DNA from: Octopus bimaculoides
Lineage: Eukaryota
Length of the DNA: 51,176 nucleotides
NCBI RefSeq assembly: GCF_001194135.2
Contig: NC_068982.1
Coordinates: 188,948,334-188,999,509 of the forward strand
Direction: 5' to 3'
Shown here: positions 1 through 51,176 of the stretch, one piece after another
How positions within the stretch are numbered: the stretch's first letter is position 1
Layout of the letters: each line of letters opens with the position of its first letter
Made by a program: the position numbers and the translations under genes
Notes under the pieces: model-generated
Databases searched by the model: none
What the model was told of the DNA's origin: nothing
Seen by the model: the letters and a program-made list of their open reading frames with translations, nothing else

Positions 1-36
1 TAGGTAGACAGACAGATAGGTAGACAGACAGATAGG

Positions 37-96
<60 letters not shown>

Positions 97-260
97 TAGA
101 TAGACAGACTGATAGACAGACAGATGGTGAAATAGGCAGATAAATAGCTAGGCAGTTAATCTTGATATACAGATAAAGATATGCAGATAGCCATACAGAT
201 AGCTGACGAGCTGGCTAGTTAGACCGACAGACAGGAGGGCAGATTAAACATACAGACAGA
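1..260. repeat. (AGAC)n/(AGAT)n compound microsatellite
   Basis: Direct tandem agac/agat units that decay rightwards. Confidence 0.95.
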
Positions 261-485
261 CGCATATATATAGAAAGAGAGTGACAGACACACGGACAGA
301 ATGGCTGGATGTGTTACAATTCAGAGTTATATAAAAAAAAATATGTACCGAGCGTCTTATGTGTGAAACACGTGACAATGTTATGATGGAACAACAATCA
401 GCTGGTCTCTCAGTCAGACAATATGGGTGGATGGCTTACAGTTGAAATGTAGTAGCGAATGTCACATGGTTACTGTTACACACAC

Positions 486-579
<94 letters not shown>

Positions 580-732
580 TAGCCTATTTATGTAGCCATA
601 TAGATGGGGGGGGGAATAGCGTGTTATACGTATATATGTGTACGTGTGTGTGTACACACACACACACACACACACAGTTATAGTAGCTATATATATTAGC
701 CTATGTACATAGCGATAACATTAGTTATAAAA

Positions 733-949
733 GGGCGGCGAGCTAGCAGAGACGTTGGTACGCCGAGCGAAATGCTTAGCGGTATTTCGTCTGCCTTTAC
801 GTTCTGAGTTCAAATTCCGCCGAGGTCGATTTTGCCTTTCATCTTTTCGGGGTTGATTAAATAAGTACCAATTACGCACTGGGATCGGTGTAATAGACTT
901 AGCCCCTTTGTCTGTCCTTGTTTGTCCCTTGTAAGCAATAAAAAAATAA
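733..949 (+). mobile_element. tRNA-headed SINE, family A, full length with TSD
   Basis: Head ggcggcgagctagcagagacgttgg (A-box-like) and gagttcaaattcc (B-box-like), A-rich tail, perfect 17-bp TSD ataacattagttataaa at 715-731 and 950-966. Confidence 0.9.
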
Positions 950-1225
950 ATAACATTAGTTATAAACTAGTGTATGTACTTTATTGTCTGGGGAGAGTCG
1001 TTCTCTTTTAGTTCCTTATTACTTAACAAACACACCGGTTAGATTTCCACTCACTTACGAAATGAAAATTTTAGAAAAAATAAATAAAATATGCTTCAAC
1101 ACACGAATTCACATAAAGAATCTTGCAAACCAAATCCGCTAAGCATTTTACCTAAATCGTAATAGTGTACGTATTTAGTTATGTATGTTCGTGTATGAAT
1201 AGAGCAACTTATATTGGGCGCATGC

Positions 1226-1577
1226 ATGAGTTACGACCGCGGTTTCGACCGCGACGAGGGTTCCAGTTGATCCGATCAACGGAACAGCCTGCTCATGAAA
1301 TTAAACATGCAAGTGACTGATCACTCCACAGACACGTAGTTCTCGGGGGAGATTCAGCGTGACACAGAGTGTGACAAGGCTGGCCCCTTTGAAATACAAG
1401 TACAACAGAAACAAGAAGAAAGAGGGAGAGAAAGTTGTTGTCGCCGCCACCACCTCCTGCAGGAACCTCGCGGAACATTAGGTGTTTTCGCTCAATAAAC
1501 ACTCACAACACCCGATCTGGGAATCGAAACCGCGATCCTGCGATCCGCTGCCCTAACCACTGGGCCATTGTGCCTCC
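1226..1577 (-). mobile_element. tRNA-headed SINE, family C (head type 1)
   Basis: Minus strand: ggaggcacaatggcccagtggttagggcagc...gtttcgattccc head. The body ccagccttgtcac...gcaggctgttccgttgatcggatcaactggaaccc is shared with 10943, 14179 and 24250. Confidence 0.85.
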
Positions 1578-1819
1578 ACCATAAATTATATATAGTTATA
1601 GAGAATATATATAGTTATGTATATAATCACATATTAGCGTGTGTACATAATCAAATATAATAGTGTATGTATAGAGTTATATCTACAGTTATATACTAGC
1701 CTATGTATACAGCTATGTTCGAGTGTGTATGTGTGATTAGAAGGTGAAGGTTCTTGTACTGCTCTCACTCTTAATTAGCAACATTAAACTCCGAGTAATG
1801 ATTCAAACAGTTTCTTATA

Positions 1820-2028
1820 TCCTTTTCTACTCTAAGCACAAGAGATTTTTGGGGAGGGGTCAAGTCGATTCGATCGATCCTAGTACGCAACTAGTACTTA
1901 ATTTATTGACCCCGAAAGAATGAAAAGCAAAGTCGACCTCGGCGGAATTTGAACTCAGAACGTAAAGACAGACGAAATACCGCTAAGCATTTCGCCCGGT
2001 GTGCTAACATTTCTGCCAGCCCCCGGCC
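1820..2028 (-). mobile_element. SINE family A
   Basis: Reverse complement of 733-949 (gaactcagaacgtaaagacagacgaaataccgctaagcatttcgcccgg). Confidence 0.9.
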
Positions 2029-2739
2029 TTGAAAAAGAAATATCATGAACTTTTATTAGCTTAGAGCTGTTTCTGCTACAAGGTGCAATTGATAATTTCC
2101 TATTATTGCTCTGTTCTCGTCCGACGCTTTGTTCCGAACGGCCATCTTTCTTTCTTTCTCTCCGTTGTTTGTCTCCTGTCCTAGCTTGTTTACGCGTTCG
2201 CACCACGACCTCGTTTAGGCTTAGCAGCCCTTCCTGTTTCTTTTCACTGCCCTTTTTGTGTTACCTATTTTGACCCTCTGCAAAATCCCAAATTTTATTT
2301 AATTTGCTTTGCGGGAGCAACTGTTTTATCGAAAGCGTATCTTGTTGTTAAATGCTCGAAATACGAGTCTAGAAAAACAGCCAACAACTGATGAAGGGTC
2401 GTTCTTTATGTTGTTTGTTTTGTTTTCCATTTGTGTCTTTTGTTGTTCGAAAGAATAGTTCATATTTCATGTACTCGTGCTTCGTACTCGTTTGCTGTAC
2501 ACGTTTCGTGACGCCCTGTACCCACATATGCATATATATATATATATATATACACGTATAGATGTATGTACATATACGTATGTATGTATGTATGTATGTA
2601 TGTATGTATGTATGTATGTATGTATGTATATATATAATTTATATTATTATTATTATTATTATTATATGTATTGAGTTCTAACATCAAGTTATTAGTATTG
2701 CTATGCCTAAGCGAAATAACAATAATCGTTTTAACTGAA

Positions 2740-2872
2740 GGCACAAGGCCTGATCGACCCCAGTGTTTCATTGGCACTTAATTTATCGACCTCAAAAGGA
2801 TGAAAGCGTAGACCTCGGCGAAATTTGACACCAGAACGTAAAAACGGACGAAATGCCGCTAAGCATTTTACC
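2740..2872 (-). mobile_element. SINE family A, truncated
   Basis: Matches the family A core (gacctcggcgaaatttgacaccagaacg...ccgctaagcatt). Confidence 0.8.
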
Positions 2873-2974
2873 TGAGACATGAGCATTCCTATATACATAT
2901 ACATGCGCTCCAATATACATATATTCCTGTATATATCCATATATGGCTGTGTATATGCATGCATGTCTGTACGC

Positions 2975-3260
2975 CACAGGTAACCCAGTACAACCTGTCG
3001 CACAATCGGGTCAGAGGTAACTAAACTGGCAACCCTACCAAACCGGCTTGGTAAGGAGGGTGGTGTTCGTAAGACACCCTGGAGGACAAAGATAAAACCT
3101 GTCAAAGCGCAGATGAACCCAGAAGAGTCAACGACCAACAAATAACTGACAATGAGAGACCCTAAATTTAGTTTAGGCATTGCTTTAGGAGAAAGACAAC
3201 TCTGGTGCAACATCGACCTCGTTTAGATGCAATGATGGAGACTGAACAGCCCTTTTGGAG
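2975..3260 (+). mobile_element. Possible RTE-like LINE 5' region remnant
   Basis: ggcaaccctacc... and ggcattgctttaggagaaagacaactctg resemble RTE 5' UTR motifs as I recall them; no ORF support. Confidence 0.3.
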
Positions 3261-4091
3261 CAAACGTTGTTTAGAGAATGGGATTGGCTCTGAGCAATGT
3301 CTTTCTTCACTTTGAATAACTTCGAGCTTTGGCATCGCTTGATTTTTAACCTCTCTGTTGTACTGCATACCATGGCTGGCCAGAGTCAAAAGGAGCTGAA
3401 ACATTCAATGATAGCAAGCGTCAGCGTGGATGGTAAAGTCTCTGAACACCTGTAGCAAGAGGCACTCGTCATTAGTACACCTGTGCAAAAGAGTGTAAAG
3501 TCTCCAGCAAGAGTGTAAAGTCACATCCGTTCTCTCTGTCCTTAAGAGAACAATCCAATTATTTTATTGCTGGAAATCGAGCGGCAACCATCACGTCATT
3601 ATGTATCACGGACACGGCCATGTTGTACATCTCACTGTTTTTTATTACTCAGGATTCTTTCGCATTTCACATCCAATACCCTAAATAGATCGTTCAGGAC
3701 AAATAAGTCTCTAAATCCGTTTTAATCATCAACTTTCACAGGCTCATCTTCAGGAATTAGATAATTAAACAAGTGTGAATATGCGTAATTGTCCCATTGT
3801 TAGGCTGTTTAAATACCTTTGCCATATCGTTAGATGTTATATATAAATAACATATTCATTTGTCATGTGTATTTCGTTTATGACCTCTAACACAGCGAGT
3901 GAGGGCAGGGAGGGAGAAAGTGTGTGTGCGCGCGCGCACGCGATTCCTTGCAGTGTGTGTTTCGTCTCAAATAGCTGTCCGCCATAACAATAAGGCATTT
4001 AAATAGATACGCCAATAATAGTCTACATCCTGAGAATATGACTGCGAAAGTTTAGTGTGTGTGCACATGCATACATACAGCTGTATGTATG

Positions 4092-4132
<41 letters not shown>

Positions 4133-4517
4133 NNNNNNNNNNNNNNNNNNNNNNNNNNNNNNNNNNNNNNNNNNNNNNNNNNNNNNNNNNNNNNNNNNNN
4201 NNNNNNNNNNNNNNNNNNNNNNNNNNNNNNNNNNNNNNNNNNNNNNNNNNNNNNNNNNNNNNNNNNNNNNNNNNNNNNNNNNNNNNNNNNNNNNNNNNNN
4301 NNNNNNNNNNNNNNNNNNNNNNNNNNNNNNNNNNNNNNNNNNNNNNNNNNNNNNNNNNGGGGGGGGGAATAGATATTTATTTTGATATAAATATCTGTCT
4401 CAATACATTTTATATGGAGATAGTTGCACTTGGCATTAGCTCTACAAAACTGTATCGAGCACTCTGTGTCTGCATCATAAAGATACATAGAACGATAAGA
4501 GATACCTTTGTACTTCA

Positions 4518-4571
<54 letters not shown>

Positions 4572-5081
4572 AGCTGCTCTAGGCTAAAATGTACAAAGGT
4601 TAAATGGTGTGTACTTTTCATGACGAGTCTCAAAAATGTGTTTACTGAAGATTCACGCCACTGCGCCCCCAACCAATAGATAGATTATATGTGAGGAGGT
4701 GAGTGCGCGTATGCTATATATATATATTCTCAAATCTGAACATCTTTCTTGTGTGTGTGTGTGATATTAACGTGTGGATATGTATGTGTGAACATATGCA
4801 GTGTCTGAAGAGAAAAAGCACAGACTTGCTGAAAGTTACAATTACAAACCAGATGGACAATAACATTGTTAACACACACACTTTTGTGTCTGTGTATGTG
4901 TGATTGAGTGAGGGCGTATATCACAAATCGACAACGCACAGTTGTATGTGTGTGTGCGCGTACGTGCGTGTGCGTGTGTACATATTTAAACATGGCCTGC
5001 AGAATCACACGAGGTAAAGCTCAGAGTAGGAGCCACGCAGTGTAACCAGCAGCTGCTTCCGAATCTATAAACATATGTATC

Positions 5082-5296
5082 GGTTTCAAATTTTGAGCAC
5101 AGGGCCAGCAAATTCGGGGGAAACGGTAAGTCGATTACAGCAACCCCAGCGCTCAGCTGGTACTTATTTCATCGACCCCCAAAAGGATGAAAGACAAAAT
5201 CAACTTCGACGGAATTCGAACTTGAGACGTGAAGGACTGAAAGAAACAGCGCTAAACATTTTGTCAGACATGTTAACGACTCTGCCAGCACCCCGC
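5082..5296 (-). mobile_element. SINE family A (subtype with gctggccctgtg...tttgaaacc tail)
   Basis: Diverged match to family A over its full length. Confidence 0.8.
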
Positions 5297-5370
5297 TTTG
5301 AACACTTACATATATTAAGCAGAGCCACTTGCATTTATAAGTCCACACACACACATACACACACACACAC

Positions 5371-5470
5371 GGTTCCGGGTTCAATCCCACTGCGTGGCAC
5401 CTTGAGCAAGTGTCTTCTACTATAGCCTCGGGCCGACCAAAGCCTTGGGAGTGGATTTGGTAAACTTGAA
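5371..5470 (+). mobile_element. SINE family B, partial 5' half
   Basis: ggttccgggttcaatcccactgcgtggcaccttgagcaagtgtcttctactatagcctcgggccgaccaaagcc matches 34541 and 47184. Confidence 0.85.
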
Positions 5471-6110
5471 GATTACCCATATATATATATATATATATAT
5501 ATANNNNNNNNNNNNNNNNNNNNNNNNNNNNNNNNNNNNNNNNNNNNNNNNNNNNNNNNNNNNNNNNNNNNNNNNNNNNNNNNNNNNNNNNNNNNNNNNN
5601 NNNNNNNNNNNNNNNNNNNNNNNNNNNNNNNNNNNNNNNNNNNNNNNNNNNNNNNNNNNNNNNNNNNNNNNNNNNNNNNNNNNNNNNNNNNNNNNNNNNN
5701 NNNNNNNNNNNNNNNNNNNNNNNNNNNNNNNNNNNNNNNNNNNNNNNNNNNNNNNNNNNNNNNNNNNNNNNNNNNNNNNNNNNNNNNNNNNNNNNNNNNN
5801 NNNNNNNNNNNNNNNNNNNNNNNNNNNNNNNNNNNNNNNNNNNNNNNNNNNNNNNNNNNNNNNNNNNNNNNNNNNNNNNNNNNNNNNNNNNNNNNNNNNN
5901 NNNNNNNNNNNNNNNNNNNNNNNNNNNNNNNNNNNNNNNNNNNNNNNNNNNNNNNNNNNNNNNNNNNNNNNNNNNNNNNNNNNNNNNNNNNNNNNNNGTT
6001 TTGCAGAAGTACCCGACAGAACGGAATCAAAAACAGCAGGCAGAAAAGAAACAATTGTGCATGAAGAGAACTTTGTCGATGGAAATGATAATGAAATTCA
6101 ACAGATAAAT

Positions 6111-6294
6111 TTCTAGGACTGCATGCTGATCTCAATGAGATCGTGTTCATTAAAAATAGATATTTATTAATGAAATTTTCTACAGTTATGCTCCAGATGG
6201 TTGAATATATTGCGCTGTAGAAAATTTCATTAAAATATATCTATTTTCAATGAACACGACCTCGCCGAGTGAGGGTCACCATGCAGTTCTAGAA
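6111..6294. mobile_element. Palindromic MITE-like hairpin (about 75-80 bp arms, 29-nt loop)
   Basis: 6111-6185 is the imperfect reverse complement of 6215-6294; termini ttctag...ctagaa; flanked by aat (6108-6110, 6295-6297). Confidence 0.75.
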
Positions 6295-6301
6295 AATTCA
6301 C

Positions 6302-6496
6302 CTACTCAACATTATACACTTCAGAAATGGCAGCCAAAAAATAAACAAATGTTTTTTCTTTTGGGATTGAATTCCGCCATAAAAATTCATATGATAAGAT
6401 GAGATTGAGGATTTTGTTTTCAACAACAATAAGATGTTGTGCAGCCGGTCTTCCACGAGGCATTTTCGATTTCTCATAAGAAACTATGATATTCAA
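6302..6496 (-). pseudogene. Possible C-terminal remnant of a Mutator-like transposase
   Basis: ENKILNLILSYE...YFLAAISEVYNVE* resembles, from recall only, the xRIxxLxxxY...FLxAIS pattern at the end of invertebrate MULE-like proteins. Confidence 0.25.
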
Positions 6497-6663
6497 TGAC
6501 GTGTGTGATTTATATATAAACAGTTAACGTCAATCAAATCACGTGTGTGATTTATTTATAAACAGAGTAGTATGGAGAATACTGGTAAGACTTTCAGTTA
6601 CTTTCCTTGAATATTTTTATTTATTTATTTACCCCCCTAAACTTGAAGATTATCATATATATG

Positions 6664-6855
6664 CGTGTGTGCTTCTGTGTTTGTCCCCCCCCTCAACATC
6701 GTTTGACAACCGATGCTGCGGTGTTTACGTCCCCGTAACTTAGCGGTTCGGCAAAAGAATAAGTACTAGGCTCATAAGGAATAAGTCCTAGGGTCAATTT
6801 TCTCGACTAAAGGTAGTGATCCAGCATGGCAGCAGTCAAATGACTGAAACAAGAA
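6664..6855 (+). mobile_element. SINE family B, 3' half
   Basis: tttacgtccccgtaacttagcggttcggcaaaa...ccagcatggcagcagtcaaatgactgaaacaag. Confidence 0.85.
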
Positions 6856-6857
6856 TA

Positions 6858-6913
<56 letters not shown>

Positions 6914-6948
6914 AAATAATATGTGAGCATATATATATATAAAGCCAC

Positions 6949-7290
6949 ATGTTATGGCTGGTCATAGAATGACCATTAGTTTTGCACCTATAAAGCGTTT
7001 AGCAGTATAGGCGACACGTCAGACTCAAATGGCTGAAGGCGCATAACCTCTCTACAAGTGGAGGAAGAAATACGTCACGGTCAGTTAGATTTGTAAACAT
7101 GAAATATTTGTGCACTCCTGCGGTGACAAATATTTTTTTGTTTACAAAACTGACTGACCGTGACGTATTTCTTCCTCCAATTGTAGAGACGTTATGCGCC
7201 TTAGGTCGTTTGAATCTCACGAATCATCTATATTGCGAAGTGCTTTATAGGTGGCGAAACCAATGGTCACTCTATGATTAGCCATAGCAT
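6949..7290. mobile_element. Foldback or long-TIR palindrome (about 165 bp arms, 7-nt loop)
   Basis: The two halves are reverse complements; they even give mirror ORFs (LTDRDVFLPP) on opposite strands. Centre: tgtgcac-tcctgcg-gtgaca. Confidence 0.85.
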
Positions 7291-7361
7291 TCAAACTCCT
7301 AAAAATATATTACTTCTCGAATGCTTTGGCGTAGGGTCCTTTTCCGGATATATAAACCACT

Positions 7362-7419
<58 letters not shown>

Positions 7420-7423
<4 letters not shown>

Positions 7424-7790
7424 GAAATTTACTGAAAAACAAAAGACGAAGACAGGTGTATAAACAACAAGCTGGTGTAATAGTTTGACGCTCGGGAAGG
7501 TGAGAAAGTCTTTTACGTTTCGAGCCTACGCTCTTCAACAGAAAGGAAATCGAGAAAATAAAAAGAGAATTAAAAAAAACAACACTTTTGGAGCTAGTGG
7601 TCAATTAGAATAAACAATCAATTCAAATAAACGAACAATAAAGTTAACGGACAATGAGAGGACGTGCACAAGGAATGTATTAGCTGGACGTTAGATAAGA
7701 AGAGAGAGTTTGACGTTTCGAGCATAGCTCTTCATCGGAAAGGAGAAAGGGAAAAAGTCCAAAGAAGGATTAAAAAAATCGCCAACAACA
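7420..7790 (-). mobile_element. Penelope-like terminal region with two variant hammerhead motifs
   Basis: Minus strand: CUUU-CUGUUGA-A-GAGC(GUAG)GCUC-GAA-ACGU-A-AAAG (7510-7545) and UUU-CCGAUGA-A-GAGC(UAU)GCUC-GAA-ACGU-C-AAA (7709-7741). Confidence 0.65.
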
Positions 7791-7878
7791 TGCGTGTAGT
7801 TACATTGTTGTATACGATTGGCCATTGTGAGTTCCTTATTGACTCACTTTTTGTGCAACACACACGTGTGTGTGTGTG

Positions 7879-8131
7879 TAAGAAACTTGCTTCTCAACCA
7901 CATGACTCTGGGTTCACTCCCACTGCGTAACACCTTGGGCAAGTGACTAATACTATAGTATTGAGAGTGGACTTGAGAGACGGAAATTGAAAGAAGCCCA
8001 TCGTTTATTGGCATTCTTATGATTGTGCATTCCCCCACCTTCTGGGGTAGACTCATTCAAGAAAAACATTCATCAAGGCAGTGCTCCAGCATGGCTACAG
8101 TGTAATGAGCGAAACAAATAAAAGATAAAAG
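7879..8131 (+). mobile_element. SINE family B, internally deleted
   Basis: Head cttgcttctcaaccacatgactctgggttcactcccactgcg and tail gtgctccagcatggctacag...gaaacaaataaaag. Confidence 0.8.
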
Positions 8132-8132
8132 A

Positions 8133-8411
8133 CTTTATCTCTTCCTCACAAGTCTTGTCGAGCTCCTGGAGTCTTGCATATGCAGCGGGCTTCCTACCTG
8201 CAGCCTATGGTACCATGCTATCCATTCTTCTCAGCTCCCTAATACTTTCCTGGTTATTCTGGCCATGCCAAGGAGGGAAACCTTTTGTAACAGTTCTACT
8301 GGGCACTCTATTCCAATTTCCTTTATATTCCCCTTAATGCCTTCTGATACTGTCCCCAAAGACCCAACAATAATTGGCACTATCTTCACATTCTTCATTT
8401 TCCATAGCTCG
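8133..8411 (-). mobile_element. R4/Dong-like LINE 3' end, 5'-truncated
   Basis: Minus-strand translation LWKMKNVKIVPIIVGSLGTVSEGIKGNIKEIGIECPVELLQKVSLLGMARITRKVL is typical of the RLE C-terminus; homologous to 45330-45600 and 48845-49135. Confidence 0.8.
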
Positions 8412-9177
8412 ATATTATTATTGATAGTAGTAGTATTATTATGGTCAAGTTAGTTTGTTGCTGCTCTGAGTTTTGCCTGTGTGTGCACAGGAGTTTACAG
8501 ACAAGTTTCAACGGAATAAATGACGGAATTTGTACATTTATATATAGGATTCCTGCCATAGAGTATGAAGGAAATGGAGAGAAAGGGGGGAAGAGAAAAG
8601 ATATAAGAGGCAAGAGAGATTAGGGGAAAACAAAAAAAAATGATAGATAGATAGATTTCTTTTATTAGCCACACAGGGCTTTACACAGAGGGGACAAATA
8701 CAATGTAGAGCATTTCTTTTTGGGAGGGGGAAGGAGAGAAGATAGATAGATAGATAGATAAATAGATATGAGTGTAGACATGCGTGTATGTAGCCACAAA
8801 AAGAGAGAGAGGGTGTATATAAATAAATAACCGAGTGTTCGACGACAATCACAACAAACGAGAAATAAATACATAACAGAATAGATTCGATTAGATATAT
8901 TGATAATATATCGATAGGGAAACTATCCATTAATGCACATATCAAACATATGGCGACAAGTATTTGCATATTTGCACATCAAAGAATGCTGTTGTTTTAT
9001 TGGTTGCATCACACTTGGTACTCTCCATGCATTTAGACGAGGTCGTTTGACGGTAACACGTGCATTCGATGCACAAGCATATATGTGCATCGATTCAGGT
9101 ATGTATACGTGCATTTCTGTACATACGTGTGTGTGTGTATGTGTGTGTGAGGTATGTGCATAATAAATTTATGTATA

Positions 9178-9319
9178 GGCGCAGGCGTGGCTCTGTGGTA
9201 AGAAGCTTGTTTCCCAACCACATGGTCTCGGGTTCAGTCCCACTGCGCGGCAACAAAGTGTTTTCCTATTATAGTCTCAGGCTGACTAAAACACTGAGTG
9301 GATTTGACAGACAGAAACG

Positions 9320-9321
<2 letters not shown>
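9178..9321 (+). mobile_element. SINE family B, 5' half (runs into gap)
   Basis: ggcgcaggcgtggctctgtggtaagaagcttgtttcccaaccacatggtctcgggttcagtcccactgcg. Confidence 0.85.
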
Positions 9322-9360
<39 letters not shown>

Positions 9361-10942
9361 NNNNNNNNNNNNNNNNNNNNNNNNNNNNNNNNNNNNNNNN
9401 NNNNNNNNNNNNNNNNNNNNNNNNNNNNNNNNNNNNNNNNNNNNNNNNNNNNNNNNNNNNNNNNNNNNNNNNNNNNNNNNNNNNNNNNNNNNNNNNNNNN
9501 NNNNNNNNNNNNNNNNNNNNNNNNNNNNNNNNNNNNNNNNNNNNNNNNNNNNNNNNNNNNNNNNNNNNNNNNNNNNNNNNNNNNNNNNNNNNNNNNNNNN
9601 NNNNNNNNNNNNNNNNNNNNNNNNNNNNNNNNNNNNNNNNNNNNNNNNNNNNNNNNNNNNNNNNNNNNNNNNNNNNNNNNNNNNNNNNNNNNNNNNNNNN
9701 NNNNNNNNNNNNNNNNNNNNNNNNNNNNNNNNNNNNNNNNNNNNNNNNNNNNNNNNNNNNNNNNNNNNNNNNNNNNNNNNNNNNNNNNNNNNNNNNNNNN
9801 NNNNNNNNNNNNNNNNNNNNNNNNNNNNNNNNNNNNNNNNNNNNNNNNNNNNNNNNNNNNNNNNNNNNNNNNNNNNNNNNNNNNNNNNNNNNNNNNNNNN
9901 NNNNNNNNNNNNNNNNNNNNNNNNNNNNNNNNNNNNNNNNNNNNNNNNNNNNNNNNNNNNNNNNNNNNNNNNNNNNNNNNNNNNNNNNNNNNNNNNNNNN
10001 NNNNNNNNNNNNNNNNNNNNNNNNNNNNNNNNNNNNNNNNNCTGGTTTTTAAATCCATTTAACGATATGCACTCAGCCTGAAAAATTGCTCGGAGATACA
10101 TGGCATCTAGACATATAAATTTGACATGGGCGATTCTTTCTCGTCTTGGGATTCACGGTCAAACGGCTGGGTGGAATTGCGCGAAAAATTATACATGTGT
10201 AGAATGATCCGGTGGTGTTGCTGGGCTTTGTATTTTTTCATAGCTTCCATGGTTACCGAGATAATCTACTATAATAATACTCTTGTGTTTATGAATGAGA
10301 AAGGAAGGGGTGATAGATGAATAAGGAAGGAAGGGGTGATGTCATACTTGGTAGTGGGATGATGAAAATTGTACGCTGAATAAATAAATCAAACAGCATT
10401 TCAACTCTGTGTGAATATGTGTGTGTATGTAAAAGGGGGTATGTGAATATGTGTGCGTGTGTGTGTGTGCTTGTATGTGTGTGCGCACGCAATGGAAGTG
10501 GGATGGTTCATCTTTGCTTAGTATTTGGGTTTATTTTTTGATTTGATTGAATCTTGGTTGGGTTTTTTTTTTGTTGGTCAGTTATTTTGAGCGTTTTGAC
10601 AGAAAAATGTCATTCTAAAATTGTTTTTCAACGTAAGCGTTCCCAAACAAGTCGAATGCTTACACAGAACAGGTTTTACAGCCACATCATCCAAACCGAC
10701 CGGGTGAAACCGAGCTTAGCTGCTAGTGTTAAATAAATCTGCCAATTTAACGTATCTTAAAGCACGAAACTATTAGGAGATATTTTATAATTGTGTATAT
10801 TAAATGATATTTATCTCTCACCGGATGGAGAACTTTTTTGTTGATCACCTACAACGGAATTTACGTGCACACGTGTAGTTTTTTCTTTGCAGAATTTAAG
10901 CCAGTCTCTAATAAAATGGCAAGGTTTTTCTTTAGGCGCAAT

Positions 10943-11238
10943 GAAGGCGTGTGGCCGAGTGGCTAGGGTATTCTGCACTCGATCGTGAGTTCGTGAGTTC
11001 GATATCCTTGACCAAGACACAGCTCCAGTCCACTCAGCTGGCAAAAATGAATTGTACTTGTAATTCAAATGGGACCAGCCTTGTCACATTTTGTGTCATG
11101 CTGAATCTCCTTGAGAACTACATTAAGTGTACACGTGTCTGTGGAGTACTCAGCCACTGGCACGTTGAATTCCCGAGCAGACTGTTCCGATGATCGGATC
11201 AACTGCAACCCTCATCGTCATGACCGACGGAATGCCAG
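10943..11238 (+). mobile_element. SINE family C (head type 2)
   Basis: tRNA-like head gtggccgagtggctagg...gagttcgatatcc, then ccttgaccaagacac...cagtccactcagctggcaaaaatga, then the family C body. Confidence 0.85.
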
Positions 11239-11685
11239 TTTTTTTTCGTTTTTTTTTTCCATATGCATGCACTTCAGTCGGAGATTAAGAAACTTATGGT
11301 TTCGCAATCATAAGTTTCCAAGTTCGATCTCAGGATGAGGTACCTTTGTCAATCTTTTCTCTCTCACTCACTCATTCTCTCTCTCTTTCTCTCTTTTGCC
11401 ACAGCCTCAAGTCAACACATGCCTTAGAAGGGAAACTGGGTAGACGGAAACTGCACAGAATCCTATGAGTACATTTGCATTTCAAAAATGCAGCTTTAAC
11501 AGACGCTGTGTCGTGATGATGATTGTGCTTAAGGATTATGTTGATATTAAACGCGCCCTTGGTATACTCAACCACTTACAAGTTAATTTAATGAGGGGAT
11601 CCAGCTGATCAAACGAATGCAATATTCATTTTCGACATTGACGGAGATCCATTTACTTACTGGAGAATTATGTGCGTATGTAGGC

Positions 11686-11689
<4 letters not shown>

Positions 11690-11718
<29 letters not shown>

Positions 11719-11719
11719 T

Positions 11720-11762
<43 letters not shown>

Positions 11763-11884
11763 ATGAGTGTGCGTATATATGTGCATACTTGTGTATATTT
11801 GCATATGGTGTGTAAATCTACGTGCATGCAAAGACTATACACGGCATTTTAGAGTGGTTTATCTCTAAACATAAAGAGGGATGG

Positions 11885-11935
<51 letters not shown>

Positions 11936-11990
11936 AAATGTTTGTGTGTGTGTGTGTGTGTGTGTGAAAGAGAGAGTGAAATATGTTTGT

Positions 11991-12021
<31 letters not shown>

Positions 12022-12110
12022 AGAAAGAGAGAGAGACAAATATAAATGTTTGTGAGAGAGAGAAATATAAATGTGTGTGTGTGAGAAAGAGAGAGAACGT
12101 ATGTTGAGTG
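11690..12110. repeat. Compound (TATG)n/(GT)n/(GA)n microsatellite block
   Basis: Direct inspection. Confidence 0.95.
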
Positions 12111-13301
12111 TCTGCTTGTTACCCATAGTAGACATGTTATTTTGATATTTTAACAGAGAAGTCTTGATGGAGGGACAGTGCCCCTGGCTGTCGCAGATCC
12201 ACCTCCCCTCCTCCCGTCATTGGTGGAATAAGTCTGGTTAATACTCTTCATGATAAAATACAAGCCAATGGCTGCAGGAAAACATGGACAGAGGGAATAT
12301 TTCAGTGGGATGGCAGTCTGGCGGAAGGATTGGATTCGTGAATTGTGCAAGGCTAGGGTGACAAAAAAACAACAGAAAAGAAAGCACACACACACACACA
12401 CATCTAAGGGGGCTGTGTGCAACTGAATTTTAATGATCAAATAAATGTTACCCTTTATTCTATTCGGGTTACGTTTGTTGTATTTAAATATTGTGTGTTT
12501 GTGTGTAGATAGAGAGATAGACAGGGAGGAAGAAGCAGATAGAGCAGAATAGAAGATAGATAAAAAGATAGACGGGAGATAGAGAGAGATTATAAGATAG
12601 AAAGATCTGAGCTATCCCTATAGAAACGGAGATACAGAGAGATACGCGGGGATATAGATACATCGAAAACTATAAAGAGATAGGGAGATAAAAGAGAGAG
12701 AGAGAGAGAGAGATGCAGATAATGATAGAGATATAGAGACACACAGATATTGATAGATACGAGTAAAATGTAAGCAAAAAAAAAGGGGAAAAACAAAAGA
12801 GTGAGATCAATCTAAGCACAGAAGATACACAGTACACGTGAGAGCAACTATAAAAGCAGGCAGGAGTTAATCGTTAAACAATTTTAAATCCAGCAGTCAC
12901 GACTTTTATCAGTTACATTATTATTATTATTCGCATGAATTTATTTATTATTCTTTCTGTCTCTTACAACACGCGGCAACAACATGTTTATTGTAACTAC
13001 TATCGTTTCCTACTGACGATGAGGCCGCCGAGGCAGCGAAACGTTTATAGATTTCAAACGTTATTGCTGCAAACCAAATACACAATAAGACTAATACGGG
13101 AAGAGGAGAAAGATATCTCGTAGAAGAAAAGGGAGAACAAAAAAATAATAATAATAAATAAAGATTGAAATTGAGCTTGAATATATTCGTGTCTTCAATA
13201 TAAAACCTGTTTGAAAGAAAATCTGTTCCTGCATGTAAGTATACATGAGTATGTATGTATGTACATTACATGCACACATATACATATACTTCTACACATA
13301 C

Positions 13302-13340
<39 letters not shown>

Positions 13341-13344
13341 CATC

Positions 13345-13632
13345 TGGGTATAGCCTCGGGCCGACCAAAGCCTTGTCAGTGGATTTGGTAGACGGAAACT
13401 GAAAGAAGCCCGTCGTATAGATGTATATATCTATATATATATATATGTGTGTGTTTGTGTGTCTGTGTTTGTCCCCCCACCATCGCTGATGTGTTTACGT
13501 CCCCGTAACTTAGCGGTTCGGCAAAAAGAATAAGTACTAGGCTTACAAAGAATAGTCGATTTTCTCGACTAAAGGCGGTGCTCCAGCATGGCCGCAGTCA
13601 AATGACTGAAACAAATAAAAGAGTAAAAAGAA
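13345..13632 (+). mobile_element. SINE family B, 5'-truncated
   Basis: tatagcctcgggccgaccaaagcc...aaggcggtgctccagcatggccgcagtcaaatgactgaaac. Confidence 0.9.
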
Positions 13633-13642
13633 AAAAAAAGAG

Positions 13643-13751
<109 letters not shown>

Positions 13752-14178
13752 TCTAGCCGCGTGCAAAGTGTACCGAAAGTGTGTGACAGTGTAAGAGAAT
13801 CGATACATAACACAATCACGTGTGTATGTGATTGGTAGAAGGAGGCATCGACTGTAAACAGACGTACAAAACAGCAATCTGTTCACAACCTTCTTTCACT
13901 TCTGCCAATTGTTGTTACCACCTCTTCCTGGCCACTGCTTCATACAGCCCTGCCATTGACGATGACGATGATGATGATGATGTCGCTATTGTTGATGTTG
14001 CAGTTGCTGTTTCTATGCTTCATGTTTCTGCAACTGATATTTTATTACGATTCTCGTCACTACAGATGTTATTGTTGTTGTTGTTACTGTTATCGACGTC
14101 GTTGTTGTTGATGTTGCTGTTGCTGTCACAGCAACATTACCGTTGCTATTGTTGTTGTTGCGATTGTTGTCACTCCAC

Positions 14179-14488
14179 GAAGGCTCAGTGGTTAAGGCAT
14201 TCGGCTCGCGATCGTAAAGTCACGAGTTCGGTTCCCGGCGGCGCGTGGTGTCCTTGAGCAAGACACTTTATTCCACACTGCTCCAGTCGACTCGGCTGGC
14301 AAACATGACTCGTACCTGTAATTCAAAAGGGTCGGCCTTGTCACATTCTGTGTGACGCTGAGAACTACATTAACAGTACACATGTCTGTGGAGTACTCAG
14401 CCACTGGCACGTTGATTTCACGATCAGACGGTTCCGTTGATCGATTCAACTGGAACCTTTGTCATATTGTAACCGACGGAGTGCTAGT
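14179..14488 (+). mobile_element. SINE family C (head type 2)
   Basis: ggctcagtggttaaggc...gagttcggttccc head, tgtccttgagcaagacactt core, family C 3' hairpins. Confidence 0.85.
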
Positions 14489-14501
14489 TGTTACTCTTCT
14501 T

Positions 14502-14671
14502 CAGGGGTCCCCAAACTTTTTAGACCATCGACCCCTTCATGGAATTTTTGACCCCTCATCGACCCCCTCCACCCAGGCATGAACAAGAACAATAAATAAA
14601 CGATAATAATAAGTAGATGTGCATTTATCAACCTGTAGGGGTTCGATATCGACCACTTTGGAGATCCCCTG
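14502..14671. mobile_element. hAT-type MITE
   Basis: TIRs caggggtccccaaact and actttggagatcccctg; degenerate 8-bp TSD ctcttctt/ctctactc (6 of 8). Confidence 0.6.
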
Positions 14672-15660
14672 CTCTACTCGATAATTTTACTAGTGTTGTT
14701 GCTAGCGGTACCACTGTTGATGGAGTTGCTATCATGTTGCTATTACCGTTGTTACAGGTGCTTGTGTTGCTACTACTGCTGCTGCTGCGATTGTTGTTAA
14801 GATGTTGCTAACGGTGCCACCGTTCTTGCTCTTGCCGTGGCTACTGGTGCTCCTACCGATGCTATCGTTGTTGCTACTGCTAGTGGTGTCGCTATTATTA
14901 AAGTTGCTAATGCCATTGCTTCTCTACTGGTGTTATTGTTGTTGTAGTTGTAGCACGTGATTCTAATAATGAATGTAGTGGTGGTGGTGGTGGTGGTGTT
15001 GCCGGGAGTCGTGACGGCGGCGGAATGTATTTATCTGGTTTATATGTCTATCTTTCTTTGTTCTTACCATTCTTGTTGTTGCTGTTATTTGTGCTTCTGG
15101 TAATGGTTAGTGTAGTGGTGGTGGTGGTGGATGTGTGTATGCATGCATGTATAAGCGTAAGAGGGTAGGTATGAAAGTGTGTATATTATTTTATTCTTTT
15201 ATGTTTCAGCTCTGAGACTGAAGCCATGCTGGGGCACCGCCAATATATATATATATATATATATATANNNNNNNNNNNNNNNNNNNNNNNNNNNNNNNNN
15301 NNNNNNNNNNNNNNNNNNNNNNNNNNNNNNNNNNNNNNNNNNNNNNNNNNNNNNNNNNNNNNNNNNNNNNNNNNNNNNNNNNNNNNNNNNNNNNNNNNNN
15401 NNNNNNNNNNNNNNNNNNNNNNNNNNNNNNNNNNNNNNNNNNNNNNNNNNNNNNNNNNNNNNNNNNNNNNNNNNNNNNNNNNNNNNNNNNNNNNNNNNNN
15501 NNNNNNNNNNNNNNNNNNNNNNNNNNNNNNNNNNNNNNNNNNNNNNNNNNNNNNNNNNNNNNNNNNNNNNNNNNNTTTAAATAAAGTATATATATATATA
15601 TATATATATATAGAACCACACACGCCTCTACAACCCGAGCGCTTCTGTATGACTATACGT

Positions 15661-15706
<46 letters not shown>

Positions 15707-15769
15707 GCAGGTTATAGTGGTATAACGTGGTTCACTGTATAAGGCTGGTTATGTTGTTCTTGTTGCTCG

Positions 15770-16190
15770 TTCATCCTTTGTAGCGTGGTGTGTGCAATAT
15801 GTGCCAGATGGTGCACGCAATAAGGTGCAATGTGCAGTGCAATATGTGCCAGATGGTGCACGCAGTAAGGTGCAATGTGGGGTATGCAATGCAGTGAGGG
15901 GTGGTGCATGCAAAGTGGTGTGCAATGCACGTGCGGTTTAGTGAGTGGTATGTGCAAGTATGGCATGTGCACTGCACCACGTGGTATGTGCATAGGGTAC
16001 AGTATGGTATGCAGTGTAGTCGGTGGTGAGTGCAGAGGGCTGCAGTTAATCTGTGCAGTGTGGTGCATCCAGTATAATGCACTGCTTTGTATCACGTATG
16101 GTGCATCGCGGTGTATGTGTTGTGGTGTACGCATGCAACATGGGTGCTACATGAGTGCTACATGCGATTGTAGGATCGGTAATTGATGCA
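15770..16190. repeat. Degenerate TGCA-rich tandem repeat
   Basis: gtgcaatatgtgccagatggtgcacgcaNtaaggtgcaatgtg occurs twice, then decays. Confidence 0.75.
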
Positions 16191-16862
16191 ATATGTGTGT
16201 TTATTTTTATCAAGACGCCACGTTGACCCTGCATGTACCAATGGTGATGGTGGTGGTGGGGGATGCAGCGGTAGCGGTGATAGTGGTGACTAAAAGAGGT
16301 GGTTGTGACAAAGGTCATGTTGATGGTGTTGATTGTAATGGTAGTGATCATACGGGTGGTGCAGGTGGGGGTGGGGGTGATTGTAATGGTGATACTTGTG
16401 ATTGTAGTAGCAGTAGTAGTAGTGGTGGTGATGATGGTGGCCGAGGGTTGTAAACTGTCTGTAGCTGTTTTACATTGTAATGTGTCTGGTTGTGTTGAGA
16501 GAAAGACAGAGAGGAAAAGAGAGAAAAGAAGAGACAGACTGAGAAAGAGAGAGAGAAAGAAATAGAAAGAAAGAAAGAAAAAGAAAGAAAGAAAAAATGA
16601 AAAGAGAGAGAGAGAGAGTGAGTGTGTTTACTTCGAAGTAATATAACTGATGATGGTGTTGTTGAAATTGAATGCGAAATATTGACCCAAGGTCACACGT
16701 TTTGAAGGAAGGATTTTACGTTCAAAGGTGAAGGACCTTTCTATGCCAAAAGACTGAATTGATGTGAACTGCTGTCTCCTACAAAACCGCATTTCTATTA
16801 TACTAAACGTTGAAATCTAGAAACAACCACCAACAACAACAACAACAACACCGCCACCACCT

Positions 16863-17267
16863 GAGGCGGGGTGCTGGCAGAACAGTTGGATAAAATGTTG
16901 AGCGTCATTTCTTCCGGCTCTTCACATTCTGAATTCAAATATCTCCGAGGATAAGTTTGCCTTTCATTTTTTCAAGGTCGGTAAAATATGTACCCGTCAT
17001 GGGGTGGGACGGATGTAATCGACTTACACTCGCCCCAAAACATTGCTGGCCTTGTGTCAAATTTTGAAACCATTTGAGGCAGCGAGCTGGTCGAAATACT
17101 TCGTGGCATTTTGCCCGTCTCTACGTTCTGAGTTCAAACCCCGCCGAGGTTGACTGCCTTTCATCCTTTCGAGGTCAACAAATTAAGTACCAGTTACGCA
17201 CTGGAGTCGATGAAATCGACTAGTCCCCCTTCCCCAAAATTTCAGGCTTGTGTTTTTAGTAGAAAGG

Positions 17268-17338
<71 letters not shown>

Positions 17339-17360
17339 CATTATCATTATCATTATCATT

Positions 17361-17401
<41 letters not shown>

Positions 17402-17612
17402 TATTATCATTGCTTTTGCACAGCTTCTAACGCTGGTAATATGCCATACGGTTTCAAATGGCGCACATTGGCTTCCCGGTATTTCGTCAAATTCCGCCGA
17501 GGTCGACTTTGACTTTGATCCTTTCAGGGTCGATAAATTAAGTACCATTTGAACACTGGGGTCGATGTAATTAACTCACCCCCAAGCTGCCCTTGTGGCA
17601 AACATTTGAAAT
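16863..17612 (+). mobile_element. Head-to-tail cluster of three family A SINEs with an (ATT)/(ATC) tract
   Basis: Copies at 16863-17075, 17076-17269 and 17477-17612; microsatellite at 17268-17410. Confidence 0.85.
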
Positions 17613-17762
17613 AATAATTATTATTAAACTTTATAGTTTATAATCAATCCATGACAGCTCAATAAAATGTTTAAAGGTGAAGTTTTGGAATGAACCTTCA
17701 CTGTAGCGTATTTTATTTTTTATTACGAAATTTCTTCAAAATTTTACCTTTTACCAAAATTC

Positions 17763-17825
17763 TGGCGCAGTGGAGGCGTGCTGGGCCCATAACCCAGAGG
17801 TCTGTAGATCCTAACTAAACTGCTA
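17763..17825 (+). pseudogene. tRNA-iMet(CAT) pseudogene
   Basis: tggcgcagtggaggcgtgctgggcccataacccagaggtc is nearly the conserved eukaryotic initiator tRNA sequence. Anticodon stem ctggg/cccag with CAT at 17788-17790. The 5' acceptor strand is missing and the T arm is degenerate. Confidence 0.8.
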
Positions 17826-17839
17826 TAGTATTTTTTATA

Positions 17840-18200
17840 GGCGTAGGAGTGGCTGTGTGGTAAATAGCTTGCTTACCAACCACATGATTCCAGGTTCTGT
17901 CCCACTGCGTAGCACCTTGGGCAAGTGTCTTCTATAGCCTCGGGCCAACCAAAGCCTTGTGAGTGGATTTGGTAGACGGAAACTGAAAGAAGCCTGTCGT
18001 GTGTGTCTTCCCAACATTGCTTGACAATGGGTGTTGGGGTTTTTATGTCCCTCGTAACTTAGTGGTTCGGCAAAAGGGACCGATAGAACAAGTAGCAGGC
18101 TGTAAAATCAAGTACCGGGGTCGATTCATTCGACTAAATATTCATCAAGGCGGTGCCCCAGCATGGCCGCAGTCTAATGACTAAAACAAGTAAACAATAA
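17840..18200 (+). mobile_element. SINE family B, near full length
   Basis: ggcgtaggagtggctgtgtggtaa head through the gtgccccagcatggccgcagtctaatgact tail. Confidence 0.9.
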
Positions 18201-18480
18201 AATATGTAGCTGCGGTGGCTGTCATTCGTCGACGTACATGACACAGAGTGTGTTTGTTGCTGAGTATAATACGCAGGAACGATGTACTTCAGCCACTGTT
18301 CTGAAATTCTTAAGCTGCCACTAAAAGATAATACCATATAAGCAGGTGCCTATGGGTGTCGAATAGCGAGAGAAGTCTGTTAATAAAATCAAGGATTTCA
18401 CCATTTCTTTTCAGTGTCTCCTTATGAAATTATGGTATTTCAGTCATCATGTCCAGTCAATTGACTTGCATTGTTTAAAC

Positions 18481-18919
18481 CAGTGTATCCCAACATTTTT
18501 TCTTCCGGTGCCCCACTTTTTAAAAAATCTGCTGCCCATCAACATTTCGTTTTTAATATAGAAACACGATCTTCAATTACCTGGCTGGCGGATACCTCGA
18601 CTCAATAGTGAGCGGACTTCACTACTGCTTTTACAAACGCTTGACACTGGACAATAGATATTGAAACAGAGAAACAAATGCCTAACAAATGCAGATACCT
18701 CACTCGGTATGCTGATTGGTCGAATCTACATCGATTCCCATGCTTTAAGTATAAATATTGCATGGCGATGTTTCTTTATTTTTTTTTTTATTCATTTCGA
18801 AATTCAAAGAAAGGCTTAGGTCGACAAGTATGCACTCAAGTCACTTGTAAACATTTTCACAACCCACGCTAACGCATGCCTCACTCCAATTTTCCCACGC
18901 CCCACGTTGGGAAACACTG
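18481..18919. mobile_element. hAT (Charlie-like) MITE
   Basis: TIRs cagtgtatcccaac and gttgggaaacactg; perfect 8-bp TSD gtttaaac at 18473-18480 and 18920-18927. Confidence 0.9.
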
Positions 18920-18959
18920 GTTTAAACCCTTAAACTGAATGTTAGCCCAAAACCGATAA

Positions 18960-19637
18960 CAGGTCGTCGTCGACTTACGACCTATCCGACTTACCACCGA
19001 TCGACTTTACGACGATTGGCGCGCCAGCTCCCGGCAGCAATAATAAATAGGCCAGTTGAAATGTAATGGGGTTAATTTCTTAATCCGTCAACAGATGACG
19101 TCAGCTAACAAACGTTTACTGTAGGTGTGGTTATCCCATGTGTTGGATGAATATCCTGTCGCGGAGACATCGAGGCAACCTCGTATTTGTTACACTACAT
19201 TGTGTATTTCATATATTTGCATGCTTTGGCATTTTTCTATGAACAAATAACATTGTTGTAGAATAATACAGAATGCTGTGTGTGACTTTTACCCGAGAAT
19301 ATTCTTTAAGAATATAAAAATCTTTTCAGCTCTAGGCACAAGGCCCGAAATTTTGTGGGATGGGGCCAGTCGATTAGATTGACCCCAGTGCGCAACTGGT
19401 ACTTAATTTATTGAACCCGAAAGGATAAAAGGCAAAGTCGACCTCGGCAGAATTTGAACTCAGAACGTAAAGACAGACAAAATACCGCTAAGCATTTCGC
19501 CCGGTGTGCTAACGTTTCTGCCAGCTCGCTGCCTTCTTAAGAATGTGAAAATGTAAAACAAAGCTAAGTAGGTCTATAGGCCGACTTACGACCAGTCAGT
19601 CGGAACCAATTGTGGTCGTAAGTCGACGACAACCTGT
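18960..19637. mobile_element. Tc1/mariner (pogo/Tigger-like) MITE with nested SINE
   Basis: TIRs caggtcgtcgtcgacttacgacc and ggtcgtaagtcgacgacaacctg, followed by TA; internal subterminal gacttacgac repeats. Confidence 0.85.
19322..19536 (-). mobile_element. SINE family A inserted in the Tigger-like MITE
   Basis: Full-length family A; 16-bp TSD ttaagaat(a/g)t(a/g)aaaat at 19306-19321 and 19537-19552. Confidence 0.9.
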
Positions 19638-20274
19638 ATATACCGCCAATGCTTGTAGTGGTGTTATATACTATATAAAATCCCCCTTCTCTCTCTATAA
19701 ACACACACACACACACACACAAAGCTATATTACTTATGTGTTTAGAGTTTGTTTATAGTGGGATAATGTTTTAGGCGGTCACTAACGTCAAATTAGAACT
19801 CGGAACTAAATTAATTATCCCTGACATTATGTTGGCGATGCGTTGAATCGTAACACGAGGCATTGAAAAAAAAAGTGTGTTAATGAAAGAAAGAGGATGG
19901 TAATTGCTAAAAAGTTTCAGAAGCACCATTATTTAACCACATTCAAATGTAATAATCCATATTTACACAAATCTCTCACGAGATGTTTTATGGTATCTAA
20001 CCAAATTTTCTCATTGAATCTTAAAAGAAAAAAATTTTCAGGCGTTTCTTTTCAAGATGTCCGATATTCATTCGCGAAAGGTTAAGAACCGAAGTAATAT
20101 TGTCCACCGATTCGTTGGTTCTCGCTGTAATAGATGCAATGACTAAATATCAGAATGGAACGATTGGGGACAGTTGTTTGTATCTGTTTGACACGGCTGA
20201 CTGGATATGCAGTATGTTTTGGGGAGAGTACTTTATGGTGAGGGAGAGAGAGAGAGGGAGAGACGAATACAGAT

Positions 20275-20305
<31 letters not shown>

Positions 20306-20418
20306 GGGAGGGAGACATTACAATTTATTAACTGAACACGATTGACATAAACACTCTCTCTCTCTTCAGACCAACAGACAGAAGCGCACATACTGCAACA
20401 GAGAGAAAGGGATAGAGA

Positions 20419-20471
<53 letters not shown>

Positions 20472-20549
20472 CGAGGTTGAGAGACAGAGAAAAGTACAGA
20501 GGAAGAGAAGGTTGGAGAAAACGAGAGAAACATTAAACTGTCTATTGTG

Positions 20550-21190
20550 AAATTGCTTTGGTCAGTGTGGCACTAAAGTAGAAGTGCCATGATTTCTTCA
20601 TCACTAGGCTAGAGTAGAAGACAAGATTATTGTCAAGCCAGGTTTCATAAGAGACAGGTCTTTGGTCAGCCTGAGGATATAGCAGAGACAAGACTTTGGC
20701 AAATATGTGGTTATATATTAAAAAAATATATAAAAAAAATTATTTAACCCAGGTTTAGAGGAGAATTAAGGCCAGCAGATGAAAGGGTTTTAGTAGGCCG
20801 GGATGGGGGACGAACAGACAACTAATATTTTTGGGGGCCCATGTCTGGCAGAAGACAAATTTTTCGTCTGTCTGCAGTTAAAGATAACGCTTTTGGCAGC
20901 ATGGAATGATGTAAAAAGAAAAGGTATTGTTTAGCCCGAGGTCAGAGTAAAAGACAGGGCTTTGTTCAGTCCGAGGCTAAAGTAGAAGAAAGGAATTTGT
21001 TTAGCCCTGAGCAAACGGGAAATCCGATCAACATTGATCAACTCGAGTTAAGGCTGTGGTCAGCCTGTGATCAATAAGAGTGAAATCTTTGGCCAGCTCG
21101 GTGACATAATTCACAAGATGTTGGTCAGTCCGTACCTATATAGAAGACAATGTTTAGGTCAACAGGGTTAATAGCGGAAGACAAAAAAAT
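20550..21190. repeat. Degenerate 33-35 bp minisatellite derived from a SINE B segment
   Basis: Units such as acagggctttgttcagtccgaggctaaagtagaag match the SINE B minus-strand segment caaggctttggtcggcccgaggctatagtagaaga; roughly 18 units. Confidence 0.7.
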
Positions 21191-21213
21191 TGATAAATCA
21201 GAGCCATGTATAA

Positions 21214-21408
21214 CCCTTTCTATTATAGGCACAAGGCCTGAAATTTTGGGGGAGGGGACCAGTCGATTACATCGCCCCCAGTGCGTAACTGGTACTTAAT
21301 TTATCGACCCCGAAAGGATGAAAGCCAATGTCAATCTCGGCGGAATTTGAACTCAGAACGTAACGGCAGACGAAATACCGCTAAGCATTTCGTCCAGCGC
21401 ACTACCTT
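21214..21408 (-). mobile_element. SINE family A, slightly 5'-truncated, with TSD
   Basis: Perfect 18-bp TSD aatcagagccatgtataa at 21196-21213 and 21409-21426. Confidence 0.92.
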
Positions 21409-21651
21409 AATCAGAGCCATGTATAATAGCTAAAACCCTAACCCTAACACTGTAGTGAAGATCGTGCGGGTGTTACGGAAAAGGGAGATCTTTGGTAAAG
21501 ATCGCCATCTGATACATTCTTTTGTAGTCTTTATACCATCTGATAAATATTTATTTTGCAATAAAAAATACTTACTGCGGGAGACTTTCTGAACACCCTG
21601 TAAGTAAATATATGTATGTATGTATGTATGTATGTGTGTGTGTGCGTGCGT

Positions 21652-21814
21652 GACGGGCTTCTTTCAGTTTCCATCTACCAAATCCACTCACAAGGCTTTG
21701 GTCATCCCAAGGCCATAGTAGAAGACACAGTCCCCAAGGTGCCATATAGTGGGACTGAACTCGGAACCATGTGGTTGCGAAGCAAACTTCTTACCACACA
21801 GCCTCGCATGCGCC
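21652..21814 (-). mobile_element. SINE family B, 5' half
   Basis: Reverse complement of the family B head and core. Confidence 0.85.
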
Positions 21815-22229
21815 TATATGTGCTTATAACGAAATTACGTGTACACAGATCGCATTATTGGTGATAATTACGAAATATTTGCCACCACAGCTTCAACCAG
21901 ATTGCTCAAATTTCTTAATATTTTTCACACGTTTTCTCACCCCCACCGCTCTCTGTCTCTCTCATTTACTTCCTATTATTATTTCTCCCACTCTCTCTTC
22001 TCCTCTCGCCCCTACCACCAACGCACACTCCTTCATTGCTTCTCACTTTTTTTTGTAGTGTTTTCTGTTTGTTTTCAATGAGTCTATTGTTTGTTGTGTT
22101 TGCTCTGCTTTTTATCCTTCACTAAAGGCTTGTCGTCAGCCAAGAAATACGGTGGAATTTCAACACTAAACATGAACCACTTCTGTCCTAGTTTCCGGCT
22201 AAAATATTTCACTTCTTACAGTGTGAGTG

Positions 22230-22261
<32 letters not shown>

Positions 22262-22334
22262 TCAGAGAGAGAGAAGTATTATGCGGCTAGTGCAAGCTAT
22301 TATCCAATGCTTCAAATATATATATAATTCTAAA

Positions 22335-22456
22335 ATTCTTGAACAAGAATATTATTGACAGTGACTTCGAAGTTTTGGCTAGTTAAGCCATTGTTTTGTT
22401 TAAGAATAATAAATTTGTACTCTACAAAAGTATAGACTATGCCATCAGATTAATGA
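22335..22456. mobile_element. Penelope-like HHR-b repeat, deleted copy
   Basis: Shares ttgacagtgacttcgaagttttggctagttaagcca and gaataataaatttgtactctac...catcagattaatg with 29308-29477 and 43660-43831. Confidence 0.6.
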
Positions 22457-22477
22457 ATAATTATTTTTATTGCAGTC

Positions 22478-23129
22478 TTCTAGCGGACGTGATCTGGGCA
22501 TTACTGTAAACAACGATTGGACAAACCACATTTCTAAGATTGTCAAGAAGGCTGACGGTGTCCTAGCATCACTCAGTAAGACCTTTGTCGTCCGTTCTCC
22601 AGCTACCCATTTAAAACTGTATACGACAATGGTACGTCCACACTTGGAATTTGCATCAACAATCTGGAACCCCTATCTTGCTCAGCATATAAATCTCCTG
22701 GAAGCTGTTCAGAAATGTGCAACAAAACGAATACCTGCCGTCAGGCATCTACCACACTCTGGACGTCTTGTTTCTCTGGGCATGGATACCATTGAAGCTC
22801 AGACGTCTAGCAAGTCACTTGGTAGACATCCACAAGATTATCCACCATCTTTCCAAAAACATTGGGCACTTTTTTGAATTCCATGACAAACACTCGCCGA
22901 CATGCTCATAAAATTAAAAAAACAACACAGCACCCATGACTTTCGGAAACATTTTTTCATGTTCAGAATTGCTGAAGCATGAAAAACTACCCGTATCAGT
23001 CTTTAGCTGTCGAGACACTACATCCTTCAAAATTTCCATGTTTCCTGAAATCTGCCAACGGTACACCTGATGGCCCCTTTTGTTTTCTTTCAGTTCTAGT
23101 GCACCTGAGCACTATATACAACAATTTCC
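22478..23129 (+). mobile_element. CR1-group LINE 3' end (RT C-terminus and 3' UTR), decayed
   Basis: RDLGITVNNDWTNHISKIVKKA...LYTTMVRPHLEFASTIWNPYL...LEAVQKCATK, then HKIKKQ...RKHFFMFRI, are standard CR1/L2-group post-RT motifs. The tail continues at 24171-24190 after a nested insertion. Confidence 0.88.
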
Positions 23130-24170
23130 GGATCTATTCCATCTCGATAACAGATCTTTTAATTAATCTTTTTTAACTAAACAGTTTAAAACTTCGAATA
23201 ACTGGTAGAATTTCTCATGTAGAACACAGTTAACTCTGAATGTTTTTGAGAAAATTTGGTATTTTAGAAGATATTTTGTGTTAAAGTCGTATTTGGGTAA
23301 TTTCAACCAATCAATGACGTGCATTCGGTTGAAGAAAGCTACTGCTGTTTGCAATAGTAATCGAAGAGGAACAACTTCCGAGTCATCTCTACTAAATGTC
23401 ACCACTCTGTTCTAGCCGTATGGCGAGCGAAGACGATGCCGCCTTTATCTTTTCTTCCTTTATAGTCAGCACCATGCATTCCTTACTCTTTCCCTCCCTT
23501 CTACACCATCAACTAGCAACCAGCAAGCAAACTTGTCACTGTCACTACAATTACCATATTTTCCAGTGTATAAGCCACTATTTGTTTTGTTTTACCTTCA
23601 TGCTTTGATTATGTTATTTTGTATCTAATAAAGACTTCTATATTAATGAAATGTATCTGTTGTTGCTTATAGTAAGATAAAATCATGACAATAACAAAAC
23701 AACTGATAGTTGTAAAATAAATCATTTTGAAACTACATATTCGTCAACAAGAAAAAAGCTAGCTGCGGACTCGTTGCTCTGTAGGTCTTTTAAACACCGG
23801 CGCACTTTATGTGTGGATAAAAAACACTGATGTGGGGCAAACGAATAAATATATGTAAATAATATTTCTTCCTTCTTGGTGTTGATTCTTCGAACAAAGT
23901 AGTGACATTTAGCAGAGATGACCCGGAAGTTGTTCCTCCTCGATTACTATCGTAAACAGCAATAGCTGTCTTCAACCAAATACACGTCGTTGATTGGTTG
24001 AAATTACCCAAATACGACAACACGAAATAACTTCTAAAATACGAAATTTTCTCAAAAATGTTCAGAGCAAACTGTGTTCTATGTGAGAAATTCTACCAGT
24101 ATTCGAGGTTTCAAACTGTTTAGTTAAAACAAATTAATTAAAACATCTATGATTGAGATGGAATACGTCC
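23130..24170. mobile_element. Non-autonomous DNA transposon with about 280-bp TIRs
   Basis: 23130-23411 is the reverse complement of 23892-24170; termini GGA...TCC; 8-bp TSD caatttcc/caatttcg (7 of 8). Confidence 0.85.
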
Positions 24171-24249
24171 CAATTTCGTTTATTATATTATTTTGATATA
24201 TATGTGTGCGCACGTATATACATACGTACATATTACACTCGTACACAGA

Positions 24250-24541
24250 TGGGGTGTTGTGGGTGTTTATTGAACGAAAACATCCAAAGCTCCAGCAGGG
24301 GGTGGGGTGGCAAACCATGCTGTATTCTTTCACCACAACTTTCTCTCACTCTTTCTTCCTGTTTCTGCTGTACCTGTAATTCAAAGGGACCAGCCTTGTC
24401 ACGCTGAATCTCCCCCAAGAACTACGTTAAGGGCACACGTGTCTGTGGAGTGCTCAGCCACTTGCACGTTAATTTCACGAGCAGGCTGTTCCGTTGATCG
24501 GATCAACCGGAACCCTCGTCTCGTAAGCAACAGAGTGCCAC
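24250..24541 (+). mobile_element. SINE family C (head type 1), 5'-truncated
   Basis: gtgtttattgaacgaaaacatcc...; the body matches 1226-1577. Confidence 0.85.
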
Positions 24542-24842
24542 GATCTATATATATATATATATATATATACGTATGCACATACATCCAGATTTAATTTTTT
24601 AATTACCTATTAAATAGTTTACCGATTATTGACTGGGAAATGCTGGTGGGAATATAAAAAAATTAACTAAATTGTTAAACAAACAACAGCTAAGCCTGAA
24701 TTCAATATTCAATCAATATTTATGTTTACATTGGGAGAAATCAATAATTAAAATAATGCCAAATCAATATCTGATGTATCAATACAATAACACCAGGAAT
24801 AAAAATCTTGTGAAACTAAACGCCTTCCTTCGCCTCTCAGTA

Positions 24843-25140
24843 GACAGGCGTGGCTGTGTGGTACGAAGTTTGCTTCCCAACCACAAGGTTCCGGGTTCAG
24901 TCCCACTGCATGGCATCTTGGGCAAGGGTGTTTTACTATAGTTTCAGGTGAACAAAAAAACACCTTGTGAATGAAAGAAGCCCGCTGTGTGTGTGTGTGT
25001 GTGTGTGTGTGCATGGTTTCTGTGGTGCCACTTCTGAAAACGTACAAGTCTTAAAGAGAAAGATTCGTTCGACTAAACATGCTTCAAGGCGGTGCCCCAG
25101 CATGGCTGCAGTGTAATGACTGAAACCAATATAACAGAAA
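24843..25140 (+). mobile_element. SINE family B
   Basis: Head, internal (GT)n tract and tail are all present. Confidence 0.88.
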
Positions 25141-25289
25141 AGATATTTTGTCTCCATTGCACACAGGGCTGTCGCTAAGCTCCTGCAACCTCCAAATACG
25201 TAGATGAGTCATCTATTTACTTTGGTTAAGATGTGGAACAAGAATTAAACTATGTTAACTGAAAATTTAAAGAAATAAAATGGTAATAC

Positions 25290-25446
25290 ATGGTACCTTC
25301 AAAAATTCTTGTAGAAATATTACATTGTACCATGGACGTGTAACAGACTTTGTGGATTGTCTATGATATCTATTGAACATGAACTTAGCTCTTAGCTTGA
25401 TTATTCTGAACTGATCGATGATTTCGCGAAGCAATAAATGCCTCGT
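25290..25446 (+). pseudogene. hAT transposase C-terminal (dimerisation domain) remnant
   Basis: NRLCGLSMISIEHELSS*LDYSELIDDFAKQ*MPR (25342-25446) fits the hAT pattern ERLxGLAMISIExE...LDYxxLIDDFAxxKAR; in-frame stops. Lies inside a putative element cagggctgtc(25164)...ggggcctc(about 25715). Confidence 0.7.
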
Positions 25447-25809
25447 GTTTGTCTTTGAAAGTTGCCAGGATTATAAAAATGCTCTTGTATTCATTTCTGG
25501 AAGTTTTAATTATTGAAATTTGTAAGAGACCTAAATAAATTTAACTTGTACTTTTAAAAATGTTCTTTAGGATAAAGGGAAATATTGAACTTCAGATAGA
25601 CTAAAGTAAAATATAGCTATGAATAAAAGGTGCGAAGGTTATGAATTTTGATTGAAGGGATGGGGCCTCGAAACAAAAAGTCGCAGGGGGCCTCTAAAAA
25701 TCACGTGACAGAGTTGTGTACACACAAGCATTGTCTCCGCTGTATACCTATTTAGTGGTGGTGCAGTTTAATGGTTTAATGTGGTAACCCTATTCCGGAA
25801 CTGTTATTC

Positions 25810-26150
25810 GTAGCTGTGTGGTTGAGAAGCTTGCTTCCCAACTACGTGGTCTTGAGTTCAGTTCCACTACGTGGCACCTTGGCATCTCGAGCCGACCAAA
25901 GCCTTATGAGTGGAGCTGGCTGACGGAAAATGAAAGAAGCCCATCGTGTATGTGTCTATGTTTGCCCCCCCCCCACCGCTTGACAACCAGTGTCGGTTTG
26001 TTTAAGTCCCATCACTTAACAGTTCGGCAAAAGAAAACCATTAGACTAAGTATCAGGCGAAGTACTGAAGTCGGTTTGTTTCGACTAAATCCTTCCAGCG
26101 GGTGCTCCAGCATGGCTGCAATCTAATGACTGAAGCATGTGAAAGATAGA
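25810..26150 (+). mobile_element. SINE family B, diverged
   Basis: gctgtgtggttgagaagcttgcttccc head; gtgctccagcatggctgcaatctaatgactgaa tail. Confidence 0.82.
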
Positions 26151-26204
26151 AAATATGTTTTCTGTTAGTTTGCAGAGCAAAGTTTAAACCGTCCTCCGCC
26201 CTGG

Positions 26205-26392
26205 ACGTGGCCTGGCCTGGCACTTAGGCTGCGGCACTCACAATCGCAAAACCTCGATTCCCAGACCGGTAGGGGTGGGGTGCGTTGTGATTTTGAGCAA
26301 AACACCTCAGCTCATGTTCACTCAGTCCACTCGGCTGCCAAAAGTGAGTAACCCCGCAATGGATTGGCGTCCCATCCAGAGAGCACGGTTGT
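26205..26392 (+). mobile_element. SINE family H (tRNA head plus cagtccactcggctg core)
   Basis: Homologous to minus-strand copies at 26880-27000, 32735-32955 and 49215-49335. Confidence 0.65.
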
Positions 26393-26667
26393 AATCTCGG
26401 CAATTTATGTACACCATGGAGAGAGGACCTGTGAGTTATAGAAGTCGGAGCAGTAATGCTCAGGGATTGGTGATGATGATGATGATGATGATGACGACGA
26501 CGATCGTGGAGTAAAAGAGAAGGATGGTCGCCAATAGAAAGACATTAGAATACTAGGATTCATCCATCGGGCTTCAAATCCCATATTGGCCGACGTCGCT
26601 TCACATAATGGAGAATGGTTGGGCGGAATTCTTAGAGCATGTTTCTTCATCTTTCCCTATTTTTTTT

Positions 26668-26843
26668 ATACTCGTTTCAGCCATTCAACTGTTACCATGA
26701 TGAGGCATCGCTTTGAAGGATTTAGCCGAACAAACCAAACCAGTCCCAGTACTTTCTTTCAAATCCGGTACTTATTTAATCAGTGTCTTTTACCGAAACG
26801 CTAAGTTACAGGGATGTAAATAAACCAGTACTGGTTGTCAACG
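26668..26843 (-). mobile_element. SINE family B, 3' half
   Basis: ccgaaacgctaagttacagggatgtaaa is the reverse complement of the B tail. Confidence 0.75.
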
Positions 26844-27052
26844 AGTAAACACAAACACACAAGGTTATTTATTTACTGCTCAGTCGACTGAAACAATGTA
26901 AAATAAGTGTTTTGCTCAAAAACACAACACACTGCACGATCCGAGAATCGAAACCATGATCATAGGATCACGAGTGAAACACCTTAACCACTGGCCCAAT
27001 ATATGACCTGACACAATATATTGGGGAAATATTTTCATTATATAATAAAAGA

Positions 27053-27215
27053 GGCGCAGGTACGACTGTAGGACTAAAGGTTTATTTCCCAACCACATGG
27101 TTCCGGGTTCAGTCCCACTGCGTGGCACCTTGGACAAGTGTTATCAACAATAGCCCTCAGCCAACCAAAATCTTGTGAGTGGATTTGCTAGACGGAAACT
27201 GAAAGAAGCTCATCG

Positions 27216-27247
<32 letters not shown>

Positions 27248-27572
27248 CGTATGTATGTACGTGTGTGTGTACGTGTGTGTGTGTCTATGTACGTATGCGT
27301 GTGTCTATGTACGTATGTGTGTACGTGTGTGTGTCTATGTACGTATGTATGTCTGTATGTACGTATGCATGCATTTGTGGGTGAGTGTGTCCGTGTTTTG
27401 GTATGATAGGTGAGCGTCACCGTTATACAGGTAGTGTTTTTCATCTCCAATATTCTGCAAAAACATGTCTGGCCATGCGGCAGGAAGGACATCCGGCCAT
27501 AGAAAAATCTGCCTCAAACTCTATCCGACCCAAACAAGAATAGAAAAACGAACGTTAAGATGATGGTAACGA
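27053..27572 (+). mobile_element. Chimeric SINE: B head, microsatellite, E-type tail
   Basis: B head at 27053-27215; tail ggcaggaaggacatccggccatagaaaa...cgttaagatgatg at 27400-27572. Confidence 0.7.
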
Positions 27573-28320
27573 TGGTGAACATTTTCGTCCATTAATCCTA
27601 CAGACATGTAAAACCGTTTACGCCTTCTCCATTGCACGCCTCCATTGATTTGAACTAATTCACTACGACATATTTTATTTGTAAGCTGAACCTTTATCAA
27701 ATATTGGACAGTGAGACTCTTTAGAATTTTTACTAAAGTGTCTCATGAGAGACAAGTCGAATATGATTAAAATTGATAAACAAACACTTTTAACAGGATA
27801 AAAGGTACAAAACCAATTAGAATATCTGAAACTGCGTGGGACAGCAAAATAATAATTTTAAAAAACACAAAAAGTGCTTGTGTGGGTGTGGAGCAAACGA
27901 AATAAAACTCGACGTTTGAGTTTTGAATGTTTGTTGTTTTGAAGACGAAGTACGAAGTGTGTGGGACAGAACCGGATATTGAAACTTAAATAATTTGTCG
28001 AATGTTTTAAGTAAACAGGACAGCTCTACTGTTGTGTAATATTGTCTCGTAGCTATGAAGTTGTTGACAATTTAGTTTATCAATAATGCTGTTGTCGCAT
28101 ATACGACAAACTTGTCACACAATCACGTATATACATGCATACACACACACACAACGGTGGCTGTACAAATGGAAGAGGTTCTCAACACATGTAGGAGTTA
28201 TTTAAAACTATTTGATTTGGCCCCGGGTGACTTTAAGATTCGTAGGCTCCTTGCAGAAACCTAGCTTATCGGGTTCATTTAACCGAACTTCGATCGAGCT
28301 AGGTTTTAATAATAATAATT

Positions 28321-28835
28321 CTTTCTACTCTCGGCACAAGACCTGAAATTTCAGGAGAGGGGTTAAGTTGATTACATCGATCCCCAGTACTCAACTGGTA
28401 CTTGTTTTATCGACTCCGAAAGGATGAAAGGCAAAGTCAATTCCGGCAGAATTTGAACTCAGAACCTTAAGACAAAGTGCCGCTTAGCATTTTGCCCGGT
28501 GTGCTAACAATTCTGCCAGCTCGCTGCCTCAATAATAATTACAATGGTTTCAAATTGTTGCCACAAGGGCAGTTTGGGGGAGGGGATTAAGCCGATTACA
28601 TCGACCCCAGTGCGTAACTAATACTTATTTAATCGACCCCGAAAGGATGAAAGGCAAAGTCGACCTCGGCGGAATTTGAACTCAGAGCATAACGGCTGAC
28701 GAAATACCGCTAGACATTTCGCCCGGCGTGCTAACGATTCTGCCAGCTCGCCGCTTTCATATAATTATAATAATAATAATAATTTCAAATTTTGCCACAA
28801 TGGCAGCAATTTTTTGGGGGGTGGGGGGTGGAGAT
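28321..28835 (-). mobile_element. Head-to-tail cluster of family A SINEs (two full copies and one tail)
   Basis: 28321-28529, 28546-28755 and 28783-28835, separated by (AAT)n. Confidence 0.88.
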
Positions 28836-29125
28836 GAATAATTCACCTCTAGAAACTAGGGCGTTTCGTTTATCATCCTTAAACAATCCTCATTCAGGGA
28901 CCTTTTGAGCGAAATGGGCTATTCGACCTGAAGAAAATTCTAACTGGGCCTCACTTGTAAGATCACGCACTGTTTATTTTGATATGAGGTCACCATGTCG
29001 GGTACATGTGATTGTGATGCATGTACCTGGTGTACCTTTATCAGACGGGTAGTTAAAATGGGTTTATTCGGTTTCATATACCTGTTCACCAGCACCACTT
29101 TGATGGTATACGCTGCTCGCTCACA
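28836..29125. mobile_element. Dispersed repeat family F
   Basis: aataattcacctct... and aactgggcc...gatatgaggtcacc...gatgcatgt are shared with 36533-36752 and 37093-37345. Confidence 0.7.
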
Positions 29126-29235
29126 TAATAGCATAATAAACTATTTGGTTTATTTAATAATGTGGTCTGGATTGCAACCCAACTTTTCACACACACACAA
29201 TGTAACTATTATCATCATTTCCTAAGTCTAACTCA

Positions 29236-29301
29236 GTTCTCTGTGGCTTAACGTTTCGTGGACCCAAAGGACGAACCCATCTCATCAGATATTAAGAGAA
29301 C
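29236..29301 (-). ncRNA. Type I hammerhead-like motif (canonical core)
   Basis: Minus strand: guucucu-uaauau-CUGAUGA-GA-UGGGUUC(gucc uuu)GGGUCCA-C-GAA-ACGU-U-aagccac-agagaac. Distal stem I is 7 bp; proximal stem I is weak. Confidence 0.5.
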
Positions 29302-29307
29302 AATGCG

Positions 29308-29477
29308 TATTATTCTTTAACAAGAACAGCACTGGCAGTGACTTCCAAATTTCGATTAGTTAAGTCATCATCGGATTTTAACTGGCCGAAACTTCGAAGT
29401 TACTGTCAATATTATTATTGTTAAAGAATAATAAATTCGTACCCTTCTGAATGTGTTGGGTAATCCTTCAGTTTAAC
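29308..29477. mobile_element. Penelope-like HHR-b repeat, inverted duplication
   Basis: Left arm (minus) CCGAUGA-U-GAC..AUC-GAA-AUUUGGAAGU-C-ACUG; right arm (plus) uuaacuggcc-GAA-ACUUCGAAGU-U-ACUGUCAAU. Confidence 0.65.
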
Positions 29478-30059
29478 GTAAACTTATTATCTCCAGGTCA
29501 ATTCTGATTGAGCTGACCTATGGCCAATGACGCACCCAGCCTGTGTATAATCTAATGAAACCTTTAAGACATAAGGTGAGGTGTTGGGAGAGATTTGGCT
29601 GTTGTTTTTAGCAAGTCCGCGACCACAGCAACAACAATTGCTGTTACTGTTGTGTGTTGTTATTGATAATGTTAGTGACAAAGACAATCCAACGACGCCT
29701 CTCACTTGAAAGTTTCACAAAGCGTCTAATCATTAACAGGAAATAATTGCTGCTGCTGTCGTTCGGTGTTGGCGACGAAGGTCGCAGCGAGGAGTGTTAC
29801 ACATACAAATACACACATACATCCACAAGTACTCACACACACAAGTACACACAAGCACTCTTACACAGACACACAAGTGCTGAGCTAGCACCGTGATTAA
29901 CAGTATTTCATTGGTCTTGAAGTTCTGGGTTCAAATTTGCCTTTCAGCCTTTCGAGGTCGATAAAAAGTACCAACTGAGTACTGGGGGTCGATATAATCG
30001 ACTTATCCGCTCCACTGGGCTTGTGCCAAAATTATTATTATTATTATTATTATCATTTA

Positions 30060-31090
30060 TGGTTTCCTTTCATTATAACTTTATTTCAGCTGCCTTAGTA
30101 CTGGGCATCCTCCGGAGGCCAAGAGTAACAAGAGCACCACATGTATTCCATTTTAGATGCAGAGTGCTTTCCGTAGTATATGGGCTGTAACCATAGAGAT
30201 TGGAGTTATCTTTTGTAGTTCATATTGAATTGGAGTTACCACAGAGTTGCTTAATATACTTCTCAGCTCCCTTCTTTTAAGCTTCCACATTATTTATATT
30301 TGACGGATATTTGTCCTCATCTTGTTTGTTGTTAAGACAACGTTTCGGCTGATATACCCTCCAGCCTTCATCAGGTGTCTTGGGGAAATTTAGAACCTGG
30401 GTTCTCATTCCTAAGGTATTTTTCAATGTTATTATTATTATTATTCAGGTCACTGCCTGGAATCAAACTCGGAATCTTGGGGTTAGTAGTCCGTGTTCTT
30501 AACCACTACGTCATATGCCCATTCGATTCCAGGCAGTGACCTGAATAATAATAATAATAATAACATTGAAAAATACCTTAGGAATGAGAACCCAGGTTCA
30601 AAATTTCCTCAAGACACCCGATGAAGGCTGGGGGGGGGGGATATATCAGCCAAAACGTCTTAAGAACAAACAAGATGAGGACAAATATCCGTCAAATGTA
30701 AATAGCGTAAATAATGTACATAATTCCTCATCTCTTAAATATAGAACTGTATTAAGCTTCCACATTTTTGTGCTTTCAATTTGCAGATCTTTTCGTATTC
30801 CTTTCTTGAGACATTTTGATCTTGTGGGGGCAGACATATCTATTAAGAGACAAGTTCCACTGCTGTAGTCCTTGATCACAATGTCTGGTCAATTGGAGTC
30901 AATTTTTCTGTCTCTTTGTATTGAGAAGTTCCAAAGGATGGTGACACACTCGCCATCTACTACATCCTCTGGATGGTGCCTGTTTCACTTATCATGAGAT
31001 TTAATTTTGTAATATTTACAAGCATTGCAGGGGCTGTACTGCCCTAGTCTGTCATGTCTGATGAGGAACTTCTTTTCAGCAAGGATTGAG
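30060..31090 (-). mobile_element. R4/Dong-like LINE 3' end (RLE domain), interrupted by the HHR-SINE
   Basis: VTILWNFSIQRDRKIDSN*PDIVIKDYSSGTCLLIDMSAP...DLQIESTKMWKL (31090-30752) continues left of the insertion as KGAEKYIKQL...ELQKIT...TAHILRKALCI*. Confidence 0.82.
30292..30751. mobile_element. tRNA-headed hammerhead SINE, inverted duplication, copy 1
   Basis: Left arm (minus) has the full tRNA-like head ending at 30520; right arm (plus) starts at the B box; HHR motifs at 30334-30379 and 30613-30662; perfect 15-bp TSD ttaagcttccacatt at 30277-30291 and 30752-30766. Confidence 0.9.
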
Positions 31091-31103
31091 TATTATTATT
31101 ACC

Positions 31104-31400
31104 GAGGCGGTAAGCTGACAGAATCGTTAAAGCACTGGTAGAATCGTTAGCACACCAGCCGGGTGAAATGCTTAGCGGTATTTCATCCGCCTTCGTGTTC
31201 TGAGTTCAAGTTCCACTGAAGTCGACTTTGCCTTTCATTCTTTCAGGGTCGATAAATTAAGTACCAGTTGTATACTGGGGTTGATCTAATCAACTGTCCC
31301 TATAGTAGAAAGGATTATTATTATTATTATTATTATTAAAGTGGTGAGCTGGTAGAATCGTTAGCACGCCGGACAAAATTCCTAGCAGCATTTTGTCCAT
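31104..31400 (+). mobile_element. SINE family A plus a second head in tandem
   Basis: 31104-31316 full copy, then (ATT)n, then a second head at 31339-31400. Confidence 0.85.
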
Positions 31401-32146
31401 TATTACCGACAAATACACATGCGTACAATTACACACACACACACATATATACATACATACAACCTCCCAGAAGTTTATCATTTAAGTATATATGAGCATG
31501 TCTAGATATGTAGCTATATGCATGAGAATACATACATAAAACAAAACATACAAATCTACACACATACACAAACAAAAATACCCTGTTCTTGATGTTGAAA
31601 TTCCAATGAAGGAATCTTGGATCTAGGTTAGAAACCGTTTTTTCTCTATTGGCAAGAAATCTTGAAATAAACTGAACAATGACACACACACCACACACAC
31701 TGACAATGTGGTGTCACCAACATAAGTGTACAGTTGCACAAACATTAATACACTTACATAGAGTATTGGGGGGTGGGGTTCCAGATAACAAATGTTCAAA
31801 ATAACTGCATCCAGAAAAGAAAAGGTCGAAACTAACAGCATTTTTTGAAAACTGACGGTAAAGCTTAAAAGCTTAAAAGCACTTGCTGATGCTATTCTGA
31901 CAAAGTTCACTTACTTTTTCTTTTTTCTACTCTAGGCACAAAGCCCCTATTTTTTTTGGGTGGGGGCCAGTCAATTAGATCGACCCCAGTACGCAACACA
32001 GTTCACTTTTTATTCGTGAACAGTCAAAAGTCATTAACGCATTGAGCAAAAAAAAAAAAATGCTTAGTTGGGCATTGATCATTGATGTAATTGACCTACC
32101 CCTTCTTCTAAAATTGCAGGCCTTGTACCAAAAACTGAAACCATTA

Positions 32147-32572
32147 CTTTTACTTGTTTCAGTCATTGGACTGTGGCCATGCTGGGGCACCACCTTGGGG
32201 GGTAAAGTCAAACATATTGACCCCGGTACTTAGTTTTTTTATTTTTTATCTAGTACTTGTTCTGTCGGTGTCGTTTGTCAAACTGTTAAGTTATGGTGAC
32301 GTAAAGAAACCAACACTAGTTGCCAAGTGGTGGCAGGGGCCAAACATAGACACAGGGGCCAAACATAGACATGGCAGGGGCCAAACATAGACATGTCTGT
32401 CATACAGACACACGATGGACTTCCAAAGTTTCCATCAATCAAAGTCACTCATAAACCATTGATTGGCCTGGAGCTTTGGTAGACGACATTTGCTCCAAGG
32501 TGCTGCACAGTGGGACTGAACCCAAAACCATGTGGTTGCAGAGTCAGCTTCTTTACCACACAGCCATGCCTG
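32147..32572 (-). mobile_element. SINE family B with an internal 18-21 bp triplication
   Basis: B tail and head in reverse orientation; caggggccaaacatagaca occurs three times at 32334-32392. Confidence 0.82.
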
Positions 32573-32734
32573 TCACCATTTTACATAATAAAATGCATTT
32601 AAAAAAAACTCCAAAAACAGCAGAAAATCCATAATCGTGACATCCCTGATCACTGAGTTTGCTGTTATTCAGTAAGTTTATTATAAAAACCATAAAAAAG
32701 AAAGGAAAAAGATTCTTCCAGAGTCACTCAGACT

Positions 32735-32955
32735 CATCAGGTTGGTTTCCTAGTTTCCAAGGCGCATACGTACACCCCGGGAATGGATGCCAATCACTTG
32801 TAGGATTACTCAGTGTTATCAGCTGGACTGGACAGGACTGGAATGGAGCAATGTAAAATGATGTAGTTTTGGTCAGGAACACGATGCATCACCCAGTTGA
32901 AGGATTGAAACCAATATCTTCTGATCATGAGTCCAACACCCTTAGCCACTAAGCC
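32735..32955 (-). mobile_element. SINE family H
   Basis: ggatgccaatcac...cagctggactg...ggagcaatgtaaaatga...ccactaagccacatacctcc. Confidence 0.65.
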
Positions 32956-32997
32956 ACATACCTCCACATACGAACTGTATATATACCAACAGGTTGT

Positions 32998-33207
32998 AAG
33001 TAAAAAGCACCATCTGAACATGATCGATGCCAGGGACCCCTGACTGACTCCCATACTGGTGGCACATAAAAAGCACCCACTACACTCTTGGATTGGTTGG
33101 CATTAGGAAGGGCATCCAGCTGCAGAAACTTTGCCAGATCAAACTGTCCAGCCCATGCCAGCATGGAAAACGAACGGTAAACAACGATGATGATGATGAT
33201 GATGATA
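32998..33207 (+). mobile_element. SINE family E 3' module ending in (GAT)n
   Basis: ggttggcattaggaagggcatccagctg...cccatgccagcatggaaaacgaacggtaaacaacgatgatg. Confidence 0.8.
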
Positions 33208-33210
33208 TAT

Positions 33211-33243
<33 letters not shown>

Positions 33244-33247
33244 CATG

Positions 33248-33868
33248 TGTAGGCATGGCTGTGTGGTAAGAAGTTTGCTTCCCAAACACATTGTTCTAGG
33301 TTCAGTTCCATTGCATGGTACCTTGGGCAAGTGCCTTCTACTATAAGCCTAGGCTCACCAAAGCTTTGTCAGTGGATGTGGAAACTGAAAGAAGCCTATC
33401 ATGTGTGTATGTGTTATTTCTTTACTACCCACAAGGGGTTACACACAGAAGGGACAAACAAGGACAGACAAACGGATTAAGTCGATTATACCGACCCCAG
33501 TGCGTAACTGGTACTTATTTAATTGACCCCGAAAGGATGAAAGGCAAAGTCGACCTCGGCAGAATTTGAACTCAGAACGTAGCGGCAGACGAAATACCGC
33601 TAAGCATTTCACCCGGCGTGCTAATGTTTCTGCCAGCTCGCCGCCTGTGTGTGTGTGTGTTTGTTACCTACCATCATCTGACAAGCAGTGTTGGTATGTT
33701 TACATCCTTGTAACTTAGCAGTTTGGCAAAAGAGACTGATAGAATGAGCACATGGCTTAAAAAAAAATAACAATAAGCACTGGGGTCAATTAATTCAACC
33801 TAAAAATTCTTTAAAGTTGCTCCAGCATGGCTTGTGTCTAATGACTGAAACAAGAAAAAGATAAAAGA
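33248..33868 (+). mobile_element. SINE family B split by a family A insertion
   Basis: B 5' half at 33248-33410, family A (minus) at 33421-33645, B 3' half at 33662-33868. Confidence 0.85.
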
Positions 33869-33904
33869 CATACACATACATACACACACGTACACATATG
33901 TACT

Positions 33905-34183
33905 CTCGCTTGACTGGCTCCTGTGCCAGTGGCACGTAAAAGGCACTGTCCGAACATGATCATTGGCAGGCCCACCTGACTAGCTCCTGTGCCAGTGGGA
34001 CATACAAACCACCCGCTACACTTTCAGAGTGGTTGGCATTGGGAAGGGCATCCATCTGTAGAAACTCTGCCAGATCAGATTGGAGTCTGGTGCAGCCACT
34101 GGCTCTCCAGACCTCAGTCAAACCGTCCAACCCATGCCAGCATGGAAAATGGACGTTAAACAATGATGATGATGATGATGATG
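33905..34183 (+). mobile_element. SINE family E
   Basis: Same module as 32998-33207 and 36765-37092. Confidence 0.82.
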
Positions 34184-34540
34184 TACAGATATGCATATAC
34201 ATACATGTGTGTGTGTGTGTGTGTAAATTAAGTGTTTGACATGTAGACCTAAGTATATTGCATAATTGAATTGGTTTAATATTTAAAAAATAAAAAATAT
34301 TAAAAAAAGCCAGTCTTTGTGTTACAAAGCCTGTGCTTTCTGTACAACAAACGAAGTGATGTGACTGCTACGTAATCGTTTAAACTAATTTTCATTGCAT
34401 TAGACTTCAATCAATACAACACAGCATTAGTTGGTTTAGGAAAACTGCAGTCAATGCTTATTGCATGTGTCTCATAAATTTAATACAATAGATTTTATAA
34501 TGAGTTTATGCACAATATGCTGAAGACATTATATATATAA

Positions 34541-34900
34541 GGTGCAGGAGTGGCTGTGTGGAAAGTAGCTTGCTTACCAACCACATGGTTCCGGGTTCAG
34601 TCATGCCACCTTGGATAAGTGTCTTCTACTATAGTCTCGGGCCGACCAAAGCCTTGTGAGTGGATTTGGTAGAAGGAAACTGAAAGAAGCCCGTCATGTA
34701 TGTATGTATGTATGTCTCCACCATCGCTTGACAACTGATGCTGGTGTGTCTACATCTCCGTAACTTAGCAGTATGGCAAAAGGACTGCCAATAGAATAAG
34801 TACCAGGTTTGCAAAGAATAAGTCCTGGGGTCGATTTCTTCGACTAAAAAGGTGGTGCTCCAGCATGGCCACAGTCAAATGACTGAAACAAATAAAAGAA
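34541..34900 (+). mobile_element. SINE family B, full length
   Basis: ggtgcaggagtggctgtgtgg head to gactgaaacaaataaaagaa tail. Confidence 0.92.
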
Positions 34901-35351
34901 TATATATATACATACATATATATACAGCTAGATAGATATGCACACACACACACAAACATGATCAGCAGTTTACAGACAATTCCTTAATCTTTCCTAGCCT
35001 GAGTCCTTTCACTAGGGTTCTGTCAATCAAGTTGGCCCCTGTACATAAGTAAAGGGGCCGTCTTGATTGACTAAACCCCTTGAGTCTGCTATCAATTCAG
35101 TCTGCCTTTTTTTTGCCAAAACAAATCAACAGAAACAAACCAACACCAGTTTATAACTTGTGAGAGACAAATAAAAACACACACATGACAGGCTTCTGCA
35201 CAGTTTCCATCAACAAAATTCACTGACAAGTGTCTTCTACAGGGGGACTGAACCTGAAACCACAGGGTCATGAAACAAACTGCTTAACCACACACCCACA
35301 CTTCTGCCCTCACCAGGAGAAAAAAAAAAACCTTTCAAAATGGTTTGATAT

Positions 35352-35708
35352 CTTTTTTACTTGTTTCAGTCATTAGACTGTGGCCTAGTAATTTTATTGA
35401 TTTCTTTTGCTGAACTGCTAATGATGGTGAAGTAAACAAACCAACACCAGCTGTCAATCAGTAGTGGGGGGGGCATACCCACACACAAAGACACACATAC
35501 AAACATGTATATATATACACATATACCTACATACACATACATGCAAGCATACATACATACATATGACAGGCTTCTTTCAGTTTCCGTCATCAAGGCTTTG
35601 TTCAGTCTGTGGCTATAGTAGAAAACACTTGCCCAAGGTGCCACACAGTGGAGCTGAACCTGGAACTATGTGGTTAGGAAACAAGCTTCTTACCACACAG
35701 CCACTCCT
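35352..35708 (-). mobile_element. SINE family B
   Basis: Reverse-orientation head and tail around a (CA/TA) tract. Confidence 0.85.
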
Positions 35709-35759
35709 ATAATGTTAGGTTTAGTTGATTCTATTTAATACTTCTTTTTTTTCGAAATA

Positions 35760-35999
35760 ATTGAGAATATTTGAAAATGTTATTCACAATGATTGGAAAC
35801 TGTTGAAAGTGCTTTCTCTCCAATCTCTCAACCCATTCTCGCATTGAATGCATCCATCCTTGTCTGAACACCGAAATCAAACAATATTGAACCTTAGCAA
35901 TTAAATGGGTGATCACTTGAGAGGTATAAGCTTTATAAGCATCACCTTTTCTTTGACGAGTTGTAGCACACCTGAGCACTGTGTACAATAAACTCATTA
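35760..35999 (+). mobile_element. Degenerate CR1-like 3' end
   Basis: Tail cacctgagcactgtgtacaataa matches the CR1 tail at 23102-23125; NVIHNDWKLL...SLNPF resembles the RVIxxWNxLP...SLxxF motif. Confidence 0.45.
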
Positions 36000-36455
36000 C
36001 AGTTCTATATTTAAGAGACAAGGAATTATATACATTATTTACATTTGACAGATATTTGTTCTCATCTTGTTTGTTGTTAACACAACGTTTCGGCTGATAT
36101 ACTCTCCAGCCTTCATCAGGTGTCTTGGGGAAATTTTGAACCTGGGTTCTCATTCCTAAGGTATTTATCAATGTTATTATTACTATTATTATTATTATTC
36201 AGGTCACTGCCTGGAATCGAACTCGGAATCTTGGGGTTAGTAGCCCGCGCTACTAACCCCAAGATTCCGAGTTCGATTCCAAGCAGTGACATGAATAATA
36301 ATAATAATAACATAAAAAATACCTTAGAAATAAGAACCCAGGTTCTAAATTTCCCCAAGACACCTGATGAAGGCTGGAGGGTATATCAGCTGAAACGTTG
36401 TGTTAACAACAAACAAGATGAGGACAAATATCCATCTAATGTAAATAATGTAAAT
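36000..36455. mobile_element. tRNA-headed hammerhead SINE, inverted duplication, copy 2
   Basis: Long near-perfect hairpin with a 4-nt loop ccgc (36245-36248); HHRs at 36079-36124 (minus) and 36359-36404 (plus); perfect 13-bp TSD aataaactcatta at 35987-35999 and 36456-36468. Confidence 0.92.
36079..36124 (-). ncRNA. Minimal type I hammerhead ribozyme motif (best-preserved copy)
   Basis: GACAC-CUGAUGA-A-GGCUG(GAGAGUAUAU)CAGCC-GAA-ACGU-U-GUGUU: 5-bp stem I, 5-bp stem II, palindromic ACGU stem III, UH cleavage site. Confidence 0.8.
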
Positions 36456-36532
36456 AATAAACTCATTATATAATTTTTTATTATTATTGTTATTATTGAG
36501 AGTCACTGCCTGGTATTGAGGCAATACCAAGC

Positions 36533-37345
36533 TCTGATGGCTTCTAAACTTAACTGATTGGAAGTGTTATCATATACATGTTTTGTCTTGGTGTAAAAGA
36601 TCCGCTTGTCAGTCGTTTGACCTTAACCAGTTGAGCATGTCCCTTAGGAGCTGACGATATGTGCATCTCTGATCCTGAGCAGAAGTAATTGGAGAGCATC
36701 ATAGTCAAGTGTTGAAAGGAATTCTTTAGGGTTTGAATAATTCACCTCTGGAATTGTAGTTGTGAGCCCCATGCCAGTAGCGTGTAAAAAGCACCATCTG
36801 AACATGGTCGATGCCAGTGTTGCTTTGACTGGTTTCCATGCTGGTGACACATAAAAAGCGCACTATCCAATTATGGTTGATGCCAGCTCCACTGGCCTCT
36901 ATGCCGGTGGCACGTAAAAAGCACCCACTACACTCTTGGAGTGGTTGGTGTTAGGAAGGGCATCCAGCTGTAGAAACACTGCCAGATCAGATTGGGGCCT
37001 GGTGCAGCCTCCTGGCTTCTCAGACCCCAGCTGAACCGTCCAACCCATGCCAGCATGGTAAACAGACGTTAAACGATGATGATGATGATGAAACATGGAT
37101 GTTCCATTCATTACCCTTAAAAAATCATTAAGGAATCTTTTGAGGGAGATAGAATTTTCTTCAAGTTGAGTAGCGTAACTGGGCCCCACCTGCAAGGTCA
37201 TGTGCTGTTTATCTTGATATGAGGTCACCATATAGTTGTGATGCATGTGCCTGGTGGAGCCTTATCGGACAGGTGACATGATGGGTATATTGGGCTTCAT
37301 ATATTTCCATGCCCGCATCACTTTATGACATGCCTTGCTCTCTCA
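36533..37345. mobile_element. Repeat family F split by a family E SINE (36765-37092)
   Basis: F breaks at cacctctggaa and resumes at aacatggatg, collinear with the intact junction at 28843-28865. Confidence 0.7.
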
Positions 37346-37360
37346 CACAACAGCAACAAT

Positions 37361-38200
37361 CTTTCCTACTCTAGGCACAAGGCCCCAAATTTTTTTTTTT
37401 GGGGGGGGGTGCCAGTCAATTAGATCAACTCCAGTATGCAACTGGTACTTAATTTATCGACTCCGAAAGAATGAAAGCNNNNNNNNNNGACAGATGAAAT
37501 ACCTCCAAGCATTTCGCCCGGCATGCTAACATTTCTGTCAGAACGCAGCCTTAACAACAACAACAACAACAATAATAATCCTTTCTATTATAGACACAAG
37601 GCCTGAAATTTGGGGGTAGGGGGTTATTTGGTTACACTGACCCTAGTACATGACTGGTATTTCATTTTATTGACCCAACAGGTTTGACCACAGTGGAATT
37701 GAACTCACAATGCAAAGAACCATAAGACATGCCAAGAAGCATTTTGTCTGATGTGGTAATGATTCCGCCAGCTCACCACCTGAATAATAATAATAATAAT
37801 CCTTTCTACTTTAGGCATAAGGGGGAGGGGGGCCAACCAATTAGATCGACCCAGTATGCAACTGGTACTTAATTTATCAACCCTGCAAGGATGAAAGGCA
37901 AAGTTGACTGGCGGAATTTGAACTCATAACATAGTGGCAGATAAAATACCGCTAAGTATTTCACCCTGCATGCTAACGCTTCTGCCAGGTCACCACCCTG
38001 ATGATAATAATAATAATAATAACGATCCTCTCCACTAAAGGCACAAGGCCTGAAATCTGGGGGTAGAGATTAAGTTGATTACATCGACCCCAGTACACAA
38101 CTAGTAATTATTTTATTAACCCTGAAAGGACGAAGGGCAAAGTCAACCTCAACAGAATTTGAACTCAGAACGTAGAGAGCCAAAATGAACTGCTACTAAG
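37361..38200 (-). mobile_element. Head-to-tail array of four family A SINEs
   Basis: Copies at 37361-37550, 37580-37780, 37801-37998 and 38024-38200, each separated by (AAC/AAT)n. Confidence 0.88.
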
Positions 38201-38699
38201 CAGAACACAGTGGTTGATGGTGGTGGTGGTGGTGGTGGGGATAATAGTCTTGGCTGCAGTTGTGGTAGAAGTAGAAGTGGTATTGGCTGTGGTGGTCGTG
38301 ACAATATTGGCTGTAGTGGTGGTGATGATGATAGAAGTAGTAGTAGTAGTAGTATTGGTTGCAGTTGTGGTAGTAGTAATTGTTGTGGTATGAGTAGCAG
38401 TGGCTGTGGTTGTGGTAGTAGTGACAGAGGGAGTAGTGTTGGTTGTAGTAGTTGAAGAGGCAGTGGTCAGAAACCCAGGGAGAATCAATAACGGTGGTGG
38501 TGGTGGTGGTGGTTAGTCTTTACCATCTTGAGTTCAAATCCTGGCAAGGTAAAGCTTCTTCCTTTCAGCATTTCACTGTTGTTAAATACAGTACCAGTTA
38601 TTAATCAAGGGTTGATACATCAGTCCTACAATACAGCTACCTAGTTATGGACATAATTATAACAGAAGAGAGGAGCACAGGATTCCAAATGTGACCATT

Positions 38700-39060
38700 C
38701 CATCTGGTTTGTTTTGTTCAGGCTTAACATATCTTTGTCAACACACACTAGTGACTAAAAAAAAGAAGGAAGAACACATTAGACAATGTAGTCCTAGATA
38801 CACAGTGATCATTACATAATGTAGTTTCAGATGCACTGCGTCTTAGTGACACATACAATAATGTAGTCCTAGATACAATTGCATCTGGAAAAACGAGAAG
38901 GGATGGTCACGGTTGCAACGCTCTAGTATAAGCCAGGTCAGACTCGATCGAGCTGACCAACCCCGACTATCTAGTCTTTTAGTGACATTATCAAATGTGT
39001 TCCCTTCCAGGACGAAAGGTGTGGTTTGAGGGAGATTTTAGCTGTTATTTCTAGCAGAGG
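38700..39060. mobile_element. Dispersed repeat family G
   Basis: gtgatttgagggagatttggctgctatttctagca-like and ccaggtca...tcgagctgacc motifs recur at 29490-29625, 44740-44930 and 45110-45255. Confidence 0.55.
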
Positions 39061-39235
39061 TTTCAGTGGTCTGACATTTGGTGGTGGTGGTGGTGTTAGG
39101 AGTGGTGTGGTTGTCAATATTTGATGCCGTTTGTTTGTTTGCAGCAGCAGTAGTAGTAGTAGTATTGTTTATGCTAGTAATATTGGTAATGATATGAAGA
39201 GTTAGGGAATTATTGTTGGAAACGTCGGCTGTATG

Positions 39236-39612
39236 TATAGCTGTGTGGTAAGTAGCTTGCTTCCCAACCACATGGTTCCGGGTTCAGTCCCACTGCGTGG
39301 CACTTCGGGCCCACCAAAGCCTTGTGAGTGGATTTGGTAGACGGAAACTGAAAGAAGCCAGTCGGGCGTGTGTGCTTGTCCCCACCCCACCACCACCGCT
39401 CGACAACTAATGTTGGTGTGTTTACATCCCCGTAACTTAGCGGTTCGGCAAAACGAACTCGATAGAATAATACCAGGCTTTACCCCCCCAAAAAAAAAAA
39501 TAATAAATAATAATAATAACAAATACTGGGATCGATTCATTTGGCTAAAAATTCTTCAAGGCAGTGCCCCAGCATGGCCGCAATTTAATGACTGAAACAA
39601 GTAAAAGATCAA
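39236..39612 (+). mobile_element. SINE family B
   Basis: gctgtgtggtaagtagcttgcttcccaaccacatgg head and B tail. Confidence 0.9.
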
Positions 39613-39889
39613 AGACGTGTGTGTATGCGTATGTCTATATGTGTATCTGTATGTCTATATGTGTGTGTGTCTGTATGCTCTCGATGTGTTCCCAAATCGC
39701 ATCACCATTTGCCGTTTCCTCTCAACATGGATACCAGATATCGCGTTATTATTATTATTTTTATTATAAGAGAGAACGGTGGCCTGTATGCCTTTCCTAA
39801 TGGATCGATATCACAGCTGCCTAGTGTTAAGTATTAGAGAGAAACGAGACCGGACTGGCGGTTGAGTATACCGAGAACAACCGAAGACT

Positions 39890-40317
39890 TCACATATACA
39901 TTCACATATGTACATACATACATATATATACACATACATACAAACACGTATATATACATACGTATATATACATACATATACATACAAACACGTATATATA
40001 CATACATATACATACAAACACGTACATATACATACATATACATACAAACACGTATATATACATACAAACACGTATATATACATACATATACACATACATA
40101 TATATATACATATACACATACATACACATATATATACACACATACATATACACACACACACATATATACATACATTTATATACACAGACATGCATATGCA
40201 CATACATACAAATATATATTTATATATACACACACATACTCATATACATCTATGTACACATACTCATATATACATATATATACACACATTCACACATCTA
40301 TTTATACGTGTGTAAAT

Positions 40318-40353
<36 letters not shown>

Positions 40354-40369
40354 GAGTATTTGTGTATGT
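39890..40369. repeat. (TA/CA) compound microsatellite with a 30-bp higher-order unit
   Basis: cgtatatatacatacatatacatacaaaca is repeated at 39961-40050. Confidence 0.9.
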
Positions 40370-41340
40370 NNNNNNNNNNNNNNNNNNNNNNNNNNNNNNN
40401 NNNNNNNNNNNNNNNNNNNNNNNNNNNNNNNNNNNNNNNNNNNNNNNNNNNNNNNNNNNNNNNNNNNNNNNNNNNNNNNNNNNNNNNNNNNNNNNNNNNN
40501 NNNNNNNNNNNNNNNNNNNNNNNNNNNNNNNNNNNNNNNNNNNNNNNNNNNNNNNNNNNNNNNNNNNNNNNNNNNNNNNNNNNNNNNNNNNNNNNNNNNN
40601 NNNNNNNNNNNNNNNNNNNNNNNNNNNNNNNNNNNNNNNNNNNNNNNNNNNNNNNNNNNNNNNNNNNNNNNNNNNNNNNNNNNNNNNNNNNNNNNNNNNN
40701 NNNNNNNNNNNNNNNNNNNNNNNNNNNNNNNNNNNNNNNNNNNNNNNNNNNNNNNNNNNNNNNNNNNNNNNNNNNNNNNNNNNNNNNNNNNNNNNNNNNN
40801 NNNNNNNNNNNNNNNNNNNNNNNNNNNNNNNNNNNNNNNNNNNNNNNNNNNNNNNNNNNNNNNNNNNNNNNNNNNNNNNNNNNNNNNNNNNNNNNNNNNN
40901 NNNNNNNNNNNNNNNNNNNNNNNNNNNNNNNNNNNNNNNNNNNNNNNNNNNNNNNNNNNNNNNNNNNNNNNNNNNNNNNNNNNNNNNNNNNNNNNNNNNN
41001 NNNNNNNNNNNNNNNNNNNNNNNCCTAAATATAAATTTTATATATCAAATATAAATTCCAAGTTCTGTCACCTTATTTTCACCTTAATTATAATCGTTGT
41101 TTATTTTTAATTGCAAAAAAAAATAAAATAAAATAAATAAAAATAATATTTTGGAAGTTAAGAGTCCGTGCGTTCAAATCTGAAAATGAGAAAGATGGAA
41201 ATAAATGAATTTGTGCTTACTTTGTGGAAAACCATCCGTCTGTGTTTTTTGTTCTCTTGGTGAAAATCCATGGTAAACGAAGTTATGGTCATAATGGAAA
41301 AACAAAAAATGTCTTTGAGAGTTTGGTGTCAGGGCGCCGA

Positions 41341-41372
<32 letters not shown>

Positions 41373-43659
41373 AGAGAGAGAGAGGTGTGGTGGTGGTGGT
41401 GGTAGGAGTAAAGAAGAAATAGTGAGGAAGGGAGTGGGTGTGGGAAAGAAAGCGTAAGAAGTATTAAGGAAAATGAAAGGGAGATGGGGAGGGTGAGAGT
41501 GAAATTAAACCAGCTGTAGTGGAGGTTAGCCTTTATCTTCTTTCTTTCAATAGATAGATAGAGAGAGAGAGAGAGAGACGATACAGAGCAATCGATAGCT
41601 AGATAGATGGATAGACAGATGTAGACAGAAAAATAAAGGCAAATAGATAGATAGACAAATAGACGGAAAGAGAGAGATAAACAAACTTATAGATAGAAAG
41701 ATAGTTTGAACGGTAGAGAGAGAGAGAGAAAACTAGATATAGACGAAAAGAAAGATAAGTCAGAGAGAGGGTGAAGTAAAGAGAGAATGATAGATTAATC
41801 GATTGATTGATTTCAGCGATAGATACAAGCGATAGGCAGTTGTGTATGTGTGTGTGTGTGTGTGTGTGTAAGAGATGGTAAGAAAAAAGAAGACGAGAGA
41901 AAGAGGAATAGAAAGAGAAGGGTGTGCGGCTGGCAAGGGTACGAAGTAGGGGGTTAAATGATAGAAGCAGTGTTGTGGTTAAGATGCTGGTGCTGGGTGT
42001 AGTGCGATGCGTCTTTGTGGTAATACAAAAGTGAGGTACTTGTTTATCGCACGATCTTAGTTTAGCATATATATCTATATATATATATATAGTATTATTA
42101 AGAGAAGAGCCGAGTTTGTAGTATCTAACAGAGTAGAGTGGTAGGGGCTAACAGCAGAATCGGTGCTAGTATAGCAATATGAACGTGTGGTGCAGTGGTG
42201 CTACCGTTGTCGCCTCCGCCACTGGTCCTTAAAGAGACGGCGGCCGACAAAGCACTCACTTTCTCTCTCGTGTTTCTAATGCAAGTGGCGGTCTTTTTCA
42301 ACTGAGGCGCACCACCCCCCTCCACTCTCACTCTCTTTCCTCCTTCTTTCTCGTTCTCTAACCACACCTCTTCCTCCCCTTCCTCCTCCTACGACTACTA
42401 TTAGTGCTGCTGCTGCTGCTGTTGTACTTTGTTATTGTTATTACTGCTGTTGCGGAACAGTGCCGCGGCGGTGGTGGTGGTGGTGGTGGTTATAGGAGCG
42501 GCGTTAGTAGGATAGTGGCGGTGGCGGTGGGACGTGATAGGGGGTTAAGTTTGGGAGGAGGAGTGTAATAGTGGTGGTGGTGGTGATGGTGGTGGTGGTG
42601 GTGGGAGCGGTACACAGGGAGTGACAGTGGTGGTGGTAGCGGTAACGTGCTGTTAATAGTGGTTGGTCATGTGTGTGTGTGTGTCTTTGAACGTGTGTAT
42701 ATTTATATATATATATATATGTATGTGTATATGTATATGAATGTGAAAGTGGGAGTGTGCGTGTGTATATATATATATGTGGGAGTGTGTCTCTATATGC
42801 GCGTGTTTATATATACCATAGTGTGTGTGTATAGAGACGTTTTACTGTAAATGGTGCAAGGCGATGGTGGTGGTGGTGGTGGAGACACCGCTGCTGATGA
42901 TGGTGATGTTGGCAATAACATTGCTGCTTTGGATGACGATGGTGATGCTTAATGAAGGGTGACAGGGTTTAGTTATTAAAATAATGAGGGGGACGGGGAG
43001 ACAGAAGGAAGGTTTGGAAGTGGTGGTGGTGGTGGTGGAGATGGTAGCGGTGGTGGAGCTGTGGTGGTGGTGGTGGTTTACTTACAGTAGTGGATGNNNN
43101 NNNNNNNNNNNNNNNNNNNNNNNNNNNNNNNNNNNNNNNNNNNNNNNNNNNNNNNNNNNNNNNNNNNNNNNNNNNNNNNNNNNNNNNNNNNNNNNNNNNN
43201 NNNNNNNNNNNNNNNNNNNNNNNNNNNNNNNNNNNNNNNNNNNNNNNNNNNNNNNNNNNNNNNNNNNNNNNNNNNNNNNNNNNNNNNNNNNNNNNNNNNN
43301 NNNNNNNNNNNNNNNNNNNNNNNNNNNNNNNNNNNNNNNNNNNNNNNNNNNNNNNNNNNNNNNNNNNNNNNNNNNNNNNNNNNNNNNNNNNNNNNNNNNN
43401 NNNNNNNNNNNNNNNNNNNNNNNNNNNNNNNNNNNNNNNNNNNNNNNNNGGTTGCTGTAGTGGTTTCAGTGGTATGGTATGAATGGGAGAAATAGCTGCG
43501 ATGGTAATGGACATCGTGGTAATTGTTGTAGCAATTTGTAAGATGGAGAGATTAAAAAGCAACGGTGCAATGGGGGGAGATATGAGATTATATGTATATG
43601 TATGTGTGAGTATATATATACATACATAGATATGTGTATATATATATATATATATTATA

Positions 43660-43831
43660 GTCTTAAACAAGAATACTAATCACATGGACTTTGAAGATTC
43701 GGCCAGCTAACCCATCGTCGGACTGCCTCTGTATGGCTTAGGTGGTCGAAACTTCGAAGTCACAATCAATGATCTTGTATGTGAATAAATTTGTACTCCA
43801 CAAAAGTGTAGAGTAAGGCATCAGGTTAATG
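43660..43831. mobile_element. Penelope-like HHR-b repeat, inverted duplication
   Basis: Left arm (minus) CAGU-CCGACGA-U-GGG(UUAGCUG)GCC-GAA-UCUUCAAAGU-C; right arm (plus) UGGC(UUAGGUG)GUC-GAA-ACUUCGAAGU-C. Confidence 0.65.
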
Positions 43832-43970
43832 TAAAACTTTTTTTTTTATTGTAACTGAACACAAATAAACATTAATATATATTTGTATATATAGATATAA
43901 AGATAGATAGATAGGCTGACAGATAGATGGATAGCTAGCTAGATAGATAGATAGATAAATATGTGGATAC

Positions 43971-44022
<52 letters not shown>

Positions 44023-44043
44023 CGAGGTAGATAGATAGCGAGG

Positions 44044-44083
<40 letters not shown>

Positions 44084-45314
44084 CAGACACAGAGATAGAT
44101 TGATTGATTGATAGACAAGTAGCATAACAACATGCATACGTATGAACATGTGTATATGCATGTATTTATTTTGTATACATGCATGTAGCACTGTGTATAC
44201 CTCTGTGTGTGTGCGTGTGTGATTCTGGATGTCTATTAATGTATGAATATGTGAGAAAAATGACAGAATGGGTAAAAGAGAGACAAAAGGACATAGAGAG
44301 GGGGGAGGGGAAGGCAGGCAGCTTGTGACGTAAAAAGCTACAACACGTAACGTCGCTCCGTTGTTTCTTCTCCTCGGCCTTCTCCTCCCACAATCCACCC
44401 ACTCTTCTCTGCTCTTTCCCATTTCCTCCCAACCACTCCTTATATTCCCTTCATCTCTTCCTCTTCCCACCCCTCATATAAACAACCGGTATTATACTTT
44501 CACTCTCTCTTGCTTTCTCTCTTTCCCTCCCACTTCCCCTTTTCTCTCTATCTTAGCCTTCTTTTCTTTCTCTCTTTCCCCAATTTCTCTCTCATACCCT
44601 TCCTCCCTCCCTCTCTCTCTCTCACTATGCCTTCTGTTGTCTTTCTCTTTCATCCTTTTCCCCCTCTAGCCCTATCTATCTATATATCTACCTCTCCCCT
44701 CCTTGTCTCCGCCCTTTCTTTTTACCCTTTCACTCGGTCGACCTGTTAAAAATAGCAGCCAGATCTCCCTCAAATCACACCCCAAAACTTACATTAGACT
44801 ATGTGCTCCTGGCAACTGTGCACACTAGAAAAAGAAAAAAATAGGGAGTGGGGGGCGTCACGAATGGCTAATTTTTGATCATAGGACCTGCTCGACCAAA
44901 GATGACCTGGGGCTAAACGACCACAACAATATGGTAGTTTTAGAGAGAACAGCTCCCGGGCCTTAACGGAGATGTGGTGTTTGTATTATTTTTTTCAAAC
45001 CCTTACTGAGTCGACCCACAGTCGACGACACTCTTGGCATGGCTACCACGTTGGTTTTCTATGCTATTATATATTGAGCTGTGTCATTCAATGCATTCGT
45101 TTATCAAACTGGATGTGATTTGGGGGAAATTTGGCTACTATTTCCAGCAAGGCAAGTGACTACATATGTCGTCAATTGTTTTTCTTGCTGTTTAAACTCA
45201 AGACCGCTTGAATTAGCACTCTTATGATTAGGGCCATTCCAGCCGTGACTATCCTCTGAGATGCCAGCACATGGAGCAAGTCAGGTACAGAGAGTAGGGG
45301 ACGCTATTCAAAAT

Positions 45315-46498
45315 ATTTATTTACTCTTATTTTCTCTTTATCACAGGTTTTGTTGGAACTCGTGGAGTCTAGCATGCTTAACGGGCTTACTACCTGCAGC
45401 CTATGGTACCATGCTATCCGTTCTTTTCAGCTATCTAATACTTTCCTGGTTATTCTGGTCGTGCCAAGGAGGCAAACCTTTTGTAACTCTATTCCAGTTT
45501 CCTTTATATTCCTCTTGATGTTTTCTGATATTGTTCCCAAGGACCCAACAATAAATGGCACTATCTTCACATTCTTCATTTTCCATAGCCAGGCTTTCGT
45601 ACTTAGGATAGTTCAATCTGTCTATCTTTTCGCCTTCTTTCTTGACTATTCGTGGGTCAAAGCGACACACATCATCAACCATATAGCATATGTGGTGCGC
45701 CTTGTCCACCACCACTAAGTCCGGTCCGTAATGCTCTAACACTTGAACTGTTTGGATTGGGAAATCCCAGAGGATTTTGCTAGTGTCTGACTCTGCCACT
45801 CTCTGCGGTTTGTGCTCATACCATGTCTTGCCTCTTTCTAACCCTCACTTTTCACACAATTTCCAATGTAGCACTTTCACTACCTGATCATGTTGCCACA
45901 AATTGTAGTGGATTGGGGCAAGTCTAGGGCATTCTTTTGTGATACGGTCAATGGTTTCATCCACTCTATTGCAGATGCGGCACAGCGGAGACACTTGCTC
46001 ATTCCTAAGGTTGACCCTCCAGTTCGTAGCCAGAGCTGGGTCTTCTGCTGCCAGTATAGTGCTCTCGGCCTCTTCTTTTAGTGTTCCTTTCTTTACCCAA
46101 TCCCACCTATTTTTTCCAGCAACTTCTGTTGTGACTTCATGGAATTCATTGTGTAGTCCCTTGTTGCGTAATACTTTTTCATGTCCTTTTTGTACTTCTT
46201 CCTTTGTTTTTCCTTTTTTCTCTGCTCTCAATACTCCCTCATTCCTAACTGTCACTAGCAAGGTTTCCTTACTTTAGGCTCGGTATCTCATTAAGCTCTC
46301 GAGTTGGATACACACAGTTTTCCACACTTATCAGTCCCCTTCTTCCATTCGCTCTCTTCATGTATAAGCGATCAGTGTCAGCACATGGATGATGGCCTCC
46401 ATGCATCACATTGATAGGAGCTTTCTTGACTTCCTCTCCATCTCCTTTGGATCCTTCTCTGACCACTTCAGGATTCCATTGCCATACCGAACTACTGC
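45315..46498 (-). mobile_element. R4/Dong-like non-LTR retrotransposon, 5'-truncated and frameshifted
   Basis: GGHHPCADTDRLYMKRANGRRGL (post-RT), CRICNRVDETIDRITKEC (CCHC knuckle with a decayed His), QHDQVV, and ILWDFPIQT...PDLVVVDK...KEGEKI (PD-(D/E)xK RLE). Confidence 0.9.
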
Positions 46499-46513
46499 GA
46501 CTTATTATTATTG

Positions 46514-46566
<53 letters not shown>

Positions 46567-47183
46567 GTCATTATTATTATTATTATACACATGTATCATG
46601 ACTCTGATTGAGTAAAGCAATGCTAATAGCCAGTTGTTGGAACTTATCTTTTAGGGTAAAGCATTTGGCAAGTACAGAGCATAATGTCAATTAAGAATAA
46701 CAAAAGAACAGGAGATACGTAATCATCTTCATTGGCTTACAGCTGTTTCTGCTCTAACATGCAGTGCACTCATCAGAGCTGAGTGCTTGTGCAACATCCT
46801 ATAGCAGAAGCTCCTGTAAACTAATGAAGGCGACTACATGACTCCTGTTCCCTTGGCTTTCGTTAATGTGTATAAACACATACATGCATATATATCAAAA
46901 CAGAAGATTGGAAAACTTCTTGGTATAATATTTTCACCATTACACATATTTCATTTGCTAATAGGAGTCACAAAATTGTACATGTTGGATAAACATGTAA
47001 GATATATCCTATTAGAAATTCCTCACAGAGAATGAAATAATATTTTTGCATTATTTTCAACTCTTATGCATACCTCACACAAATGTAACATCTACATATG
47101 AATCTGAAATGCTGAAATAAGCAGATGTGCTTCAAGAGGACACAGCATGAATTTTAACCTTGTCTACATTATATATATATATG

Positions 47184-47566
47184 TGTGTGGTAAGTAGCTT
47201 GCTTACCAACCACATGGTTCCGGGTTCAGTCCCACTGCGTGGCACGTTGCGCAAGTGTCTTCTACTATAGCCTCGGGATGACTAAAGCCTTGTGAGTGGA
47301 TTTGGTTGATGGAAACTGAAAGAAGCCCATCGTATATATGTATATGCATATATATATGTGTGTTTGTGTATCTGTGTTTGTCTCCCCAACATCGCTTGAC
47401 AACCGATGCTGGTGTGCTTACGTCCCCGTAACTTAGCAGTTCAGCAAAAGAGAGACTGATAGAATAAGCCCGAGGCTTACAAAGAATAAGTCCTGGGGTT
47501 GATTTGCTCGACTAAAGGTGGTGCTCCAGCATGGCTGCAGTCAAATGACTGAAACGAGTAAAAGAG
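47184..47566 (+). mobile_element. SINE family B, near full length
   Basis: Well-preserved head, internal TA/TG tract and tail. Confidence 0.92.
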
Positions 47567-48236
47567 TATATATATATATATATACTTCTGATGAAGCCTA
47601 GAGGCACACCCAAGTACCTTAATTTTATCTACCGATCAGTACAGCACACTGAAAGGATGGAAATAACATGTGGGGCACTGTGACCTCTTGGCAGAAACAG
47701 CTGTAAGAAACTGTTCTTCTTTTTCTATTCAAGAAATTACTGATACTTATAGTTGTAAAACACAATCTTTATATATGTGCATATATCTTCTCAGAATTGT
47801 TTATAATAAATAAATAGACATAATATAATGTCTAACAGTTGATGCATCTCTGGATCCCCTCCATTTTACTTCTTGCCGTATATTTATGTATATGTATGTC
47901 TGTATATATGTATGTATGTATGTATGTATNNNNNNNNNNNNNNNNNNNNNNNNNNNNNNNNNNNNNNNNNNNNNNNNNNNNNNNNNNNNNNNNNNNNNNN
48001 NNNNNNNNNNNNNNNNNNNNNNNNNNNNNNNNNNNNNNNNNNNNNNNNNNNNNNNNNNNNNNNNNNNNNNNNNNNNNNNNNNNNNNNNNNNNNNNNNNNN
48101 NNNNNNNNNNNNNNNNNNNNNNNNNNNNNNNNNNNNNNNNNNNNNNNNNNNNNNNNNNNNNNNNNNNNNNNNNNNNNNNNNNNNNNNNNNNNNNNNNNNN
48201 NNNNNNNNNNNNNNNNNNNNNNNNNNNNNNNNNNNN

Positions 48237-48640
48237 TTGCTTTTAATGTGTGTGGTTTGTGGGCGGAGGTTTTTGAGTCGTGTAGACCTGGTGAGCCATC
48301 GAAATTCTCACAGAAATCGACCCATGATAAACAATGATGTGACTATTAAAATTCATAACAGAACGTGTGTAAAATGTGGAAGGGTGTGCCTCTCAGTTGG
48401 AGGTCTAAAAAGCCATGTTAAGAGAGTGCATATGGTGGCACCTGTTTCTCCTGCCAACCAGCACGGTTGTCTAGTATGTAATAAAATGTGTAAAGGCTTG
48501 GCCGGGCTTAAAAGTCATATAAGGGCATCACATGGCAACAATCAGGAATCATTTCAGTAAGTCTTCTCGGCAATGGCTTTTCTCATGCAACAAGGATGCA
48601 GCTGTCATGTATGTATGTATGTATGTATGTATGTATATAT
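48237..48640 (+). mobile_element. Probable RTE-clade LINE 3' end encoding three C2H2 fingers
   Basis: The ORF to 48560 has CVVCGRRFLSRVDLVSHRNSH, CVKCGRVCLSVGGLKSHVKRVH and CLVCNKMCKGLAGLKSHIRASH. The GLxSH signature, absence of TGEKP linkers, short 3' UTR and (GTAT)n tail point to a LINE. The 5' part is hidden by a gap. Confidence 0.6.
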
Positions 48641-48844
48641 ATATCTATATCTATATCTATACATACACACAAACACACAATACCATACAGGATGTACATT
48701 GTACATTGAATATACAGAACGCTCCCCTTAAGTATCTCTTTCAACCTTATTCTTATTATCTTTTCCGGTGTCCTACTATTCGTGTCACCTTTTATAAGCA
48801 AGACATTCTTGCTGTCCCACCACTCCACTGTTCAAGATTTAGTA

Positions 48845-49135
48845 TTTATTATTTTCTCTTTATCACAGGTTTTGTTGGAGCTCCTGGAGTCTTGCATGCT
48901 TAACGGACTTCCTACCTCCAGCCTATGGTACCATGCTATCCATTCTTCTCAGCTCTCTAATACTTTCCAGATTATTCTGGCCATGCCAAGGAAGCAAACC
49001 TTTTGTAACAATCCCACTGGACACTCTATTCCAATTTCCTTTATATTCCTCTTGATGCCTTCTGATACTGTCCCCCAAGGACCCAACAATAATTGTCACT
49101 TTCTTCACCCTCTTCATTTTCCATAGCCGGGCTAT
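48845..49135 (-). mobile_element. R4/Dong-like LINE 3' end
   Basis: Highly similar to 8133-8411 and 45330-45600. Confidence 0.82.
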
Positions 49136-49753
49136 TTTGTACTCACTCTCTCCATCAAATCAACATTGTTGAAAAGGTGCACAGGTGTGCCACATGTCAG
49201 GTGTCGCAGTGACTGTAGAGCAGCGTGAGATGAAGGGTTTTGCTCAAGAACACAATGCACCACCTGGTCTAAGAAACGAAACCACAATTTTGCGATAGTG
49301 AGTCCAACACCCTAACCCCTAGGCCATGTGCCCTCACACACACACACACACACACACACATGTTACAAGAGAAGAGATGCTGTATAAGACATCTGAAATA
49401 TATAATCCAAAGCTGAATTAGTAATAGATTATTGCACTCCAACAAGGTACAACATTGCAGTAAATCCAGGTAGAAATAGCTTCCATATATATATATAATT
49501 GGCTAAAACGATCGCTATGAGTAACATATATTTAGAATATAAGCAGAAATGCAGAAATTTCACAGATGGTTTATAATTTAATCTTTCAACAGCTGTTTCA
49601 TTAGGAGTAAACATCATTATTTCTAGAATTAAGTAATTAAGATACATAGTTAATAGAAATCATTAATTAATATACATCCATATAGTATAACTATCTTAAA
49701 TTAAATCAACTTCAACTAAACTTTATTTAAACCATCAGGAATATTGCAGCCTA

Positions 49754-49901
49754 CATTATTTACCTTATTTACATTCGGTGGATATTTGTCCTCATCTTGT
49801 TTGTTGTTAACACAACATTTCGGTTGATATACCCTCCGGCCTTCATCAGGTGTCTTGGGGAAATTTCAAACCTGGCAGTGACCTGAATGATAATAATAAT
49901 A

Positions 49902-49962
<61 letters not shown>

Positions 49963-50189
49963 TAACAACAACAAGAACAACAACAATAATAACAATATTG
50001 AAAAATACCTTAGGAATGAGAACTCAGGTTCGAAATTTCCCCAAGACACCTGATGATGGCTTGGAGGGTATATCAGCCGAAATGTTGTGTTAACAACAAA
50101 CAAGATGAGGACAAATATCCGTCAAATGTAAATAATGTAAATAATGTAAATAATGTACATAATTCCTTGTCTCTTAAATATAGAACTGT
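49754..50189. mobile_element. tRNA-headed hammerhead SINE, inverted duplication, copy 3
   Basis: HHR motifs at 49809-49854 (minus) and 50045-50091 (plus); junction aacctgg|cagtgacc at 49875/49876; degenerate 13-bp TSD atattgcagccta/atattacaagcta. Confidence 0.85.
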
Positions 50190-51075
50190 ATATTACAAGC
50201 TATCCTAATCATAGACCATCACTGGTTTAAATACCATGTGTGTGTGAGTGTGTGTGTGTTTGTGTGTGTGTGTGCATACATACCTACATGCATACATACA
50301 TATATATACATACATACACATATTTGATACCATCTGGGTAATAACCTTATAATATGCATTTCAAAGCTCCTGTACTGTTATTGGCTACCATATGCTATCA
50401 CACTGCAGGATTACCCCTTTTACTAGATATATATGTGGAAATCTGTTAATGTACACAGAATTCTTTGAAAAATTAAAAAAACAAATCATAAATGGAACAG
50501 GCTTTAATCACAAATCACAACAATTGTTTCTGAACATTAGTAACATCTATTAATTGCTGAGTTTTCCATATCATACCATTACATAAAATATTGTATAAAT
50601 AAATATGATCCAGCAGTAGCTGTGTACTGGCACATCATCAGGTGAGTGGCTTTGACAGAAACTGGATCATAATTAATTATAGAAGATTATATGGAAAACT
50701 CGGCAACAACTATAACCAATGCACAGAAACAATTATTGTGATTACGATTAAAGGCTGTTCATTCCATCTCTATAAATTTTTATACATACACACATATATA
50801 TGCACACATACATGTTTACATACATATATACGTATATACATACCTACATACAAACTCACACACACAAACAAACACACATACATGCAATTTATTTTTATAG
50901 AGTGTATTTCAAAGAGCATAACATAAAAAAGATTTTAAACTCCATGTTTCCCATAACACTCCGGAACTAATGTCTAGGAAGAACATTCATTTTACAAAAG
51001 ATAATACCACATTAATTATGTACAGGACAGGAGAATTGAAGTGTTAAACACGATTAGGCTTTATATATATATATG

Positions 51076-51176
51076 TCATCATCATCATCATCATCATCAT
51101 TGTTTAACGTCCGCTTTCCATGCTAGCATGGGTTGGACGATTTGACTGAGGACTGGTGAAACCGGATGGCAACACC
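51076..51176 (-). mobile_element. SINE family E 3' end (cut by the window edge)
   Basis: catcatcattgtttaacgtccgctttccatgctagcatgggttggacg is the reverse complement of the E tail. Confidence 0.85.

What the first reader, a model, noticed from the sequence alone, without database searches (positions are those of the whole stretch)
35987..36468. All three HHR-SINE copies are head-to-head inverted duplications with TSDs but different junctions
Seen in sequence: each insertion is a minus arm followed by a plus arm, bounded by one TSD (15 bp perfect, 13 bp perfect, 13 bp degenerate). In every case one arm reaches the true 3' end (AGAACTGT). The other arm stops inside the TAAATAATG repeats, overlapping the TSD by microhomology (acatt in copy 1, aat in copy 2). 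The central junctions differ: 30520/30521, a snap-back at gttagtagc-ccgc-gctactaac (36245-36248), and 49875/49876. So the palindrome is made anew at each insertion rather than being the master element. In copy 1 the arm with the short 3' end contains head sequence absent from the other arm, so simple cDNA fold-back cannot explain it. Inference: both target ends primed reverse transcription on two RNA templates, which ACGU-mediated HHR dimerisation could hold together. This would link ribozyme dimer formation to the integration mechanism.
Basis: partly seen in the sequence, partly recalled or inferred. Interest (0 to 1): 0.85.

Follow-up and report, generated by a model that had tools for sequence, protein, structure and literature searches.

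The report
Penelope-type inverted insertions of octopus SINE
Three copies of a small ribozyme-carrying repeat in an octopus genome each sit as a head-to-head inverted pair inside one target duplication. This is real, but it is the known insertion footprint of Penelope-like retrotransposons, not a new ribozyme-driven mechanism.

Summary
The window is Octopus bimaculoides. It holds three copies of a ~279-nt SINE with tRNA-like A/B boxes, an internal (AAT)n and a minimal type-I hammerhead. Each copy is a minus arm abutting a plus arm. The flanking TSDs are 15/15, 13/13 and 10/13. The inner junctions differ: consensus 1|54, 26|32 and 124|61. In each pair one arm ends at AGAACTGTA and the other ends 33-43 nt short. 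Arms within a pair differ by 6-7.5%, so they are not assembly duplicates. Thirteen copies of another SINE family in the window are all single.

Together these features are the published signature of Penelope-like element (PLE) insertion: an inverted 5'-truncated copy, one TSD, a 30-40-bp "tail" at one end only, junction palindromes and a min-HHR. A PLE protein cleaves and extends both target strands in vitro.

The hammerhead-dimer link is not supported. PLE clades without hammerheads make the same inverted insertions, and hammerhead catalytic mutants insert normally in vitro.

I file this as a new member of a known kind. A genome-wide census and identification of the PLE partner could not be done with the collections at hand.

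The parts
30277..30291 (.). Copy 1 left TSD, TTAAGCTTCCACATT
   Evidence: (D1) and 53: 15/15 match to 30752-30766. Only 1 of 2000 random flank pairs scored as well.
30287..30520 (-). Copy 1 minus arm, consensus 1-237. It is essentially full length at the head and has the short 3' end, overlapping the TSD by ACATT.
   Evidence: 230 matches, 4 mismatches. The A box TGACGTAGTGG starts at cons 9, so cons 1-2 correspond to tRNA position 1 (my reading of the sequence). An intact HHR core lies at 30342-30374(-).
30522..30751 (+). Copy 1 plus arm, consensus 54-279, 5'-truncated. It carries the ~34-nt 3' extension ('tail', about 30718-30751). Its HHR is decayed (CCGATGA, a G11 run at 30630-30640, CAAAAC).
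   Evidence: Base 30521 (C) is assigned to neither arm.
30752..30766 (.). Copy 1 right TSD
35987..35999 (.). Copy 2 left TSD, AATAAACTCATTA
   Evidence: (D2) and 53: 13/13 match; 0 of 2000 random pairs scored as well.
36000..36250 (-). Copy 2 minus arm, consensus about 26-279, with the tail (about 36000-36032). HHR core at 36087-36119(-).
36245..36248 (.). Copy 2 junction: the 4-nt loop ccgc of a near-perfect palindrome. The arms overlap by 2-3 nt (GCG).
   Evidence: I2: 61-nt arms, 97% complementary, 4 nt between them.
36249..36458 (+). Copy 2 plus arm, consensus 32-244. It has the short 3' end, overlapping the TSD by AAT. HHR core at 36364-36396(+).
36456..36468 (.). Copy 2 right TSD
49741..49753 (.). 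Copy 3 left degenerate TSD, ATATTGCAGCCTA
   Evidence: 10/13 match; 78 of 2000 random pairs scored as well.
49752..49875 (-). Copy 3 minus arm, consensus 124-247, with the short 3' end. The HHR core has GAAAT in place of GAAAC.
49871..50190 (+). Copy 3 plus arm, consensus 61-279, with the tail (about 50157-50190). The internal (AAT)n is expanded to about 110 nt (49886-49996). The junction with the minus arm falls on a CCTGG/CCAGG microhomology at 49871-49875.
   Evidence: (D1).
50190..50202 (.). Copy 3 right degenerate TSD, ATATTACAAGCTA

Best explanation
The repeat is a non-autonomous, SINE-like retroelement of Octopus bimaculoides. It has a pol III-type head with tRNA A/B boxes, an internal (AAT)n, and a 3' module with a minimal Penelope-type hammerhead.

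I propose that it is copied into the genome by the reverse transcriptase/GIY-YIG endonuclease of a Penelope-like element (PLE). The proposed steps are:
1. The PLE enzyme makes staggered nicks 13-15 bp apart in AT-rich DNA.
2. Both freed 3' ends prime reverse transcription of uncleaved element RNA.
3. Each cDNA starts at one of two alternative internal start sites about 35 nt apart. These give the short end in the GTAAATAAT repeats and the long end ...AGAACTGTA; the long end corresponds to the PLE 'tail'.
4. Each cDNA stops at a variable 5' position.
5. The two antisense cDNAs are joined head to head through a few bases of microhomology or a snap-back, and are then filled in.

The product is an inverted pair inside one TSD, with a junction unique to each event.

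Shown by the sequence: the architecture, the TSDs, the end asymmetry, the distinct junctions, and the hammerhead core and helices.
Taken from the literature: this architecture is typical of PLEs, and a PLE protein extends both strands from two start sites.
Inferred: that an octopus PLE is the mobiliser, and that two separate cDNAs rather than one made each pair.
For: 1. The architecture matches published PLE insertions point by point.
- An inverted pLTR or 5'-truncated copy, with the whole unit in one TSD of 8-10 bp.
- A 31-bp or 30-40-bp tail at only one of the inverted ends.
- Palindromes at the inverted junction (PMC3846280; PMC8557442).
- In the window the long-minus-short end difference is 32-42 nt, and exactly one arm per pair carries the extension in 3 of 3 copies.

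2. The short ends cluster at cons 237, 244 and 247, within 10 nt. This points to a defined start site rather than random joining.

3. In vitro, the Anolis PLE protein cleaves and extends both top and bottom strands. It starts reverse transcription at two adjacent internal sites that delimit the tail, it prefers ATT in AT-rich DNA, and it uses unprocessed RNA (PMC11167929). In the window, the c1 and c2 TSDs end in CATT(A).

4. The hammerhead fits the PLE min-HHR description (PMC4209133).
- It has the CUGAUGA and GAAA cores.
- Helix I is 5 bp (GACAC/GUGUU).
- Helix II is 6 bp with an unpaired A at its 5' side.
- It has no helix III, only the palindrome ACGU.
- Helices I and II appear in the MFE fold.
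- Three exact CTGATGA(N10-40)GAAAC cores fall in the arms. The loose motif matched 5 times in the window against 0.34 expected by chance.
- That paper also reports pairs of min-HHRs 100-700 bp apart on opposite strands.

5. No inner junction lies at the hammerhead cleavage site (after cons 185). The templates were therefore uncleaved.

6. Copy 1 needs two independent cDNAs, because each arm has sequence that the other lacks.

7. The pairing is specific to this family. Three of 3 HHR-SINE copies are abutting inverted pairs, against 0 of 13 copies of another SINE family in the same window. By my own arithmetic, Fisher's exact P = 1/560.

8. Arms of a pair differ by 6.4-7.5%, the same as arms of different copies (4.6-13.1%). 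They are old, independently decaying sequences and not duplicated reads.

9. Octopus genomes carry Penelope and Naiad PLEs.
Against: - No autonomous octopus PLE with a matching pLTR, hammerhead or N-terminus could be retrieved. The peptide search from the AUG of CUGAUGA found nothing, I recognised no PLE motif among the window's ORF translations (read by eye), and no further octopus DNA was reachable.
- The sample is three copies from one 51-kb window, so the genome-wide fraction of inverted pairs is unknown.
- The direct partial tandems (pLTRs) that PLEs often form are absent here.
- The in vitro study reports start sites that are not homologous to the nicked DNA, whereas these short ends show 2-5 nt of microhomology.
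- The TSDs of 13-15 bp are longer than the 8-10 bp quoted for the rotifer PLEs.
- Copies 2 and 3 can equally be made by snap-back of a single cDNA.
Confidence: 0.72

Rival explanations
1. Two element RNAs are held together by hammerhead dimerisation through the ACGU palindrome. Each RNA is reverse-transcribed from one target end, so ribozyme dimer formation is part of the integration mechanism.
For: - The hammerhead has no helix III and carries the self-complementary ACGU. Such minimal motifs are thought to act as dimers (PMC4209133).
- Copy 1 needs two cDNAs.
- At one site (alignment column 166) the arms of c1 and of c2 carry different bases, T/A and A/T. This could mean different templates.
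Against: - Naiad and Chlamys PLEs form the same tandem/inverted insertions but lack canonical hammerheads.
- Hammerhead catalytic mutants do not alter insertion in vitro.
- The PLE protein is itself predicted to dimerise, which offers a protein route to two-ended priming.
- Almost all arm differences are singletons in a star-like pattern. No subfamily-diagnostic difference between the arms of a pair can be shown.
- A 4-bp RNA helix is weak, and the computed dimer MFE is a different extended duplex.
Confidence: 0.08
2. One cDNA per event. The first-strand cDNA snaps back on itself (self-priming) and copies itself, giving the second arm. The far end is then joined to the target by microhomology.
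For: - Copy 2 has a near-perfect hairpin junction with a 4-nt loop (I2).
- In copies 2 and 3 the shorter arm is a subset of the longer one.
- The short ends overlap the TSD by 2-5 nt.
- Self-priming was proposed for PLE junction palindromes (PMC3846280).
Against: - In copy 1 each arm contains sequence absent from the other: cons 1-53 versus 238-279.
- Random microhomology joining would not place all three short ends within 10 nt of each other.
Confidence: 0.15
3. The palindromes are assembly artefacts, or copies of palindromic master elements, or pairs of independent insertions.
For: - The scaffold is a gapped short-read assembly with 8 N runs.
- Published work notes that PLE tandem/inverted structures cause trouble in short-read assemblies.
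Against: - Arms differ at 6-7.5% of sites, so they are not duplicated reads.
- No gap lies within 1 kb of any copy.
- Perfect 15- and 13-bp TSDs bound the whole units, with no internal TSD. This excludes two independent insertions.
- The three junctions are different, which excludes a single palindromic master.
- 0 of 13 control SINE copies are paired.
Confidence: 0.04
4. A LINE mobilises the SINE, and the inversions arise by L1-style twin priming.
For: - Octopus is rich in LINEs, and LINE fragments lie in the window.
- Short tandem repeats near a 3' end occur in some LINE/SINE tails (my own knowledge).
Against: - As I recall it, twin priming yields two complementary, essentially non-overlapping parts of one RNA. 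Here the arms duplicate 114-213 nt of the same sequence.
- Nothing else in the window shares the 3' module.
- The one-sided ~35-nt extension and the min-HHR are PLE traits.
Confidence: 0.05

Closest known systems
Penelope-like element (PLE) insertion architecture (Penelope/Poseidon, Neptune, Naiad; Arkhipova et al. 2013 PMC3846280; Craig et al. 2021 PMC8557442; Frangieh et al. 2024 PMC11167929)
   Same: - A head-to-head inverted 5'-truncated copy.
- One TSD around the whole unit.
- A 30-40-bp tail at only one end.
- Palindrome or microhomology at the inverted junction.
- A min-HHR just upstream of the 3' end, with the AUG of CUGAUGA 85-127 nt from the ends. In the Anolis PLE the corresponding distance is 111-118 nt into the ORF.
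   Different: - No ORF: the element is ~279 nt with a tRNA-like pol III head and an internal (AAT)n.
- No direct partial tandem (pLTR) in these three copies.
- TSDs are 13-15 bp.
- The short ends show microhomology to the target.
Sm-alpha / Sj-alpha hammerhead-bearing SINE-like elements of schistosomes (Ferbeyre 1998 is cited in PMC4209133; the SINE-like nature, the pol III boxes and the Laha 2000 Sj-alpha report are from my own knowledge)
   Same: A short interspersed retroelement that combines pol III promoter boxes with a type-I hammerhead, in an invertebrate genome that also carries PLEs.
   Different: - Sm-alpha carries a canonical type-I hammerhead with loop-loop contacts and a short helix III. 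The octopus element has the minimal, helix-III-less form.
- I know of no report that Sm-alpha inserts as inverted pairs.
- No sequence similarity was tested.
Animal non-LTR retrozymes (Cervera & de la Pena 2020 PMC7229834; Li et al. 2026 preprint 10.64898/2026.07.22.740005)
   Same: Non-autonomous hammerhead-bearing repeats, now argued to derive from PLE pLTRs and to use PLE machinery.
   Different: Retrozymes are head-to-tail tandem arrays that yield circRNAs after double cleavage. Here there is no tandem, the two hammerheads are on opposite strands, and the cDNAs ran through the cleavage site.
L1 twin priming (Ostertag & Kazazian 2001; my own knowledge)
   Same: Both target 3' ends prime reverse transcription, producing an inversion within one TSD and microhomology at the internal junction.
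   Different: Twin priming inverts one part of a single copy. Here the two arms are duplicates of the same segment, each with its own 3' start site.

Membership tests
PLE-type insertion / PLE-dependent non-autonomous element | An inverted 5'-truncated copy abuts the 5' end, and the whole unit is bounded by one TSD | tested here: met
   Seen in 3 of 3 copies. The TSDs are 15/15, 13/13 and 10/13.
PLE-type insertion / PLE-dependent non-autonomous element | An optional 30-40-bp 'tail' present at only one end of the unit | tested here: met
   The long end is at cons 279 and the short ends are at cons 237, 244 and 247, a difference of 32-42 nt. Exactly one tailed arm per pair in 3 of 3 copies.
PLE-type insertion / PLE-dependent non-autonomous element | Variable junctions with palindromes or microhomology at the inverted junction | tested here: met
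   c2 has a 4-nt-loop palindrome. c3 has a CCTGG/CCAGG overlap at 49871-49875. c1 has at most 1-2 nt of filler.
PLE-type insertion / PLE-dependent non-autonomous element | The 3' module is homologous to the pLTR/ORF start of an autonomous PLE in the same genome | not testable with these tools
   No octopus PLE sequence was reachable. The peptide search from the hammerhead AUG found no candidate. Reading the window's ORF translations by eye, I recognised no PLE motif.
PLE-type insertion / PLE-dependent non-autonomous element | AT-rich target with nicking at ATT | tested here: inconclusive
   The c1 and c2 TSDs end in CATT(A) and the c3 TSD starts with ATATT. With n=3 there is no statistic.
PLE-type insertion / PLE-dependent non-autonomous element | Direct partial tandem (pseudo-LTR); frequent in PLEs but not obligatory | tested here: not met
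   No head-to-tail duplication appears in any of the three copies.
Minimal dimeric type-I hammerhead of PLEs (min-HHR) | Conserved core CUGAUGA ... GAAA | tested here: met
   The core is exact in 3 arms. The other three arms have 1-2 point changes.
Minimal dimeric type-I hammerhead of PLEs (min-HHR) | Short helix I (4-5 bp); long helix II with an unpaired base at its 5' side; no helix III, only a palindrome | tested here: met
   Helix I is GACAC/GUGUU. Helix II is GGCUGG/UCAGCC, preceded by an unpaired A. GAAACGUU contains ACGU. Helices I and II appear in the MFE fold. The descriptor is from PMC4209133.
Minimal dimeric type-I hammerhead of PLEs (min-HHR) | Self-cleavage (as a dimer) | not testable with these tools
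   This needs in vitro transcription of dimeric constructs.
Canonical hammerhead families of Rfam | A match to an Rfam hammerhead covariance model | tested here: not met
   No hit at gathering score over the window and none at E<=10 over copy 1. The only hits were hairpin-driven sub-threshold miRNA-precursor matches.
SINE2 / tRNA-derived SINE | Pol III A and B boxes at tRNA-like spacing at the 5' end | tested here: met
   Read from the consensus. TGACGTAGTGG versus TRGCNNAGTGG matches at 10 of 11 positions, at cons 9-19. AGTTCGATTCC versus GGTTCGANNCC matches at 10 of 11 positions, at about cons 50-60.
SINE2 / tRNA-derived SINE | A recognisable tRNA cloverleaf | tested here: not met
   ARAGORN finds no tRNA in the window, and there was no Rfam tRNA hit at E<=10.
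L1-type twin-priming inversion | The two arms are complementary, non-duplicated parts of one copy | tested here: not met
   The arms overlap by 184 (c1), 213 (c2) and 124 (c3) consensus positions.
Non-LTR retrozyme | Head-to-tail tandem units, each with a hammerhead | tested here: not met
   The window holds only inverted pairs and no tandem copies.

The most novel reading that the evidence does not exclude
The helix-III-less hammerhead of PLE-type elements serves mainly as an RNA-RNA dimer linkage through its ACGU palindrome. This linkage would deliver two templates to a dimeric PLE enzyme, so that both nicked target strands are extended at once. Inverted pairs would then be the direct product of ribozyme dimerisation rather than of protein dimerisation or snap-back.
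Probability: 0.07. Interest if true: 0.75.

Novelty: new member of a known kind. Interest (0 to 1): 0.35.

Why it matters
Full-length PLE insertions are several kilobases long and assemble badly. That is one reason why their unusual integration pathway is still unresolved. A ~280-nt element that shows the complete PLE footprint in under 500 bp could serve as a natural reporter. The footprint comprises both 3' start sites, both 5' stops, the junction and the TSD. A census of thousands of such copies in long-read octopus assemblies could measure three things:
- how often both strands prime;
- how the two start sites are chosen;
- whether the two arms come from one RNA or two.

It would also assign part of the very large octopus SINE load to PLE rather than LINE machinery.

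As a speculative side effect, each insertion is a ready-made ~120-250-bp hairpin. Hairpins of this kind feed dsRNA pathways such as editing and small-RNA production.

Tried and rejected
1. More copies from public DNA.
- Pattern scans with a SINE-specific 24-mer found nothing in metagenome, prokaryote-genome and viral contigs.
- Scans with the hammerhead core also found nothing, apart from four metagenome loci that share only 22-25 nt and are not the SINE.

2. More octopus DNA via proteins.
- The sense-frame peptide hit only two octopus proteins.
- One of them has a gene range above 100 kb, so no DNA was returned. The other is not on record.
- A LINE ORF from the window returned only hits of 57% identity or less, none attributable to octopus.
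- All three protein searches are now used.

3. PLE partner.
- When padded, it found no candidate.
- I recognised no PLE motif by eye among the window's ORF translations. I did not run a Pfam scan.

4. Rfam found no hammerhead and ARAGORN found no tRNA.

5. Test of one versus two templates. Six arms give a star-like pattern dominated by singletons, so the test has no power.

6. I looked for an older SINE copy under the copy 2 target. Only a 42-nt head fragment to the right of it is significant.

7. The thermodynamic dimer fold does not recover the hammerhead dimer. It is uninformative for a tertiary-structure-dependent ribozyme.
Full report
**What is there**

The window is a gapped eukaryotic scaffold with 8 N runs. 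A peptide translated from the repeat matches two Octopus bimaculoides proteins. One of them lies on assembly GCA_001194135.2, so the source is O. bimaculoides or a very close relative.

I aligned the six repeat arms and derived a 279-nt consensus from them. Its parts, in order, are:
- A head with pol III A- and B-box matches: TGACGTAGTGG at cons 9-19 and AGTTCGATTCC near cons 50-60.
- An internal (AAT)n.
- A body with CUGAUGA-A-GGCUGG...UCAGCC-GAAACGUU|GUGUU.
- Two to four GTAAATAAT repeats.
- A terminal ACATAATTCCTTGTCTCTTAAATATAGAACTGT(A).

A blastn search of this consensus finds only six arms in the window, i.e. three copies, plus one 42-nt head fragment at 36478-36519(-).

**Check of the observation**

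Each copy is a minus arm followed by a plus arm. On the consensus the arms cover:
- c1: cons 1-237 and 54-279.
- c2: about cons 26-279 and 32-244.
- c3: cons 124-247 and 61-279.

The inner junctions therefore differ. In c1 the two arms are separated by a single unassigned base, 30521. In c2 there is a 61-nt, 97% complementary palindrome with the 4-nt loop ccgc at 36245-36248. In c3 the junction is at 49875/49876, on a CCTGG/CCAGG overlap.

I compared the TSDs with 2000 random pairs of positions from the same window:
- c1: 15/15; 1 of 2000 random pairs scored as well.
- c2: 13/13; 0 of 2000.
- c3: 10/13; 78 of 2000, so marginal.

In every pair one arm ends at ...AGAACTGT(A). The other stops in the GTAAATAAT repeats at cons 237, 244 or 247 and overlaps the TSD by 5, 3 or about 2 nt.

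**Are the palindromes real?**

- Arms of one pair differ at 6.4-7.5% of aligned body positions. This is no less than arms of different copies, which differ by 4.6-13.1%. They are old sequences that have decayed independently. They are not a duplication of the same reads, and they have not been homogenised.
- No assembly gap lies within 1 kb of a copy.
- A second, more abundant SINE family has 13 heads in the window and never occurs as an abutting inverted pair. That is 3 of 3 against 0 of 13. By my arithmetic, Fisher's exact P is 1/560.
- The pairing is thus a property of this family and not of the assembly. Only long reads can settle this fully.

**What it is**

The hammerhead is not found by Rfam at any threshold tried. 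It does fit the 'min-HHR' that Cervera and de la Pena described in the pseudo-LTRs of Penelope-like elements (PMC4209133):
- It has the conserved cores.
- Helix I is short, 5 bp.
- Helix II is longer, 6 bp, with an unpaired base at its 5' side.
- There is no helix III, only a palindrome (ACGU) that could pair between two molecules.

Helices I and II appear in the MFE fold. The loose motif CTGATGA(N10-40)GAAAC occurs 5 times in the window against 0.34 expected, and three of these are SINE arms.

More important, the insertion architecture is the published PLE hallmark:
- In the rotifer PLEs, an ORF with pLTRs is completed by an adjacent inverted pLTR.
- The whole unit is flanked by an 8-10-bp TSD.
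- Palindromes are common at the inverted junction (PMC3846280).

Craig et al. summarise the same picture for all endonuclease-bearing PLEs. [quoted passage not shown] In the window, the long-minus-short difference is 32-42 nt, and exactly one arm per pair carries the extension. Cervera and de la Pena also noted pairs of min-HHRs 100-700 bp apart on opposite strands.

Octopus genomes contain Penelope and Naiad PLEs.

I therefore read the element as a tRNA-headed, non-autonomous passenger of a PLE. Its 3' module corresponds to a PLE pLTR/ORF-start region. The AUG inside CUGAUGA lies 85-95 nt from the short ends and 127 nt from the long end. In the Anolis PLE the ORF starts at the hammerhead and reverse transcription starts 111-118 nt into it.

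**How it most likely works**

Frangieh et al. purified an Anolis PLE protein (PMC11167929). They found that:
- It cleaves and extends both strands of the target, unlike R2 or L1.
- It initiates at two adjacent internal sites whose spacing is the tail.
- It prefers ATT in AT-rich DNA.
- It uses unprocessed RNA.
- It is predicted to be a dimer.

Applied to these copies, the model runs as follows:
1. Staggered nicks 13-15 bp apart free two 3' ends.
2. Each end primes a cDNA at the short or the long start site.
3. Each cDNA stops at a variable 5' position. In c1, one cDNA reaches the RNA 5' end.
4. The two antisense cDNAs are joined head to head by a few bases of pairing. Examples are the CC-GG overlap in c3 and GCG in c2, where the quasi-palindromic tRNA-like anticodon-stem region lies.

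Two further observations fit this model:
- None of the junctions is at the hammerhead cleavage site (after cons 185). The templates were therefore uncleaved, as in vitro.
- The three short ends cluster within 10 nt, which argues for a defined start site rather than random end joining.

Copy 1 is decisive against a pure snap-back. Its minus arm alone has cons 1-53 and its plus arm alone has cons 238-279, so neither arm can be a copy of the other. Copies 2 and 3 are compatible with both snap-back and two cDNAs. Both routes may operate, and Arkhipova et al. proposed self-priming to explain the junction palindromes.

The insertion-time origin, the rejection of a palindromic master and the two-ended priming are supported. 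In fact they restate what is known or proposed for PLEs.

It is not supported:
- PLE clades without canonical hammerheads (Naiad, most Chlamys) make the same tandem/inverted insertions and proliferate well.
- Hammerhead catalytic mutants insert normally in vitro. These mutants do not test pairing through helix III.
- Protein dimerisation is an available alternative.
- The six arms form a star-like set dominated by singleton changes. The proposed test, different subfamily variants in the two arms, has no power here.

**Limits**

- I could not obtain further octopus sequence.
- I could not obtain an octopus PLE (no PLE motif recognised by eye among the window's ORF translations).
- The PLE partner and the genome-wide fraction of inverted pairs therefore remain untested. 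The conclusion rests on three copies plus the literature.

**Verdict**

This is a new member of a known kind: a PLE-type insertion footprint on a hammerhead-bearing SINE in octopus. Its value is as a compact natural reporter of PLE integration. The ribozyme-dimer mechanism remains an untested speculation with published evidence against its necessity.

Noticed in passing
window 36478-36537: Ten bases to the right of the copy 2 TSD lies a 42-nt fragment in minus orientation. It matches consensus 54-95 (T-loop-like box, CAGTGAC, (AAT)n) and has no hammerhead body; 0 of 200 shuffles scored as well. It ends in a small palindrome of its own: TCACTGCCTGGTATTG-agg-CAATACCAAGCTCTGA, 36503-36537, 81% complementary. 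It may be an older, heavily truncated inverted insertion or a related head-only element.
   Followed up: partly
window 29253-29288 (-): A second hammerhead-like motif from an unrelated repeat: CTGATGA-G-[A]-TGGGT...GTCCAC-GAAACGTT. It again has a bulged base in helix II and the ACGU palindrome. It is single and lies about 1 kb upstream of copy 1. Its body shows no similarity to the SINE consensus apart from an AAT run. A weaker CTGATGA...GAAAC match is at 46745-46776(-).
   Followed up: partly
protein P0002 (O. bimaculoides dystrobrevin beta isoform X1, GCA_001194135.2): The first ~33 residues of this annotated 94-aa isoform (GEGWRVYQPKCCVNNKQDEDKYPS) are the sense-frame translation of the SINE's hammerhead and 3' region. 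The SINE has therefore been exonised, or mis-annotated, in a host gene model. UniProt A0A0L8FV75_OCTBM (51 aa) is entirely SINE-derived.
   Followed up: partly
window 49886-49996: In the plus arm of copy 3 the SINE's internal (AAT)n has expanded to about 110 nt and drifts into AAC/AAG variants. The same tract is 18-30 nt in the other arms. (AAT)n tracts are also frequent elsewhere in the window. Rotifer PLEs were reported to pick up and to target (AAT)n-type N-rich segments.
   Followed up: no
window 30630-30640: There is a G11 homopolymer inside loop 2 of the decayed hammerhead in the plus arm of copy 1, where the consensus has GGAGGG. It could be a real expansion or a short-read homopolymer error.
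   Followed up: no
window 7871-47229 (13 sites, e.g. 34546-34600, 17845-17897, 39240-39287): A different, abundant SINE family has the head AGGAGTGGCTGTGTGGAAAGTAGCTTGCTTACCAACCACATGGTTCCGGGTTCAG. Its 13 copies are all single-armed, and the closest opposite-strand heads are 690-1054 bp apart. I used it as a within-window control.
   Followed up: yes
window 6985-7253; 23113-24187; 734-2028: Other long inverted repeats without hammerhead motifs: 120-nt arms with a 29-nt spacer (MITE-like); about 300-nt arms with a 479-nt centre; and 174-nt arms 947 nt apart. They were not classified.
   Followed up: no
window 30397-30595: The Rfam E-value search gives sub-threshold hits to miRNA-precursor families across the copy 1 palindrome: MIR7533 at 85 bits against a gathering score of 230, and mir-344. 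These reflect the long hairpin only. They do show that a transcript through a pair would fold into a long dsRNA hairpin.
   Followed up: no
window 22461-22874 (+); 45434-46273 (-); antisense relatives at 8109-8450 and 48710-49123: There are LINE ORF2 fragments (RT thumb region and a C-terminal zinc-knuckle region). The best database relatives of the 45434-46273 ORF are only 57% identical or less, are unnamed and come from ENA/JGI/Logan contigs. The octopus LINEs themselves are thus not in the searchable protein set.
   Followed up: partly
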